64,000 bases of DNA from Candidatus Latescibacterota bacterium (GTDB taxonomy: Bacteria > Latescibacterota > UBA2968 > UBA8231), in NCBI GenBank assembly GCA_965215195.1, contig CBDCDC010000002.1, positions 2,848,001-2,912,000 on the forward strand, in the 5' to 3' direction. Of this stretch, positions 1 to 64,000 are shown piece after piece; positions within the stretch are counted from its first letter, which is position 1; every line of letters begins with the position of its first letter. A program made the translations under genes and the position numbers. Below the pieces are notes generated by a model. It made no database searches, had not been told where the DNA came from, and worked only from the letters and a program-made list of their open reading frames with translations.

Positions 1-89
1 ACACGCAGAGTCAGAGCAAAGAAAACGACGCACCCGCCATCGCCGCGGCCATAGGCTTCGCCCTGCACGCCCGCCGCCAAAAAGACTAA
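1..89 (+). CDS. oadG: 3' end of Na+-translocating decarboxylase gamma subunit (partial)
   Basis: Frame 3 reads ...ENDAPAIAAAIGFALHARRQKD*, resembling the OadG AIAAAI C-terminus, directly upstream of the beta subunit. Confidence 0.6.
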   Translation, partial: TQSQSKENDAPAIAAAIGFALHARRQKD

Positions 90-95
90 TCGGCC

Positions 96-1223
96 ATGGA
101 AATTCTCCGCGAATTCCTCACTACCACGGCCGTGGCCAACATGTCGGGCGGCAACCTGCTGATGATCATTATCGGCGCGATCTTCATCTCTCTGGCCATC
201 CGCAAAGACTACGAGCCGCTGCTGCTGTTGCCGATTGGCTTCGGCTGCATCGTGGGTAATCTCCCGTCTATCTCCAGCATGGCCATCGGCGTGTACGACC
301 AAGGCAGCGTACTCTACTACATCTACTTTGGCGTCAGCCAAGGCATCTTCCCGCCGCTTATTTTTCTCGGCATTGGCGCGATGACCGACTTCTCGACCAT
401 GCTCTCTAGCCCCCGACTGGTGCTGCTGGGGGCAGCGGCGCAGACGGGCATTTTCCTCACCTTGATCGGCGCGCTCTATTTGGGTTTTACGCCGGCCGAG
501 TCCGGGGCCATCGGCATTATCGGCGGGGCCGATGGGCCGACGGCGATCTTCCTCGCGGCCAAGCTGGCTCCCCACCTGCTCGGGGCCATTGCCATTGCCG
601 CGTACTCCTACATGGCCCTCGTCCCGGTCATCCAGCCGCCGGTGATGAGGCTGTTGACCACGCGCAAGGAGCGGCTGATTCGCATGAAGCCCCCGCGCGA
701 GGTCTCCCAGCGCGAAAAGATCATCTTTCCCATCGCCGCCTTCCTCATCTGCGCGCTCCTCGCCCCGGGCGCGATCGGGCTGCTCGGCATGCTGTTCTTC
801 GGCAATCTGCTCAAGGAAAGCGGCGTCACCGAGCGCTTGGCCCAGACCGCCCGCACTTCGATGGTCGATATCGTCACCATTCTCCTCGGGTTTTCGGTCG
901 GCTGCTCGACCCAAGCCCAGACCTTTCTCACGCCGCAGTCAGTACTCATCTTCAGCCTCGGGGCCCTGTCCTTTGCCGTCGCCACGGCCAGCGGCGTGCT
1001 CTTTGCCAAGTTTTTGAACCTCTTCACCAAAGACAAAATCAACCCCCTCGTCGGCGCGGCCGGGGTCTCGGCTGTGCCCGACTCGGCCCGCGTAGTGCAG
1101 ATGATGGGCCAGCGCGAAGACCCCAATAACTACCTCCTGATGCACGCGATGGCCCCCAATGTCGCCGGGGTCATCGGCTCGGCCGTAGGTGCTGGGGTCT
1201 TGTGGTCCGTGCTGGTGGGATAG
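96..1223 (+). CDS. oadB: Na+-translocating decarboxylase beta subunit
   Basis: Highly hydrophobic; EPLLLLPIGFG, IGIIGGADGPTAIF, GAAGVSAVP, HAMAPNVAGVIGS motifs. Confidence 0.95.
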   Translation: MEILREFLTTTAVANMSGGNLLMIIIGAIFISLAIRKDYEPLLLLPIGFGCIVGNLPSISSMAIGVYDQGSVLYYIYFGVSQGIFPPLIFLGIGAMTDFSTMLSSPRLVLLGAAAQTGIFLTLIGALYLGFTPAESGAIGIIGGADGPTAIFLAAKLAPHLLGAIAIAAYSYMALVPVIQPPVMRLLTTRKERLIRMKPPREVSQREKIIFPIAAFLICALLAPGAIGLLGMLFFGNLLKESGVTERLAQTARTSMVDIVTILLGFSVGCSTQAQTFLTPQSVLIFSLGALSFAVATASGVLFAKFLNLFTKDKINPLVGAAGVSAVPDSARVVQMMGQREDPNNYLLMHAMAPNVAGVIGSAVGAGVLWSVLVG

Positions 1224-1240
1224 ACAACGAGGATGCGACC

Positions 1241-3040
1241 GTGAACAAGAAGAAAATTCGCTTCATGTGTACCGCCTTCCGCGACGGCTTCCAGTCGGTC
1301 TATGGAGCGCGCGTTTTCACGTCCGATTTTCTGCCCGCTGTCGCCGCGGCCAAGGAAGCCGGCATCGACTATTTTGAGGCCGGCGGCGGGGCCTGTTTCC
1401 AGTCGTTTTACTTTTACTGCGGCGAAGATGCCTTTGCCGCGATGGACGCCTTTCGCGCAACGGCTGGCCCGGACGCCGACCTCCAGACCTTGGCGCGGGG
1501 GGTCAACGTGGTCGGCCTCGAATCGCAGCCGAGCGACATCATCAAGCTCCACGCCGATCTCTTCAAAAAGCACGGCATCACGACCATCCGCAATTTTGAC
1601 GCGCTCAACGACGTCGACAACCTCATCTACTCGGGGCAGTGCATTGTGGATGCCGGGCTCAAACACCAAGTCTGCATCACCCTGATGGAGCTGCCCCCGG
1701 GCTGCTCGGGTGCCCACGACGCGGCCTTCTACACCAATACCTTGCGCCAGATACTAGACGCTGGCATCCCGTACGACGCGGTCTGTTTCAAGGATGCCTC
1801 GGGCACGGCCGTGCCCGCCAAAGTCTATGAGACGATCTCCAAGGCGCGTCTCATGCTGCCCGAGGACACCTTCATCCACTTCCACACGCACGAAACAGCC
1901 GGCATTGGCGTCAGTGCCAACATGGCCGCCCTCGACGCTGGTGCCGACGCCATTGACCTGTCTATGGCCCCCTGCTCCGGCGGCACCTGTCAGCCCGACA
2001 TCATCGTCATGTGGCACGCGCTGCGCGGCTCCGACTACGACCTCGACATAGATATCGACAAGATCCGCGACGCCGAGGAAGTCTTCAAGGAGTGCATGGC
2101 CTCCTACTTCCTGCCGCCCGAGGCCGTGGCCGTGGAGCCGATGATTCCCTGGAGTCCCATGCCCGGCGGCGCACTAACGGCCAACACCCAGATGCTGCGC
2201 GACAACGGCGTCATGGACAAGTACCCGGATATGATCAAGGCCATGCGCGAGGTCGTCGAAAAGGGCGGGTTCGGCACCTCGGTGACGCCAGTCTCGCAAT
2301 TTTACTTTCAGCAGGCTTTCAACAACGTCATGTTCGGCCCTTGGGAGCGGATCGCCGCGCCCTACGGCCAGATGGTCTTGGGCTACTTCGGCAAGACGCC
2401 AGTCGCGCCCGACCCCTCGGTCGTGGAGATCGCCGCCCAGCAGCTCGATCTAGAGCCAACGACCGAAAAGCCGCTCGAACGCAACGACGCCGACCCGACA
2501 AAGGGCGTCGAACCGGCCCGCAAACAACTGCGCGAAGCCGGCCTCGCCGAGACGGACGAAAACATTTTCATCGTCGCTACCTGCAAAGACAAGGGTCTGG
2601 CCTTCCTCAAGGGAGAAGGCGAGATCGGCGTGCGCAAGGTAGAAAAAGGGCAAGAGAAGGAAGCACCGGCCGACGGGCCGGCGCACTATGCGCTCACCGT
2701 CGATGGCCGCCGCTATGCCGTAGCCATTGACGGCGACACGGCCACGGTTGATGGCCGCCGCTTCCAAGTCAGCTTGGCTCCAGCAACCGCTGGGGCGGCT
2801 CCCCCGCCAGCACCCAAGGCCGAAGGGGGTACGCCGGTGCAAGCCCAGATGCCCGGGAAAGTAATCCGCCACCTTGCCCAAGTCGGCGATCGCGTAGAAG
2901 CGGGCGACGGAATCATAGTGCTCGAAGCCATGAAGATGGAAATGCCGGTAACAGCCCCCGTCGGGGGCATGGTCGCCGATATTTTGGTGAATGCCGGGGA
3001 TCAGGTGGCCGACGGACAGGTGCTGGCGCACATACGCTGA
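1241..3040 (+). CDS. oadA: Oxaloacetate decarboxylase alpha / pyruvate carboxylase B-like carboxyltransferase with biotinyl domain
   Basis: RDGFQS, HFHTH, MPGG, VTPVSQ and C-terminal EAMKM biotinylation motif; GTG start at 1241 with GAGGA RBS. Confidence 0.88.
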   Translation: MNKKKIRFMCTAFRDGFQSVYGARVFTSDFLPAVAAAKEAGIDYFEAGGGACFQSFYFYCGEDAFAAMDAFRATAGPDADLQTLARGVNVVGLESQPSDIIKLHADLFKKHGITTIRNFDALNDVDNLIYSGQCIVDAGLKHQVCITLMELPPGCSGAHDAAFYTNTLRQILDAGIPYDAVCFKDASGTAVPAKVYETISKARLMLPEDTFIHFHTHETAGIGVSANMAALDAGADAIDLSMAPCSGGTCQPDIIVMWHALRGSDYDLDIDIDKIRDAEEVFKECMASYFLPPEAVAVEPMIPWSPMPGGALTANTQMLRDNGVMDKYPDMIKAMREVVEKGGFGTSVTPVSQFYFQQAFNNVMFGPWERIAAPYGQMVLGYFGKTPVAPDPSVVEIAAQQLDLEPTTEKPLERNDADPTKGVEPARKQLREAGLAETDENIFIVATCKDKGLAFLKGEGEIGVRKVEKGQEKEAPADGPAHYALTVDGRRYAVAIDGDTATVDGRRFQVSLAPATAGAAPPPAPKAEGGTPVQAQMPGKVIRHLAQVGDRVEAGDGIIVLEAMKMEMPVTAPVGGMVADILVNAGDQVADGQVLAHIR

Positions 3041-3083
3041 CGATTACTCCACAGCGGACCAAACCGTCCCTACGGCATGGCTT

Positions 3084-3255
3084 GTGAAACAAACTGCTTA
3101 CATTGAAACGTCGATCTTCAGCTTCTACTATGCGCGTCGCACTGAGCCAGCAGCTATTGCGATGCGCGATTTGAATCATTTCAAAAACTGCGTGATTCTG
3201 CTCATGCAGAAAATTTGATATCTTCGTCAGAATAAGGCTTCCAAATGCGAACGCT
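3084..3255 (+). pseudogene. Eroded PIN-domain toxin remnant
   Basis: VKQTAYIETSIFSFYYARRTEP resembles the N-terminus of a PIN family; downstream frame-shifted fragments DSAH, KFDIFV, LPNAN. Confidence 0.5.
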
Positions 3256-3257
3256 TC

Positions 3258-3965
3258 TCATGTTCCCACATCCCCGCTCCACACCTCGCGTTGCGTACCA
3301 TCGTCTTCGCGCAGCAGCAGTTGCCCGGCCGTGCCAAATCCCAGCACCACGCCCGCGTACTCGCCGACTGCGACGTACTGGCCCAAGTTGGCGCAGTGAG
3401 ACTCCCACGCCGCACTCAGCGCGGCAAAGCCGCCTTTTTCCCAGCACCCGATCCACACCTGCAAATGCGCCAGCAGCTCGTCCAATGCCCGCTCGACATC
3501 GCGCTCGCTTCCCGTCTCAATCCGCAGCGAGGTAGCGGGCTGGCCGATGGACGCGGCCTCGTCGGCATCCATGTTGACGTTGAGGCCGATTCCAAGGACG
3601 ACCCCTTTGCAGCGCTCGGCCAAAATGCCGCAGATCTTGCGGCCACCCACTAGCACGTCGTTGGGCCACTTGGTCTGCGCCGCCAAGCCCTTGTCCTCCA
3701 AATAGGCCACCACACCCAAGGCAGCGGCCTGCGGCAGCGACAGGAGCTGCAACGGCGACGCATCGCTCCGCAACAGCACAGAAAAGGTCAGGTTGCGGCC
3801 GGGCCGGGCGAGCCACCGCCGCTCATAGCGGCCCCGGCCAGCGGTCTGGGAACGAGCGGCGAGCACGAAGCCATCGGGCAGGTCTCGGCTCGTGCGCAGC
3901 CACTCGACCAAGGTCGTATTGGTCGAAGACAGTTCGTCGTGCCATTGGGGTTTTTGGAATTGCAT
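3258..3965 (-). CDS. birA: Biotin-protein ligase (no N-terminal HTH)
   Basis: QTAGRGR, KWPND, KICGIL, GIGLNVN motifs; next to a biotin-dependent enzyme. Confidence 0.93.
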   Translation of the reverse strand: MQFQKPQWHDELSSTNTTLVEWLRTSRDLPDGFVLAARSQTAGRGRYERRWLARPGRNLTFSVLLRSDASPLQLLSLPQAAALGVVAYLEDKGLAAQTKWPNDVLVGGRKICGILAERCKGVVLGIGLNVNMDADEAASIGQPATSLRIETGSERDVERALDELLAHLQVWIGCWEKGGFAALSAAWESHCANLGQYVAVGEYAGVVLGFGTAGQLLLREDDGTQREVWSGDVGT

Positions 3966-4070
3966 CGCACCTAATGTAATGGACGCAGGTCGTGCGCCAG
4001 AAAGGCTCGCATTGACAATGAGCCGCGTCTTGGTGTCTTTTTGGACAAGTTTTTCTTAGGAGATGATCTC

Positions 4071-5450
4071 ATGCCTATTTCTAGACGCCAATTCCTCAAA
4101 AGCGCGGCCGCCGTTTCCACCGGCTTTGCCGGTCTCCATCGCCATATCGCTTGCAGCGGTCCAGTGCTCGAAAATAGCTTTGGGCCGCTCGTGCCCGACC
4201 CCGAAGGCATTCTCGACCTGCCCAAGGGCTTTAGCTATCGAGTTCTCTCGCGCGTTGGCGAACTCATGGACGATGGCCTGCGGTTGCCGGGCGCAGCCGA
4301 CGGGATGGCCGCTTTTCCCGGGCCAGAGGGCCGCATCGTTTTGGTGCGCAACCACGAGCTGAGCCCCGGGTCGAAGGAAGCCGGTGCCTTTGGCGACGGC
4401 AACGAAAACCTGGGCAAACTGCCCAAAGAAGACCTATACGACTGGGGCCGAGGCAAGATGCCGGGCTTGGGCGGCACCACGACCGTCGTGTACAACGCGC
4501 AAACCGGCGCAGTGGAGAGGGAGTTTCTCAGCTTGGCCGGCACTGCGGTCAACTGCGCCGGAGGACCAACCCCGTGGCATAGCTGGGTTAGCTGCGAAGA
4601 GACGACCCAGCGGATTGACGGGCCGATCGAAAAGGACCATGGCTACAACTTCGAGGTCCCCGCTACCGCAGAAATCCGCCGCGCCGCGCCAGTGCCGCTC
4701 AAGGCCATGGGGCGCTTCAAACACGAGGCCATCGCCGTGGATCCCCGCTCGGGAATCGTCTATCAGACCGAAGATACCAGCGACAGCTTGATCTACCGCT
4801 ACATCCCCGATGCACCGGGCAAACTAATAGCCGGGCGGCTGCAAGCCTTAGCCGTAATCGACCATCCCAGCTTGGATACCCGCAACTGGGAAAAAGTGCT
4901 GGTGCGCCCAAGGGAGCCGCTCGCCGTGCGCTGGGCCGACATAGAAAACGTCGAATCGCCAGACAACGACTTGCGCTTTCAGGGCTTTGACGGCAAGGGC
5001 TGCGCCCGCTTTGCCCGCGGCGAGGGCATGTGGTACGGCCGCGAAGCGGTTTACTTTGCTTGCACCAGCGGCGGCATAAAAAAGAAAGGCCAAATTTTCC
5101 GCTACCAGCCCAGCCCGCACGAGGGCACGGCCGATGAGAGCAAGGCACCGGGGACGCTCGAATTGTTCGTCGAGCCGAACGACGGCGACCTAGTCGACAA
5201 CGCCGATAACCTTACGGTCTCCCCCTTCGGCGACTTGATCGTCTGCGAAGACGGTAGCGGGGAAAACAATCTAGTCGGCGTAACGCCCGCAGGTCAGATC
5301 TACCGCTTCGCTCACAACCGCATGAACAATTCCGAATTCGCCGGCGCGACCTTCTCGCCCGATGGCCAAGTGCTCTTCGTCAATATCCAGCATCCCGGCA
5401 CTACGCTGGCTATCTACGGCCCTTGGGATCAGCGGCGGTCTGACGGTTAG
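4071..5450 (+). CDS. phoX: PhoX-family alkaline phosphatase, Tat-exported
   Basis: SRRQFLK twin-arginine signal; VRNHE, NCAGG.TPW..W.SCEE, GRFKHE, RGEG, DN, EFAG, NIQHPG motifs. Confidence 0.88.
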   Translation: MPISRRQFLKSAAAVSTGFAGLHRHIACSGPVLENSFGPLVPDPEGILDLPKGFSYRVLSRVGELMDDGLRLPGAADGMAAFPGPEGRIVLVRNHELSPGSKEAGAFGDGNENLGKLPKEDLYDWGRGKMPGLGGTTTVVYNAQTGAVEREFLSLAGTAVNCAGGPTPWHSWVSCEETTQRIDGPIEKDHGYNFEVPATAEIRRAAPVPLKAMGRFKHEAIAVDPRSGIVYQTEDTSDSLIYRYIPDAPGKLIAGRLQALAVIDHPSLDTRNWEKVLVRPREPLAVRWADIENVESPDNDLRFQGFDGKGCARFARGEGMWYGREAVYFACTSGGIKKKGQIFRYQPSPHEGTADESKAPGTLELFVEPNDGDLVDNADNLTVSPFGDLIVCEDGSGENNLVGVTPAGQIYRFAHNRMNNSEFAGATFSPDGQVLFVNIQHPGTTLAIYGPWDQRRSDG

Positions 5451-5507
5451 CTCTCCAAGCCCATAAGAAGCTGTCTGTTTCACCGCGGCCCTCGGAGGGA
5501 GCGGTTT

Positions 5508-5531
5508 TCGAGGGCGAGACGCCCTCGATCC
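5508..5531. repeat. REP-like palindrome copy 1
   Basis: TCGAGGGCG-AGA-CGCCCTCGA(TCC); near-identical hairpin at 63702-63728. Confidence 0.55.
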
Positions 5532-5811
5532 TTGGGTGTTCTGCACACAGGGGACAGTACCCGGAATTTTCAACAGCTTCTTAGAATTCTCTCCAAGGCT
5601 GGCCGCGCCCGAGTCCGGCAGGCGATACAGTGCTGTGTAGTATTCTGCACATGCCTTCCTGCGGTACGCGCTTGTTTTCTCTGAAAATTGGGCTGGCAAA
5701 GCACTGGTACGCTAATTGCAAGAACCTTGGGCCGATGGCCTACTTATATTTTTTGCTCCGCGAGGTGCTACCACGCCGATCCAACGCTCTAATGCGAAGG
5801 GAGCTATATAG

Positions 5812-8406
5812 TTGACGATCCTGTTTGACGATCTAAAGCAATCTGCTCTTGAATGGCGCAAGGGCGGATATGCTTGTGATGAGTATCCACTTATAGGCGA
5901 AATCCTCGCGTTCCAGAGGGAGACACAGGACGGCACCTCGACGCTCAAGTTCCTGCGCGATCCTCAGTTTCTCGCCCTTGAGGTGTACTGGTATGTCCGG
6001 CTCAAGCTGAATACTCCTCATATCATAGACCTCTACAAGCACTACTACGGAGAGGATAAGAGAACCTTTTTTGATTCCCTCGGTGTTCCCATGTCGAGAG
6101 ATGCTTTGGAGTGGGCGACCATAGAAGCCGTTCTCGAGAAAGTCAAAAAAGATCTCGGTTTTGTCACTGAAAAGAAGATCCAAGCATTGCACGAGGCCGC
6201 GATGCTGGACTATCCGAGTTACATCCTCGCCTTGGCAATGGGTGCCGGAAAAACCGTGCTGATCGGGGCGATTATCGCCACCGAGTTTGCCATGTCCCTG
6301 CGCTACCCCAAGGGCCACTTCATGAGAAACGCCCTCGTATTTGCACCCGGTACGACGATCATAGAATCCTTGCGCGAACTTAGCGATATGCCTTATGAAG
6401 ACATTCTACCACCCGCTCTCTATCGAGACTTTGCCGCCAATTTGAAAATTGAATACCCGAGCAACGAAAAGGACATACAGGCCCAGGCCAGCAGTAGCTA
6501 TAACCTGATTATCACCAACACCGAAAAAATCAGTCTGCGAGCGAAGCGGAGAAGCAATCAGACCGAACTAGATTTCAAGGAAAAGGAACTACAAGCGAAT
6601 TTGAGATTGCAAAAAATCGCCAGCCTGCCGAACCTCGGCGTCTTCTCCGATGAAGCGCATCACACCTATGGAAATACCTTCAATAAGCTAAAGCGGGTGC
6701 GGGAAACCATCAACTACATCCATGAGCAAACCCCCATTGTCGCAGTCGTAAACACCACCGGAACGCCTTATTACAGAAAGCAGCATCTGAAAGAAGTCAT
6801 TGTTTGGTATGGACTTGGGGACGGCATCAAGGACAACATTCTCAAAGATCTCAACGACGGGATTCACCAATACGACATCGGCGAGCAGTCGGAACAGAGC
6901 GTATTCAACGACATCATCCGGGAGTTTTTCAACCAATACGGCAAGGTCTCGCTTCCGAATGGAGCAAAGGCGAAAATTGCCTTTTACTTTAAGACACAGG
7001 ATCACTTGGACGATTCCCGTCCTTGGATTGAGCAGGCCATGACCGAAATGGGCGAAAGCGTCTCTCAGATATTGGTCAATACCCAGCAATCAAGTCCGAC
7101 GGAAGTAGATGAATTTAAGCGCCTCAACAACCCGGCTAATCAGAAGCGCGTGATTCTTCTGATTGGCAAAGGCGTTGAAGGATGGAACTGTCCTAGCCTG
7201 TTTGCCTGTGCGCTTATCAAAGAGCAGACGACGAGCAACAACTATGTCTTACAGGCAGCGACCCGGTGCCTGCGACAGGTGGCGGGAAACGGGCACTCGG
7301 CGAAGGTATTTCTCGATTACGGCAATGTGCGGACTCTAGACAAGGAACTAAAAGACAATTTTGGCACCGACCTCGACCTGCTCAGCGCGGCGTCAGGCGA
7401 CAAGGAGACCATAACGCTACGTATTGTAAAAACGGAATTGCCCAAACTGGAAATCACCCGCACGATCAAGCGGGCTGTCCGCACTAAAAAACCAAGCGGC
7501 TACATCGCCCTGAACAAACCGGAATCACAAGAAATTCCTGCAATACTACGCAGTGTTCTGACGCCGGATTTCAGCGGACCACGGGAAATCCTGATGCCGA
7601 CCGGTTACACTAAGGAGCTGCCGGCAGCAGCGGAAATGACGGATTGCCATACGGCCGCTTGGAAAATCGCCTCGCGCTACCACCTGCCGATAATGCCGAT
7701 TTTGAAGCAACTCAACAGCCTGTATCCCGAAAGAGAAATGCCGAATAGCCACTTATACGGGTTGTCCGCTCAGGTCGAGAAGCAGCAGGCGAACTACGAG
7801 ACCATAAAAGAAAACGTCACCGAGGCGATGGCCCTAATTCGGGTTCAGGATGAGAACGGAACGGACCTCTTTGAAAAGGACGAGGACGGCGTTTACGTCC
7901 ACCATCTGCGCCTGCTCAGGCGGACATACAACCGAATGAAAGACAGTGGGCTGTTTGCCGCCCACCAAGCGTATGCAGACGAACACGACTTGAGCTTCCA
8001 CTACACGCCGTACAACTTCGACAGCGAACCAGAGCGTTCTTTTTTTCGTCAAATTCTATCCGCGCTCAATACAAACCCCGATGACGTGGAGGCGTTTCTG
8101 TTTACGGGCGGATTGACCGACCCAAGGAAAACCGACTTTCATTTTGAATACATGGGTGAGGACAAGCGCTATCACCGCTACTTCCCCGACTTCGTGATTG
8201 TGAAGAAGACAGGTGAGTTCTATATTGTCGAGGTGAAAGCTGAGAATGAGCGCGGTGATCAAACGGTGAAAGAAAAGAAAAAGGCGGTGGAGAGGTTGCA
8301 GAAGATACAGCCTGATAAATTCAGATATAACGTCGTTTATACTTCTGGACCCACATTGGATGCGAAGTCCATCAATCCAATTGTCAATTGGATAAACTCA
8401 CAGTGA
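5812..8406 (+). CDS. res: Type III restriction enzyme Res subunit (SF2 helicase + PD-(D/E)XK nuclease)
   Basis: Walker A LAMGAGKT, DEAHH, EGWNCP, QAATRCLR, C-terminal FPDF...VEVK; in an operon with a Mod methyltransferase. Confidence 0.88.
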   Translation: MTILFDDLKQSALEWRKGGYACDEYPLIGEILAFQRETQDGTSTLKFLRDPQFLALEVYWYVRLKLNTPHIIDLYKHYYGEDKRTFFDSLGVPMSRDALEWATIEAVLEKVKKDLGFVTEKKIQALHEAAMLDYPSYILALAMGAGKTVLIGAIIATEFAMSLRYPKGHFMRNALVFAPGTTIIESLRELSDMPYEDILPPALYRDFAANLKIEYPSNEKDIQAQASSSYNLIITNTEKISLRAKRRSNQTELDFKEKELQANLRLQKIASLPNLGVFSDEAHHTYGNTFNKLKRVRETINYIHEQTPIVAVVNTTGTPYYRKQHLKEVIVWYGLGDGIKDNILKDLNDGIHQYDIGEQSEQSVFNDIIREFFNQYGKVSLPNGAKAKIAFYFKTQDHLDDSRPWIEQAMTEMGESVSQILVNTQQSSPTEVDEFKRLNNPANQKRVILLIGKGVEGWNCPSLFACALIKEQTTSNNYVLQAATRCLRQVAGNGHSAKVFLDYGNVRTLDKELKDNFGTDLDLLSAASGDKETITLRIVKTELPKLEITRTIKRAVRTKKPSGYIALNKPESQEIPAILRSVLTPDFSGPREILMPTGYTKELPAAAEMTDCHTAAWKIASRYHLPIMPILKQLNSLYPEREMPNSHLYGLSAQVEKQQANYETIKENVTEAMALIRVQDENGTDLFEKDEDGVYVHHLRLLRRTYNRMKDSGLFAAHQAYADEHDLSFHYTPYNFDSEPERSFFRQILSALNTNPDDVEAFLFTGGLTDPRKTDFHFEYMGEDKRYHRYFPDFVIVKKTGEFYIVEVKAENERGDQTVKEKKKAVERLQKIQPDKFRYNVVYTSGPTLDAKSINPIVNWINSQ

Positions 8407-8418
8407 GGAGACGTACGC

Positions 8419-8826
8419 ATGAAAGCCTATCATTTATTTATCAGCCACTCTTGGACATACGCCGACCAATATAAGAATTTGGTCAATCTATTGGATCAGG
8501 CCAAGAACTTCCACTATCACAATTACTCTATACCTAAAGATAACCCTGCCCATGTTGGCTCAGATAGGGAATTATCCAAGGCAATTCACAATCAAATGCA
8601 GCCGTGTGGCATCGTCATCGTTCTAGCGGGTGTATATGCTAGTTACAGCAAATGGATAGACAAAGAAATTAAAATTGCTAGAAGCAGCTTTTCGAGGCCA
8701 AAACCTATTCTAGCCATAGAGCCTTGGGGGAAAGAGAAAACTTCTTCGGTCGTCAAGGAAAGTGCCAACCAGATCGTTGGATGGAATACCGAAAGTATTG
8801 TCTCGGCAATAAGGGAGTTGGCATAA
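8419..8826 (+). CDS. TIR-like domain protein (MTH538/DUF1863, ThsB-like)
   Basis: LFISHSW start, NYS.P, SKWIDKEI with putative catalytic Glu, KPILAI, VGWNTESIVSAI. Confidence 0.85.
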   Translation: MKAYHLFISHSWTYADQYKNLVNLLDQAKNFHYHNYSIPKDNPAHVGSDRELSKAIHNQMQPCGIVIVLAGVYASYSKWIDKEIKIARSSFSRPKPILAIEPWGKEKTSSVVKESANQIVGWNTESIVSAIRELA

Positions 8827-9287
8827 TGGACGAAAAAAGACAGGAGCTTTTGGAAATATATAAGCTCCACGCCGAACTTGCGGATAGGGTGAGCCAGAGG
8901 CGTGAAGGAGCGAATAGGCTTTTTGTAAGCCTGTTGACGGGAACTTTAATTTTTCTCGCTGCATTTCTTAGATATGGCACAGGGACCATGCCTGTCGATG
9001 TAGTTTTGACAGCGGTTGGCATTTTTGGAGTTTTACTTTCTGCGTCGTGGTATATCATTATTCGCTCCTATCGCCAACTTAATTCGGGAAAATTTGCCGC
9101 TTTGCATGAGTTAGAAGAACAACTCGCCTATCCCTTTTTTAAGCGGGAGTGGAAGCTGTTGGGGATGGTAGAAAAACCGAAGACAAGTCGCTATTGGAAA
9201 CTCACAGTCGTTGAAACCTTTCTTCCCATTACCTTTGCTATTCTTTTTCTCGCTCTTATTATCATCTTTTTTAACATTTGCAGGTAG
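8826..9287 (+). CDS. Small multi-pass membrane protein, putative pore-type effector (RipA/8xMP-like)
   Basis: TAATG overlap with the TIR gene; ELADRVSQRREGANRLF, hydrophobic helices, W...IRSYRQLNSGKF..LHELEEQL..PF..EW pattern recalled from this family. Confidence 0.65.
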   Translation: MDEKRQELLEIYKLHAELADRVSQRREGANRLFVSLLTGTLIFLAAFLRYGTGTMPVDVVLTAVGIFGVLLSASWYIIIRSYRQLNSGKFAALHELEEQLAYPFFKREWKLLGMVEKPKTSRYWKLTVVETFLPITFAILFLALIIIFFNICR

Positions 9288-9290
9288 AAA

Positions 9291-11021
9291 ATGAAAAAAT
9301 TTCTCAAAATCGCCCCGCTCAAAGGTCGCCCCATGCTGCATTGGGTCGGCAAGAAACCACTAGAAGTCGTGCGGCATTTTCCGGCGCAGTTATGTGAGAC
9401 AGTGGACGTCGCCGATCCACCGCCCGAACCGTCCTACAAGGAATTTGCCAAGAGCAATTACAACCTGCTGTTTCACGGCGATAACAAGGAGATTCTCTCC
9501 TCGCTTTTGGTTGCCGGGTTTCGGGGCAAAATTGATCTAATCTATATTGATCCGCCGTTTGATTCTGGCGCGAATTACGTCCGCAAGGTGAAATTGCGCG
9601 GGCAGACCGCAAAATTGAAGGGCGAGGGGCATACTTCCATTGAGCAGGCGCAATACGAGGACATCTGGGCGAACGACAATTATCTGCAATTCATGTATGA
9701 GCGGCTGATTCTGATGCGGGAGTTGTTGAGCAATAAGGGGAGTATTTATCTCCATTGCGACTATCATAAGAGTCATCATCTGAGGTTTCTTCTAGATGAA
9801 GTATTTGGGGCAGAAAATTTTGGTAATGAGATTATATGGTGCTATACATTCCCTGGGCCGTCACCACAAAATTTTCCAAGAAAACATGACAATATATTGC
9901 GCTACAAGAAAATTAATGGCAATGCTATTTTTAATCCTGATGATATACGAATACCATACAAGGCTGATTTTACGGCAGTAAGAACAATTGGTGGCGCAGA
10001 GTATGATGAGGATTCCCAAATGGCTAGGCACGAGAAAGGTAAAGTTCCAGAATCGTGGTGGGTTGATATGTCAAATGTCTCTGCTTGGCGCGACGAACTT
10101 CTTGATTATCCCACCCAAAAACCCGAACGCCTGTTAAAACGCATCATCAAAGCCTCCAGTAACGAAGGCTCGATCGTCTTGGACTGCTTTTGCGGCTCCG
10201 GCACTACCGCCGCTGTTGCAGAAAAGCTAGGCCGTCGCTGGATTATGGCGGATCTGAACAAGGGTGCGATTCAAACTACTATCAAGCGATTGCAAGCTAT
10301 CATCGAGAAAAAGAATGGCGACCTTGTAGATAACGGGAGCGGGCTGATTCACTATCGGGTGAATAACTACGATTTTGCCAAAGACAACGGTATTAAAAAA
10401 ATCATCATATCAAAATATGGCATTCAAACAGACCGCAGCGACTTGTTCTTTGATGGAGTAGTCGGCGAACAGTTGGCGAAAATCATTGAACTGAATCGAC
10501 CACTAACTCGCCTAGACATTCAGATTATCAAGGACGAAATCGCTAACAACCGGCCTGACGAAACGCGCGACATTACCGTCTTTTGCAACGGATCGGAGTT
10601 GGAGATCATTGACGAACTCGCCCAAGGGAAAAATCCGATCAACAAAATCACCGTCCGAGACATTCAGCAGGATGGGATGATCACCAACCAGCCCGCAGAG
10701 GCGGACGTGAAAATTGCCAAATACGGCAAAAAGGCTACGGTCAAAATAGCTGACTATATCAGCCCTTCCATTCTTGCGAGAATGGAAATAGACAGAACGT
10801 TCTTTGACGAACAAATTGGCGACTTTCGGGCGCAGATCGACTACGTTCTGATTGACATCGACTACAACGGCGAGAATTTCAACATTGTGGCAAGCGATCT
10901 GCCGCAGAGGAAAACCGACTTTATCAAAGGTGAATACGAACTGACGCTTTCCCGCGCCGATGCGAAAGTGGCGGTGAAAATCGTCGATATGCTCGGAGAG
11001 GAAGTTGTCGAAGTCGCGTAG
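9291..11021 (+). CDS. mod: Type III R-M Mod subunit (amino-methyltransferase, beta class)
   Basis: IYIDPPF catalytic motif preceding YPTQKPE and DCFCGSGTT SAM-binding motif; AVKIVDMLGEE C-terminus. Confidence 0.9.
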   Translation: MKKFLKIAPLKGRPMLHWVGKKPLEVVRHFPAQLCETVDVADPPPEPSYKEFAKSNYNLLFHGDNKEILSSLLVAGFRGKIDLIYIDPPFDSGANYVRKVKLRGQTAKLKGEGHTSIEQAQYEDIWANDNYLQFMYERLILMRELLSNKGSIYLHCDYHKSHHLRFLLDEVFGAENFGNEIIWCYTFPGPSPQNFPRKHDNILRYKKINGNAIFNPDDIRIPYKADFTAVRTIGGAEYDEDSQMARHEKGKVPESWWVDMSNVSAWRDELLDYPTQKPERLLKRIIKASSNEGSIVLDCFCGSGTTAAVAEKLGRRWIMADLNKGAIQTTIKRLQAIIEKKNGDLVDNGSGLIHYRVNNYDFAKDNGIKKIIISKYGIQTDRSDLFFDGVVGEQLAKIIELNRPLTRLDIQIIKDEIANNRPDETRDITVFCNGSELEIIDELAQGKNPINKITVRDIQQDGMITNQPAEADVKIAKYGKKATVKIADYISPSILARMEIDRTFFDEQIGDFRAQIDYVLIDIDYNGENFNIVASDLPQRKTDFIKGEYELTLSRADAKVAVKIVDMLGEEVVEVA

Positions 11022-11093
11022 CTGTGCGGAATAGTCTAAAAACCTTCGAGCGAGAAAGAGCAAAAGAGGTTTTCTGAGGTTGATTTACTTCTT

Positions 11094-13016
11094 ATGAGCC
11101 AGCCTTGCATCAGCGACGCCTCTTCCCTCAAGCCGCCCCCAGCCGTTCTCGACGCCGCGCTCGGCCGGCTCGGCTTTGAGCGTTTTCTGCCCGGCCAACG
11201 CGAAGCCATCGAAACCCTGCTCTCCACTAGCCGCCTGCTCTTGGTCGCCCCCACCGGCGGCGGCAAGAGCTTGACCTACCAGCTACCCGCCGCTCTCCTG
11301 CCGGGCACGGCATTAGTGGTCTCGCCGCTCATCGCCCTAATGCACGATCAGGTCCAAGCGCTAGAGCGGCGCGGGCTCGCTGCCACGTACCTATCCTCGA
11401 CCCTTGATGGCGACGAGTTGCGCCGCCGCATGTACGGGATGGCCCAAGGCCGGTACAAACTGGTTTATGCCGCGCCCGAGCGGCTGACCTTCCCCGGCTT
11501 CCGCGCCATCCTGAGCCAGATTAAGTGTTCGCTCATTGCCGTGGACGAGGCCCACTGCATCAGCGAGTGGGGGCACGACTTCCGGCCCGAGTACTTGCAG
11601 ATTGGCGAGCTGGTACGCGAGTTGCCCAACTGTCGGGTTCTCGCCTGCACGGCCACGGCCACGCCGGTGGTGCGCGACGAGATCCTCGAGCGCCTCGGGC
11701 TACCGAGCGACACCCCCCAACTCGTGCATGGCTTTGCCCGGCCCAACCTCTCGCTCCGAGTCGCCGAAATCAACAGCGCGGCCGAGCGGCGACGGCGGAT
11801 CGACGCCCTGCTAGCCGAGGCCCTCAGCCCCTCCGGCCAGAAGACGGGTACTGCCATCGTCTATGCCCCTACCCGCAAGAGTACCGAGGAAGAAGCCACC
11901 CGCCTTCGAGGGGCCGGCTGGCTGGCGGCCGCCTATCACGCGGGCATGACCGGGCCGGACCGCGACGCCGTTCAGCGCGCCTTTATTCAAGACCAAGTCC
12001 AAATCGTGGTGGCTACCAATGCCTTTGGCATGGGCATTGACCGCGCCGATGTGCGCGCCATCGCCCATCTGGCTCCGCCCAGCTCAATTGAAGCGTACTA
12101 TCAGGAAGTAGGCCGGGCCGGGCGCGACGGCCAAGATGCCTACTGCCTGCTGCTGGTCTCCCCCGGCGACATGGCGCTGCGACGCCATCTAATCGAAAGC
12201 GATGCCAACGGCCGCGCCCCCGATCAAGCGGTGGTCCAGCACAAGTGGAATCTCTTTTTGGAACTGATGCGTTGGAGCGAGGGCGGGTCCTGCCGCCACG
12301 ACGCGATCCTGCGCTACTTTGGCGACGAGGAGGAAACCCTCTCGGGCTGCGGCCGCTGCGATGTCTGCCGTAGTCTATCCCATGCCGAGGCGGGCGACGC
12401 CACAGAGGTCGCCACCACCGTGCGCAAAGCCCTTTGCGCAGTAGCCCGTCTGCACGGACGCTACGGCATCCTAATGGCGGCCAAGCTCCTGCGCGGCACC
12501 AAGGACGCCCGCCTTGTACGCGATGGCCTAGATCGGACCCCGACCTTTGGCACCCTCAAGGGACATTCTGAGCGGTGGCTTTTGCAGCTTTTGCGCCGGC
12601 TGGTCACGGCCGGTTGGGTCGATTTCTTCGGTGGCGAGCGGCCGGTCGTAGTCCTCACTGAAGAGGGACGCCAAGTCATTCACGCCGAGCGGCCCGTGCG
12701 CCTGCTCCTGCCGCCGAAGTCGGCCCCGCTCCCGGCATCCCGCACCGGGCGCGTCCGCCTTCGCACCCCCGACCCCAGCGGGGAATTCGACGAAAAAGCT
12801 CAAGCCCTCTTTGATGCACTGCGCCATTACCGCATGACGCTGGCCCGCGACGAAAAGGTTCCTCCCTACGTCATCGCCAGCGACCGCACGCTGCGCGATA
12901 TCGTCCTGCTGCGGCCTGCCAACCTCGAAGAGCTCAAGCTGGCGCACGGCATCGGCCCGGCCAAAGCCGAAAAATACGGCGACGGCCTGCTCGCCATCGT
13001 CCAGCAGGCCGCCTAA
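11094..13016 (+). CDS. recQ: RecQ DNA helicase with RQC and HRDC domains
   Basis: PTGGGKS, DEAHCISEWGHDFRPEY, ATNAFGMGID, YYQEVGRAGRDG, Zn cysteines, VPPYVIA/HRDC. Confidence 0.93.
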   Translation: MSQPCISDASSLKPPPAVLDAALGRLGFERFLPGQREAIETLLSTSRLLLVAPTGGGKSLTYQLPAALLPGTALVVSPLIALMHDQVQALERRGLAATYLSSTLDGDELRRRMYGMAQGRYKLVYAAPERLTFPGFRAILSQIKCSLIAVDEAHCISEWGHDFRPEYLQIGELVRELPNCRVLACTATATPVVRDEILERLGLPSDTPQLVHGFARPNLSLRVAEINSAAERRRRIDALLAEALSPSGQKTGTAIVYAPTRKSTEEEATRLRGAGWLAAAYHAGMTGPDRDAVQRAFIQDQVQIVVATNAFGMGIDRADVRAIAHLAPPSSIEAYYQEVGRAGRDGQDAYCLLLVSPGDMALRRHLIESDANGRAPDQAVVQHKWNLFLELMRWSEGGSCRHDAILRYFGDEEETLSGCGRCDVCRSLSHAEAGDATEVATTVRKALCAVARLHGRYGILMAAKLLRGTKDARLVRDGLDRTPTFGTLKGHSERWLLQLLRRLVTAGWVDFFGGERPVVVLTEEGRQVIHAERPVRLLLPPKSAPLPASRTGRVRLRTPDPSGEFDEKAQALFDALRHYRMTLARDEKVPPYVIASDRTLRDIVLLRPANLEELKLAHGIGPAKAEKYGDGLLAIVQQAA

Positions 13017-13039
13017 CTCGCTCATCAGGAGAACGTTCC

Positions 13040-14011
13040 ATGGCTACAGTTCGCTGGGGCATCATTGGCTGCGGCGACGTCACCGAAGTTAAGAGCGGCC
13101 CGGCCCTGTACAAGACCCGCGATTCCGAGCTGGTAGCGGTCATGCGCCGCAACGCGGACAAGGCCCGCGACTATGCCAAGCGCCACCGCGTACCCAGATG
13201 GTACGACCAAGCCGACGCACTCATCGGCGACCCGGACGTCGATGCGGTCTATATCGCAACGCCCCCGGACACCCACGCTCATTACGCGGCCCAAGTCGCC
13301 CGAGCCGGCAAACCTGTTTACGTCGAAAAGCCGATGGCGCACAACCACGGCGAGTGCTTGGCCATGATCGACGCCTGCTGTCGGGCCGGAGTGCCGCTGT
13401 TTGTGGCGTACTATCGCCGCGCCCTGCCTGCCTTCCTCAAGGTCAAGTCGCTGGTCGAGGAGGGGGCCATCGGGGAGGTGCGCTTTGCCTCCATCGCGCT
13501 CTGCCAACCCGCGTCAGAGAACCCGGACGACCTGCCCTGGCGCGTCGTCCCAGCCATTTCCGGCGGTGGCTACTTCTTCGACCTAGCCTCGCACCAGCTC
13601 GACTTCCTCGATTTTCTGCTCGGCCCAATCGCCCAAGCCTCGGGCTACGCGACCAACCAAGCAGGGTGCTACCAAGCCGAAGATGCCGTTACCGCCAGCT
13701 TTGCATTCGAGTCCGGCGCACTCGGCGCAGGAGTCTGGAACTTCGCCGCCGACCAGCACCGCGACCGGATCGAAGTCGTCGGCGACAAGGGCCGGATTGC
13801 CTTTTCCACTTTCGCCTTCGCCCCGGTCGAATTGGAGACGGACGCCGGCGCTGAGACCTTTGCCTTCAGTCCGCCCAAACACGTGCAGCAGCCTCTCATC
13901 CAAACCGTCGTCAATGCCCTGTTGGGCCGGGGCACTTGCCCCAGCACCGGCGCAAGCGCCGCCCGCACCAGTCGCATCATGGATCGGATCGTCCGCGGCC
14001 ATAGCATCTGA
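13040..14011 (+). CDS. Gfo/Idh/MocA oxidoreductase
   Basis: WGIIGCG, VYIATPP, EKPMA, DLASHQLD. Confidence 0.9.
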   Translation: MATVRWGIIGCGDVTEVKSGPALYKTRDSELVAVMRRNADKARDYAKRHRVPRWYDQADALIGDPDVDAVYIATPPDTHAHYAAQVARAGKPVYVEKPMAHNHGECLAMIDACCRAGVPLFVAYYRRALPAFLKVKSLVEEGAIGEVRFASIALCQPASENPDDLPWRVVPAISGGGYFFDLASHQLDFLDFLLGPIAQASGYATNQAGCYQAEDAVTASFAFESGALGAGVWNFAADQHRDRIEVVGDKGRIAFSTFAFAPVELETDAGAETFAFSPPKHVQQPLIQTVVNALLGRGTCPSTGASAARTSRIMDRIVRGHSI

Positions 14012-14048
14012 GATCTCCGCAGCCCCGGAACGGCGCGGCCGGTGCTTC

Positions 14049-15686
14049 TCAGGCGATCTTTTCTCGGGCTTCGAGGACCTTGGCAACCACGGTTTCGACG
14101 TCGCCTTCATCGACGAACGGCGAGAGAATGTACGATTTTAACGCGAAAATTGGTTCGTCGTACTGGGTGCGCCGATAGCAATCGGTCGAGGAAATGACGA
14201 CCCCGCGTCCGGCCATGGCCTCTTCTTGTACGTACTGGAAAACTTCTCGATTGTAATTATTGTGAGCGAGCAGGCCCTCGCGATAGGCCGGGTCGTCAAA
14301 CTCTTGGCGCTTGATGGCGAAGGTATCGACGCCGGGCGGATACGTGCGAAAGAGCGTCACAGCCCCAAAACTTTCTCGGTTGAGCACCGTAATGGCCTCG
14401 TGCCCTTCGAGATGCTCCCGCAGAAGCTGGGCCATTTCCACGATGTGCCCGAGTACGACCTGCAACCCTTGCTCGCCGAACAGGCGAAAGTTGGCGAGTG
14501 CCGACAGGGGTCCCGTCCCGGCGCGGGATGTTTCGAGGGTGTACATGCCGGGGCGATGTTCTCCAAAGTGATAGAGATACGGCATCTGCTCGGGACGCCG
14601 CGCCATGCGCTGGAGGTCTTGGCGGTTTTTGACGAGGATGAGGCTAGAGATATAAGGCGTAAAGCCCGTCTTGTGAAAATCGACGCCAATGGAGTCTGCC
14701 AGCGACAAGTGGCGTATGCGCCGACGCGCTCCCGCCAAGGCGCGGACGGTCCGCAGGCGAAATCCGAGGGGATTCTCTTCGAGATCGTACTCGTTGAACA
14801 CCGACCAAGCCCAGCCAATGACCGCGTCGGCGTGAATGTGCGGACGGTAGGCGAGTTGGAATTCGTCAATTAGTGCGTCGCGCAATGCCGCGATGGCCTG
14901 TAAGTCGTCCAACCCGAACGCATCGGTCGTGCCCATGGTTGCAATAATGGCGGCGATCTTTTTGCCGCTCGCCAGTGCTGTCCGCGCCGCTTGCTCTAGC
15001 TGGGCGAGGTCGATTTCGTTTTCGGCCGTCGTCGGGATGACGACCAAATTATCCGTGCCCATGCCGAGCCAGCCGACGACATTGCTGGCACAGTAGTGTC
15101 CGGCGTCGGAAACGAATGTCACGACCTCTTCGGATACCCCGCTGTGCATGGCCTGCGGACAGGCTTTTTCCAAGCCCATTTTTACTCCGTAGAGCGTCGT
15201 ACCCGTCCCGCCAAAGGTGAACGCGCCGCTCGCCTGCTCTGGGTCGTAGCCGACCAACTGCGCGGTAATACCGAGGGCCTCGACTTCGGCCAACGCCACG
15301 AGGCGGCTGTATTCGTCCCAAGCGATATTGGGATTGTGCAAGGACGAAAGCAGGACGCCGATTAGGCTTGGAATGGTGGGTGGCGGGATGACGTTTTGTT
15401 GGGTGCGCGGATGACCGGGGATAGTCAGGCCGCGCAGATAGCTCACCAGCTCGGAGGTGACGGCCTCAACCGAAGACGGTTGCGCGGGCAACGCCGCATG
15501 GCGCGCCTTCTCAAAGTCGCTGGAGACAACCGAGCCGAGGATCGGCAACTCGGTTTTCAGCGCATCAACCTGATCCAAGGCCCGCATGATGGAGAACACG
15601 AAATACGAGTCGTGGATGGGGTTGGATATCGGCTGGGGGAAGGCGCGGCGGATGTGTTCTAGGATGTCGCGGTAGGATGGGGCCAT
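14049..15686 (-). CDS. Group II PLP-dependent decarboxylase
   Basis: TFGGTG, ATMGTT, HADA, DSIGVDFHKTG (PLP lysine). Confidence 0.85.
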   Translation of the reverse strand: MAPSYRDILEHIRRAFPQPISNPIHDSYFVFSIMRALDQVDALKTELPILGSVVSSDFEKARHAALPAQPSSVEAVTSELVSYLRGLTIPGHPRTQQNVIPPPTIPSLIGVLLSSLHNPNIAWDEYSRLVALAEVEALGITAQLVGYDPEQASGAFTFGGTGTTLYGVKMGLEKACPQAMHSGVSEEVVTFVSDAGHYCASNVVGWLGMGTDNLVVIPTTAENEIDLAQLEQAARTALASGKKIAAIIATMGTTDAFGLDDLQAIAALRDALIDEFQLAYRPHIHADAVIGWAWSVFNEYDLEENPLGFRLRTVRALAGARRRIRHLSLADSIGVDFHKTGFTPYISSLILVKNRQDLQRMARRPEQMPYLYHFGEHRPGMYTLETSRAGTGPLSALANFRLFGEQGLQVVLGHIVEMAQLLREHLEGHEAITVLNRESFGAVTLFRTYPPGVDTFAIKRQEFDDPAYREGLLAHNNYNREVFQYVQEEAMAGRGVVISSTDCYRRTQYDEPIFALKSYILSPFVDEGDVETVVAKVLEAREKIA

Positions 15687-15693
15687 TTGCGGC

Positions 15694-15908
15694 TCACTTC
15701 AGGTTGAGATGTAAATGGCCGCAGGTACTCGGCCTCTGAGGTGGAAGTTTGGCAAACTCGCGTCCGAAAACCGCAATGACTGCCGAGTGTCTCGAAAATG
15801 ACAACCCATCGCCTTCTAAAAAAGCCTCGGCAATATAGAACATTGCGTCATACCCCGGATATTTCCCTTGCATGAGCCTTTGAGGCTATCACGGGCTTGT
15901 CGCGTCAT
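15694..15908 (-). pseudogene. Degraded HEPN (UPF0332-like) toxin
   Basis: ATG overlaps the MNT stop; fragments MTRQARDSL / [42 protein letters not shown] in two frames, truncated. Confidence 0.7.
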
Positions 15909-16225
15909 AACGCAATGCCCTCTTTGCGGATATTCCTGAGCAGTCGCCCTTGTCCATTTTCGTAGCGATCATGCTCGATGAACGTACAGCTAATCACTAC
16001 GTCGTTCTCCAGACCCAGATCGGCCACAAGCCCGCAGGTTCGCTCGACTTCCTCACCGGCATGTACAGCACCGTGTAATACGACGAGCACGTCCATATCC
16101 GAGTCGGGTCGGGCATCGCCCCGGGCCCGCGAACCAAATAACACCATCTGCGCCAATTGGTCGCCGTAAAATATGTCAAAGCGCTGGCGCAGTGTCTGGA
16201 GAACAGATTTTACGTTCAAATTCAT
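15905..16225 (-). CDS. Minimal nucleotidyltransferase (MNT antitoxin)
   Basis: LFGSRARGDARPDSDMDVLVV motif, ~106 aa, NIRKEGIAL end. Confidence 0.88.
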   Translation of the reverse strand: MNLNVKSVLQTLRQRFDIFYGDQLAQMVLFGSRARGDARPDSDMDVLVVLHGAVHAGEEVERTCGLVADLGLENDVVISCTFIEHDRYENGQGRLLRNIRKEGIAL

Positions 16226-16306
16226 ATCCCTCGCCGCCTGTGCTCACGCCCATATAACGGACGTTACGCACAGGCACCCTAGGTATGTCTTGCGTCCCAT
16301 TCGTGC

Positions 16307-16343
16307 AAAAGGCCGAGTACCAAGGAGGTACCCGGCCTTCTTT
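16307..16343 (-). terminator. Intrinsic terminator downstream of the TonB-dependent receptor
   Basis: Minus strand AAGGCCGGGTACC-TCCTT-GGTACTCGGCCTTTT hairpin plus T run. Confidence 0.65.
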
Positions 16344-16364
16344 GCGGCTTGCAGTGGGCGTTTG

Positions 16365-18938
16365 TTATAGGCTGTAGCTGTATTTCGCGTACCAGAACGC
16401 GCCGCCAAAGCCATACGGGCTGTACTCGCCGAAAGGTCTGCCCACTATGGGTGCTGGATCGGTGCCAGCATCGTAGCCTGCTACGTCTTGCAGGCTGTCC
16501 GGCTCGACATTGAGAAGGTTCTTAACACCAGCAGATACCCTACCAACGGGCAGGGAGAGGCTGGACTCTAGGTCGAGCAAAAAGGCACCGTCAAAGATCT
16601 GGTGGCCGACGGACCATTCATCCCAAGAACTGTAGTAATTGACGCGGCCCAGCACGTCTAGATACTCGTTCAGGGGCTGGGTCAGAGATACATTCCCGCG
16701 GTGTTGCGGAAGCCCCTTCTCCAACAAAGTGATGCGCTGTTGGTCGAGCAGGTCGGGATCGTATTGGGTCACTTCGGTTGACGTGTAGTTATACGCGCAG
16801 CCGAGTTCACCGGCCCCCACAGGCACGGTGAGAACCAAATCAATGCCTTGGGTTCTCGTCTCAAAGTCATTGGTGAAGAAGCGGAACTCCTGTAGATTCC
16901 TCGCGTTTATGCCCGTGGACTCCAACTGCTCGATCTGGTCCTCTGTAAGCTCCTTGTCGCTGGAGACCGTCATGCGATCTTCCACGTCGATGCGAAAGTA
17001 GTCGATCGTCAGGTTCAGCGCGTCATTACTAACAATCGCACCAACAGTGTAGTTCTTCGACTTCTCGGGCTCGAGACCCTTGCCGCCCACCAATTGGGCG
17101 GCCGGATGAGTCGAGGGAATCGTGCCTTTATTGACCAAGATAAAATTGCCCTCGTCGTCTTCGCCAAATTCAGTCGTCACGTTGAAGGCGTTTTGCTGGC
17201 CGGGCGTGGGAGCCCTAAAGCCGGTGCTGTAACTGCCGCGCACCCTCAGCTCGTCGGTGAGGCCGTAGTTGGTGGCCAACTTGTAGTTAGTCGTTGAGCC
17301 AAAGTCGTCAAAATCTTCATAGCGCAGGGCCGCGGCCAGCAACCAGTTTTCGATCGGCTTGACTTCCGCTTCGACATAGGAAGCATAGTTGGAGCGATTC
17401 CAAGAACCTGCGGCAATATCGCCAAAACCCGGGAAACCATTAGAGCCGGAGCTGAAGCCTTGGGAAGCCAAGGGCCCCACGTCAAAAGACTCTATCTGGC
17501 CCTGCACGATTTCAAATTCTTCCGTGCGGTACTCCAAACCGGCGGCGAGGAATAGCTGATCGGTTAGCGGGTAAGTAACGTCAAAGTTGACGTTGATATC
17601 CGTCTGGATATAGTCGCCGGGATTGAACCGCGTCGGCGAGTCCGGGCCGAGAGAGGCGTTCACCGTATTGAAAATGAAGAAGTCGGAGTGGTGGCGGCCG
17701 AGAGAAGCGCTGAGATCCCCAGTGAGCGTCGGGTCTGGGATCGTTCCCTTGATGCCCAACAAAATGGCGTAGTCTTCGGTGTTGCCGCCAAAGCGGGGCG
17801 TAAAGCCACCGGGCCGGCCCGGAAAACTGCCCTGTGCCTCGCGGAAGGTGAAGCAATTGTCGTCATTGAAAACCTGTGCCAAGGCATCGGCGTCTGCCAC
17901 GTGGTCGGTGATCGCCACGGTGGGGCAATCGCCTCCCTGACCCACGCCATCCAAGTCGCCGACGAGCAAGGTCTCACCGCCGTCGTTACTGAATACGGCC
18001 GGCCGCGTATTGGGATTGCGGAAATAGAACCCGCCTTCGGTTTCCTTACTGGCGTAGTTGGCGTGGCCGTAGAGCTTCACGGCGTCGGTCAGGCCGGCAC
18101 CGTAGTTGGCGAAGAACTTGACGTCGTCTCTGATAAAGGGTTGGCCCCAAGGTTGGGCCGGATCGGCCACATCGGTGTTGCCGGCCTCTATCAAAGCAGC
18201 CGCATCGTCTCGCTGCACCGAGCGGTCTGTCTCATCCGTGTTGCCGTATTCCAAGCTGAGGTTGGCCCAAAGATCTTCGTGGCCCAACCCGATATTGCCG
18301 GCCGCGCTGTACGTAAAACCATCGCCTTCTTGGAAAATGCCGGGTTTGATTTCAATGGAACCGCCCTGATAGGCGTCCTTGAGCTGAAAGTTCATCACCC
18401 CGGCAATGGCGTCGGAACCGTACTGGGCCGAGGCCCCATCGCGCAGCACTTCCACCTGTTTGAGGGCGATTGCCGGGATGGGAGAGGTATCCTGACCTTG
18501 TGCCGCGTCGGAGAGACCATTGCCCAGCCAGTAAATCACCGAGGCGCGGTGGCGGCGCTTGTTGTTGACCAGTACCAACGCATGGTCGGGGGCCAACCCG
18601 CGCAGATTGGGCGGGCGAACGACGGTAGCGGCGTCGCTGATCGGCTGCAGATTGATGTTGTAGGAAGGCACGAGATTCCTCAGCAGATCGGGTAGATCCG
18701 TTTCGCCTTGCTTGACGAAATCTTCGCCGCTGACCACGTCAATGGGCACGGCCGACTCCGTTACCGAGCGCGGCTGCGCTCGCGAACCAGTAACCACCAG
18801 TTCTTCGAGTTCGACGACCCCTTCGAGCATTTCCTCTTCGGTGGTCGCTTCTTCCATTCCGCCTTGGGCTATGGCCTCAGAGGCCAAGATCACAGAGAGC
18901 AGGGCCGCAAGGCCGAAAGCTGCTAGGAGATCTTTCAT
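16365..18938 (-). CDS. TonB-dependent receptor
   Basis: Signal peptide, TonB box EELVVTGSR, plug NLRGL...VEVLRDGASAQYGSDAIAGVMN, alternating aromatic C-terminus YAKYSYSL. Confidence 0.93.
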   Translation of the reverse strand: MKDLLAAFGLAALLSVILASEAIAQGGMEEATTEEEMLEGVVELEELVVTGSRAQPRSVTESAVPIDVVSGEDFVKQGETDLPDLLRNLVPSYNINLQPISDAATVVRPPNLRGLAPDHALVLVNNKRRHRASVIYWLGNGLSDAAQGQDTSPIPAIALKQVEVLRDGASAQYGSDAIAGVMNFQLKDAYQGGSIEIKPGIFQEGDGFTYSAAGNIGLGHEDLWANLSLEYGNTDETDRSVQRDDAAALIEAGNTDVADPAQPWGQPFIRDDVKFFANYGAGLTDAVKLYGHANYASKETEGGFYFRNPNTRPAVFSNDGGETLLVGDLDGVGQGGDCPTVAITDHVADADALAQVFNDDNCFTFREAQGSFPGRPGGFTPRFGGNTEDYAILLGIKGTIPDPTLTGDLSASLGRHHSDFFIFNTVNASLGPDSPTRFNPGDYIQTDINVNFDVTYPLTDQLFLAAGLEYRTEEFEIVQGQIESFDVGPLASQGFSSGSNGFPGFGDIAAGSWNRSNYASYVEAEVKPIENWLLAAALRYEDFDDFGSTTNYKLATNYGLTDELRVRGSYSTGFRAPTPGQQNAFNVTTEFGEDDEGNFILVNKGTIPSTHPAAQLVGGKGLEPEKSKNYTVGAIVSNDALNLTIDYFRIDVEDRMTVSSDKELTEDQIEQLESTGINARNLQEFRFFTNDFETRTQGIDLVLTVPVGAGELGCAYNYTSTEVTQYDPDLLDQQRITLLEKGLPQHRGNVSLTQPLNEYLDVLGRVNYYSSWDEWSVGHQIFDGAFLLDLESSLSLPVGRVSAGVKNLLNVEPDSLQDVAGYDAGTDPAPIVGRPFGEYSPYGFGGAFWYAKYSYSL

Positions 18939-18987
18939 GGGATTTTCCTCCTTTAGGAAAAGGAATTATATCTTACTTAACTTATTG

Positions 18988-19014
18988 CGAAAAGTATAAA
19001 TGAATTACTTTTCG
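18988..19014. promoter_or_regulatory. Palindromic operator-like site upstream of the TBDR
   Basis: CGAAAAGTA-N9-TACTTTTCG perfect 9-bp inverted repeat in the AT-rich leader. Confidence 0.45.
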
Positions 19015-19305
19015 GTCAATTATTTTTACGCCAGTTGCACAAGTCTGGCGGCGGCTGGGCGGTTCGGTGGGTAGGGGTCTCTTGTCTTGGTATGGCGCGA
19101 GACGGCAGAGCCGGTCCGTCCCCGCCGCCCGAGTAATTTTCAAAGGGCCCCACTACCAATCATTTATTCTCGGATTGGGCTATATACTACAATCGTGTAA
19201 CTATTTCGGGGCGCGGCCATCCCGCAGTCGGAATGAATTTATATTCCTTATTTTCGATTATTTATGCCAAGAGTGGTCAACTCTGCGTCCCTGCGGCGCA
19301 ACCAC

Positions 19306-19386
19306 GCTGTCCGTCGTCAGTGCTGTCCGTCGCCAGTGCTGTCCGTCGCCAAAATTGGCGACGCATTGGCGACGCATTGGCGACAC
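19306..19386. repeat. Head-to-head tandem repeats (3x16 bp then 3x11 bp)
   Basis: GCTGTCCGTCG(T/C)CA(GT/AA) x3 followed by ATTGGCGAC(G/A)C x3; the cores are reverse complements. Confidence 0.85.
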
Positions 19387-19404
19387 AACCGAAGGACAAA
19401 AGCC

Positions 19405-20328
19405 ATGCTGGGCAAATTTTTCGACAAAGTAAAGCAGGGGTTGGCGCGGACGCGGCAGGCGATGACCGAGGTGATCGCTGGCAACCCCCGCTTGGACGAC
19501 GACGCAATTGACGATATCGAGACCGCCCTGATCGGCGCTGACATGGGGCTGGAGACAGCCACCGAACTCGTGGATCAGCTGCGCGAGCGGCTCAGGCGCG
19601 GGCAGATGGCGGCCGGACCGGCCGGGGTGATGAAGGTGCTGGAGGATCAAGTAGCCGCGATGATGACCCTCGGCAACAACGCGGCCTTGCCCCTAGCTGG
19701 CGAACTGCCGGGCAAGCCGTTTGTCGTGCTGCTCGTCGGCGTCAATGGCACCGGCAAGACCACGACAGCTGGCAAGCTGGCCAAGTGCTATGCCGATGCT
19801 GGCAAGAAGGTGGTGCTCGCGGCCGGCGACACGTTCCGGGCCGCGGCCATACCCCAACTCGCCATCTGGGCCGAGCGCGCCGGCGCCGACCTGATACGCA
19901 CGCAGCGCGGGGCCGACCCGGCGGCCGTGGCCTTTGACGCGCTCGCCGCGGCCAAGTCGCGCCGAGCCGACGTGCTGTTGGTCGATACGGCCGGCCGCTT
20001 GCACAACAAGGTCAACTTGATGGAGGAACTCAAAAAGATCCGCCGCTCGCTGGCCAAGCAAGACCCAGCGGCCCCGCACGAAACCCTGCTAATACTCGAC
20101 GGGACCAACGGCCAAAATGCCCTGTCGCAGGCGACCGCATTCAACCAAGCCACCACGTTGACCGGGCTCGTGCTGACCAAGCTGGACGGGACGGCTAAGG
20201 GCGGGATAGTCGTCGCGCTGCGGCGGCAGATGGATCTGCCCGTGAAGTTGATTGGGGTGGGCGAGGGCGTAGATGATTTGCAGCCGTTTGACGCGGCCGC
20301 ATTCGCCCGTGCGTTGTTCGCCGAGTGA
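19405..20328 (+). CDS. ftsY: SRP receptor FtsY
   Basis: GVNGTGKTTT, DTFRAAA, DTAGR, TKLDGTAKGG, GVGEGVDDLQPF. Confidence 0.96.
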   Translation: MLGKFFDKVKQGLARTRQAMTEVIAGNPRLDDDAIDDIETALIGADMGLETATELVDQLRERLRRGQMAAGPAGVMKVLEDQVAAMMTLGNNAALPLAGELPGKPFVVLLVGVNGTGKTTTAGKLAKCYADAGKKVVLAAGDTFRAAAIPQLAIWAERAGADLIRTQRGADPAAVAFDALAAAKSRRADVLLVDTAGRLHNKVNLMEELKKIRRSLAKQDPAAPHETLLILDGTNGQNALSQATAFNQATTLTGLVLTKLDGTAKGGIVVALRRQMDLPVKLIGVGEGVDDLQPFDAAAFARALFAE

Positions 20329-20332
20329 GGGA

Positions 20333-21445
20333 TTACAGCGCAGCTAGTGCGTCTTTTAGCTCCCCTCGTACTTCCGCATCTTCTTCTATTCCCAAGCGCC
20401 GTTTGAGCGCCCCTTTGGCCGCATCGCCCCCGAGTTGCCCCAGTGCCCAAGCCACGTGGCCGCGCACTAGCGGCTCTTCGTCGTCGAGTGCGCTGAGCAG
20501 GGCCGGCACGGCGGCCTGTACGCCCGAGTTGCCCAAGGCCACGGCCACGTTGCGCAAAAAGCCGCGGCGCTTAGGGCGCTTGATCGGGTTGCGGCGAAAC
20601 TGTGCGTTGAAGGCTGCGCGGTCGAGTTGGATCAGGTCGAGGAGTGCCGGGCTGTCGAGGTCGGAGCGGCTCTGGTAGGCCGGCTCTAAAGCCGGCGCAG
20701 CCTTGCGATTCCACGGGCACACCTCTTGACAGATGTCGCAGCCAAAGATCCACTGGCCCATGCCTTGGCGCAGGTCGCGGGGAATCGGCCCCTTGAGTTC
20801 GATGTTGAGATAGGAGATACAGCGCCTCGCGTCGAGCACGTACGGCTCGGGGAAGGCGTCGGTGGGGCAGGCGTCCAAGCAGCGCGTACAGGTGCCGCAG
20901 TGGTCTGGGGCGGGTTCGTCGTAGTCGAGTTTGAGGTCGGTGATGATTTCGGCCAAGAAGAAGTAGGAGCCGCGGCGCTTGTCGATCAGGCAGGTGTTCT
21001 TGCCCCACCAGCCCAAGCCCGCCCGCTGGGCCAGTTCGCGCTCTAGGACCGGGGCCGTATCCACAAAATAGCGGCCCTTCGCGGGCACCCCGGCCTCGGC
21101 TAGCGCGAATTCCCACAGGGCCGCCAAGCGCTTTTTGACAATGTCGTGGTAGTCGAAGCCGCGGGCGTAACAGGCGATCCGGCCGCGCAGGGGGTCGGGT
21201 GCGGCCGGCGTGGGCTGGTAGTAGTCCATGCCGAGGCAGATGGCGGTCTGGGCGCCGGGAACCATCCGGCGCGGGTCCTCGCGCTTGTCGAGGTGGCGCT
21301 TGAGGTAGTCCATCTGGCCAGCGTAGCCCAAGGCCACCCAGCGGGCGTAAAACTCGGCCCCTTCTAGCGGGTCGGCCGGGGCGAAGCCGACCGAGGTAAA
21401 GCCCAAGGCGCGGGCCTTGTGGCGAATTTGTTCGGTCAGGGACAT
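20333..21445 (-). CDS. queG: tRNA epoxyqueuosine reductase
   Basis: DYH, VDTAPVLER, CGTCTRCLDACP, GCDICQEVCPWN, C-terminal HEAT repeats. Confidence 0.93.
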   Translation of the reverse strand: MSLTEQIRHKARALGFTSVGFAPADPLEGAEFYARWVALGYAGQMDYLKRHLDKREDPRRMVPGAQTAICLGMDYYQPTPAAPDPLRGRIACYARGFDYHDIVKKRLAALWEFALAEAGVPAKGRYFVDTAPVLERELAQRAGLGWWGKNTCLIDKRRGSYFFLAEIITDLKLDYDEPAPDHCGTCTRCLDACPTDAFPEPYVLDARRCISYLNIELKGPIPRDLRQGMGQWIFGCDICQEVCPWNRKAAPALEPAYQSRSDLDSPALLDLIQLDRAAFNAQFRRNPIKRPKRRGFLRNVAVALGNSGVQAAVPALLSALDDEEPLVRGHVAWALGQLGGDAAKGALKRRLGIEEDAEVRGELKDALAAL

Positions 21446-21466
21446 GCCGGGCCGCGCAGGCAGGTA

Positions 21467-22777
21467 CTAAAACATCTCCGCGATGTGGCGGAAGACCATC
21501 TGATTGAGGTCGTTGAACGTGACCAGCACCATGATTAACAGCATGATGGCCAAGCCGATCTGCTGAAAAATTTCGCGCTGGCGCAGCGAGAGCGGTCGGC
21601 GCATGACGGCCTCTAGCGTGAGGAAGGTCAGGTGGCCGCCGTCGAGCACCGGGATGGGCAGGAGGTTGATAATCGCCAAGTTGACGCTGAGCATGGCGAG
21701 GAAGCTGACGAAGGAGTACAAGCCCTGCGCGGCGGTCTGCCCGGCTAGCTGGGCGATGCGCAAGGGGCCGCCCAATTCGTCGGTCGAGCGGTCGCCTTGG
21801 AAAAGCTCGCCCAAAAAGTCGAGGATCAGCCAAGAGGAATTGTACACGCCCAACCCCCCCAACACCACCGCACGACCCAGCCCAACGGTGTGGCGCGAGG
21901 CCTGCGGGCTGATGCCAATGCGGCCCACCTGCGCGTCGCCTTCGTCGTGGGTAGCCGGGGTGATTAGCTGCTCCATGCGCTGGCCGTCGCGCTCCCAAAC
22001 CAACTGGATCGTCTCGCCCGGATAGCGGCGGATTTCCTCGCTCATCTCGGCCCAGCTCACAACCGGGGCTTGGCCGATGGCGAGGATGATGTCGCCGGCT
22101 TGCAGGCCGAGGCTATCGGCCGGCATCCCGGAGACGACCTGCCCCACCGTTGTGGGGCGCATTAGCTGTACGCCGTAGCCCTCGTTTCCCGCGGGCGGCA
22201 GGTGGAGGTTAAAGAGGATGCCGTCGCGTTCGATTTCGAGGGCAGCCCCGCGGCTGGCGATCTCGTCCAAGGTGCTGGCCAGCTCGTAGGCATTGCCGAC
22301 GGGCGTACCCCCTACGGTGCGCACGCGATCGCCGCGCACCAGACCGGCCTCGGCCGCGAGGGAATTTTCTTGGGGGTTGACGCGGGTGCTATCGAAGGTG
22401 TCGATCCCGTAGGCACTAAAGAGGAAGATCAGGGCCGCAAAGGCGAAGAGGAAGTTCATAGCCGGGCCGGCCGCGATGACCGCCATGCGGATCCCCACCG
22501 ACCGCGAGGGAAATTCCCAGCGTGCGCCAGTGGTTTCCTCGCTGCCCACATCGGCCATGCCAGCTACCTTGACGTAACCGCCAAAGGGGACCCAAGAGAT
22601 GCAGTACTCGGTTTCGCCGCGGGTAAAGCCAATCATCTTGGGCGGGTAGCCCAATGAGAAGCGCTCGACGCGGATGCCCGCCCATTTGGCGACCAGAAAG
22701 TGGCCCAGCTCGTGGACAAAGACCAAGACGCCTAAGGCGATGAGAAATGAGGCAATAGTAGTGAGGGTATCGAACAT
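21467..22777 (-). CDS. rseP: RIP metalloprotease RseP
   Basis: HELGH, PFGGYV, two PDZ-like regions, NLLPIPVLDGGH. Confidence 0.95.
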   Translation of the reverse strand: MFDTLTTIASFLIALGVLVFVHELGHFLVAKWAGIRVERFSLGYPPKMIGFTRGETEYCISWVPFGGYVKVAGMADVGSEETTGARWEFPSRSVGIRMAVIAAGPAMNFLFAFAALIFLFSAYGIDTFDSTRVNPQENSLAAEAGLVRGDRVRTVGGTPVGNAYELASTLDEIASRGAALEIERDGILFNLHLPPAGNEGYGVQLMRPTTVGQVVSGMPADSLGLQAGDIILAIGQAPVVSWAEMSEEIRRYPGETIQLVWERDGQRMEQLITPATHDEGDAQVGRIGISPQASRHTVGLGRAVVLGGLGVYNSSWLILDFLGELFQGDRSTDELGGPLRIAQLAGQTAAQGLYSFVSFLAMLSVNLAIINLLPIPVLDGGHLTFLTLEAVMRRPLSLRQREIFQQIGLAIMLLIMVLVTFNDLNQMVFRHIAEMF

Positions 22778-22789
22778 ATCTAGTCCCTC

Positions 22790-23626
22790 TCAAGGAAAAA
22801 CGGCCAGCATATCCACGTAGAGATACGCCAGCGGAAAGGCCAAAAAATACGAGTCAAAGCGGTCGAGTAGGCCGCCGTGGCCCGGGATTAGCATGGGCGC
22901 GTCCTTGATGCCCATGTCGCGCTTAAAGGCCGATTCCACCAAGTCGCCCACTTGGGCACCAATACCCGCGACGAGCAAAAGCCCCAGCAGCGACGCGGTA
23001 GAAAAGGAGGGCAGCAGAAAGCCCAAGGGCATGGGAAGAGCGCTGCCGACTAGGCCGCCGATGCACCCGACCCGCGTCTTCTTCGGGCTGATGGCTGGTG
23101 CTAGCTTGGCCCGGCCCCAAAACCGACCGCTGAAGTACGCCCCGGAATCCGTGAGCCAGATGCAGAGGAAGAGCACGGCCACCAAGTGGCGAGCCTCTTC
23201 GCCCTTACCAGCCGCCTGAAAAAGCAGCAGCGGCGCACTGCCCAAGACGCCGAAGAGGAGCACGCCGCCCAACGTCAGAAAGGCGTTGGGCGCATAGTGC
23301 TCCGGGCCCTCGAACAAGGCCCACACCACAATTAGCAAGATGGCCGCCATCAGCAACGCGGCGAGGTCGTCGCCCGTGCCCTGTCGCCAGAAGTAGCTGC
23401 ACAGACCCAAGACCAACAAGCTGCCCGGCAGGCGAATGGGGCGATAGCCAGCCTCCGCTAGGATGTGGTGGTATTCCCACGAGCAGCGCGCTGCCACGGC
23501 CAGTACCAAGAGGAAGAGCGCCCAGCTAGCCCCTTCGACCAGCAGTAGAATCACCGGCACGAATACGGCCGCCGCGAGGACGCGCTGTCGCAGGCCGGAG
23601 GCCCCTGCCGCTGGGTCAGCCGCCAA
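22790..23626 (-). CDS. cdsA: Phosphatidate cytidylyltransferase
   Basis: DSGAYFSG, ISPKKT, GDLVESAFKR..GIKD, PGHGGLLDRFDS; start codon uncertain (TTG overlapping uppS end). Confidence 0.9.
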   Translation of the reverse strand: MAADPAAGASGLRQRVLAAAVFVPVILLLVEGASWALFLLVLAVAARCSWEYHHILAEAGYRPIRLPGSLLVLGLCSYFWRQGTGDDLAALLMAAILLIVVWALFEGPEHYAPNAFLTLGGVLLFGVLGSAPLLLFQAAGKGEEARHLVAVLFLCIWLTDSGAYFSGRFWGRAKLAPAISPKKTRVGCIGGLVGSALPMPLGFLLPSFSTASLLGLLLVAGIGAQVGDLVESAFKRDMGIKDAPMLIPGHGGLLDRFDSYFLAFPLAYLYVDMLAVFP

Positions 23627-24422
23627 AGCGCCTCTGCCGTTGCTGGTAGGCGGCAATGGCTTCGTACAGGTGCTGGCGGCGAAAATCCGGCCAATGCACA
23701 TCGCCGACAAAGCAGATTTCAGTATAGACCATCTGCCACGGGAGGAAGTTGCTCAACCGCATTTCGCCGCTGGTGCGGATTAACAAGTCCGGGTCGGGCA
23801 AGTTGGCTGTATAGAGGGCAGCGCTGATTTGTTCCTCGTCGATGTCTCGTGGGTTGAGCTGGCCAGCGGCCACTTCGGCGGCTAGCTTGCGGAAGGCATC
23901 GACGAGCTCGCTGCGGCCTCCGTAGTTGAGCGCCAAATTGAGCTTGAGGCCGGTGTTGTCTCTGGTCTGAGCGAGGGCGTGCTCTAGAGCCAATTGTATG
24001 GTCGGAGACAGCTCGTCGGTGCGGCCTATGGCGTTGAGCGATACGTTGTTTTCGTGAAGTTCCGACACTTCGTCGCGCAGGGACTCGTGCAGCCACTGCA
24101 TCAGCTCTTCTACTTCCGCTTCGGGCCGGGACCAATTCTCGGTCGAGAAGGTGTACAGGGTCAGTGCCTCAATTTGCAGTTGGCCGCAGGCGCGGACAAT
24201 GTCGCGCACGGACTCGCGGCCAAAGCGATGCCCCTCGGTCTTGGGCAGATTGCGCTCGACCGCCCAGCGCCTATCGCCGTCCATGATAATGGCGATGTGC
24301 TGAGGCAGGTTGCCCTCGTCCTTGAGGCACTGCTGGATGCGGAAGTCCTCTTCGGGGTTGAGGGGTTTTACTGGGTGGTACTCGCGGGGAGAAATTTCCA
24401 GCGGCAGAGCCTGCACACTCAT
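23616..24422 (-). CDS. uppS: Undecaprenyl diphosphate synthase
   Basis: HIAIIMDG.RRWA, FSTENW.RP, NYGGR, DLLIRTSGE.RLSNF. Confidence 0.95.
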   Translation of the reverse strand: MSVQALPLEISPREYHPVKPLNPEEDFRIQQCLKDEGNLPQHIAIIMDGDRRWAVERNLPKTEGHRFGRESVRDIVRACGQLQIEALTLYTFSTENWSRPEAEVEELMQWLHESLRDEVSELHENNVSLNAIGRTDELSPTIQLALEHALAQTRDNTGLKLNLALNYGGRSELVDAFRKLAAEVAAGQLNPRDIDEEQISAALYTANLPDPDLLIRTSGEMRLSNFLPWQMVYTEICFVGDVHWPDFRRQHLYEAIAAYQQRQRRFGG

Positions 24423-24581
24423 AGCGTAATTAAGGATGCTTCGGTGGGTTTTTGGGACGGCCATACGGCCCCTATCATAAATCCGGGCGCGTTTCGCCCT
24501 TGGCAAACAAGGCCGCGCCCATTTTGGTCAATCTAGGGGAAAGGCTCATATTCGTCAAGCAAGCCTAGGTGGCAGACGCGC

Positions 24582-24610
24582 TTGACGCCCATTCTAGGGG
24601 CCAGTATTAT
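24582..24610 (+). promoter_or_regulatory. Sigma70-type promoter, likely leaderless transcript
   Basis: TTGACG-N17-TATTAT, ATG begins 8 nt downstream (24618), no SD. Confidence 0.55.
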
Positions 24611-24617
24611 GGCACTT

Positions 24618-25214
24618 ATGAAGAATGAGGCGACGCGCACCCGCAAAAAACGGCTCAGAAAGCGCGTCCTAGCTGTGCGCATGGGTTTGGACCGCAGCCA
24701 AGTAGAAGTCAGCGGGCAGGCCATACTAGAGAGAGTCTTGGGGCTGGAGGCGTACCGCCGGGCCAAGCTCGTCCACACCTATGTTTCTAGCAAGGAAAAC
24801 GAGGTCGATACCCGCGCGTTGATCTGCACTTGCCTAGCGCAGGGCAAGCGGGTGGCCGTGCCGGTGGTGATGCCGGGCGCGAAGGCGATGGCCCACGCCC
24901 TGATCGACGGTCTAGACCAGCTCGTCGTCGGCTCCTATGGGCTGGCGCAACCTGACCCCGCTGAGATAGTTTGGTTGCCCGCAGAAGCTCGCATCGACTT
25001 GGTCGTAGTACCAGGTCTTGCCTTTGACCGGCGCGGGCAGCGCATCGGCTGGGGCGGCGGGTACTACGACCGCTTTTTAGCGCAAGTGCAAACCGTCAAA
25101 ATAGGGCTGTGCTACGACGAGCTGGTCCTAGACTGCATTCCCGGCGAGCCGCACGATGTGCCCGTGGACGTGGTCGTCGCCGAAACCGCCATTTACCAAG
25201 GAGGAATTGCATGA
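24618..25214 (+). CDS. 5-formyltetrahydrofolate cyclo-ligase
   Basis: KKRLRK N-terminus, EVDT, DLVVVPGLAFDRRGQRIGWGGGYYDRFL, EPHDVPVD. Confidence 0.93.
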   Translation: MKNEATRTRKKRLRKRVLAVRMGLDRSQVEVSGQAILERVLGLEAYRRAKLVHTYVSSKENEVDTRALICTCLAQGKRVAVPVVMPGAKAMAHALIDGLDQLVVGSYGLAQPDPAEIVWLPAEARIDLVVVPGLAFDRRGQRIGWGGGYYDRFLAQVQTVKIGLCYDELVLDCIPGEPHDVPVDVVVAETAIYQGGIA

Positions 25215-25525
25215 TCTACGAGTTGCGCATCTACCGCTTCCACAAGGGAGCCGACAACAAGGAGAAATTCCTCGCCGGCTTTGACGAGGCGCGTCGCTTT
25301 ATGCCCAAGTACGGCGTTGAGTTTGTGGCCGCATGGGAAAATCCCGACCGCGACGACGAGTTCATCTGGATTCGCGCCTTTCCCAATGCCAAGGCGCGCG
25401 ACAAGGCCATCGACGCGTACTACGCCAGCCCGGAATGGGCCAAGATCGTCGATCAGATCCGGCCGCTCATCCGCCGGCGAGAGGTGCGAGTGATGAAAGC
25501 ATTGCCCTATTCGACCCTGAAGTAA
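25211..25525 (+). CDS. NIPSNAP family protein
   Basis: MIYELRIY start, FIWIRAF, YYASPEW, PYS end; GGAGG RBS. Confidence 0.8.
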   Translation: MIYELRIYRFHKGADNKEKFLAGFDEARRFMPKYGVEFVAAWENPDRDDEFIWIRAFPNAKARDKAIDAYYASPEWAKIVDQIRPLIRRREVRVMKALPYSTLK

Positions 25526-26520
25526 TGTTCCGCATCGGCCCGATAACCGCTGATCCCGGCATCCTGCTAGCGCCCATGGAGGACGTGTCACAGCTACCCT
25601 TCCGCCTGATTTGCCGCGAACTGGGTGCCGATATCGCGTACACTGAATTCGTCAATGCCGAGGGTCTGTTGCGCGAGGACCCCAACGGGCCGCGCCGCGC
25701 TTTTCGCAAGCTGCGCTTTTCAGAGGCCGAGCGGCCCTTGGCGGTCCAGCTCTACGGCGCGGCCTCCCTGTCTATGGAGAAGGCCACCGAGATCGCCAGC
25801 GCACAGAATCCAGACTTCATCGACATCAACTGCGGCTGCTGGGTGAGCAATGTGGCGCTGCGCGGGGCCGGGGCCGGGCTGTTGCGCGACTTGCCGCAGA
25901 TGAAGGCGGTCGTCTCGCGCGTCATCGGCGCGACGCACCTGCCGGTGACCGTGAAGACGCGCCTCGGCTGGGACCAGCAGAGCATCCGCATCGTCGAGGT
26001 AGCCCAGATGCTCGAAGATCTGGGCGTGCAGGCGCTGGCCATTCACTGCCGCACCCGCGCACAAGGCCACAAGGGCGCGGTGGCCTACGAGTGGATACCC
26101 AAGGTCAAGGCCGCGGTCTCCATGCCGATCATTCTCAACGGCGACGTGACCTCGCCGCAGGCGGTCAAACGCGCCTTCGACAGCACGGGGTGCGACGGGG
26201 TGATGATCGGTCGCGGCGCCATCCGCCACCCGTGGATTTTCCGCGAATCCCAGCACTACCTAAAGACGGGTGCGCTCTTGCCCGAACCAAGCTGGCAGGA
26301 GCGCGCCGAGCTGTGCCTCAAGCACCTGCGACTGGCCGTTGAGCACGGCGGCCCGCAAGAGGCGCTGGTCGGCATGCGGCGTCACTACGCCGGGTACTTC
26401 CGCGGTTTGCGCGGTGCGGCGCGGCTCAGAGCCGAGCTAGCCAGCTACAAGGAGCTAGCCCCCTTGTTGGTGCGCCTCGCGGAACTGCGCGATACCGATC
26501 CAGAGCGCCTCGCCGCCTAA
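25525..26520 (+). CDS. dusB: tRNA-dihydrouridine synthase
   Basis: LAPMEDV, IDINCGC, VTVKTRLGW, IHCRT, NGDV, DGVMIGRGA. Confidence 0.9.
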   Translation: MFRIGPITADPGILLAPMEDVSQLPFRLICRELGADIAYTEFVNAEGLLREDPNGPRRAFRKLRFSEAERPLAVQLYGAASLSMEKATEIASAQNPDFIDINCGCWVSNVALRGAGAGLLRDLPQMKAVVSRVIGATHLPVTVKTRLGWDQQSIRIVEVAQMLEDLGVQALAIHCRTRAQGHKGAVAYEWIPKVKAAVSMPIILNGDVTSPQAVKRAFDSTGCDGVMIGRGAIRHPWIFRESQHYLKTGALLPEPSWQERAELCLKHLRLAVEHGGPQEALVGMRRHYAGYFRGLRGAARLRAELASYKELAPLLVRLAELRDTDPERLAA

Positions 26521-26653
26521 TCCCCGTCCCTTTGTCGCTTCCGCTGGACTGGTCCGATTCCCGTTTGATACCCCCCAACATGTGGACGGAGTATCTCGTA
26601 GCTTTCGCCGGATTGGTCTGGTCCTGTTGGTGCAAGATACATTAAATTTTTCT

Positions 26654-26677
26654 ATTGATTACATAGCAATAATCAAT
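26654..26677. promoter_or_regulatory. Inverted repeat upstream of ino1
   Basis: ATTGATTA-N8-TAATCAAT in the AT-rich leader. Confidence 0.3.
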
Positions 26678-26753
26678 TTGCTCAATGAATAGGACCCTCT
26701 AATTTTATCTTGAGGAAAGCGACACAACTCTTTTAATGCAAAAGGAGACTCCT

Positions 26754-28067
26754 GTGAACCAACCCAAATCCATCTCCCCGGCCACGGGCAAACTCGGCGT
26801 CCTAATTCCCGGCATGGGCGCTGTGGCCACTACGGTTATCGCCGGCGTCGAAGCCATCAAAGCCGGCATTGGCCAGCCCATCGGCTCGCTGACCCAGATG
26901 GGCACCATCCGCCTCGGCAAGCGCACCGAAGGACGCTCGCCGCTCATCAAGGACTTCGTGCCTCTGGCCGCTCTCGACAGCCTAGTCTTCGGCGGCTGGG
27001 ACGTCTTTTCAGAGGACGCCTATGACTCGGCTGTCCACGCCGGCGTCTTGGACAAGGGGCTGCTCAACCAGCTAGCGGACCCGCTCAAGGCCGTCAAGCC
27101 GATGCCGGCGGTTTTTGACCGCAACTACGTGCGCCGCCTCGAAGGCTCTAACGTCAAAAGTGCCAAGAGCAAGTGGGATGCCGTGCTCGAAGTGCGCGAA
27201 GACATCCAGCGCTTCAAGGCCGACAACCGCGTTGAGCGGCTGGTGATGATCTGGTGCGGCAGCACCGAGATTTTCATGCAGCACCACGAAGTACACGACT
27301 CGATCGAGAGCCTCGAAAAAGCCATCCGGGAAAACCACCCGGCCATCCCCCCGAGCATGATCTACGCGTACGCCGCGCTGCGGGAAGGGGTGCCCTTTCT
27401 AAACGGTGCGCCGAACTTGACCGTGGACGTCCCGGCCATGGTCGAATTGGCGCGGCAAAAGGGCGTGCCCATCGGCGGCAAGGACTTCAAGACCGGCCAG
27501 ACCATGATGAAGACCCTTTTAGCCCCGGGCCTCAAGGCGCGGATGCTCGGTGTGCAGGGCTGGTTTTCGACCAACATCTTGGGTAATCGCGACGGCGAGG
27601 TGCTTGACGACCCGGATTCGTTCAAGACCAAGGAAGTCAGCAAGCTTGACGTGCTGGAGTTCATCTTGCAGCCCAACCTCTACCCCCAGCTCTACGGCGA
27701 CATTTACCACAAAGTGCGGATCAACTACTATCCTCCGCGCGGCGACGAAAAGGAGGGCTGGGACAACATCGACATCTTCGGCTGGCTGGGCATGCCCATG
27801 CAGATCAAGGTCGATTTCCTGTGCCGCGATTCAATCCTCGCCGCGCCGCTGGTCTTGGACTTGGTGCTGTTTGCCGACTTGGCCCAGCGAGCGCAGATGG
27901 CGGGGATCCAAGAGTGGCTCTCGTTTTACTTCAAAAGCCCGATGACCGCGCCCGACCTCTACCCCGAACACGACCTTTTTATTCAGCTAATGAAGCTCAA
28001 GAACACGCTGCGCTTCTTGCAGGGCGAAGACCTAATTACCCACTTGGGTCAAGAATACTACGACTAG
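26754..28067 (+). CDS. ino1: myo-inositol-1-phosphate synthase
   Basis: GGWD, GKDFKTGQT, NILGNRDG, CRDSILAAPL, SFYFKSP. Confidence 0.93.
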   Translation: MNQPKSISPATGKLGVLIPGMGAVATTVIAGVEAIKAGIGQPIGSLTQMGTIRLGKRTEGRSPLIKDFVPLAALDSLVFGGWDVFSEDAYDSAVHAGVLDKGLLNQLADPLKAVKPMPAVFDRNYVRRLEGSNVKSAKSKWDAVLEVREDIQRFKADNRVERLVMIWCGSTEIFMQHHEVHDSIESLEKAIRENHPAIPPSMIYAYAALREGVPFLNGAPNLTVDVPAMVELARQKGVPIGGKDFKTGQTMMKTLLAPGLKARMLGVQGWFSTNILGNRDGEVLDDPDSFKTKEVSKLDVLEFILQPNLYPQLYGDIYHKVRINYYPPRGDEKEGWDNIDIFGWLGMPMQIKVDFLCRDSILAAPLVLDLVLFADLAQRAQMAGIQEWLSFYFKSPMTAPDLYPEHDLFIQLMKLKNTLRFLQGEDLITHLGQEYYD

Positions 28068-28400
28068 GTGCTTGGGCGATAAGTAGGTGAGTACTACGCT
28101 GGGTTGGTGGCTGCTCACGACAAGCAGTGCGTAACGAGCCATTCTGAGAGACACCTCCACGCTTTACGTAATTCTCGCTGCCGAGCATTCGCGGGCTGTC
28201 GCTGAGCGGCAACGGTAATCCTGTGCGTAAACATCGATGTGCAGCCTCAAGAAATAGACCAATTGAATGAAGAGGAAGACTTGCTCGCTCTATTGAGCGC
28301 GTGCGCCAAGTCGGTCTATCGGTTTTCGGGTGATGTACAGTTCTTTGAAGGTGATGGCTTGCCATTTTGATGACCGTGAACGCCCCAGAGTTGACGGAAA

Positions 28401-28460
28401 AATGAGTTTATTCCCGTTGTGGAACCGGCGGAAGAGGGAGGGTATTTCGTCTAATGTCGA
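28401..28460 (+). pseudogene. Possible HicB-like antitoxin fragment
   Basis: NEFIPVVEPAEEGGYFV* resembles HicB N-termini; premature TAA. Confidence 0.35.
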
Positions 28461-28505
28461 TTCCGCTCGAGTCGTCGCTATACTTCGGTTGCTACAATCA
28501 GCGGG

Positions 28506-29117
28506 TTGATCATGGATGCATTCGTATTTGAGGAAATGCTATCGGAGCTGTGTCAGCACCTAACATCCGAGGCGCAACAAGGCGCGACGTATGAGCGAGC
28601 CAGCGACTTCGAGGATAGGGTAAGGCTTGAGCTTGCGTCAATGCCCCAACTAGAGGCGGTGTCAATAGACTTCTCTCCCCATCCTCACCAATTCCCGGAT
28701 ATCATACTCGGCGCGTACGGCATAGAAGTAAAGTTCACAAAAGGCGATAGCTGGCGAAGCGTCGCCAACAGTGTCTTTGAAAGCACTCGTGATTCCTCGG
28801 TGACGAACATTTATGTGGTGTACGGGAAGATCGGCGGCCAACCTGAAGTTAAATGGGAAAAGTACGATGAGTGCGTCATCCATGTCCGCACATCTCACGT
28901 ACCGCGTTTCGAGATCGAAATAGGCAGTGACCGATCTCTGTTCGCTACAATGGGAATCTCGTATGCCGAGTTTCGCGCACTTTCGACCGAAGACCGGATG
29001 ATTCAAATTCGCAAGTATGCACGGAGTCGGCTGCGTCCTAACGAGCGGCTATGGTGGCTAGAAGAGTCTCGAACCGGCTTTGTTCAAAGAGTACTGGGGA
29101 TGTGTGGTTGCGCCTGA
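28506..29117 (+). CDS. Putative type II restriction endonuclease, probably C-terminally truncated
   Basis: FPDII...GIEVK PD-(D/E)XK motif, convergent with a C5 methyltransferase. Confidence 0.65.
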   Translation: MIMDAFVFEEMLSELCQHLTSEAQQGATYERASDFEDRVRLELASMPQLEAVSIDFSPHPHQFPDIILGAYGIEVKFTKGDSWRSVANSVFESTRDSSVTNIYVVYGKIGGQPEVKWEKYDECVIHVRTSHVPRFEIEIGSDRSLFATMGISYAEFRALSTEDRMIQIRKYARSRLRPNERLWWLEESRTGFVQRVLGMCGCA

Positions 29118-29159
29118 GCAGAGAATTTGCAAATGGCTAGAGCTAGCCGATGGCTATGC

Positions 29160-30413
29160 TCAGGATTGGATCCCATCGGAAGAACTATTCGGAGCCTGAT
29201 CTGTTTGTTTGCTAGGGCTTCGCCGGAAGCACCTGAGCACACTACATGCGACATGCCAAGCGAATACAGGAGGCACCGCATTGCCCACTTGTCGCTCGGT
29301 CTCCCTGAGACCTGACTGGAAGATAAAGCTATCGGGGAACGATTGTATCCGCGCAGCCTCCCTCATGGAAATGCGTCTCGGCAGCGAATAATGGAACTGA
29401 ATATTCCCGTGACACTCAGCGCGAATCGTGTGGGCCGGCCTGTAGGCGGTAAGCCTACGGTTGCCCTGCTCTGGGCTAGGGTTTGCCCGGCTCCATATGT
29501 GGTTCAATTTGCGATTCTCTTGGACGGTTTCCAGATCGCCAATTGCCTCCTCGGCGGTTATCCACTCAGAGGGACTTCGTTCAGGTTCTGGAGGCGTGAA
29601 AGGGTCCACCTCACTGGAGGTACCTACGATAATGACTCTCTCTCGCATCTGAGGTACACCATAGTCGGCCACCCGATACAACTTGTAGCCGACTGCGTAG
29701 CCTAGACTGCCGAAGTCAGAAAGTACTTGGGCTAGTGCTTCTCGATTGTCCCCTATGAGGAGGCCCTTGACGTTCTCTGCGACAAAGACTCTTGGCCTGA
29801 TTCGTTTCACGCCCTCCACCATTGCCCGGTAAAGACCCGTCCGGGGGCCGTTAATGCCAGCCCTCTTGCCGTTAATGGAAATATCTTGGCAGGGAAATCC
29901 ACCAATCAGCACATCTGCTTCATTCGGCAGTTTATCAATAAAATCCCATACATCGCCACACGCGATGTCGTGCCCCAAGTTGTGTGTGTAGGTCTTGCAG
30001 GCGGCTCTGTTGTTGTCGTTGGACCAGGTTATCGAAAATGGAAGCTGTGGGTAGCTTCGGCCCATGAACTCAAAGCCACCAGTGAAGCCAAGATCCATAC
30101 CTCCACAACCTGAGAACATAGATACTACAGTGAGAGATTTCTTCAGACTAAGCTGAGGCACTCGGTCAAGAAGATGAGAGCCACGTCTAGGAATTTGCTC
30201 TAGATCAGGTGCGGTTTTGTACTGTGCACCTGCATCACGACTGTTGTAATTGAAGAGAGAAAGTTGGCGTCTTTCTGCGCAATATTTCGCTGCTGACCTG
30301 ATGAACCAATCCTTGAGAGTACTGCCAGATAACGCGAGAGCCGAATATAGCTCTCGCTTCTGTTCTGGATCGATCTCGATCACTATTCTCCCAGAGGGTG
30401 TTGGATTTGCCAT
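29160..30413 (-). CDS. DNA (cytosine-5) methyltransferase with N-terminal extension
   Basis: FSGCGG, GGFPCQ, ENVKG, QMRER, REAARIQSFP, GNAVPP motifs. Confidence 0.93.
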   Translation of the reverse strand: MANPTPSGRIVIEIDPEQKRELYSALALSGSTLKDWFIRSAAKYCAERRQLSLFNYNSRDAGAQYKTAPDLEQIPRRGSHLLDRVPQLSLKKSLTVVSMFSGCGGMDLGFTGGFEFMGRSYPQLPFSITWSNDNNRAACKTYTHNLGHDIACGDVWDFIDKLPNEADVLIGGFPCQDISINGKRAGINGPRTGLYRAMVEGVKRIRPRVFVAENVKGLLIGDNREALAQVLSDFGSLGYAVGYKLYRVADYGVPQMRERVIIVGTSSEVDPFTPPEPERSPSEWITAEEAIGDLETVQENRKLNHIWSRANPSPEQGNRRLTAYRPAHTIRAECHGNIQFHYSLPRRISMREAARIQSFPDSFIFQSGLRETERQVGNAVPPVFAWHVACSVLRCFRRSPSKQTDQAPNSSSDGIQS

Positions 30414-30513
30414 AGGCGTATATTAGTAAGGTAACATTACCTGAGCAAGTTAAATTTGCGCCTATTGCGCGGTTTCTCAAATTAGGGGATGCGAGAAAGT
30501 ACTACGACTAGCT

Positions 30514-31281
30514 TTACCAGAGCGTGTACCCGCCATCGACGACCAAGTCGTGGCCGGTCGCGTAGGCCGAGGCATCCGAAGCGAGGAAGACGACGGCACC
30601 CTGATAGTCGGCAGGGACGCCCAAGCGGCCCATTGGGGTGTTGGCGAGCCAAGCATTTCTCGTCTCGTCTCCGGCGTGGGCGGTCATGGGGGTGAGCGTG
30701 TGGCCGGGGCTGATGGAATTGACGCGGACGCCGCGTGCGGCCCACTCTGCGGCGCACACTCTAGTTAGCTGGTAGGCCCCGGCCTTGGCGGCGTTGTAGT
30801 GGCCGTGCAGTTGGGGGCGGTTGACGATGTGGGACGAGATTGAGACGACGTTGATGATCGAGCCGGAGCCTCGCTGTAGCATGGCGCGGCCCTCGGCCTG
30901 ACAGCAGAGGAAAACGGCCTTGAGGTCGAGGTCGAGGACCCGGTCCCAATCGGCTTCGCTGATGTCCTCGATGGGACCGCGCAAGGCAATGCCGGCGCTG
31001 TTGACGCCGATGTCCAGCCGATCCCAGGCGGCGAGGACGGTATGGACCATGTTTTCGACTTGGTCCTTGGCGGTAACATCCGCGGCAAGGGCTAGGGTCT
31101 GGCGACCGAGGTTTTCAATCCGAGAACAGGTGTCAGCGGCACCAGCGGAGTTGATGTCGGCAATGGCCACGTCCGCTCCGGCCTCGGCGAGGGCGAGGGC
31201 GAGGGCCTGCCCAATGCCAGAGCCGCCGCCGGTGACCAGAGCTTTGCGGTCGCGGAGGGAGAAGCGGTCGAGGATGCTCAT
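30514..31281 (-). CDS. SDR family oxidoreductase
   Basis: TGGGSGIG, NSAG, YNAAK, VNSISPG, VDGGYT. Confidence 0.92.
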   Translation of the reverse strand: MSILDRFSLRDRKALVTGGGSGIGQALALALAEAGADVAIADINSAGAADTCSRIENLGRQTLALAADVTAKDQVENMVHTVLAAWDRLDIGVNSAGIALRGPIEDISEADWDRVLDLDLKAVFLCCQAEGRAMLQRGSGSIINVVSISSHIVNRPQLHGHYNAAKAGAYQLTRVCAAEWAARGVRVNSISPGHTLTPMTAHAGDETRNAWLANTPMGRLGVPADYQGAVVFLASDASAYATGHDLVVDGGYTLW

Positions 31282-31348
31282 GTGATCAGCACTTCGCAGC
31301 CCGTAATCGTCGGTAGGGGAGCCTGTTTCCATCCATTGAGGGGTATCT

Positions 31349-31765
31349 TCAGCGCTGGACGAGTTCGATGAGGATCCCGTCGGGGTCCAATGCACAGACG
31401 ACGCCCGGCGTATCCGGGGCGGCCATCGGCTCGGACAGAAATTCCACGCCTTTAGCCTTCAGCACGGCGCACTCCGCCTGCACGTCGGGGACGAAGAAGG
31501 TGAGCCAGCGCACCCCGGCGGCAAATTGGGCGGTCCGCGGCGGCGGCGGCGCGGCGATCTCCATTAGCTTAATCAGCGTCTCTCCCGCCTGCAGGCGCAC
31601 CTGTCTGAAGCCTTGCGGTGCCAGCCCGATCCCCGTCGCTAGGTCTGCGGGGATGTCGATGTCGAGCGCCACTGCGAATCCCAGTTTGTCTCGGTAGAAC
31701 TTCAACGATTCTTCAAAGTTGCTGCACACTATGCACAGGTCGACGACCGGATGTGAGAGCTTCAT
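31349..31765 (-). CDS. VOC/glyoxalase family protein
   Basis: SLKFYRDKLGF, DPDGILIELV. Confidence 0.85.
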   Translation of the reverse strand: MKLSHPVVDLCIVCSNFEESLKFYRDKLGFAVALDIDIPADLATGIGLAPQGFRQVRLQAGETLIKLMEIAAPPPPRTAQFAAGVRWLTFFVPDVQAECAVLKAKGVEFLSEPMAAPDTPGVVCALDPDGILIELVQR

Positions 31766-31889
31766 TTATTACCTCCTTTAGGTAAGGGTACTGGGAGCGA
31801 TGTACGCAGACCGCCGGAGCAACCGATGCGTCCTAGCCATCTGTTCGGAGTAGGGGGTTGGTCGAGCGATTTAGGCAGGTTGCCGCAAA

Positions 31890-32654
31890 CTAATCCACAT
31901 CCACATCGAGGATATAGCGCGCTGCCGGCGAGATGCGCTTCCAAGTCTCGTAGCGCAGGTACTCGCGCTGATTGAGCTGCTGGCCGTGCTCGCGGGCGGT
32001 GAAGTAGCAGTGCATGGCGCGGCGCGGCAGGTCCTTGCTCTGGTTGCGGGTGCCGCCGTGCCACGTGTGGCTGTTGAACACGGCGACCGTGCCGGCCGGG
32101 GCGATGAGCAGCTTTTCGTTGGGGTGGGGTGCCTGCGCGTCTTCCAAAACATTGCGCGGGTGTTGGCCTTTATGCGAGCCGGGCACCAGCCGAGTGCAGC
32201 CGTTTTCTTCGCTAAAGTCGTCCAGCAGCCAGATCGAGTTGCAGACGTGAAACTGGCCGTCGTAGGCTGCTCCCCAATCGGCGTGTAGCCCCTGTAACCC
32301 CTCGCCGGGCAGGGCGTCGCGGGCGTTGAGCGAGGAGAGCTTGAAAGGGCGGCCGATGACGTGGTGGATGGCGGCCAGCACCTTGGGGTGAGTATAGACG
32401 CGGTCAAAGACCGGCCCCTTGTTGCAGAGGTCGGAGAGGCGGCGAGTGCCCTGCTCCTGATGGACTTCGCTACCGGCGTGGACTCCCTCTTGTGCGCACA
32501 GCTCCTCAAAGCGGGCGCGCAGTGCCGCGAGCCACTCATCGTCGATAATGCCCGGGAGTACGGTGTAGCCCTTCTCGTCGAGATCGTTTCTGTTCTGCTC
32601 GGTCAACAGGTCTGCGCAGACGCCCAAGGCGTCTAGTGCGTGTGCGATATCCAT
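31890..32654 (-). CDS. Phytanoyl-CoA dioxygenase (PhyH) family
   Basis: LHAD, LDDF..ENG.T.LVPGSH, TWHGG...R. Confidence 0.88.
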   Translation of the reverse strand: MDIAHALDALGVCADLLTEQNRNDLDEKGYTVLPGIIDDEWLAALRARFEELCAQEGVHAGSEVHQEQGTRRLSDLCNKGPVFDRVYTHPKVLAAIHHVIGRPFKLSSLNARDALPGEGLQGLHADWGAAYDGQFHVCNSIWLLDDFSEENGCTRLVPGSHKGQHPRNVLEDAQAPHPNEKLLIAPAGTVAVFNSHTWHGGTRNQSKDLPRRAMHCYFTAREHGQQLNQREYLRYETWKRISPAARYILDVDVD

Positions 32655-33493
32655 TATACTCCCCTACTCCTTTCCGTTTCGACGAGTGCCTTGAGCGGCA
32701 CGTCCGCATCCTGCGGCAAGTAGTAGCTCAAGGGATCGCCGACGACGCCAATGAGCTGTTTTTGGATCGGATTGCAGCGGGCGACGAGTTCGTCGGGCAT
32801 GGCGATATAGTCCATGGGTTTGACCCAGCGATAACCATAGCCAAAGAACGCGGTCTTGCGCGGGAAGCCGGCCCAGTTGTGGCCGATGGAGTGATAGGTG
32901 CGCTGCTCGAACAGGAAGGCCGAGCCAGCGCGGATATTCATCGCCTGTGCGCCGTATGGCAGCCCGGTCGCGGGGTCCGTAGCCGGGCGTCCGAGCAGGC
33001 GGTTGGACCCAGGCACGATCCAAGTGGCCCCCGAGGCCGGGGCGGTCTGGTCGCTGAGGGCATAGGCGATCTTGAGCAAAATCCGCGGGTGCGGCTCGCT
33101 CATCTCGCGGGGCGAGGTGCCGCCATCGCGGTGCCAGCCGAGTTTGTTTTTCGCCTCTTCAGCCGGCTCGTCGCCCGAAGGCAAGACGATCAAGTGCGAG
33201 GTCAGCATCTGGATATTCCAGCCGAGTATCTGCCAAGCTAGGGGAACCGTGGTGGGCCAGTCGAGGAGCTGGAGAAAGGCGGGGTGCTCAACGATGCAGT
33301 TGCGCATGTTGAGCTTGCCGCCCTTTTCGAGCCGGCCAGCGTCGGCATCGCACACATAGAGCGCGTCGGTGGCCGCGTTGAGTTCGGCGAGCGCGTCGGG
33401 CGACAGAGCGTCTTCGACGAGGAGATAGCCCTGCTGTTCAAAAAATGCCTGATCTTCAGGGGTGAGGACGGCTTGGGCGAGGGGCTGGGTCAT
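32654..33493 (-). CDS. Phytanoyl-CoA dioxygenase (PhyH) family
   Basis: F.QQGYL, WHRDG, VPGSN, TYH...R; start approximate. Confidence 0.85.
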   Translation of the reverse strand: MTQPLAQAVLTPEDQAFFEQQGYLLVEDALSPDALAELNAATDALYVCDADAGRLEKGGKLNMRNCIVEHPAFLQLLDWPTTVPLAWQILGWNIQMLTSHLIVLPSGDEPAEEAKNKLGWHRDGGTSPREMSEPHPRILLKIAYALSDQTAPASGATWIVPGSNRLLGRPATDPATGLPYGAQAMNIRAGSAFLFEQRTYHSIGHNWAGFPRKTAFFGYGYRWVKPMDYIAMPDELVARCNPIQKQLIGVVGDPLSYYLPQDADVPLKALVETERSRGV

Positions 33494-33636
33494 GGTTACA
33501 AAATTAAAGGACATTTTTCGTTTGACAATAGTTCACGCCCGGCCAAAGTCGAATAGCGTAAGCCAAGATGAAGGAGCCTCTTGAACTGTGCGTTATATAG
33601 ATTATTTTACAAAAAAGAGATAAAAAGGAGATATAT

Positions 33637-33918
33637 ATGGACTATCTTGCCGTAAAAGACCTCAAAAAGACTAGGGAACTCTGGAAAAAACTGGCCAGCG
33701 AGCGAGAGTTGGTCATTACTAAGGATGGCAAACCCTCGGCCTTGATGATCAGCGTCTCCCCAGAGACCTTAGAAGAGTCGTTGCGCGAGATTCGTCGGAC
33801 GCTCTTTTCGGCTGCCGTGCGCCGGGTGCGGAAGCGGGCCGAAACCGAGGGGATGCCCAGCGATGCAGCTATTGCAGCAGAGATTGCCCAAAGCAGGAAG
33901 GAACGCGGCCTTTCGTGA
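33637..33918 (+). CDS. Phd/YefM-type antitoxin
   Basis: LVITKDGKPSALM motif, AAEIAQSRKER end; GTGA overlap with the PIN gene. Confidence 0.8.
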   Translation: MDYLAVKDLKKTRELWKKLASERELVITKDGKPSALMISVSPETLEESLREIRRTLFSAAVRRVRKRAETEGMPSDAAIAAEIAQSRKERGLS

Positions 33919-34331
33919 AGGCGGTCGTTGACACCAACGTTCTGGTATCCGGGCTGATCAATCCCGGCAGCTACCCCGGGCGAATCATTGATTTGTTGCG
34001 GGTGGATGCATTGCAGATAGTGGCGGACGACCGCATCTTGGCCGAATACCACGACGTTTTGCGTCGCGTCGCTTTCCGTGCGTACTTCTCCGAGCAAGAT
34101 CGGGAAGACATATTGGAGTACCTCGACAACAACGCTCTACATATCGCCAGTCGCTTCGTCGTACGCTGCCTGCCGGATTCGGGTGATGCGCCGTTTTTGG
34201 AAGTGGCCCTATCGGAGGTGCCCTTGGTGACGGGCAATGCGAAGCACTATCCTTTAGAAAAGCGGCGCGATTGCCAAGTGCTCAGTCCGAAAGAATTCCT
34301 GCATATGCACTTTTCGCCTCCATCGGCATGA
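33915..34331 (+). CDS. PIN-domain toxin (VapC-like)
   Basis: VVDTNVLVSG, EY..VL, PD.GD..FLE, LVTGN.KHY. Confidence 0.88.
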   Translation: MKAVVDTNVLVSGLINPGSYPGRIIDLLRVDALQIVADDRILAEYHDVLRRVAFRAYFSEQDREDILEYLDNNALHIASRFVVRCLPDSGDAPFLEVALSEVPLVTGNAKHYPLEKRRDCQVLSPKEFLHMHFSPPSA

Positions 34332-34375
34332 GGCGCGTGGAATTGAAAGATCAAACGATTCTTGGAATACTCCCC

Positions 34376-35590
34376 ATGCCCGCACTCGACGGCATCCGCG
34401 TCCTCGACTTTACCCAAGTAATTTTCGGCCCAGCCGCCACCCAAGTTTTGGCCGATCACGGCGCCGAAGTCATCAAAATTGAGCGCCCCGGCGGCGATCT
34501 AGCTCGCGCCTTTGGGCCGTGGATAAAGGAACAAAGCCTGCCTTTTGCCAGCTTCAACCGCTCCAAGAAAAGCCTAATCGTCGATCTCAAGAAATCCGCC
34601 GGGCGTCAGATCGTCCATCGCCTGCTAGACAACGCGGACGTCCTGGTACACAATTTCCGCTCGGCTGCCGTCATGGCCAAGTTGGGGCTGGATTACGCTG
34701 CGCTGCAGGAGGAGTACCCGAAGCTCATCTACGCCGTTGGCTCGGGCTATGGCTCGCAAGGCCCGTACAGCGAGCGCAACAAGGGCGGCCACGAGTCCAT
34801 GGCCCAAGCCCTGAGCGGCGTGGCGGCCCGCTTCGTCGGTCCGCACGGTACGCCCCAGCGCCTGCCCTATACGGTCGCCGACTTCAACGGCGGCATGCTG
34901 CTGGCGCAGGGCATTCTCCTCGCGCTCTTGGCCCGCGAGCGCACCGGCAGCGGGCAATACGTGGAGACCTCGCTCCTCGACGGCATGGTCAGTATGCAGG
35001 CTTGGGCGACGACCAAAATTCTCAACTTGGGCGACGACGGGGAAGACGATGGCTCTGGGGGTGCAACTCATCCGCGCGGCAACCCGCTCGACGGAGCCGT
35101 GTTTGAGACGGCCGATGGCTTCTTGATGGTCACCGCGCTTTTCCGCCCCTTTGACCAACTATTGCGCGATTTGCAGGAGGCCCTAGCCATCGAAGGGCTC
35201 GTCGGGGATCCGCGCTTTGCCACGCTCGCCGCGGCCGTGGATCACCGCGAGGCCCTGCGGGAACGGCTGGCACCGGTCTTTGCCGAGAAAACGAGTGCCG
35301 AGTGGATTCCGCTGCTGGAGGCCAAGGACATCCTCGTGGCACCGGTGCGCTCGACAGCCGAGGCCCTAGCAGACCCTCAGCTCGCGGTCAACGAGATGCT
35401 AGTCGAAGTCCAGCATCCGCAAGTGGGTGCTATGCGCCACGTCGGTACGCCCCTGCGGCTAGCCGGGACGCCGGCCCCAGCACCGGCACCCGCTCCCTTA
35501 GCCGGGGAACACACCGCGGCTGTGCTGCGCGAGGCCGGGTACGCGGAGGCCGAGATCGCCGCGTTGCGCGCCCAAGGCGTCATTCTCTGA
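34376..35590 (+). CDS. CaiB/BaiF family CoA-transferase
   Basis: LDGIRVLDFT, GAEVIKIE, NRSKKSL, ADV..HNF, APLAGEHT. Confidence 0.92.
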   Translation: MPALDGIRVLDFTQVIFGPAATQVLADHGAEVIKIERPGGDLARAFGPWIKEQSLPFASFNRSKKSLIVDLKKSAGRQIVHRLLDNADVLVHNFRSAAVMAKLGLDYAALQEEYPKLIYAVGSGYGSQGPYSERNKGGHESMAQALSGVAARFVGPHGTPQRLPYTVADFNGGMLLAQGILLALLARERTGSGQYVETSLLDGMVSMQAWATTKILNLGDDGEDDGSGGATHPRGNPLDGAVFETADGFLMVTALFRPFDQLLRDLQEALAIEGLVGDPRFATLAAAVDHREALRERLAPVFAEKTSAEWIPLLEAKDILVAPVRSTAEALADPQLAVNEMLVEVQHPQVGAMRHVGTPLRLAGTPAPAPAPAPLAGEHTAAVLREAGYAEAEIAALRAQGVIL

Positions 35591-35606
35591 TTGTACAGGA
35601 GCCCCC

Positions 35607-36590
35607 ATGACCGACATCGTGCGCTATGGAGTATTGAGTACCGCCCAGATCGCTCTCAACCGCCACCTGCCGGCCGCGCAGGCCGTGGGCAACGCCGAGA
35701 TCGCGGCCATCTCGAGCCGGGACCAAGCCAAGGCCGCAGCAAGCGCGGCCCAAGGCGACATTGCCAAGGCGTACGGCTCGTACCAAGCCGTGCTGGACGA
35801 TCCCGAAATCGACGCGATCATCAACCCCTTGCCCAATAGCATGCACTGCGAGTGGACGGTCAGGGCGGCGCAGGCCGGCAAGCACATCCTCTGCGAAAAA
35901 CCGCTCGCCGTCACTGTGGCGCAAGCGCGGCAGATGATCGACGCCGCCCAAGCCAACGGGGTGCTTTTAGTCGAGGCTTTTACCCACCGCCTCAACCCGC
36001 AATTGCAGTGTGCGCGCCGGCTGGTTCAACAGGGCGAGATCGGGGAGGTGAAACTAGCGCGGGCCGAGCTGACCTTCGGCATCCGCGATTGGGCCACCGA
36101 CGTCCGGGCTCAAAGCGAATTGGGCGGGGGTGCGCTCTTGGACGCCGGGTGCTACTGCGTCAGCGCAGTGCGCTTTGTGCTCAATGCCGAGCCAGTCGCC
36201 GCGCAGGCGTTTCAGCATGTGCGCAACGGAGTGGATGCGACCTTGGCCGGGCTGTTGCGCTTCCCCGGCGATCACGTCGCCTATATCGCGGCCGGCATGG
36301 AGGAGCCGTTCCGCTGCGTGTTGGAGGTCGTCGGCAGCCACGGCGCGATCCGCGTCCCCAACATGTTCGACGAGCAGGCCGCGGTCCACATCGCCATTGG
36401 CAACGACGAGCGCGTGGAGACCTTCTCCGGGCCGGATCGCTTTCAGGTGCAGCTAGAGCGCTTTTCTAGCTGCATTCTCCAAGGCAAGGCCCCCGAATTT
36501 CCCCCCACAGACGGCCTCAAGAACGTGGCCGCGCTACAGGCGCTAAAGCAGGCCGCCGAATCGGGGAGCCTAGTCGAAGTGCCGTCTTGA
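35607..36590 (+). CDS. Gfo/Idh/MocA oxidoreductase
   Basis: YGVLSTAQIA, PLPNSMH, CEKP, GGGALLDAGCY. Confidence 0.9.
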   Translation: MTDIVRYGVLSTAQIALNRHLPAAQAVGNAEIAAISSRDQAKAAASAAQGDIAKAYGSYQAVLDDPEIDAIINPLPNSMHCEWTVRAAQAGKHILCEKPLAVTVAQARQMIDAAQANGVLLVEAFTHRLNPQLQCARRLVQQGEIGEVKLARAELTFGIRDWATDVRAQSELGGGALLDAGCYCVSAVRFVLNAEPVAAQAFQHVRNGVDATLAGLLRFPGDHVAYIAAGMEEPFRCVLEVVGSHGAIRVPNMFDEQAAVHIAIGNDERVETFSGPDRFQVQLERFSSCILQGKAPEFPPTDGLKNVAALQALKQAAESGSLVEVPS

Positions 36591-36593
36591 GCC

Positions 36594-37388
36594 ATGGCCC
36601 GCTACGAGTTCATTCGCTACGAGCAGCGCGACCACGTCGCCACGGTCACCCTCAATCGCCCCGAGGTTCTCAACGCCATACATCCGCCCATGGCCGAGGA
36701 ACTGGCCGACGCTTGGGAGCGAATCCGCGACGATGCCAGCGTCTGGATTGGGGTTGTGACCGGCAGCGGCGCACGGGCGTTCTGCGCTGGCGCCGATCTG
36801 AAGTGGCGGGCGGCAGCAGGCGAGGCCGCGCGCAGCCACAACCGCGCCGAGGCCAGCGGGGCTGCGCGGGGTTTCCAGCGGGGCCGCGACTGCTACAAGC
36901 CGCTTTTGGCCGTGGTCAATGGCTATGCGGTGGGCGGCGGGTTGGAGCTGGTCTTAGGGTGCGATTTGGTGGTGGCGGCCGAACACGCGCAATTGGGGTT
37001 GCCCGAGGCGCGGCGCGGGTTACTGGCCGACGCCGGGGGCATCCACAAGCTGGTGCGGCGGCTGCCGTGGAGCGCGGCCATGCAGCTCGTACTGACCGGC
37101 GAACTCATATCGGCGGAGGAAGCGCGGCGGATTGGGTTGGTCAACCAAGTGGTGCCAGCCGAGGGCCTGCAAGCGGCCACAGAGCAGTGGGTGGAGGCGA
37201 TTTTGGCGTGTGCGCCCTTGGCCTTGCAGGCCGGGAAAGAGGCGGCCGTGCGGGGATTGGACCTGCCCTTGTGGGAGGCGGTCAACACGCGCTTTGCGCT
37301 GGCCGAGCGCGTGTATGAGTCGGACGACTTTGTCGAAGGACCGAAGGCATTCACCGAGAAGCGGCAGCCGGTGTGGAAGGGAAAGTAG
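36594..37388 (+). CDS. Enoyl-CoA hydratase/isomerase (crotonase) family
   Basis: LNRPE..NA, FCAGADL, NGYAVGGG.E, GLPE, EGPKAF.EKR. Confidence 0.92.
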   Translation: MARYEFIRYEQRDHVATVTLNRPEVLNAIHPPMAEELADAWERIRDDASVWIGVVTGSGARAFCAGADLKWRAAAGEAARSHNRAEASGAARGFQRGRDCYKPLLAVVNGYAVGGGLELVLGCDLVVAAEHAQLGLPEARRGLLADAGGIHKLVRRLPWSAAMQLVLTGELISAEEARRIGLVNQVVPAEGLQAATEQWVEAILACAPLALQAGKEAAVRGLDLPLWEAVNTRFALAERVYESDDFVEGPKAFTEKRQPVWKGK

Positions 37389-37429
37389 GGAAGGCACCGC
37401 GCAAACTTCAACGAAGAGAAAGCACTGCT

Positions 37430-38311
37430 ATGGAAAAATTTGCCCCCTTGAACATGTCCCCAGAAGAGCTAATCGAGTACACCCCAGAGTGGGAAGGCGG
37501 GCGCTTTGCCGACGGCCGTCCCAAGGTCCCCGACGACATCCTCGCGCGCATGCACAACGTCAGCATTACCCAAGCCTGGGGCGTCTTGCGCGGCCCCGGG
37601 TACAACTGGCAGTACGAAGATGGCTGGATTTGTACGCATCCCGGCCAAGTGCTGGTGGGCCGCGCCCTGACGGCCGCGTACCTGCCGCGGCGGCCCGTCA
37701 TGCGTCGGGTCATGGAAGCAAAAGGGAAGCGGGCCGGCTGCATTGGCGACCAGATCTCGTGGCCCATTGACATGCTGGTGCGCGGGGATGTGTACGTGGC
37801 CGACGTATTCGGCAAAATCGATCAAGGCGCCGTCATTGGCGACAACCTCGCCACTGCCATCTACGCCAATTCGGGCAACGGGGTGGTTCACGACGCGGCC
37901 GTCCGCGATATCGACGGCATCCAAGCCTTGCCCGATTTTACCAGTTTCGTGCGCGGCTTTCACCCCACCTTTGCCTCGCCCACCATCATGCTGGCTGGCG
38001 TCAACTGCCCGGTGCGGATCGGCGGGGCCACGGTCATGCCCGGCGACGTAGTGCTCGGCCGCGACGATGGCGTGGTCTTCATACCGCCTCACCTAGCCGA
38101 ACAGGTGGTCAAAACCTCCGAACTGATCTCGCTCCGCGACCGCTTTGGCAAGCAGTGCCTCGCCGAGGGCAAATACGCGCCCGGCCAAATCGATACCCGC
38201 TGGTCCGACCCCATTGAGGCGGACTTCTCGCGCTGGCTAGAAAGTCACATCGACGAACTGCCCGTGCCGCGTGCCGCCATCCAAGAGTTGCTCAAGGAGC
38301 GGACTTGGTGA
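37430..38311 (+). CDS. RraA/HMG aldolase family protein
   Basis: GRALTA, IGDNL, VRD, PGDVV.G..DGV.FIP. Confidence 0.82.
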   Translation: MEKFAPLNMSPEELIEYTPEWEGGRFADGRPKVPDDILARMHNVSITQAWGVLRGPGYNWQYEDGWICTHPGQVLVGRALTAAYLPRRPVMRRVMEAKGKRAGCIGDQISWPIDMLVRGDVYVADVFGKIDQGAVIGDNLATAIYANSGNGVVHDAAVRDIDGIQALPDFTSFVRGFHPTFASPTIMLAGVNCPVRIGGATVMPGDVVLGRDDGVVFIPPHLAEQVVKTSELISLRDRFGKQCLAEGKYAPGQIDTRWSDPIEADFSRWLESHIDELPVPRAAIQELLKERTW

Positions 38312-39068
38312 GCTCGGGCGATGGCTCGACCCGTTTCCCTGCCTTGAGAAAAGGCTCGGCATTTCCCCAGAGTTTGCTGCCGTCGGCCGAGGTCAGGGGC
38401 TCGCAAGAGTACTGGGCCAAGTACACGCGGCGCATCTGATTGGTGGTGTTGGTGCCGCTGGAGTGGAAGTTGTAGCTGGTGAAGACGGCAATGCTGCCGG
38501 CCGGGGCCACGACCGAGATGCCGGGGTCGCTGCCGAAGTAGCCGATCAAGTCGTTGCTCCCCTCCTCGCGGACGTGCTTGACCCAAGTGCGAATGCCCGA
38601 GCGCGAAAAAGGCAGCAAGTGGACGGTGCCATTGGCCTCGGACATGTCGTCGAGGGCACACCAACAGGTTAGATACGGCTTGTGATCCGGGTAGCCGACG
38701 TAGCCCGAGTCTTGGTGCCAAGAGAATTTCATGCCAGCCTCGGCACCTTTAACCACGTATTGTTCCCAAAACAAGTAGGCGTCGTCGCCTAGGGTAGCTT
38801 GGCAGATTGCGGCCATTAGGGGGCTGAAGAGAAACTCGCGCAGGCGCGGCTGCTCGCGGAAGCAGTTGGATACAAAGTAGCGGCTGTTGCGGTGATTGAG
38901 GCCCAAGGTATCCGTGCCCTCGGCGTCCATCCGGGCGTTGGCTTTGTCGATGAAGGCTTGGCACTCGCCGCGCAGGAGCTCGAGGTGGTGGGCGGGGATG
39001 GCGCTTTCGAGGACGAAATAACCCTCTTCTTTGAATTGCTGCCTTTGGGCGTCGGTGATCTGGCGCAT
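38292..39068 (-). CDS. Phytanoyl-CoA dioxygenase (PhyH) family
   Basis: FKEEGY, WHQDSGY, W.ALDD..E.NG, FHSS..N....RR. Confidence 0.9.
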   Translation of the reverse strand: MRQITDAQRQQFKEEGYFVLESAIPAHHLELLRGECQAFIDKANARMDAEGTDTLGLNHRNSRYFVSNCFREQPRLREFLFSPLMAAICQATLGDDAYLFWEQYVVKGAEAGMKFSWHQDSGYVGYPDHKPYLTCWCALDDMSEANGTVHLLPFSRSGIRTWVKHVREEGSNDLIGYFGSDPGISVVAPAGSIAVFTSYNFHSSGTNTTNQMRRVYLAQYSCEPLTSADGSKLWGNAEPFLKAGKRVEPSPELTKSAP

Positions 39069-39307
39069 GGATCGCTCCCGGTTGATTGCAATTTAATGTA
39101 AGCTGCGGCGATATACTGGGCAGAACCCACGAGGTGTGCAAGCCTTGCACACGCGCAAAACGATCCCGCACGTCCAACTGTCGCCGCATTCCCGACATAC
39201 CGTGCGGGCCGGTGCCCTTCCGTCCCTCCCACAATAGATTCATCTGGTGGGGGTTGAGGGGGTATGGGGCTTGATTTTGGGAGAGCTTTTTTTCAATTTG
39301 GGCCGCG

Positions 39308-39391
39308 TACGGCCCGAACTCGCCGCTGCACTTGGCGGCGTGGAATTCGGAGGCCGCGGCGGTGTTGCGCCGCTACGGTGGCCGAAAGTGA
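39308..39391 (+). pseudogene. Ankyrin-repeat gene 3' remnant
   Basis: YGPNSPLHLAAWNSEAAAVLRRYGGRK*; SPLHLAA matches the ankyrin consensus. Confidence 0.5.
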
Positions 39392-39424
39392 AATACCCTG
39401 TTTGTTGAAAGGATCGGAGATACG

Positions 39425-41692
39425 ATGACCGACGAACAACACCCCCTTCACGCCTTGCCCCAAGGCCATCGGCTGCAAGAATACGAACTGGTGCGCGTGT
39501 TGGGCATGGGCGGCTTCGGCATGACCTATCTGGGCTTTGACCACAACTTGGACAAGGCCGTCGCCCTCAAGGAATACCTGCCGTCGGATATTGCCACCCG
39601 CACGGCCGATGGCAGCGTCGCTCCGCAAGCCAGCACCTTTCGCGGCGATTTCCAATGGGGCTTGGAGCGGTTTTTGGACGAAGCACGCACGTTGGCGCGG
39701 TTTGATCATCGCCACATCATTAAAGTGCATCGTTTCTTTGAGGCGCATGGTACGGCGTATATCGTAATGGAGTATGCCGAAGGCGAGACCTTATCGGCGC
39801 ATCTGGAGCGCAAGGGGCCGCTGACGGAAGCCGAACTCAAGACGATTCTGTATCCGCTTCTGGACGGTTTGGAAGTGGTGCATCAAGCGGCTTTTCTGCA
39901 TCGGGACATCAAGCCGGGCAACATTGTCCTGCGGGCTGAGGACGCTTCGCCGGTGTTGCTGGACTTTGGTGCGGCGCGTCAGGCGATAGGAGCCAAGAGT
40001 CGTTCGGTGACGTCTATCGTGACGCCGGGGTATGCGCCGATAGAGCAGTATTCGAGTCGGGGTCGTCAAGGGGCTTGGTCGGATATTTATGCGTTGGGGG
40101 GCGTGTGCTATCGGGCGTTGACTGGGGACGTGCCGGCGGACGCGACGGATCGGATGCGGCATGATCCGCTGGTTCCGGTGTCTGAGCGGTGTGCGGGTCG
40201 GGCGAGTGGTGCATTTTTGTCAGCGATTGATGCGGCATTGGCAGTAGATGAGGGGGATCGTCCGCAGAGTGTGGGGGCGTGGCGGGCGGCGTTGGAAGGG
40301 GCTAGTTCGGCCTCGGCCCCAGCGCGTGGCCAAGCAGAAGGGGAGAGTCGTAGGATACCGGAGCCAGTGGCTCGGGCGGGGCAAGCTGAGGAAGTGGTGG
40401 ATGCTGTGGCGGCAGCAGAGAAGGATGCGGGGGATGAGGCGACAATTGTGGAGCGGGTGGAGCCGGCCGCGCCGCCGTCGGAGCGGCAGCAGAAGCCCAG
40501 CTTCAAGCGGCTTGCCGTAGTCTTGGGCGTGGTTGCTGCTCTGTTGGTTGGGGGCAAACTGTATGTTGATCATGCCGAACAGGTAGCGTTGGAGAAGGAG
40601 CGTCGGGCGGAACAAGCTGCCGAAGCGGCCAGACTTGCGGCTGAGCAAGCCGAGAAGGAGCGTCGGGCGGAACAAGCTGCCGAAGCGGCCAGACTTGCGG
40701 CTGAGCAAGCCGAGAAGGAGCGTCGGGCGGAACAAGCTGCCGAAGCGGCCAGACTTGCGGCTGAGCAAGCCGAGAAGGAGCGTCGGGCGGAACAAGCTGC
40801 CGAAGCGGCCAGACTTGCGGCTGAGCAAGCCGAGAAGGAGCGTCGGGCGGAACAAGCTGCCGAAGCGGCCAGACTTGCGGCTGAGCAAGCCGAACAGCAG
40901 GCGGCGTTAGAGAAACAGCGTCGGGAGCAGGCGGCGTTGGAAGCAGAGCGCAAGGCGGGCCAGGTGGCTTCGCTTCCGGGGGGTGCGGAGATGGCGTTTG
41001 TTTGGATCGCGCCGGGAGTGTTTCAGATGGGTTCGCCTTCCTCGGAGGCGGGTCGTGGTTCAGATGAAGGGCCGGTGCATGAGGTGGAGATCAGTCGGGG
41101 GTTTTGGTTGGGTAAATATGAGGTGACGCAAGCGCAGTGGGCGGCCGTGATGGGGGCGCGGCCGTGGTCTGGGAAGGATTATGTTCAGTCGAATCCATCT
41201 CATCCGGCGGTGTATATTTCTTGGAATGATGTACATGAATTTATTGGTCGTTTGAATGACGCGGCGGGTGAGGAGTTGTATCGGTTGCCGAGTGAAGCGG
41301 AGTGGGAGTATGCGTGTCGAGCGGGTACGCAGACTCGTTGGTCATTTGGGGATGCCGAGCACCAACTGACGCATTATGCATGGTACAGGGATAATGCTTG
41401 GGGTATGGGTGAGAGGTATGCTCATGCGGTAGGGACGAAGCGTGCGAATGGTTGGGGATTGTATGATATGCACGGGAATGTTTGGGAGTGGGTGCAGGAC
41501 TGGTATGGAAAGAAGTATTATAATAGCTCACCTCGGGTTGACCCCCCGGGGCCTACATCCGGCTCTAATCGCGTCCTCCGGGGCGGCGGCTTCTTCAATA
41601 TCGCCCGGCGCGTGCGGTCGGCGCATCGCAGCAACGCCTCGCCCGACCCCCGCCACTACGGCATTGGCGTGCGCCTTTTAAGGATTCGTTAA
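39425..41692 (+). CDS. Hanks-type Ser/Thr kinase - TM - coiled-coil stalk - FGE-sulfatase (C-lectin fold) domain
   Basis: LG.GGFG, VALKEY, HRDIKPGN, DFG, TPGYAPIEQ; hydrophobic helix; MGS..., RLPSEAEWEYACRAG, YDMHGNVWEW, RV.RGG. Confidence 0.93.
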   Translation: MTDEQHPLHALPQGHRLQEYELVRVLGMGGFGMTYLGFDHNLDKAVALKEYLPSDIATRTADGSVAPQASTFRGDFQWGLERFLDEARTLARFDHRHIIKVHRFFEAHGTAYIVMEYAEGETLSAHLERKGPLTEAELKTILYPLLDGLEVVHQAAFLHRDIKPGNIVLRAEDASPVLLDFGAARQAIGAKSRSVTSIVTPGYAPIEQYSSRGRQGAWSDIYALGGVCYRALTGDVPADATDRMRHDPLVPVSERCAGRASGAFLSAIDAALAVDEGDRPQSVGAWRAALEGASSASAPARGQAEGESRRIPEPVARAGQAEEVVDAVAAAEKDAGDEATIVERVEPAAPPSERQQKPSFKRLAVVLGVVAALLVGGKLYVDHAEQVALEKERRAEQAAEAARLAAEQAEKERRAEQAAEAARLAAEQAEKERRAEQAAEAARLAAEQAEKERRAEQAAEAARLAAEQAEKERRAEQAAEAARLAAEQAEQQAALEKQRREQAALEAERKAGQVASLPGGAEMAFVWIAPGVFQMGSPSSEAGRGSDEGPVHEVEISRGFWLGKYEVTQAQWAAVMGARPWSGKDYVQSNPSHPAVYISWNDVHEFIGRLNDAAGEELYRLPSEAEWEYACRAGTQTRWSFGDAEHQLTHYAWYRDNAWGMGERYAHAVGTKRANGWGLYDMHGNVWEWVQDWYGKKYYNSSPRVDPPGPTSGSNRVLRGGGFFNIARRVRSAHRSNASPDPRHYGIGVRLLRIR
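40592..40893 (+). repeat. Perfect 60-bp coding tandem repeat x5 (EKERRAEQAAEAARLAAEQA)
   Basis: Identical consecutive 60-nt lines in the sequence. Confidence 0.97.
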
Positions 41693-41761
41693 CCCTTTAG
41701 TCCTTTTACCCTTTAACCCTTGGCGGGGGTCTTGGGGCGTGTGGGGTGTCTTTTGGGGTAT

Positions 41762-41879
41762 GCCTTTTGGGATTTCGCCCCGATAAAGGGGTGTGCGTAG
41801 CCGCCCTTCGGGGGCGGAATCCCAAAAGGCGGGGGAGGGGCCCCTGTGAGGCCCGCGTGCGGGCCTCACGCGATTTTTA
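41762..41879 (+). other. Hairpin complex downstream of the kinase-FGE gene (terminator and/or DGR-type cis element)
   Basis: ~22-bp imperfect IR 41762-41783/41808-41830; 11-bp IR GTGAGGCCCGC-GT-GCGGGCCTCAC 41846-41869 followed by GCGATTTTTAT. Confidence 0.65.
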
Positions 41880-42008
41880 TCTTCCCCCCTTCCTGAGAGA
41901 AACTGCCACCCGCACGGCCGACGGCAACGTCGCCCCGCAAGCCAGCACATGGGACGCTCCTAAACGGCTGAGGTATGGCCAACCATCAACTCTGAGGAGG
42001 ATATACTT

Positions 42009-42893
42009 ATGCAGAACAGAACCCTTCGGGATCCTAATTCTCGGTTTATCACACCGGCAGGCGGAGTTATAGCACTTCTCTGTTTCTTTATGCCTTGGGT
42101 TAAAATCTCTTGCATGGGTACCACCACACAAGTTTCAGGTTTTGATCTTGCTACCAAGGGCGGAGACCTGATTATAAACCCTTTTGTTGCTTTAATTGCT
42201 GCCGTGGCAACTATTGGGATTAGCGTTTACATGTTGATGCAACAAACACCTTGGAAATCCAAATTGCCAGTTCTTATTAGCAGTGGGATTGGGATCTGTT
42301 GCCTTTGGGTCAGTTTGTTCAAGGATGGTCGTCCTAGTTTTGGAGGACTTGAAGGCACCCTCCAATTTGGAGCGTTTGGAACGATTATCGGATTTATTCT
42401 TTCTATTATCGGTGTATGGGCCACCTCTAAACCCGACGATAGTTCAGGCATCCCCGGTGAAAACCAGTATAGACCAAACCCAAAGGCTGAGTCCCGCTTG
42501 AACGAAACTGAACAAACGGCTGAAGCAGTGCGCCAAACTAAAGCGAATGCTCCGCAACCCACGCCTTTTAGCTGTCTATTGGAAGGCCAAGACCCCACCG
42601 GCCGGTCATTCGCCTTGACCATATCGGCATTGGCATTGAGTGAGCGGGCCGGGGTGACGCTCGGCAGAAGCCCGGCCAACGCCGAATTTGTCATTGACCA
42701 CCAAGAAGTCTCCCGCGAACACGTCCGGCTTGCCTGTGTTGACGGCGAACTCTACGCAGAGGACTTGAACGCCCTGAATGGCACCAAGGTGAATGGCCGC
42801 TTGCTCAATCCCCACGAGCAGGTGCTGTTGCAAAACAATGATCGGCTTGAGGTAGGGCCGATTGTTTTTGCCGTGCGCTTCGTTCAGGTCTAA
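42009..42893 (+). CDS. Multi-TM protein with C-terminal FHA domain
   Basis: About four hydrophobic segments then LGRSP...VSREH...NGT.VNG; GAGGAGG RBS. Confidence 0.85.
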   Translation: MQNRTLRDPNSRFITPAGGVIALLCFFMPWVKISCMGTTTQVSGFDLATKGGDLIINPFVALIAAVATIGISVYMLMQQTPWKSKLPVLISSGIGICCLWVSLFKDGRPSFGGLEGTLQFGAFGTIIGFILSIIGVWATSKPDDSSGIPGENQYRPNPKAESRLNETEQTAEAVRQTKANAPQPTPFSCLLEGQDPTGRSFALTISALALSERAGVTLGRSPANAEFVIDHQEVSREHVRLACVDGELYAEDLNALNGTKVNGRLLNPHEQVLLQNNDRLEVGPIVFAVRFVQV

Positions 42894-42992
42894 ATACACG
42901 ACAGTAACCTAAGTTGTGGTGCAGCCATGATTTAGATTTATTATCAACCTTCTTAGCTGTTGACGGCCAGCCTGAACGTACACGGAGAGGTT

Positions 42993-44618
42993 ATGAACAA
43001 ACAATACCTATCTTTCATCGCGCATTTCGCCGTGGCTTGGTTCCTTTGCACAAGCCCCGTCTCGGCGCAAATAGATGTGGATGCTGTTTCCGAAAGCATC
43101 GTGCGGGTGCGCGCTTATGACGATCACAAAGTCGTGGTTGAAGGGAGCGGTTTCGTCGTCAATGAAGAGGGCTACGTGCTGACGAATGCCCATCTCACAG
43201 CCAAGGCAGAGGGATTGACTGTATTGTCCCTGAAGACCGGGGCCGAGGTCGTGGCGCAGCGGGTGTTTGCCAGCCGCGCCCTGAACTTGGCCCTGCTGCA
43301 CGTACCGGGCTTGAACTTGCCGCCCCTCAGCTTGTCCGAGCAAGGTGCCGCTGTAGGCCGCGTCGTGCAGACGCTGCGGTTTGGCACGGACGAGGATGTT
43401 CGGCTTTCTCACGGGACGATTGGCACCTACCAAGACGTCCGCGGCAAGAAAGCAAGCCGTCCGGTGGCACACTTGCTCCAACACAACGCCTTGATAACGG
43501 CCAAAGCCTTTGGCATGCCCTTGTTCAACGAATGCGGGGACGTCGTCGCCCTCAATCTGCCCAACCCGGGCAGCGGCTCGTGGCCGTTTCGTAAAGCGAA
43601 GCCAAGCGGGACCATTTTTGCCCTGCGCAGCGGCGACATAATAGCGGCGCTTGAAGAGCGAGAAATCGCGCATACCGTGGTTGAAGCAGAATGCCTGAGT
43701 GCGGTTGAGCGCGCTGAACGCGCTAGAAAAGCGGCGGCTGACAGCCTCAAGTTGGCGAAGGCGCAGGCCGACTCGGTAGGCAAAGCCGCAGAAAAGGCCA
43801 AGGCGCAGGCCGATTCGGCGAGCGAAGCCGCAAAAAAGGCCAAGGCGAAAGAAAAGGCCGCTCGGCGGGCGGCAGAACGGGCGCAAGCGCGAGCCGATTC
43901 CGCCAAGAAAGCGGTGGCCGACAGCCTCCAAGCGGCCAAGGCTCAAGCCGACAGCCTCAAGATGGCGCAGGCGCGGGCTGATTCGGCGAGTAAGGCCGTG
44001 GCCGACAGTCTCAAGGCCGCCAAGGCTCAAGCCGACAGCCTCCAAGCGGTGGAAGAGAAGGCCCAAGCCCAAGCCGACAGCCTCCAAGCGGCCAAAGAAA
44101 AGGCCGCGCAGCGATTGCAGTGGGGCGTTGCTGCGGGGGCGGGATTGGTGCTGCTCGCACTGCTCGGTTGGTGGCTTTCCTCGCGGCGCAAAAAGGAGCA
44201 ATTACAGAGTGCCGAGTCTCGAGTGAGCGAAGCCGAGCAAACGGCTCAAGCCGCGCGCCAAGCGGCGGCGAACGCACCGCAACCCGCGCCTTTCAGATGT
44301 CTATTGGAAGGCCAAGACCCCACCGGCCGCCCATTTGCCTTGACCCTATCGGCCTTGGCATTGAGCGAGCGGGCCGGTGTGACGCTCGGCCGAAGCCCGG
44401 CCAATGCCGAATTTATTATTGACCACGAAGAAGTCTCCCGCGAACACGTCCGACTCGCGTGTGCTGACGGCCAACTCTACGCAGAGGACTTGAACGCCCT
44501 GAATGGCACCAAGGTGAATGGCCGCCTGCTCAACCCCGGCGAGCAGGTGCTGTTGCAAAACAATGATCGGCTTGAGATTGGGCCGGTGATTTTTAGCGTA
44601 CGCTTGCTGCAGGAGTGA
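42993..44618 (+). CDS. Trypsin-like (probably inactive) domain - coiled-coil - TM - FHA
   Basis: Signal peptide; GSGF...LTNAH present but NLALL and AFGMPL replace DLA and GNSGGPL; TM; FHA. Confidence 0.85.
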   Translation: MNKQYLSFIAHFAVAWFLCTSPVSAQIDVDAVSESIVRVRAYDDHKVVVEGSGFVVNEEGYVLTNAHLTAKAEGLTVLSLKTGAEVVAQRVFASRALNLALLHVPGLNLPPLSLSEQGAAVGRVVQTLRFGTDEDVRLSHGTIGTYQDVRGKKASRPVAHLLQHNALITAKAFGMPLFNECGDVVALNLPNPGSGSWPFRKAKPSGTIFALRSGDIIAALEEREIAHTVVEAECLSAVERAERARKAAADSLKLAKAQADSVGKAAEKAKAQADSASEAAKKAKAKEKAARRAAERAQARADSAKKAVADSLQAAKAQADSLKMAQARADSASKAVADSLKAAKAQADSLQAVEEKAQAQADSLQAAKEKAAQRLQWGVAAGAGLVLLALLGWWLSSRRKKEQLQSAESRVSEAEQTAQAARQAAANAPQPAPFRCLLEGQDPTGRPFALTLSALALSERAGVTLGRSPANAEFIIDHEEVSREHVRLACADGQLYAEDLNALNGTKVNGRLLNPGEQVLLQNNDRLEIGPVIFSVRLLQE

Positions 44619-44621
44619 ACA

Positions 44622-45944
44622 TTGCACCGCTCCAGACGCTGGGGTCTCGTCTTGTTTCTTGGTGCGCTGCTGCCGGGCCGCGCCGTTGCTGCGCCAGACT
44701 TTGACGCGCTGGAGAAGAGCGTGGTGCGCATCGTAACCCAGACCAGTGCTGGCACTGGATTCGCGATCAACGACCAAGGCTATATTGCGACCAATGTCCA
44801 CGTCATCGCCAATGCCCGCTCAATCCAAGCCATCCCGACAAACTCCAACGCCCTGTACGAGGTGGAAGTAATCGCCACGTCCCCAGAACTCGACCTCGCA
44901 ATCGCCCATATCCCAGATATAACCCTGCCGCCGATCGCGCTGTCGCTCGCCCCCGCCACCAAAGGACAGAAGGTATGGTCCATCGGCTATCCCGGTGGGG
45001 CTGACCGCAACAGGCCGGCGCACGACCCGACCGTGCAAGACGGCGTCATTGGGCGGGTTTTTTTAGGCGCGTGGCATGCACAAGAGCTCAGAATTATTCA
45101 GCACAATGCGCCGACCAACCCAGGCAACAGCGGCGGCCCCTTACTAGATGACTGTAGCCGGGCCGTCGGCGTCAATACGCAGGCGTCGCTCGTGGTCATT
45201 ACCAGTCCATCGAGCGGGGTGACGCGGGTGCCCCATGCGGCGGGCATTTACTGGTCTTCGCACATAGAGGAGTTGGCCAACCTGTTGGACGGCCACGGCA
45301 TTGCCTTTCAAGCGGAGAGTGACGATTGTGTGGCGGCTGGCGGCACGGGAAGCTCTGGCGAGGCCGAGAAGGCGCGGCGCGAGGCGGAAAAGGCGCGGCG
45401 CGAAGCCGAAGAAGCGCGAGAGCAGGCCGAAGAAGCCAGCGATCAATTCCTCGTCTATCTGCTATTGTTGGGTGGTGTGGCCTTGGTCGCATTGGTCGTT
45501 GCCTTGAAGAAGCCGCGCCAGTTCGCCCAGCAGACTTTGGCGAAGCCGCGCCAGCTCGTCCAACAGATGAGTCAGCGCGTGACCAAAAAAGGGGTAGAGG
45601 CCGTTGCAAAAGGCCCAAAGTACGGCCTCGTGCTAGCTGGTTTTGACGGTCGCGGCCACCGCGTTCGCATTGAGTTGTCGCCGGCCCGCTTGGCCGGTCA
45701 ACGCTTGGGGCTTTCGCTCGGCCGGCATCCCGAGCTGGTGGATGAAGTCGTCGCCGATGAAAACGTATCCCGACGGCATCTGCGCATTGCCGCCCAAGGC
45801 AATCGCTTGTACGTCGAAGACTTGAACTCCAGCAATGGGACGTTTTTGAATGAACAGCGCCTGTCGCCCTTTGAGCCGGCGCGATTGGAATATGGTGCCA
45901 AAGTTGCGTTGGGCGATTTGGTGCTCGTGGCGTCCAAACTTTAG
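44622..45944 (+). CDS. Trypsin-like serine protease - coiled-coil - TM - FHA
   Basis: Signal peptide; TNVH, DLA, GNSGGPL intact triad; TM; LGRHP...VSRRH...DLNSSNGT. Confidence 0.9.
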   Translation: MHRSRRWGLVLFLGALLPGRAVAAPDFDALEKSVVRIVTQTSAGTGFAINDQGYIATNVHVIANARSIQAIPTNSNALYEVEVIATSPELDLAIAHIPDITLPPIALSLAPATKGQKVWSIGYPGGADRNRPAHDPTVQDGVIGRVFLGAWHAQELRIIQHNAPTNPGNSGGPLLDDCSRAVGVNTQASLVVITSPSSGVTRVPHAAGIYWSSHIEELANLLDGHGIAFQAESDDCVAAGGTGSSGEAEKARREAEKARREAEEAREQAEEASDQFLVYLLLLGGVALVALVVALKKPRQFAQQTLAKPRQLVQQMSQRVTKKGVEAVAKGPKYGLVLAGFDGRGHRVRIELSPARLAGQRLGLSLGRHPELVDEVVADENVSRRHLRIAAQGNRLYVEDLNSSNGTFLNEQRLSPFEPARLEYGAKVALGDLVLVASKL

Positions 45945-45956
45945 AGGGTATTGGGC

Positions 45957-46910
45957 ATGAAAAAACGCAGCCGCGAGCTCAGCATCTTTAGCATGTCCGC
46001 GCTCGATCTATTCGCATCGGCTCTCGGTGCCTTCATACTCATTACCGTAGTGCTGCTGCCCTTCTTTCCAAATCTGAACATGTCGGGACAAGCGCAGGCT
46101 GAGTTGGAACAGGCGCAGGCCGAGTTGGCGAAGTCGAAGGCCGAGTTGGCGCAAGCGGAGGCCGAGTTGGAGCGAGAGAAAGCCAAGCTAAGACAGGAAA
46201 AAGCCAAACTAGAGCGGGCCAAGGCCAAAGTTCCGAAAACAGAAAATCCACTTGCAAAACGAGTGGAGGCTTTGCAACAGGAGCTGAAGCAGGCAAAGGC
46301 CGAAGCGGCGAAAGCAAAAGGTCAGCTTGCAAAACGGGTGGAGGCTTTGCAACGGGAGATAGACGACACAACCGTTTTATTGGGAATCAAGACGAAGGCG
46401 AAGAAGTTTGTATTCGTCATAGATATGTCGGGCAGTATTTATCAACCGGCACAGCAAGATTATCGCCCGTTCATAACATTGTCCATACGAGACATGCTCG
46501 CTGCTTTTAAGTCGGAAATAGAGGTCTGTCTCATTGGTTTTCAAGGCTCAAATCGGCTGCACTATTGGCCTCAAAATAGAGGGTACTTTCAAGTGAAAAG
46601 GAATACGCGAGATCGCGTTGTCGGACAGGTAAAAGACTGGATGAGATTGGTGGATGGCGGCACACCCACGCGCACTGCTTTGCTGGCGGCGATTGCACTG
46701 CACCCCGAAGAAATCATCCTGTTGAGCGATGGGGCACCCTCAGAGGATTGGCGCATGGTCGTGCGGACTGTAACGGCTAAAAATAGGCGGAAAATACCCA
46801 TACACGCCGTAGCCGTTGGCAATTACGTGACAGACCGGAAATTTATTGATTTTCTGGTGCAGCTAACCGAACAAAATAACGGCTATGTCGTAGGAGCCAA
46901 ACCGGGTTGA
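45957..46910 (+). CDS. TM-anchored coiled-coil vWA domain protein
   Basis: N-terminal TM SALDLFASALGAFILITVVL; coiled coil; MIDAS DMSGS, GGTPT, LSDGAP; IHAVAVG. Confidence 0.85.
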   Translation: MKKRSRELSIFSMSALDLFASALGAFILITVVLLPFFPNLNMSGQAQAELEQAQAELAKSKAELAQAEAELEREKAKLRQEKAKLERAKAKVPKTENPLAKRVEALQQELKQAKAEAAKAKGQLAKRVEALQREIDDTTVLLGIKTKAKKFVFVIDMSGSIYQPAQQDYRPFITLSIRDMLAAFKSEIEVCLIGFQGSNRLHYWPQNRGYFQVKRNTRDRVVGQVKDWMRLVDGGTPTRTALLAAIALHPEEIILLSDGAPSEDWRMVVRTVTAKNRRKIPIHAVAVGNYVTDRKFIDFLVQLTEQNNGYVVGAKPG

Positions 46911-46911
46911 C

Positions 46912-47295
46912 ATGAACAAATCGACGTTTTCGGTGTATCGAATTGGGCGCAGCCCCGGGGTGGACATTCGGATTGACGATGATTCGGTCTCGCGCGTCCA
47001 CGCCGAGCTAATTGCGACCCAAAGCGGCTCTTACTACCTCACGGATTGCGCCAGCAGCGGGGGTACTTATGTGGCGCGAAATGGTGAGTGGAGACGCATT
47101 CGGCAGGAATTTATAAGCCCGACCGACGCGATTTTACTCGGGCATTACCAGACGACCGCACCCGCACTTATCGCGCTGGCCGCGCAAAAGGAGCGCCGTT
47201 CAGGAGGCGGCAAACCCACGCGGGAGGACAGCTTGCCCGTAGGTCCCGTGCGGCGCAATGTAGATACGGGTGAGATCATGGGCGAGGAGGATTGA
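46912..47295 (+). CDS. Stand-alone FHA domain protein
   Basis: IGRSP..DI.I.DDSVSRVHAEL...D.AS.GGT. Confidence 0.88.
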   Translation: MNKSTFSVYRIGRSPGVDIRIDDDSVSRVHAELIATQSGSYYLTDCASSGGTYVARNGEWRRIRQEFISPTDAILLGHYQTTAPALIALAAQKERRSGGGKPTREDSLPVGPVRRNVDTGEIMGEED

Positions 47296-47296
47296 C

Positions 47297-48082
47297 ATGG
47301 CAAACGGGCAAGGAATAGAGCTGGAGCAACGTCTAAAAGCAAGCGGCGTCAGCCTGTTAGGAGGCGTCGTATCCATAGCGATTATGAGCCTTATTTTTGG
47401 TCATCCCGAGTCGGCGGCCGGTGCTTTCCTGCTAGATCGCCACACCGAGAATTTCCCCTACCCGTTTACGATCCAAAACGTCATGTGGCTCATGTTTTGG
47501 CTTGGCTGCGGTGAACTCTGGGTGCGGTTTAACCAAGCCAAGCTCGAAACGGAGCAGGTGGCGAAACGCTATCTGCCGGAAGACGAGGAGGTTATGTTGC
47601 GGGCGCGGGATTTGGGTTCCTTTTATCAAAAGGTGCGGCCCAAGGCCGAGGAGCACCCCTTTTATTTACAGCGTCTGATCATGCGCTGTATTTTGCAATT
47701 TCAGGGGAGCCACTCGGTCAATCAGGCCAACTCCCTGTTGAATTCTTCCCTCGAACTATTCCAACACGAGCTCGAACTCAAATACGCGATGTTGCGCTAT
47801 CTCGTGTGGCTGATACCAACGTTGGGGTTTATCGGCACGGTGGTGGGCATTGCGTTTGCCTTGGATTACGCGGCCAACATTGAAGACCCACAGGACCCGA
47901 CCTTGCTGGCCGAAATCACCGGTCGGCTGGGCGTGGCGTTTTACACGACCCTGCTGGCGTTGGTTCAGTCGGCCCTGTTGGTGTTTGCGCTGCACATTGC
48001 ACAGAGCCGCGAAGAGATGGCCTTGAACCAATCTGGTCAATACTGTTTGGACAACTTAATCAACCGGCTTTACGAAAAGTAA
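47297..48082 (+). CDS. MotA/TolQ/ExbB proton channel family protein
   Basis: IPTLGFIGTVVGI and LGVAFYTTLLAL signature helices. Confidence 0.88.
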   Translation: MANGQGIELEQRLKASGVSLLGGVVSIAIMSLIFGHPESAAGAFLLDRHTENFPYPFTIQNVMWLMFWLGCGELWVRFNQAKLETEQVAKRYLPEDEEVMLRARDLGSFYQKVRPKAEEHPFYLQRLIMRCILQFQGSHSVNQANSLLNSSLELFQHELELKYAMLRYLVWLIPTLGFIGTVVGIAFALDYAANIEDPQDPTLLAEITGRLGVAFYTTLLALVQSALLVFALHIAQSREEMALNQSGQYCLDNLINRLYEK

Positions 48083-48115
48083 GTTGCTGGAACAACCCAA
48101 AAATAGGAGGGCACC

Positions 48116-48769
48116 ATGCCTGTTTATCGCGGACCCGATGGCAAAATCATTGAAGAGAAAACCGATAAGCGGAAGGAGGATACCAAACCAACGGACAGAG
48201 CTGACAGGCCGTTGCCGCCGGCACCACCGGATGGCGAGCAACCCGCCGGTGCCGGGCGTTTAGATGCGCCCACCCAGCGAATGGGCGAAAGCCGTGCGCC
48301 GGCCAATGTCGGCGCGGAGGAGCGGACGCGCTTGGTGGGAGGGCGGCCGCGGCGAGAAGACGAGGAGCGCCGGCAGGAGCGCGCCGCAGCGGATCGCGGC
48401 ATGGATGATCCGGTTGTGGGGTGGCTGGTGGTTGTGGAGGGGCCGGGCAAGGGGCGGGCCGTGCAATTGGGATATGGTTCCAATTCACTTGGACGCGGGG
48501 CCACCGACCGCATCAAGCTCGATTTTGGCGACGATCAGATTTCGCGCAATGGCCATGCCGTTGTCACGTACGATCCGCGCGGCCGGAGGTTTTACGTGCA
48601 GCACGGCGGCGGCAAGAATCTGACGTATCTCGGGGACCAGCCCGTGCTCACACCGGCTGAGTTGCCGGCGCTGAGTCACATTAGCATCGGCAATACGGTT
48701 CTCCGCTTCGTGCCCCTGTGCGGTGCTGAGTTTGATTGGCAGGATGCAGAAGGAAGCGAGGCGCGATGA
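48116..48769 (+). CDS. FHA domain protein with disordered N-terminal tail
   Basis: PVVGWLVVVEGP, LGRG...DDQISR.GHA, NLTYL; AGGAGG RBS. Confidence 0.85.
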   Translation: MPVYRGPDGKIIEEKTDKRKEDTKPTDRADRPLPPAPPDGEQPAGAGRLDAPTQRMGESRAPANVGAEERTRLVGGRPRREDEERRQERAAADRGMDDPVVGWLVVVEGPGKGRAVQLGYGSNSLGRGATDRIKLDFGDDQISRNGHAVVTYDPRGRRFYVQHGGGKNLTYLGDQPVLTPAELPALSHISIGNTVLRFVPLCGAEFDWQDAEGSEAR

Positions 48770-49803
48770 ACGAATTAGACGGGCGCTTTGCCGCACGGCA
48801 AATTCCCGGCCAACGGGACTATCAAGAGGATGACTACGGCCTGTTAGATGGGCGCGACCTCGGCTTAGGCGGCCGCGAGCACACCATGTTGTTGGTGGCC
48901 GATGGCATGGGCGGCCACGTGGGCGGCGCAACGGCCAGTGGTCTTTTGAGCAAGACCTTTGTCGAGGCGTATCCGCAGGCTTCGGGGCCCATCGTCGATC
49001 GGCTGCGGGCCTGTCTCCAAGAGGCTAATGAAGCCATGGCTGCGGCCATTGCCGAAAATCCCGCACTCGACAGCATGGGTTCGACCTTGGTTGCGGCTGT
49101 TGTTTCAAGCGAAGGGCTGAACTGGATCAGCGTGGGCGACTCCCCGCTGTGGTTGTTTCGCGAGGGTGAATTGAGCCGGTTGAATGCCGATCATTCGATG
49201 GCGCCGGTTCTTGCGGATCTGGTGGCCACCGGGCGCATGACCGCAGCGGAAGCCGCTCAGGATCCAAGTCGGCATTCGCTGCGCTCGGCGGTCATGGGCG
49301 ACGACATCCATTTGATTGACGTATCATCGCAGCCGGTGGCTGTGCAGCAGGGCGACCGGGTACTCTTGGCGAGCGACGGTTTGATGACCCTCAGCGAGCA
49401 AGCGATCGCGGCGATCCTTAGAGAAAGGCAAGACGCGCCCTTGGAGGATAGTGCCGCAGCCCTTATCCAAGCGGTGGAAGCGGCCGAACATCCCCATCAG
49501 GACAATACGACCGTCTTGTTATACGCGCCGGCTGAGGGCGCGGAATTGGCGGCGGCTGATGTTGGCGGGGGGGAAGCTGCTCAGGGTAAGCCGCGATTGA
49601 AGCGCTGGGCTGGACTGTTGGGGATGTTGCTATGCGTTACTGTCTTATTGGGGGTGTTTTATTGGCTTGGGCCGGGCGAAGATGCGGCTGTTGAACCCAG
49701 TGAAGGCCCTGATGTTCAAGTGCCAGTGGCGTCCGACGCCGAAGAGGGCGCACCCGCTTCTCAGGAGGATAGCACCCGTACGGGACTGAACGAGCATGAG
49801 TGA
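48766..49803 (+). CDS. PP2C/PPM Ser/Thr phosphatase with C-terminal TM
   Basis: R..QED, VADGMGGH.GG, MGSTL, VGDS, DHS, LASDGL, DNTT; TM near the C-terminus. Confidence 0.93.
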   Translation: MNELDGRFAARQIPGQRDYQEDDYGLLDGRDLGLGGREHTMLLVADGMGGHVGGATASGLLSKTFVEAYPQASGPIVDRLRACLQEANEAMAAAIAENPALDSMGSTLVAAVVSSEGLNWISVGDSPLWLFREGELSRLNADHSMAPVLADLVATGRMTAAEAAQDPSRHSLRSAVMGDDIHLIDVSSQPVAVQQGDRVLLASDGLMTLSEQAIAAILRERQDAPLEDSAAALIQAVEAAEHPHQDNTTVLLYAPAEGAELAAADVGGGEAAQGKPRLKRWAGLLGMLLCVTVLLGVFYWLGPGEDAAVEPSEGPDVQVPVASDAEEGAPASQEDSTRTGLNEHE

Positions 49804-51454
49804 GGAACAGCATCGCTTGGCGCTGCCGCAGGGGACGCGCATCCGGGACTTTGAATTTCACCGCGTCCTCGGCCACGGCGGGTTTGGCATCACCTATCTG
49901 GGATGGAACATGGCCTTGGATATTCCCGTGGCGATCAAGGAATATCTACCGGCCGACTTGGCTACCCGTGAGCAGGACTTGTCGGTCGTGCCGCAGACGG
50001 CGCAGGCGGCGTCGGACTTTCAGTGGGGCTTGGAGCGGTTTTTGGACGAAGCGCGCACGCTGGCGCGCTTTCAGCACCCCAACATCGTCCGCGTCCATCA
50101 CTTCTTTGAAGCGCATAGCACAGCCTATATCGCAATGGACTATGTGGAGGGGGAGGACTTGTCGGCGCATCTTGAGCGCAAGGGGACACTGAGCGAAGAC
50201 GCGCTAAAGGGTATTCTGGATCCGCTGTTGAGTGCCTTAGAAGTGGTGCATCAAGCGGCTTTTCTGCATCGGGACATCAAGCCGGGCAACATCGTCCTGC
50301 GCGATTCGGATGGCTCGCCGGTGTTGTTGGACTTTGGTGCGGCGCGGCAAGCGATTGGGGCGAAGAGTCGTTCGGTGACGTCGCTCGTGACGCCGGGGTA
50401 TGCGCCGCTTGAGCAGTATTCGAGTCGGGGTCGTCAGGGTGCATGGACGGATATTTATGCGTTAGGTGCGGTGTGCTATCGGGCGTTGACCGGGGACGTG
50501 CCGGCGGATGCGACGGATCGGATGCGGGAGGATCCGCTGATTCCGGTATCGCAGCGGTGTGCGGGTCAAGCCAGTCCAGCGTTTTTGTCGGCGATAGATG
50601 CAGCATTGGCAGTAAATGAGGGAGATCGTCCGCAGAGTGTTGGGGATTGGCGGGCGGCGATGGCGGTGGACGCGGCCCCGCAGCACGAGCGGATCCCTTC
50701 GTTGGCCAAGCGGTATGCGGCTCGGATAAGCCAAACGTTTCTTTCGGTGATTAATAAGACATTGATGCGAGGAAGGCAGGGCGCGAGCAGTGAGACCGCT
50801 GATGCGCCACTTTCTACTCAGTCAGCAGCCAAAGTTAAAGAGGCGAAGCGTTTGAACAGGTGGTTTAAGCTCCACTACATTTGCCTTGCTGCCATCATAC
50901 CGGTATTGACAGCACTATTTGTTGGTATCGCGGTGGTATTTATCTCCCCACAAGGCGAGCGTATCCTCAAAGATCTGATCCGTTTTTTAGAGTCGCAGCG
51001 GTTAGAGTCATACCCGAGTAGCGTATTCGGACTGTTTGGCATCATAATCGCGATTGTTACGGCCGTGTTCGGGTTGATTGCTTTTGTATCCGGGTTGCGT
51101 ATCCTGCATAAATTGTGGTCCCTCATCTCCGCTCACAAAGCAAAGACGACACCAAGCGAAGCCGTTGGATTTTTCTTTATACCGCTGTTCGGTTTCTACT
51201 GGAACTTCATTGCAATTTACGGTCTCGCCAAAGCCCTCAATACCGAAATTGGTCGAAAATCAGTCAGTGAGGCGGCCAGTTTTATCTATTGCTGCTCATT
51301 TTTGCTTGGCCCTCTATGGGTGATAATGGGATGGCGAGAGGATCAGATTTGGATGGTCCCTATTGGATATATTGTTATGGTTGTGCTCTGGTTCGTCGTT
51401 CTGAGGCAAATGCAGAGTGCTGGTATGTTCATTTTGCAAGCGGATAAGGTGTAG
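49796..51454 (+). CDS. Ser/Thr kinase with multi-TM C-terminal domain
   Basis: LGHGGFG, VAIKEY, HRDIKPGN, DFG, TPGYAPLEQ; several hydrophobic helices in an AT-richer tail. Confidence 0.92.
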   Translation: MSEEQHRLALPQGTRIRDFEFHRVLGHGGFGITYLGWNMALDIPVAIKEYLPADLATREQDLSVVPQTAQAASDFQWGLERFLDEARTLARFQHPNIVRVHHFFEAHSTAYIAMDYVEGEDLSAHLERKGTLSEDALKGILDPLLSALEVVHQAAFLHRDIKPGNIVLRDSDGSPVLLDFGAARQAIGAKSRSVTSLVTPGYAPLEQYSSRGRQGAWTDIYALGAVCYRALTGDVPADATDRMREDPLIPVSQRCAGQASPAFLSAIDAALAVNEGDRPQSVGDWRAAMAVDAAPQHERIPSLAKRYAARISQTFLSVINKTLMRGRQGASSETADAPLSTQSAAKVKEAKRLNRWFKLHYICLAAIIPVLTALFVGIAVVFISPQGERILKDLIRFLESQRLESYPSSVFGLFGIIIAIVTAVFGLIAFVSGLRILHKLWSLISAHKAKTTPSEAVGFFFIPLFGFYWNFIAIYGLAKALNTEIGRKSVSEAASFIYCCSFLLGPLWVIMGWREDQIWMVPIGYIVMVVLWFVVLRQMQSAGMFILQADKV

Positions 51455-51583
51455 TTACTAACGTTCTCACTTTTTCTAAGAGGCCGTCTGCAAACCCCTT
51501 GTGCGGTCCTCTGCGGCCCATAGTTGCGCCGCTACGGTGGCCGAAAGTGAAATACACTGTTTGTTGAAAGGATCGGAGATACG

Positions 51584-52396
51584 ATGAGCGAAGAGCAACA
51601 CCCCCTTCACGCCTTGCCCCAAGGCCATCGGCTGCAAGAATACGAACTGGTGCGCGTGTTGGGCTTTGGCGGCTTCGGCATGACGTATTTGGGTTTCGAT
51701 CACAACTTGGACAAGGCCGTCGCTATCAAAGAATACCTACCGTCCGACATCGCTACCCGCACGGCCGATGGCAGCGTCGCCCCGCAAGCCAGCACCTTTC
51801 GCGGCGATTTCCAATGGGGCTTAGAGCGGTTTTTGGACGAAGCGCGCACGTTGGCGCGGTTTGATCATCGCCACATCATTAAAGTGCATCGTTTCTTTGA
51901 AGCGCATGGTACGGCGTATATCGTGATGGAGTATGCCGAAGGCGAGACCTTATCGGCGCATCTGGAGCGCAAGGGGCCGCTGACGGAAGCCGAACTCAAG
52001 ACGATTCTGTATCCGATTTTGGACGGTTTGGAAGTGGTGCATCAAGCGGCTTTTCTGCATCGGGACATCAAGCCGGGCAACATCGTCCTGCGCGATGAGG
52101 ACGCTTCGCCGGTGTTGTTGGACTTTGGTGCGGCGCGGCAGGCGATTGGGGCGAAGAGTCGTTCAGTGACGTCGATCGTGACGCCGGGATATGCGCCGAT
52201 AGAGCAGTATTCGAGTCGGGGTCGTCAGGGTGCATGGACGGACATTTACGCGTTGGGAGGCGTGTGCTATCGGGCGTTGACCGGACAGGTGCCGGAGGAT
52301 GCGCAGCAGGCTACGGGGGCTGACGCGCCCATCGTGGCGCGTGTGGAGCCGGCCGGCCGTTTTCACGGGCGCAGGCTTTTAGGCGCGACCTACTGA
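51584..52396 (+). pseudogene. Truncated Ser/Thr kinase, near-copy of the 39425 kinase domain
   Basis: Near-identical to 39425.. up to VPEDA, then jumps to a linker-like segment and stops; lacks the last kinase subdomains, TM and sensor. Confidence 0.75.
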
Positions 52397-52405
52397 TAGG
52401 CTGAA

Positions 52406-53038
52406 ATGGAAACTCCTGCAATAGTGCAAGTGCTGGAACTGACCTCTTGGTGGGAGGTGCCAGCCGTCGTCTTGGCCATTCTCTACTTGGTATTGGCCGC
52501 GCGGGAAAACATCTGGTGTTGGGCGGCAGCTTTCGCCAGTACCGCGATTTACATCTACGTCTTCTTCGATGTTAAGCTGTTCCTAGAATCGGCCCTACAG
52601 ATTTACTACTTGGCCATGGCGGTCTATGGCTGGTACCAATGGCGGCATCCCTCCGATCAATCCTCATCACTGCCTATCTCTACTTGGTCGCTCAAAAAGC
52701 ACAGCTTGGTCATTGCTGCGACGGGGGCCATTGTGGTGACGTCCGGGTATCTTTTGCACAAAAACACGACGGCAGCACTGCCTTATGTCGATGCCTTTAC
52801 CACTTGGTATGCGGTGGTGACGACCTATATGGTAACAAGAAAAATTCTGGAAAACTGGGGGTACTGGTTTGTCATCGACAGCGTGTCGGTTTACCTCTAC
52901 TATAGCCGAGGGCTGTACCTGACCGCTTTGTTGTTTGTCGCGTATCTAATTATCATCGTCTTTGGCTATGTGAAATGGAAAAAGAAGTACGACCGGCAAA
53001 TGTCCAAACCGACCCACGAAGAAGAATTGAGCGCGTGA
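52406..53038 (+). CDS. pnuC: PnuC-family (nicotinamide riboside/vitamin) transporter
   Basis: ENIWCW, LQIYY, YGWYQW, PYVDAFTT, K.LENW.YW..ID. Confidence 0.9.
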   Translation: METPAIVQVLELTSWWEVPAVVLAILYLVLAARENIWCWAAAFASTAIYIYVFFDVKLFLESALQIYYLAMAVYGWYQWRHPSDQSSSLPISTWSLKKHSLVIAATGAIVVTSGYLLHKNTTAALPYVDAFTTWYAVVTTYMVTRKILENWGYWFVIDSVSVYLYYSRGLYLTALLFVAYLIIIVFGYVKWKKKYDRQMSKPTHEEELSA

Positions 53039-53042
53039 GCGT

Positions 53043-53900
53043 ATGAAACGAACAGAGACCTGTGGACCTGTGGCCATCCAAGGATACACCGGATCGTTTA
53101 GCGAGGCGGCCGCACGGGCCTATTTTTCCCCAGAGACACAACTGGCACCACAGCCCGATTTCAAGGCGCTTTTCGCCGCGGTGGAAGACGAGTCTTGCGC
53201 CTGCGGCGTCGTGCCCATCGAGAATTCGCTGATGGGCAGCATCCACGAGAATTACGATCTGCTGCTGCAAAGCGACGTACACATCGTCGGCGAACTCAAG
53301 CTGCGCATCGTCCACAACCTCATCGTCAATCCGGGCGTGCAGCTAGCGGACATCCGCTACATTGCGTCGCAGCCGCCCGCCTTAGCCCAATGCACTCGCT
53401 TCATCCACTCGTTGGCCGGTGCGCAGACCATAGCGGCGGATGATACGGCCGGCGCGGTCAAAGAGCTGGCCGCGAGCGGTATGCGCGACCGCGGGGCCAT
53501 AGCCGGAGCGCGTGCGGCCGCCGCGTACGGAATGGAGATCCTCGTGTCCGGCATTGAGGACGCTCCGCACAATTTTACCCGCTTCTTGGTAGTGAGCCGC
53601 CGAGCCGCGTCAGTGCCGGCCGAGCCAGCCAAGACCACGCTCGTCTTTGGGCTAAGGGACGTGCCGGGCGCGTTGTGCCGGAGCCTCGCGGCCTTTGCCG
53701 AGCGCGGCATCAACCTGCTCAAAATCGAGTCGCGGCCCATGCCCGAGCGGCCTTGGGAATACGTCTTCTATCTCGATTTGGAGGGCCATTTGGAGCAGAC
53801 GGCTTGCGCCCAAGCCGTGGAGCATCTGCGGGAGACCGCTGAATTCGCCCGCATCTTGGGCTCGTACCGGCAGGGCGATACGGTCGAGGACTCGGGGTAG
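53043..53900 (+). CDS. pheA: Prephenate dehydratase with ACT domain
   Basis: QG..GSFSE.A, VPIENS..GS, ALAQC, NFTRF, KIESRP, WEY.FY.D. Confidence 0.93.
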   Translation: MKRTETCGPVAIQGYTGSFSEAAARAYFSPETQLAPQPDFKALFAAVEDESCACGVVPIENSLMGSIHENYDLLLQSDVHIVGELKLRIVHNLIVNPGVQLADIRYIASQPPALAQCTRFIHSLAGAQTIAADDTAGAVKELAASGMRDRGAIAGARAAAAYGMEILVSGIEDAPHNFTRFLVVSRRAASVPAEPAKTTLVFGLRDVPGALCRSLAAFAERGINLLKIESRPMPERPWEYVFYLDLEGHLEQTACAQAVEHLRETAEFARILGSYRQGDTVEDSG

Positions 53901-53937
53901 ACACCCACGCCTAAAGGCGCGGTGAAGCAGACCGCTT

Positions 53938-54618
53938 CTAAGACTCGGCTAAGAAGTTGGCGAGGAGATCGACGGCGGCTGTCTGGCCTATTTTGCCGGT
54001 GTTGATCGTCAGGTCGTAGAGCAGGGGGTCGTTCCAGTCGGCCTGGTGGAAGTTGCGCAGGTAGCTCTGACGCCATTGGTCGTGTTGCTCGATGAGTTTC
54101 TGCGCTTGCTCGCGATCCACGTCGCGGTTCTGCATCAATCGTTCAATCCGCGTTTCGAGCGGGGCGATGATTTTGACGTGGCAGGCATTGGGGTGGTCGG
54201 CGAGGATGACTTGGCTGGCCCGGCCGACGATGACGGCCCGGCCGTCTTGGCCGAACTCCTGCACGAGGGTCGTGATGAGTAGCTGGTACGTGCCGCGGTC
54301 GAGGTACGTGGCTTCGCTGGCCTCGTGATCGCGCATGTGGGGAAATTCGAGCCCAAACTCGGGCGCGTATGCGGCCGCCGATAGGGGAAAAGTCCCCGGG
54401 GCGACTTCAGGCACGAGCAACTTTTTGAGGAAGAACTTGAGCCGGCCCTCTCCCTTTTCGTCGTAGCGCTCCACCTCTTCGACCGAGGTGTCGGTGATGC
54501 TGGCGATCTCTTCGACGAGGCGGCGGTCGATAAATGCGTAGCCCAGCTTGGCGGCCAACTGCTCGGCGATCCAGTCGCCAAAGCTGCCGAGCTGACGGGC
54601 AACCGTGATGACAGTCAT
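53938..54618 (-). CDS. Cytidylate kinase-like family protein
   Basis: ITVARQLGSFG P-loop, VIVGR, YDL.INT. Confidence 0.82.
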   Translation of the reverse strand: MTVITVARQLGSFGDWIAEQLAAKLGYAFIDRRLVEEIASITDTSVEEVERYDEKGEGRLKFFLKKLLVPEVAPGTFPLSAAAYAPEFGLEFPHMRDHEASEATYLDRGTYQLLITTLVQEFGQDGRAVIVGRASQVILADHPNACHVKIIAPLETRIERLMQNRDVDREQAQKLIEQHDQWRQSYLRNFHQADWNDPLLYDLTINTGKIGQTAAVDLLANFLAES

Positions 54619-54698
54619 GGCGAGTCTCTTAGGTTGGGGTGCTCAGATACCAGCTTGTACTCATCTGTAAAGAGTATAAAAGGCGGGCGTTTGCCGTG

Positions 54699-55793
54699 TC
54701 AACGCTTTTCCAGCCGGCCCAACTGCGGTCCCAAGCGGATGGAATGGGTTTTGACGAGGCAGTAGATTGGGTCGCCGATGCCGAGCTGCATTTCCTCGAT
54801 GGCTTCTGGGGTCGTCTTGGCGGCCAGCCGCCGCCCGACATCCACGTAGATGAGCTGTTTCCCGCCCACATCGGCGATTGCGCTGATGGTCCCCTGCAAA
54901 GCATTGCGCACGCTCAGCCCTGCCGGGTGCTGGCGGGCGAGGACGATGTCGTCGGCGCGGATGCCGATGAAGAGGCGGCTGCCGACGGGTCGATCGCAGT
55001 AGGGAATTTTGAGCTGCTGACCGCAGCACAGAACCTCGCAGACGCCCCGCCCGGCGTCGGTCGCCGCAATTTCCACGTCGAGGACGTTTTCAAAGCCGTG
55101 TTCTTCCACCAACGGCAGGACTTGGGGGTGGGCGGCGATGGTGAAAAAGTCGCCGTGCGCCACGACTTGGCCGCGGTCGAGGACTACGACTTGGCTGGTG
55201 AGTTCGAGGATTTCGGCCACCGAGTGGCTGACGTAGAGAATGGGAATCTGGAGGGCATCGCGGACGTGGCACAAGTAGGGAATGATGCGGTTTTTGAGGC
55301 CCTGATCGAGCGAGGCCAGCGGCTCGTCCATCAGCAGGAGGCGCGGAGAAGCGAGCAGGGCGCGGCCCAAGGCAACGCGCTGGCGCTCGCCGCCGGACAG
55401 GTGCGCCGGCCGACGCTTGAGCAGGGGACCGATTTCGAGCAAATCGACGATCTGGTCCAAGGCAAAGCGGTGCGCCGCTGCCGGCAGCAGGTTGCGGCCA
55501 TAGCACAAGTTTTCCTCAGTGCTCAGGTGCGGAAAGAGCAAGTCGTCTTGAAACACGTAGCCGATGCGGCGGCGTTCGGGCGGCAAATTGATGCGCTGGG
55601 CCGAGGAGAACAGGGTTTGACCGTCTAGGGATATTTCGCCGGCATCTGGCCGCACCAACCCGGCGACCACGTCCAGCAGCGAGGTCTTGCCCGCGCCCGA
55701 CGGTCCGTACAGGGCGGTGACGGCATGGTGGCACTCGATATCGACGTCGAGCGCGAAGGGGTCTAGCTGGCGTTGAGCGCGGAGGCGGAGCAT
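54699..55793 (-). CDS. modC: Molybdate ABC transporter ATPase
   Basis: GPSGAGKT, LPPERRRIGYVFQ, LSGGE, MDEP, SVRNAL Mop/TOBE tail. Confidence 0.93.
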   Translation of the reverse strand: MLRLRAQRQLDPFALDVDIECHHAVTALYGPSGAGKTSLLDVVAGLVRPDAGEISLDGQTLFSSAQRINLPPERRRIGYVFQDDLLFPHLSTEENLCYGRNLLPAAAHRFALDQIVDLLEIGPLLKRRPAHLSGGERQRVALGRALLASPRLLLMDEPLASLDQGLKNRIIPYLCHVRDALQIPILYVSHSVAEILELTSQVVVLDRGQVVAHGDFFTIAAHPQVLPLVEEHGFENVLDVEIAATDAGRGVCEVLCCGQQLKIPYCDRPVGSRLFIGIRADDIVLARQHPAGLSVRNALQGTISAIADVGGKQLIYVDVGRRLAAKTTPEAIEEMQLGIGDPIYCLVKTHSIRLGPQLGRLEKR

Positions 55794-55795
55794 GG

Positions 55796-56470
55796 CTAAC
55801 TCGAGCGCAGGCGACGGGCCGACCACTCGCTGGCCACGAGGGCCAGCAGCGAAAGCGCGACCGAGACCACGATTAGCCCGACGACGCGGCCTTCTCCGTC
55901 CGGTTGGTTGAGATACGTGTAAATGGCCGAAGGAATGGTGCGGGTCTGCCCGGCGATATTGGCCGCAAACGTGATGGTCGCGCCGAACTCGCCCAAGGAG
56001 CGGGCAAAGGTCAACAGCGAGCCGACCAGCAGGCCGGGGGCGGCGAGGCGCAAGGTCACGGTCAGAAAGGCGCGCACCGGACCTGCTCCGAGGGTGCGGG
56101 CGACGCGCTCTAGGCGCGGGTCCACGCTTTCAATGCCGAGGCGCACCGAGCGCAGCATCAGGGGAAAGCCGACCACGGCCGAGGCCAGCACTGCGCCCTT
56201 CCAGTCGAAGGCTAGCTGGAGGTTGAGGGCTGCGAGCACCGGGCCGAAGAGACCGCGGCGGCCAAAGAGCAACAGGAGCAGATAGCCGGTGACCACCGGC
56301 GGCAGGACCAGCGGCAGGTGACAGAGGCCATCGAGCGCGATCTTGAGCGGAAACTCCCGCCGGGCCAGCAGCCAGCCCAGCAACACGGCCGGCAACAGGC
56401 TCAGCAGTACGCAGCAAAAGGCCACGCGCAGGGAGAGCAAGAGGACCTGCACTTCCTCAGTGCCGAACAC
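55796..56470 (-). CDS. modB: Molybdate ABC transporter permease
   Basis: LPLVLPPVVTGY, ARTLGA, FARSLGEFGATITFAANI. Confidence 0.94.
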   Translation of the reverse strand: MFGTEEVQVLLLSLRVAFCCVLLSLLPAVLLGWLLARREFPLKIALDGLCHLPLVLPPVVTGYLLLLLFGRRGLFGPVLAALNLQLAFDWKGAVLASAVVGFPLMLRSVRLGIESVDPRLERVARTLGAGPVRAFLTVTLRLAAPGLLVGSLLTFARSLGEFGATITFAANIAGQTRTIPSAIYTYLNQPDGEGRVVGLIVVSVALSLLALVASEWSARRLRSS

Positions 56471-57203
56471 CTTGGTCGCCCAAAAGGGTAAAGCCGTGTT
56501 TGCGGAAGATGCCGGCGGCCGGTGCCGAGCTAAAAAACGCCAACAGGCTGCGGACCTGCGCACTGGCGCGGCCCTTGACGATGGCCGCCGGATAGACGAT
56601 GGGGCGGTGCAGTGAATCCGGCACCGTCGCTAGCGTTATTACGCGGTCGCTTTGGGCCGCATCGGTGGCGTACACCAAGCCGGCCGCGCACGCTCCGCGC
56701 TCGACGTACACTAGGGCGGCGCGGACGTCGGGTGCAGGTGCGATGCGGCTTTTGAGTGCCGGCCACCAGCCCAGCGCCTCTAGGGCTTGGCGAGCGTACT
56801 GACCGGCCGGTACGTGATCCGGGTCGCCGAGGGCCAAGCGGCCAGCGAAAGCACCGGCAAAGTCGAAGTCCCTTGCAAGGCGGACGGCAAAAGGCGCTCC
56901 CTTGGGTGCAATGACCACGAGGGCGTTGCCGAGGAGATCGACGCGAGTGTCTTGCTCAAGGTGCTGGCGCGCTTGGAGATAGCTCATCCACGCGGCATTG
57001 GCGGCAAAGTAAACGTCGGCTGGCGCCCCTGCGGCAATCTGTTTGGCCAAGGTCGAAGAGCTGGCAACGGACAGGCGCATCCCCTCGTAGCGAGTGGCTA
57101 GCTCTGAGAGTGCGGAACTCAGGCTAGCGGCGGCGAATACGCTTTGGGCCGCTGCCAGCGCAGGGCAGAGCAAGAGTAGCAGACTAAGTGTGCGCAGGGT
57201 CAT
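56457..57203 (-). CDS. modA: Molybdate-binding periplasmic protein
   Basis: Signal peptide, FAAASL, SSSTLAKQI..GAPAD, HVPAG.YA, VY.TDA, PIVYP. Confidence 0.93.
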   Translation of the reverse strand: MTLRTLSLLLLLCPALAAAQSVFAAASLSSALSELATRYEGMRLSVASSSTLAKQIAAGAPADVYFAANAAWMSYLQARQHLEQDTRVDLLGNALVVIAPKGAPFAVRLARDFDFAGAFAGRLALGDPDHVPAGQYARQALEALGWWPALKSRIAPAPDVRAALVYVERGACAAGLVYATDAAQSDRVITLATVPDSLHRPIVYPAAIVKGRASAQVRSLLAFFSSAPAAGIFRKHGFTLLGDQGVRH

Positions 57204-59550
57204 GGCGCCAAAAATCGGCCAGCGACTGGGCGATATGGGCGGGGTTGCGGACGGAATGCACCGGGTGCCAAGAGGGGGGAAAGAGCTGGCGGTAGCGGCT
57301 TTGGGCAAAGCGGCGATCGACGAGGAGGATCGCGCCGCGGTCGCTTGCGGTGCGAATGACGCGGCCGGCGGCCTGCAACACGCGATTCATGCCCGGATAG
57401 ACGTAGGCGTACGCAAAGCCGGGAATCTCGCGCTCGTCGAAATAGTGGCGGATTAGGTCGCGCTCCAAGCAGAGCTGCGGCAGCCCAACGCCGACGATCA
57501 CCGCCCCGACTAGTCGCTCGCCGACTAAATCGATCCCCTCGCCAAAGACGCCGCCCATCACCGCAAAACCCACTGTGTACTGCGCGGCCTGTGCGTCGAA
57601 TGCGGAGAGGAACGCCTCGCGCTGGCGGTCGGACATGCCGCTTTCTTGGACGAGGAGGTCGATGCTCGGGTACGCGTCGGCAAAGCGCGTCGCCACCTCC
57701 TCCATGTATTTGTACGAAGGGAAAAAGGCGAGGTAGTTGCCCGTGCGCTGGCTGACGAGGGCGGCGATGGACTCGGCGATGGCGTCGTAGCTCTCGCCGC
57801 GCTTTTTGTACGTCGTCTCAATGTGGTCGGCCAGCAGCAGGCGCAGGTGCTCGGGAGGGAAAGGCGAACCAAGGCTCAGCAAAGTGTCCCCCTCCTCGCC
57901 GCCGAGCAGGTCGCGGAAGTACGCCAGCGGCGAGAGCGTGGCCGAAAAGAATACGGCCGCACAGCCGCGCCCTAGGGCTTGGCGGATATTTTGCGCTGGG
58001 TCGAGACAGAAGAGCCGGAAGCGAATGTCCCGCCCCTGTTTTTCGGTGTACGTGGTATAGTGCTCGTCGAAAAGCTCGCCGATGCGCTCAAAGCCCAGCG
58101 CCCGGAAGTAGCACTCGATCAATTCGTCCCAAAAGGGCAAGGCCCCGCCCTGCGCTAGGACCTTCTCGGCGGCGCGGAGGACATTGTGGACCAGTGCCAT
58201 CAGATCCGTCGGCAGTTGCGGGCTGATCCAGCACTCGCCGTCGCCTTCCTGTTCGACCTTGTTGCCGAGCTTGGCAAAGTAGCGGTTGAGGGCATCGAGC
58301 TGTTGGCTTAGGTCGGGATGCGTCTTGCCGACTAAGTGCTTTAGCGCGGCGATTTCGGCCTTGCCAAGATCGGCCGAGAACATTTCGCGCGCCCGATCGA
58401 CGAGATTGTGCGCCTCGTCGACGAGGAAGGCGTATTGCCCGCCGGCGTCTTGGAAGAAGCGCTTGAGGAAGGCGCGCGGATCGAAGACGTGGTTGTAATC
58501 GCAGATGATGACGTCGGTCCACGGCGCGAGGTCGAGCGAAAATTCAAAGGGGCAGACGCGGTGCTTTTGGGCGCATTCCTCGATGAGGGACCGAGTGAAG
58601 GCGTCGCGGGTGAAGATGTCTGCAAGCGCGTCGTTGATGCGGTCGTAGTAGCCGCGGGCGAACTCGCATTGCTCGGGATCGCAGGTGCTGCCGCCGTTGG
58701 GTTTGAAGCAGACCTTGTCGCGGGCCGTCAGCGTCAGGCTCTTGAGGCGTGCGCCCCCCCCGCGCAGGTCGTCGATGGCCTTTTCGGCGACCCGGCGTCC
58801 GCTAGTTTTGGCCGTCAGGTAGAAAATTTTTTCAGCATGGCCCAAGCCGAGGGCCTTGGCGGCCGGGAACAGGGTCGAGATGGTCTTGCCGATGCCGGTA
58901 GGTGCTTGGGCAAAGGCTCGACCGCGGCCGTCGATGGTGCGATAAGTGGCCACGGCCAGATCGCGCTGGCCGGGTCGGTATTCGGCAAAGGGGAATTCGA
59001 GTGCCGCAAGCGAAGAGTCGCGCTCGGCGCACCACTGGTGATACAGCCGCGCCCAATGCAGGTAGCGCTCGATGAGATCGGCGCAAAACGCCGCTAGTTC
59101 GTCGTACGCAAAGGTGCGACGGTCCTCGCGGCGCTTATGGGTATCTAACTGAAGGTACGTTAGCTGGATGTCGATGGCGTCGAGCCCACTTTGCTCGGCG
59201 ACCATAAAGGCGTAGAGCTTGGCCTGCGCCCAATGCGCTAGGTTTTCAGCAATCTCGTCGAGCTCGGCCTCGGTGGTCTTGATTTCCTCGACGAGCACGG
59301 CGTCGTCTTCGACGAGCAGGCCGTCGATGCGGCCGCTTATTTCGAGGGCGATCTCGTCGGTCTCGACTAGGTGGGAGATGGGCACTTCCGCCCGATAGTC
59401 GGCGGGGCGGGCGCGCTGGACTTGCTGGTGGCCGCGCGTGCCTTCCACTAGGCGGTCGGGGCGGGAAAAGCCGCCGAAAATTAGGTCGCCGGAGCGCAGC
59501 ACGAAGCCGACAAGTTCGCGCACCGAGGTTTTGAGCAGGCGCGGGGGCAT
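57184..59550 (-). CDS. DinG/XPD-like Fe-S helicase with N-terminal PD-(D/E)XK nuclease domain
   Basis: GRIDG...EEIKT...AQAKLY; APTGIGKT, Fe-S cysteines, DEAHN, SATL, EGID, QAAGRVIR. Confidence 0.9.
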   Translation of the reverse strand: MPPRLLKTSVRELVGFVLRSGDLIFGGFSRPDRLVEGTRGHQQVQRARPADYRAEVPISHLVETDEIALEISGRIDGLLVEDDAVLVEEIKTTEAELDEIAENLAHWAQAKLYAFMVAEQSGLDAIDIQLTYLQLDTHKRREDRRTFAYDELAAFCADLIERYLHWARLYHQWCAERDSSLAALEFPFAEYRPGQRDLAVATYRTIDGRGRAFAQAPTGIGKTISTLFPAAKALGLGHAEKIFYLTAKTSGRRVAEKAIDDLRGGGARLKSLTLTARDKVCFKPNGGSTCDPEQCEFARGYYDRINDALADIFTRDAFTRSLIEECAQKHRVCPFEFSLDLAPWTDVIICDYNHVFDPRAFLKRFFQDAGGQYAFLVDEAHNLVDRAREMFSADLGKAEIAALKHLVGKTHPDLSQQLDALNRYFAKLGNKVEQEGDGECWISPQLPTDLMALVHNVLRAAEKVLAQGGALPFWDELIECYFRALGFERIGELFDEHYTTYTEKQGRDIRFRLFCLDPAQNIRQALGRGCAAVFFSATLSPLAYFRDLLGGEEGDTLLSLGSPFPPEHLRLLLADHIETTYKKRGESYDAIAESIAALVSQRTGNYLAFFPSYKYMEEVATRFADAYPSIDLLVQESGMSDRQREAFLSAFDAQAAQYTVGFAVMGGVFGEGIDLVGERLVGAVIVGVGLPQLCLERDLIRHYFDEREIPGFAYAYVYPGMNRVLQAAGRVIRTASDRGAILLVDRRFAQSRYRQLFPPSWHPVHSVRNPAHIAQSLADFWRHDPAHT

Positions 59551-59552
59551 GG

Positions 59553-59562
59553 TGTTATAATA
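59553..59562. promoter_or_regulatory. Overlapping divergent -10 elements
   Basis: Plus strand TGTTATAAT (extended -10) toward mtnP; minus strand TATTAT 6 nt before the helicase ATG. Confidence 0.5.
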
Positions 59563-59601
59563 TAGGGTCGCTATTAGGCACTTGCATTTTCACAGGAGAG
59601 G

Positions 59602-60477
59602 ATGATGAGTCAATCCGCAGTCTTGGGCGTCATTGGCGGGTCGGGGTTGTACCATATAGAAGGGGCTGAAACGGTCGCCGAGCACCGGCTAGATACGCCC
59701 TTTGGCGCACCCTCGGACGCCATTGTCGAGGCGCGAATCGGCGAGCGCACACTGCATTTCCTGCCGCGACATGGCCGCGGGCATCGGCTGCTGCCGAGCG
59801 AAGTACCCTCTCGCGCCAATATCCACGCACTCAAGCAACTAGGGGTGAACCACGTTTTGGCCATCAGTGCCTGCGGCATCATGCAGGAGAATATCCGGCC
59901 TGGGGACATGATCGTGCCCGACCAAATTTTCGACCGCACGCGCGGACAACGCCCATCGACGTTCTTTGGCGACGGTATCGCCGGACATGTGATGTTCGCC
60001 GACCCGTTCTGTGCAGGGTTGCGGGGCGTGGTCATTGCGGCGGCACGGGCGGCAGGTGCCAACGTCCACGAGGGCGGCACCTACCTCTGCATGGAGGGAC
60101 CAGCCTTTTCCACCCGCGCTGAGTCGCATTTCTACCGCAACGCCGTGGGCGCGGCCGTGATCAGCATGACCGCTCTGCCCGAGGCCAAGCTGGCGCGCGA
60201 GGCGGAAATGTGTTACGCGCTGCTGGCCACGGGCACGGACTACGACTGCTGGCACGAGGAGGAAGAAGACGTGACCGTCGATCAAGTGCTGGCAGTGCTA
60301 CGGGCCAACAGCACCTTGGCCAAGCAGATCGTCTCCGAGGTTGCCACGCGCCTGCCGCCCGAATCCACTTGCCCTTGTTTGCACGCGGCCGAACGCGCCA
60401 TTCTCACCGACCCAGCGGCGATTCCTTTAGAGGCGAAGGAGCGGCTCCGGGTTCTCTATGGAAAGTATTGGGATTGA
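59602..60477 (+). CDS. mtnP: S-methyl-5'-thioadenosine phosphorylase
   Basis: GVIGGSG, TPFG.PS, RHG.GH, EGPAFSTRAES, MT..PEAKLAREAE, TDYDCW. Confidence 0.94.
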   Translation: MMSQSAVLGVIGGSGLYHIEGAETVAEHRLDTPFGAPSDAIVEARIGERTLHFLPRHGRGHRLLPSEVPSRANIHALKQLGVNHVLAISACGIMQENIRPGDMIVPDQIFDRTRGQRPSTFFGDGIAGHVMFADPFCAGLRGVVIAAARAAGANVHEGGTYLCMEGPAFSTRAESHFYRNAVGAAVISMTALPEAKLAREAEMCYALLATGTDYDCWHEEEEDVTVDQVLAVLRANSTLAKQIVSEVATRLPPESTCPCLHAAERAILTDPAAIPLEAKERLRVLYGKYWD

Positions 60478-60479
60478 CA

Positions 60480-60680
60480 ACCCATTCAACGAACCCTTCA
60501 GCCCGCACGATCAGACCCAGCTCTGCACCGGAGTTTTCCTCTGCGAAGATGGGCCGTGCTGCCCAGCGGCGGCGACACGGGCTACGCCGGCATCTTGCCC
60601 TTGGACGACGACCACGCGCTCATCGCGTACTACTTGACCCACGAATCGCCCGACCGGGGTTCTTGCGTCTATTTGTCTTT
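60480..60680 (+). pseudogene. C-terminal remnant of a BNR/sialidase-like beta-propeller protein
   Basis: VLPSGGDTGYAGILPL...IAYYLTHE....VYL resembles recalled C-termini of this family; no N-terminus or start. Confidence 0.35.
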
Positions 60681-60834
60681 TCAGTACTCATCGAGGATTG
60701 ACCACGGAGATTTGCCCATGGCGGAACGTTTTAGAATAGCGGTCGTCGGCGTCGGCCGGATTGGCGCATTCCACGCCCGCCACGTCCAAGAGCTGGCCAG
60801 CGAGCGGGGCGATTGCGCGTTGACCGCGGTAGTA

Positions 60835-61719
60835 ACCAATGGTGCTAGTGAGTTGACCGTGGTCGAGGTAGTTCCTACGCTGAGGGTGTCCCCCCTTCCA
60901 GCGAAGGAGCGTCCCATGACCACGGCCGAGTTTATAATAGCCCTCTTCTATCGGATCGACAACCAGATGGGCGATGTGCCCAAACACCCCCAAGCCGCCT
61001 TATATCCCAGCGAAACGGTGACCCTGGCGGTTCTATATGCGCTCAAAGGGGACGGCAAACGGGCGTTTTATCGCTGGGTAGTGCGCGATTGGCGCGCCTT
61101 TTTCCCGCGCCTGCCCGAACGCACCCGCTTGTTCCGCCTGTTTGTCGCCCATGCGGACTGGACCGATCGCTTTCGAGCGGACCCCACCCCCTTAGGCGTG
61201 ATCGATAGCTATGGCATCGAGTTGATCCATCCAGTACGCGAAGGCCGCTCCGCTCACCCTATCGGCCAGAAAGGGTTGTCCAATCACCGCTGGATCGTCG
61301 GCGGCAAGCTGGGCTTGATCGTCAACCAGTGGGGCTTGATCGTCGATTGGGATTGTAACACGGCCAATGTCCACGATTCGGTCTTTCACCCGATGATTGG
61401 TCGCTACGAAGAGCAGATGATCCTCCTCAGCGACCAAGGCTTTCATGCCAAAGAAGGTGATCCGGCTAATCTGAAAGTGTGTCCCCGCAAAACCTGGGGC
61501 GACCGGATGGTCATCGAGACCGTCTTTTCGATGCTGACCCGCATTGGCCGGTTCAAGCGACAGACCCATCGAGCTTGGGCCTACTTTAGAGCGCATCTGA
61601 GCGCGGCCATGGCCGCCTTTAACCTGCTGGCACAGTGGCATGGATTGCAACCGGATGAAAATGGATTCGTCCCGTTGTCCATCGCGGAATTTAGCTTGTA
61701 GCCCACTAGCACCATTGGT
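60835..61719 (+). mobile_element. IS982-family insertion sequence (885 bp)
   Basis: Perfect 16-bp TIR ACCAATGGTGCTAGTG / CACTAGCACCATTGGT; 5-bp TSD TAGTA at 60830-60834 and 61720-61724; element certain, family call by resemblance. Confidence 0.88.
60916..61701 (+). CDS. DDE transposase
   Basis: LYPSETVT, LPERTRLFR, VIDS, ANVHD, SDQG, R..IETVFS; AAGGAG RBS. Confidence 0.9.
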   Translation: MTTAEFIIALFYRIDNQMGDVPKHPQAALYPSETVTLAVLYALKGDGKRAFYRWVVRDWRAFFPRLPERTRLFRLFVAHADWTDRFRADPTPLGVIDSYGIELIHPVREGRSAHPIGQKGLSNHRWIVGGKLGLIVNQWGLIVDWDCNTANVHDSVFHPMIGRYEEQMILLSDQGFHAKEGDPANLKVCPRKTWGDRMVIETVFSMLTRIGRFKRQTHRAWAYFRAHLSAAMAAFNLLAQWHGLQPDENGFVPLSIAEFSL

Positions 61720-62927
61720 TAGTAGATGGCTACGGCGACTTGGCCGCCGAGGTCGCGGCCCAGCTACAGACTGGCCAAGAAACGGCGATTGGCGTTTTCA
61801 AAGACGTGGAGGAACTGGTCGCGGCTAAGGCAGCCGACGGCGCGTTCATTGCCTCGCGCACTGAAAACCACTACCGCGATGCCCAAATTTTGATCGACGC
61901 GGGCTGGCGCGTCTTGATGGAAAAGCCGCTGACGCATTCCTTGGCCACCGCGCGGGAGTTCGCCGCCTATCTGGACGCCGACGCCTTTGGCCGCACGGCC
62001 CTGATGCAGGCTTTTATGCGCCGCTTCGACGCCCCGCTGTTGTGGGCCAAAGCCCTGTTGGATCGAGGTGCTATTGGTGCGCCGTTCAAGATCGCTTCAA
62101 TCCTCGAAGATCCCGTGCCGCCGCCCCACGGGTACAATAGCTCCGGCCTGCTTTCGGATATGGCGGTCCACAACATCGACGAGATTCTCTGGCTCGGTGG
62201 GCAACAGCCCGAGCGGCTAGCTGGCTTTGGCAGCCTGCTTTACAACCAGCAGCACACGGACGTCAAAGAGGATTTCGACGACGCGCTCTTGCAGATGTAC
62301 TTTCCCGAAAACCTGATTGGCCAAGTGACGGTGAGCCGCAACCACGTAGCCGGGTATCGCAACGAGACGTGGGTTTACGCCACGGAGGGGGTGGTGCATG
62401 TGGGGGCCTTTGGTGCGGATCCGCTTAGAGTGGAAGCGGAAGCATTTGGGCGGCGGGGTTTAATTGAGCGGCGAGAATTCGCCCTGCGCGATTACGGCGC
62501 AGAAGTGCCGTTTTTTATCGAGCGCTTCGGGCCGGCGTACAAGGCCGAGGTAGCTCACTACATCGACCAGTGCCGCGCTGGCGCGCCGTTTGCCGTTGAT
62601 CACCGCGATGGGCTGAGGGCGCTGGAGATCGCGATGGTGGGAAGCGGGGCGTTGCAGGGGCGCGAAGGGGGCGTAGCGGTTGATTTTGCCGAGCGCGATT
62701 GAGACAGCAGAGAGCTAATTTTTGGGAAGTGCGGATATGGCACCAGTACGCGCATGGTCCTCGAGCCGCCGCGCCGCACGCCCAAAGGGGCGGAACGGTT
62801 CCTGCGGGTCTTGCATTATACCCTTTGCAATGGTTTTATTCGCAGTGAGGAAGTGCCTCGCGCCGAAGAGAAAGATAGCGTACAGTAGCTGCGGCGGATG
62901 AACGAGACCTGACGATAGGAGGTTGTT

Positions 62928-63347
62928 ATGGTACCAGCCTGCGCCCTGCTTATTTTTTTCTTAGATATCGTCCTGTTTTTCGGATGGAGAGCAGAGATAT
63001 CAGCCAATTTCGTCCTGTTTTTTTTCGCCTTGTTTTTTCCCCTATATTTCGGATGGAGAGCAGAAAAGCAGCGCGAACGGCTGGAACAGCTAGCCGATCG
63101 GCTGCGCCGGCTCTACGAGCACGCCGGTCGGCCGGGCCTGCGGGTACGCCGTCCCAGACGACTTCACCTTGAGATGCATCAGGCCCTCCGAGATATGGAA
63201 AAGAGCCTCAGGACCTTGGAGCGGCACCACCAAATCCAGCGCCGTCGGCTGCGCTATCCCCGGCTGTTAATTGACGACCCCAAGTCTGTCCTCGACAATA
63301 TGGATCAGCGCCTCTCGCGGCTGGAAGAGGTCACCGCCCTCAGATAA
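62928..63347 (+). CDS. Hypothetical membrane protein with coiled-coil tail
   Basis: AGGAGG RBS, two hydrophobic segments each ending FGWRAE, charged helical C-terminus. Confidence 0.5.
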   Translation: MVPACALLIFFLDIVLFFGWRAEISANFVLFFFALFFPLYFGWRAEKQRERLEQLADRLRRLYEHAGRPGLRVRRPRRLHLEMHQALRDMEKSLRTLERHHQIQRRRLRYPRLLIDDPKSVLDNMDQRLSRLEEVTALR

Positions 63348-63701
63348 AGGAACCGAGCCGTGCGAGTGCCGTTGTTGGTCAAGGACCAGGCGACGCACGG
63401 CGATGTAGCTATCTGCGCCACCTTCTTTTTAAGCTGTCGTAAACCATATTGGTTTTACGACAGCTTTTTATTGTTAGTCCAGCGTCAGTTTTATCGTCTT
63501 CGCCGCGTCTATGCATATAATAGAGCAGGTGCGCGGACGTCTTGCTAAAGCATGCACCATATCGCTCCGCCGAAATCGAAGATGTAGTGCAGGAGGCCGC
63601 CAGCTAAGCCTTTCACCATCGCAATCGGCTCCGCGACCCAAGTGGCCGTTGACCAATTGTCAGAGAAAACCTTAACTACACGACAGTAGGGCCTTACCCT
63701 C

Positions 63702-63728
63702 GGATCGAGGGCGGGACGCCCTCGATCC
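63702..63728. repeat. REP-like palindrome copy 2
   Basis: GGATCGAGGGCG-GGA-CGCCCTCGATCC 12-bp stem. Confidence 0.6.
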
Positions 63729-64000
63729 CGGACTCATCGGAAACAGCAAAAAAGGCGTACTCAAAGTCAAGGTCCTAGTACCGGCTCCGATCGCGTCATA
63801 CGGGGAGGAAACTTCGGTATTTTCCTTCGACACGTGCGGTCAGCGTATCGCACCGGCTACTCGCCCAGCAATCGCTCCGTCGCCGTAGGTGTACGCATCT
63901 TGATGACTCGTTAGTTTTTCCTCGGCTCTTCCCAAGCGGTTCGACCTCGGCGACGGAATTCTCTATTAAAAGCTCCGATGAGCGCATAGGAGGAAGACCA

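Follow-up and report, generated by a model that had tools for sequence, protein, structure and literature searches.

The locus described here raises the question of what serves as the inner partner of a MotA-like channel when the usual partner is missing from its neighbourhood. Families of the MotA/ExbB/TolQ type form 5:2 ion-driven rotary units, and five kinds of these motors have an established task: rotation of flagella, Ton uptake, Tol envelope maintenance, gliding together with type 9 secretion, and Zorya defence. In the window (the whole stretch of 64,000 nucleotides of Latescibacterota DNA analysed here) the gene for a MotA/ExbB-type protein lies close to the gene for a vWA protein. An earlier note on this DNA, made from the letters and their translations, read the two as a stator-like pair in which the vWA protein replaces MotB or ExbD, and it stated correctly that there is no other MotB or ExbD gene nearby; none is found within the window.

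We believe the best explanation is that these two genes encode subunits of an ion-driven, most likely proton-driven, membrane motor of the 5:2 type, of the kind seen in flagellar stators, Tol and Ton but with an adhesive vWA head on its inner subunit, operating within a conserved system driven by threonine phosphorylation, and we regard this explanation as probable. Part of it is already known, since the motor core exists as a computational prediction in the available text of Williams-Jones et al. (Mol Biol Evol 2025, PMC12204202). What is added here is the operon of kinases, PP2C, FHA proteins and proteases, and the fact that the heads are swappable.

The operon

The host genome (95.2% complete, 8.5% contamination) carries three complete paralogous operons, each with the vWA/MotA-like arrangement, and the arrangement recurs in 450 loci among species-representative genomes, a repetition beyond chance. 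The features in the window are these:

39425..41692, + strand: Ser/Thr kinase, 755 aa, with N-terminal cytoplasmic kinase, TM segment, tandem-repeat coiled coil and C-terminal FGE-sulfatase-like domain (Pfam Pkinase E 2.2e-37, FGE-sulfatase E 4.4e-49)
42009..42893, + strand: FHA membrane protein, 294 aa, FHA at the C-terminus, residues 216-283 (Pfam FHA E 6.3e-15; hydrophobic N-terminal half seen in the sequence)
42960..44618, + strand: trypsin-like pseudoprotease, 552 aa, with signal peptide, Trypsin_2, coiled coil, TM and cytoplasmic FHA (Pfam Trypsin_2 E 1.1e-16, FHA E 4.1e-15)
44622..45944, + strand: trypsin-like protease, 440 aa, His/Asp/Ser motifs intact, with signal peptide, Trypsin_2, TM and cytoplasmic FHA (Pfam Trypsin_2 E 1.4e-26, FHA E 2.1e-16)
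45957..46910, + strand: axle candidate, 317 aa, with basic tail, Asp17 TM helix, PFFPN motif, coiled-coil stalk and MIDAS-intact vWA head (sequence, Pfam VWA, AF2, Foldseek)
46912..47295, + strand: small cytoplasmic FHA protein, 127 aa, between the axle and channel genes (Pfam FHA E 1.3e-14)
47297..48082, + strand: MotA/ExbB/TolQ-family channel subunit, 261 aa, four long helices (Pfam PF01618 E 3.1e-10; AF2 fold)
48116..48769, + strand: FHA protein, 217 aa, N-terminal half disordered (Pfam FHA E 1.7e-6)
48736..49803, + strand: PP2C phosphatase, 355 aa, C-terminal TM segment (Pfam PP2C_2 E 1.3e-11; hydrophobic C-terminal segment seen in the sequence)
49796..51454, + strand: Ser/Thr kinase, 552 aa, C-terminal multi-TM domain (Pfam Pkinase E 4.4e-37; weak DUF4231 match)
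51584..52396, + strand: truncated second copy of the first kinase gene, 270 aa, in the right arm of a 12.2-kb direct repeat (Pfam Pkinase E 4.6e-39)

Two of the starts involve a choice. The vWA gene could begin at 45951 or 45957, and because homologues begin at MKKRSRE we place the start at 45957, giving a protein of 317 aa. The MotA-like gene could begin at 47270 or 47297, and we use 47297 since the homologues are 261 aa long. The direct repeat brackets the operon, 39364-39946 recurring at 51523-52105 with 93-97% identity, and 60-nt tandem repeats lie at 40592-40900, inside the 755-aa kinase gene. Searches with NCBIfam and PADLOC return only generic or sub-threshold matches for the vWA, MotA-like and FHA proteins, such as a FhaB/FipA-like NCBIfam match of the 217-aa FHA protein (E 2e-12) that falls below the model's cut-off. 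The 127-aa FHA gene between the pair and the surrounding kinase/PP2C/FHA context were left out of the earlier note.

The channel subunit

The presence of a MotA/ExbB channel gene at the locus is borne out by Pfam MotA_ExbB (PF01618, E 3.1e-10), at 40.3 bits against a cut-off of 22.9, and the host genome holds three such MotA-like copies. Four long helices make up the AF2 model (pLDDT 84.2). Its top PDB folds in Foldseek are all TolQ, ExbB, PomA or MotA chains with a probability of 1.00, at TM-scores of 0.4-0.67 (0.5-0.67 for TolQ) and E-values of 2.5e-3 and weaker. Across 27 sequences of 58-96% identity, P174, T175, G177, G180, T181, T217 and T218 are invariant. The pore-lining Pro/Thr residues in the last two TM helices of PomA have a functional role, and the residues of TM3 (P174, T181) and TM4 (T217, T218) in our protein align to those PomA TM3-TM4 motifs. 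The database also holds one protein in which FHA and a MotA-like domain are fused (P0138, 384 aa, one member).

The axle candidate

Sequence, Pfam, AF2 and Foldseek all agree with the first description of the vWA protein as a basic tail, one TM segment with Asp17, a coiled coil and a MIDAS-intact vWA domain. The TM stretch is FSMSALDLFASALGAF, and the codon of its Asp17 is at 46005-46007. In the AF2 model the helix spans residues 14-36 with the Asp at its N-terminal, cytoplasmic end. This is the layout of the axle class, in which a basic tail leads into one N-terminal TM helix and an invariant Asp sits close to that helix's cytoplasmic end. We call this N-terminal part the Asp-helix module. 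Beyond it come a conserved PFFPN motif, a coiled coil of two helices (44-91 and 98-137) and the vWA fold of residues 139-317 (46371-46907), where pLDDT is mostly above 90. Pfam VWA matches the protein just over its threshold (E 3.9e-5, 24.4 bits against 23.8), and the best Foldseek match of the head is the vWA domain of ITIH1 (E 2.4e-8), with integrin I domains and BatA/BatB next. Four MIDAS residues (D156, S158, T238, D258) do not vary among 41 homologues of 27-91% identity, and a fifth, S160, is kept in at least 90% of them.

Conservation of the Asp had been named as a check on the pairing, and no homologue with an intact N-terminus lacks the residue. A pattern search finds it in 138 of 150 representatives; three more were recognized by eye, one has a divergent form, and the other 8 are N-terminal truncations, which leaves the Asp kept in 141-142 of the 142 with an intact N-terminus. 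It is also present in all 68 module ORFs of the related loci. S14, D17, S21 and G24 are invariant, and all four lie on one face of the helix.

Kinship with the known axles is another matter. Pfam gives no match of the vWA protein to ExbD (PF02472, E up to 0.01), MotB_plug (PF13677) or OmpA, in keeping with the claim that it has neither an OmpA/peptidoglycan-binding nor an ExbD fold. An hhalign comparison of the module with the N-termini of the host genome's seven ExbD proteins returns a probability of 1.5%, a weak test for a helix of about 25 residues, and PADLOC finds only weak ZorB matches (at best ZorB1, E 8e-4) that in part cover the coiled coil. A complex prediction with four copies of channel residues 63-252 and two of a 48-aa module scored 0.02 against a mark of 0.32; the design was reduced and far from the native full-length 5:2 assembly, and its score speaks neither for binding nor against it.

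Co-occurrence of module and channel

Of 151 genomes sampled from the phylum of the window, 29 have the channel; 28 of these also have the module, which is found in none of the rest. The odd one (G148) has its channel gene 604 bases from a contig start. In a second class the module occurs in 5 of 251 genomes and the channel in the same 5 of 250. Copy numbers match as well (3/3, 2/2, 2/2, 2/2), and the two cases of excess are tandem module pairs. The module gene is present within the available sequence of 66 of 80 related loci; of the 14 remaining, 11 run into a contig end, and the 3 with full flanks have the module elsewhere in the genome. The two genes need not be adjacent: they are 2-7 kb apart in many loci, about 17 kb apart in one genome and about 120 kb in another.

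The channel could still pair with a canonical ExbD encoded elsewhere, as the earlier note recognized. All seven ExbD genes of the host genome adjoin its four canonical ExbB/TolQ genes, MotB_plug has no match in that genome, and it contains no orphan ExbD or MotB. Two further, unpaired PF01618 matches exist there, at C2:878664 and, below the cut-off, at C1:383842. The proposed MotB/ExbD-like axle role of the vWA protein is well supported by comparative genomics, because the Asp is invariant, module and channel co-occur strictly and no ExbD or MotB is orphaned. On this central point, that the vWA protein would stand where MotB, ExbD or TolR does, we agree with the earlier note.

Exchangeable heads

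We part from that note on the vWA head as the defining feature, since the same N-terminal module carries three different heads. The 66 loci that bear the module divide into 28 with the vWA type of the window, 17 with a second vWA type and 21 with a beta domain that has no Pfam assignment. At least seven head swaps are counted on a quick tree of the MotA-like proteins. The constant partner of the channel is the Asp-helix module and not the vWA head. In 21 of 66 loci the helix and its Asp persist with a head that is not vWA, so the constant link is the one between helix and channel rather than one between vWA and kinase.

A DUF2135-like identity was considered for the non-vWA head; three such proteins have no Pfam match at E up to 0.1, and we do not adopt it. 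UniRef names two SAR86 members with this head 'DUF2135 domain-containing'.

Kinases, PP2C, FHA proteins and proteases

The proposed motor pair belongs to a conserved operon that also encodes kinases, PP2C, FHA proteins and two trypsin-FHA proteins, one dead and one live. Nothing in the neighbourhood is better conserved across the 80 related loci than the kinase/PP2C/FHA context: FHA217-like genes occur in 76, PP2C in 74, kinases in 73 and FHA127-like genes in 63. The positions are conserved too, the FHA217-like gene lying directly 3' of the MotA-like gene (76/80) and the FHA127-like gene directly upstream of it (63/80). ORFs joining a Ser/Thr kinase to an FGE domain recur in 25 of the 80. A phmmer search with the 294-aa FHA membrane protein finds no match in either paralogous operon or in any other locus.

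Trypsin-FHA fusions are present in 59 of the 80 loci, and some of the 21 others are cut by contig ends. In the window the 440-aa protease has the motifs TNVHV, DLAIAHI and GNSGGP, while the 552-aa protein has no GxSGGP serine motif and has Asn where its partner has the Asp motif. The same difference is seen where a locus has two such genes: in all 22 of these loci the first gene is without the Ser motif and the second has it.

Comparison with known systems

This family is likely the TPH-vWA family of PMC12204202, on a comparison made by description and not against the Idiomarina seed sequence. The accessible text of that computational study describes 'TPH-vWA' proteins together with TolQ-like pentamers; its AF3 model puts the Asp inside the Thr ring, and an axle role is proposed. 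Like our protein, the proteins in that text have a vWA head and, at the N-terminus, a trans-pore helix in which an Asp is conserved; their genes are tightly linked to tolQ-like genes and come without tolR, exbD or motB, and their proposed place is that of the dimeric inner partner of the pentamer. The earlier note called the pair possibly new, and this has to be withdrawn since the same proposal was already in print in 2025. There are also differences. The TPH-vWA genes are described there as predominantly in heterologous pairs, a wording that does not make pairing a strict requirement, whereas each of the three operons in our host has one gene; tandem module pairs occur in 2 of the 66 loci, and the pair at locus L029 is 67% identical. 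The accessible text has no FHA domains, kinases, PP2C, proteases or non-vWA heads, and 'fha' appears in it only as FhaC. Neither 'vWA' nor 'FHA' occurs in a stator phylogeny paper (PMC12505986) or a Ton/Tol review (PMC12905483), and a link of kinases, FHA proteins and proteases to such a motor was found in no paper of the literature searched, a body that excludes subscription journals.

The fold of the channel is closest to TolQ and ExbB, and the axle candidate resembles ExbD and TolR in its basic tail and in the TM-helix Asp near the cytoplasmic end. The channel differs from ExbB and TolQ by an extra N-terminal helix, which makes four long helices, and the axle candidate differs from ExbD and TolR in having neither a PF02472 match nor detectable helix homology; there is no TonB or TolA partner. 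Four helices are shared with MotA and PomA, as are the Pro/Thr of TM3 and the Thr-Thr of TM4 that align to PomA, and the single Asp TM helix of the axle candidate is like that of MotB and PomB. However, both the MotB plug and an OmpA-like peptidoglycan-binding domain are missing, and the cytoplasmic domain is different. The Zorya proteins ZorA and ZorB are likewise a non-flagellar MotAB-like pair in an accessory operon, and the matches to ZorA2 (E 1.6e-5) and ZorB1 (E 8e-4) are weak; here the channel of 261 aa is without the long ZorA tail and the head is vWA, not peptidoglycan-binding. PADLOC run on 10 operon proteins gives no ZorC/D/E or other Zor model beyond the weak ZorA2 and ZorB.

Two further systems share parts of the context. 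AglRQS-GltG of Myxococcus gliding is a TolQR-like motor with an FHA domain, which the accessible part of PMC11761067 predicts in GltG-AglR to be docked on the cytoplasmic face of the TolQ-like pentamer. The small FHA protein here matches the GltG model weakly (E 1.6e-7, far below cut-off). In that system, as far as the available account goes, AglQ/AglS make up the axle and the FHA domain belongs to a TonB-like protein, while here the FHA proteins stand by themselves and it is the axle candidate that bears the head. The Deinococcus genes DRA0331-0334 combine vWA, Ser/Thr kinase, FHA and PP2C in one operon in the portion of the description available. Operons of that type are without a MotA-like channel and, as far as seen, without the Asp helix, and the vWA head here is replaceable.

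A proposed working order

If the pair is a motor, the 261-aa MotA/TolQ-like protein would form a pentameric channel ring, and a dimer of the 317-aa protein would sit in its pore by way of the N-terminal helix, Asp17 being the ion-binding residue as in MotB, ExbD and TolR. The coiled-coil stalk would take the metal-dependent (MIDAS) vWA head into the periplasm, where the head may be an anchor or a load; evolution could swap the head while the helix module and channel stay constant. Besides this pair, the operon encodes kinases of the membrane, among them one that has an FGE-like sensor domain in the periplasm; a PP2C phosphatase, likewise in the membrane; two soluble FHA proteins whose genes flank that of the channel; and the dead/live periplasmic trypsin-like pair, each ending in a cytoplasmic FHA domain. 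A periplasmic signal would activate the kinase; phosphothreonine marks would bring the FHA-bearing parts to the motor; the motor would pull or turn a ligand bound to its head beside the tethered protease; and PP2C would reset the system. We count against the motor the lack of detectable axle homology, a module that is not always adjacent, the existence of vWA, kinase, FHA and PP2C operons that have no MotA-like gene, and the two further PF01618 matches; the patchiness bears on the role and not on the mechanism.

Alternative explanations

The vWA protein might instead be a membrane-anchored member of a TerY-type signalling set of vWA, kinase, PP2C and FHA, with the MotA-like protein as a separate channel or scaffold and Asp17 serving packing or signalling. 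Operons of vWA, kinase, FHA and PP2C, a type known as the 'TerY-P triad', exist without a MotA-like gene, so the vWA head could belong functionally to the phospho-module. DRA0331-0334, as described in the available text, is such an operon, and the accessible part of PMC7159879 has a kinase-PP2C-vWA neighbourhood; the lack of detected helix homology to ExbD or MotB speaks for this explanation too. Set against these points, the vWA is swapped for a non-vWA domain in 21 of 66 loci with helix and Asp kept, module and channel go together (28/29 and 5/5) and their copy numbers agree, and a charged residue in 68 of 68 TM helices is hard to explain by packing alone. We consider this explanation unlikely. 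Still less credible, to the point of being very improbable, is the idea that the vWA protein is a TonB/TolA-like force transducer outside the pentamer, whose pore would be empty or filled by an unrecognized small protein. An N-terminal TM anchor is common among vWA proteins, and the first vWA family in the accessible text of PMC12204202 is exactly of this TonB-like kind. Yet the helix here has no His and no SHLS-type motif (as that text gives it) and has the Asp instead; there are no twin tolR-like genes in the operon and none orphaned in the genome, and the 80 loci contain no conserved small TM protein beyond those labelled.

The remaining two readings accept a motor and differ in what it is for. 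One is an accessory conflict or defence system like Zorya, in which the MotAB-like unit senses envelope damage by phage or competitor and the kinases and proteases respond. The distribution is what such a system might have: only 12 of 22 sampled genomes of the host's genus carry it, one genome has three diverged copies of the operon, the quick MotA-like tree mixes phyla (Latescibacterota rows are nested among Gammaproteobacteria rows, for example), and along it the heads were swapped repeatedly. To this can be added the weak PADLOC matches to ZorA2 and ZorB and the matches of the kinases to defence-kinase models. But those kinase matches are to generic kinase domains, PADLOC matched no ZorC/D/E-like, nuclease or other known effector model, and the genes flanking the operon are metabolic, neither defence nor mobile. 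We find this role doubtful. We are equally doubtful about the version in the earlier note, in which the vWA head, powered by the motor, would hold substrates in the periplasm by its metal site and either unfold them for the neighbouring trypsin-like protease or offer them to it. The head shares its predicted periplasmic location with both protease domains and the genes are adjacent, trypsin-FHA genes are widespread among the loci, and the MIDAS is invariant within this head type. However, no protease is seen in 21 of 80 loci (some of them truncated, as noted), and beta-type heads without a MIDAS occur in the same kind of operon. The idea of gripping, presenting or unfolding comes from gene neighbourhood and a shared predicted periplasmic topology only.

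What the motor would mean

The 5:2 motor remains our preferred reading. Its known carriers include uncultured marine and soil lineages that are described as abundant (SAR86, Latescibacterota, Vicinamibacteria), and an Atlas look-up places look-alike vWA clusters in Pseudomonadota, Bdellovibrionota and Verrucomicrobiota, which fits the range given in the accessible text of PMC12204202 but is no proof that the two families are one. More tentatively, and as a possibility we would not yet bet on, these loci may represent a widespread class of trans-envelope machine: a phosphothreonine-gated proton motor with interchangeable axle heads and dead/live membrane-tethered proteases, which would turn a kinase signal into mechanical work and regulated periplasmic proteolysis, or envelope strain into a phospho-signal. 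The patchy, multi-copy and horizontally mixed distribution would be in line with a part in envelope surveillance or in conflict between microbes. At least one carrier is cultured, Nioella ostreopsis (locus L065), so the system is open to testing.

If the motor is real, it would be a further branch of the 5:2 motors, with an axle that has no recognizable MotB or ExbD kinship and whose ligand-binding heads can be exchanged. Apparently no motor of this kind before it has been wired directly to a eukaryote-like switch of Ser/Thr kinase, PP2C and FHA. Should that phospho-switch gate the motor, it would offer a direct handle on how the motor is turned on and loaded, a question shared with Tol and Ton.

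Eleven genes around a putative stator-like pair

The earlier note proposed, from sequence alone, a stator-like pair in which a vWA protein replaces MotB/ExbD beside a MotA/ExbB channel. The vWA and MotA-like genes are there as claimed, but a 127-aa FHA gene between them was overlooked. They lie in a run of eleven genes, all on the + strand, at 39425-52396 of the window:

39425-41692, +, Ser/Thr kinase (kinase #1) with C-terminal FGE-sulfatase-like domain
42009-42893, +, membrane protein with FHA at its end (294 aa)
42960-44618, +, trypsin-like protein #1, TM segment and FHA domain at the end
44622-45944, +, trypsin-like protein #2, TM segment and FHA domain at the end
45957-46910, +, vWA protein
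46912-47295, +, 127-aa FHA protein
47297-48082, +, MotA/ExbB-family protein
48116-48769, +, 217-aa FHA protein
48736-49803, +, PP2C phosphatase, C-terminal TM segment
49796-51454, +, kinase #2 with membrane domain
51584-52396, +, truncated copy of kinase #1

We place the starts of the vWA protein (317 aa) and the MotA-like protein (261 aa) at 45957 and 47297 because homologues fix them there. Metabolic genes flank this run on both sides. Upstream stand CoA-transferase, oxidoreductase, enoyl-CoA hydratase and PhyH; an NMN transporter and prephenate dehydratase follow downstream.

Several repeats mark the operon. The 5' end of kinase #1, with about 60 bases upstream of it, is repeated 12.2 kb downstream (39364-39946 and 51523-52105, 93-97% identity), the second arm being the truncated kinase (270 aa), so direct repeats bracket the entire operon. 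This hints at duplication or recombination among the three paralogous operons of this genome. Kinase #1 also contains a 60-nt unit in four to five tandem, near-perfect copies (40592-40900, 98-100% identity) that code for repeated AEQAEKERRAEQAAEAARLA. This tract falls between its TM segment and its FGE-like domain and may serve as a periplasmic spacer of variable length. At the DNA level the FHA end of the 294-aa gene (42486-42785) shares 87% identity with the FHA end of trypsin-like gene #1 (44211-44510). Searches of both paralogous operons and of the other related loci did not find the 294-aa gene; it may be a recent mosaic.

The channel and axle candidates

The MotA-like protein passes Pfam PF01618 and has four long helices in its structure model. 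Its nearest solved folds are TolQ, ExbB, PomA and MotA, with probability 1.00, TM-scores of 0.4-0.67 and modest E-values. P174, T175, G177, G180 and T181 in helix 3, and T217 and T218 in helix 4, are invariant among 27 sequences and align to the matching motifs of PomA. An FHA domain is fused to the channel in one database protein (P0138, 384 aa), a lone record and so weak evidence.

The vWA protein begins MKKRSRELSIFSMSALDLFASALGAF. In the structure model a helix spans residues 14-36, with Asp17 at its N-terminal end; two long helices (44-91 and 98-137) and a confidently modelled vWA fold (139-317) follow. This fold comes closest to ITIH1, integrin I domains, CLCA1 and BatA/BatB. An alignment of 41 homologues (27-91% identity) shows no variation at metal-site residues D156, S158, T238 and D258, and almost none at S160. 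Models, Pfam and homologue alignments thus confirm what had been read from the sequence: a TM helix with Asp17, a coiled coil, an intact MIDAS and a MotA-like partner gene.

That the Asp is conserved across homologues is also borne out. A search of 1.84 billion cluster representatives with the vWA protein as query gave 1085 at E <= 0.001, and we inspected the best 150 of these. The Asp is found in 138 of the 150 by helix pattern (every pattern match has it), in three more by eye and in one more within a divergent helix; eight are N-terminal truncations. All 68 module-bearing ORFs of related loci keep it, the module being the 48-residue N-terminal segment around this helix. S14, D17, S21 and G24 are invariant and share one face of the helix, and most members have a P-Y/F-F-P-N motif just after the helix. 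The coiled-coil stalk differs widely in length among close relatives (proteins of 266-354 aa, 74-92% identity), and in the window's own gene a 75-nt stretch is repeated internally at 46213-46358; the stalk looks like an adjustable spacer.

Module and channel go together

In the genome of the window (95.2% complete, 8.5% contamination), PF01618 matches at nine places. Four are canonical ExbB/TolQ genes, each beside one or two ExbD, and all seven ExbD matches adjoin these four; a profile search found no MotB plug. Three are of the MotA-like type, each about 1 kb from a vWA-protein paralogue (100, 92 and 86% identity), in complete operons of protease, protease, vWA protein, FHA, MotA-like, FHA, PP2C and kinase. 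The other two matches are weak (C2:878664-878888 in a 355-aa frame; C1:383842-384057 in a 519-aa frame, below cut-off), have no ExbD match beside them and could be other unconventional motors. In one canonical ExbB-ExbD-ExbD cluster the first ExbD (C2:1900046-1900396) has Asn in place of the TM Asp (LINCMF versus LIDCVF).

The expected co-occurrence is seen as well. The module is present in 28 and the channel in 29 of the same 151 genomes sampled from the window's phylum, the 28 being a subset of the 29; in the odd genome the channel gene stands at the very start of a contig. Copy numbers agree save in two genomes, where module genes stand as tandem pairs. A second class, to which related locus L039 belongs, has both in the same five of about 250 genomes. 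These figures are counts, not statistics, because related genomes are not independent.

We surveyed the neighbourhoods of the best 80 of 450 related loci, and 66 have a module gene within the fetched DNA. Contig ends cut 11 of the other 14, and each of the three with full 10-kb flanks has one strong module match, and only one, at another place in its genome.

Exchangeable heads

At the 66 loci one module is joined to three kinds of head: the vWA type of the window (28), another vWA type, Pfam VWA_2, whose metal site reads DxTGS (17), and a domain some 110 residues long that matches nothing in Pfam (21), two members of which UniRef names DUF2135-containing. A quick maximum-likelihood tree of the channel protein calls for at least seven switches of head, where two would be the fewest possible, and it interleaves rows of different phyla. 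Module and channel are therefore the evolutionary unit and the heads are exchangeable, the vWA head not being the constant part. Some near-identical MotA-like sequences carry different phylum labels (L024/L025/L040 and L003/L006/L010, from Latescibacterota, Gemmatimonadota and Acidimicrobiaceae MAGs), which reflects either recent transfer or mis-binned or mislabelled contigs.

A predicted motor under proposed phosphothreonine control

The best-supported reading, well backed by comparative genomics, is that the two proteins would form a 5:2-type ion-driven motor. The MotA-like protein would be the ring and the module-bearing protein a dimeric axle, with Asp17 binding the ion and the coiled coil and vWA head extending into the periplasm. 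Against this, vWA-kinase-FHA-PP2C operons exist without MotA (for example Deinococcus DRA0331-0334; PMC7159879 has a kinase-PP2C-vWA neighbourhood), and the module gene is sometimes far from the channel gene. The module helix has no detectable homology to ExbD or MotB; the vWA protein gives weak ZorB matches.

The motor idea itself is in print and so is not new. Williams-Jones et al. (Mol Biol Evol 2025, PMC12204202, section 8 and Fig. 4 legend) describe TM-tethered vWA proteins, mainly of Proteobacteria and Verrucomicrobia, that co-occur tightly with tolQ-like genes and lack tolR/exbD. These have a trans-pore helix with a conserved Asp, which an AF3 model places within a Thr ring. Likened by text description, not by sequence, our locus is a variant of this predicted TPH-vWA/TolQ-like kind. 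Their vWA genes are "predominantly found in heterologous pairs", whereas at our locus the axle gene stands alone. The genome has three copies of the locus, and this one lies within a conserved operon of phospho-signalling and protease genes. The text of that paper makes no mention of FHA domains, kinases, PP2C, proteases or non-vWA heads. In the literature searched we found none that ties a motor of this kind to a kinase/FHA/PP2C module, and the operon appears undescribed.

Its conservation is extensive. Among the 80 loci the 217-aa-like FHA protein occurs in 76, PP2C in 74, a kinase in 73, the small FHA protein in 63 and the FGE-like domain in 25. An iterative search found trypsin-FHA fusions in 59; every trypsin-bearing ORF found has FHA, and further diverged copies occupy unlabelled gaps. 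In 22 of 22 loci from the first search, tandem gene #1 lacks the GxSGGP serine motif and #2 has it, as in the window, so these are a conserved dead/live pair.

From the sequences we predict a cytoplasmic location for the basic tail and every FHA domain, and a periplasmic one for the head, the two protease domains and the FGE-like domain. The membrane kinases would phosphorylate threonine, the FHA domains would read the marks and PP2C would reset them; this would govern whether the motor, with its proteases, assembles or is active. For GltG-AglR, an FHA domain is predicted to dock beneath a TolQ-like pentamer (PMC11761067). The system is patchy: of 22 genomes sampled from the genus, 12 have it. 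This patchy, multi-copy distribution suggests an accessory role.
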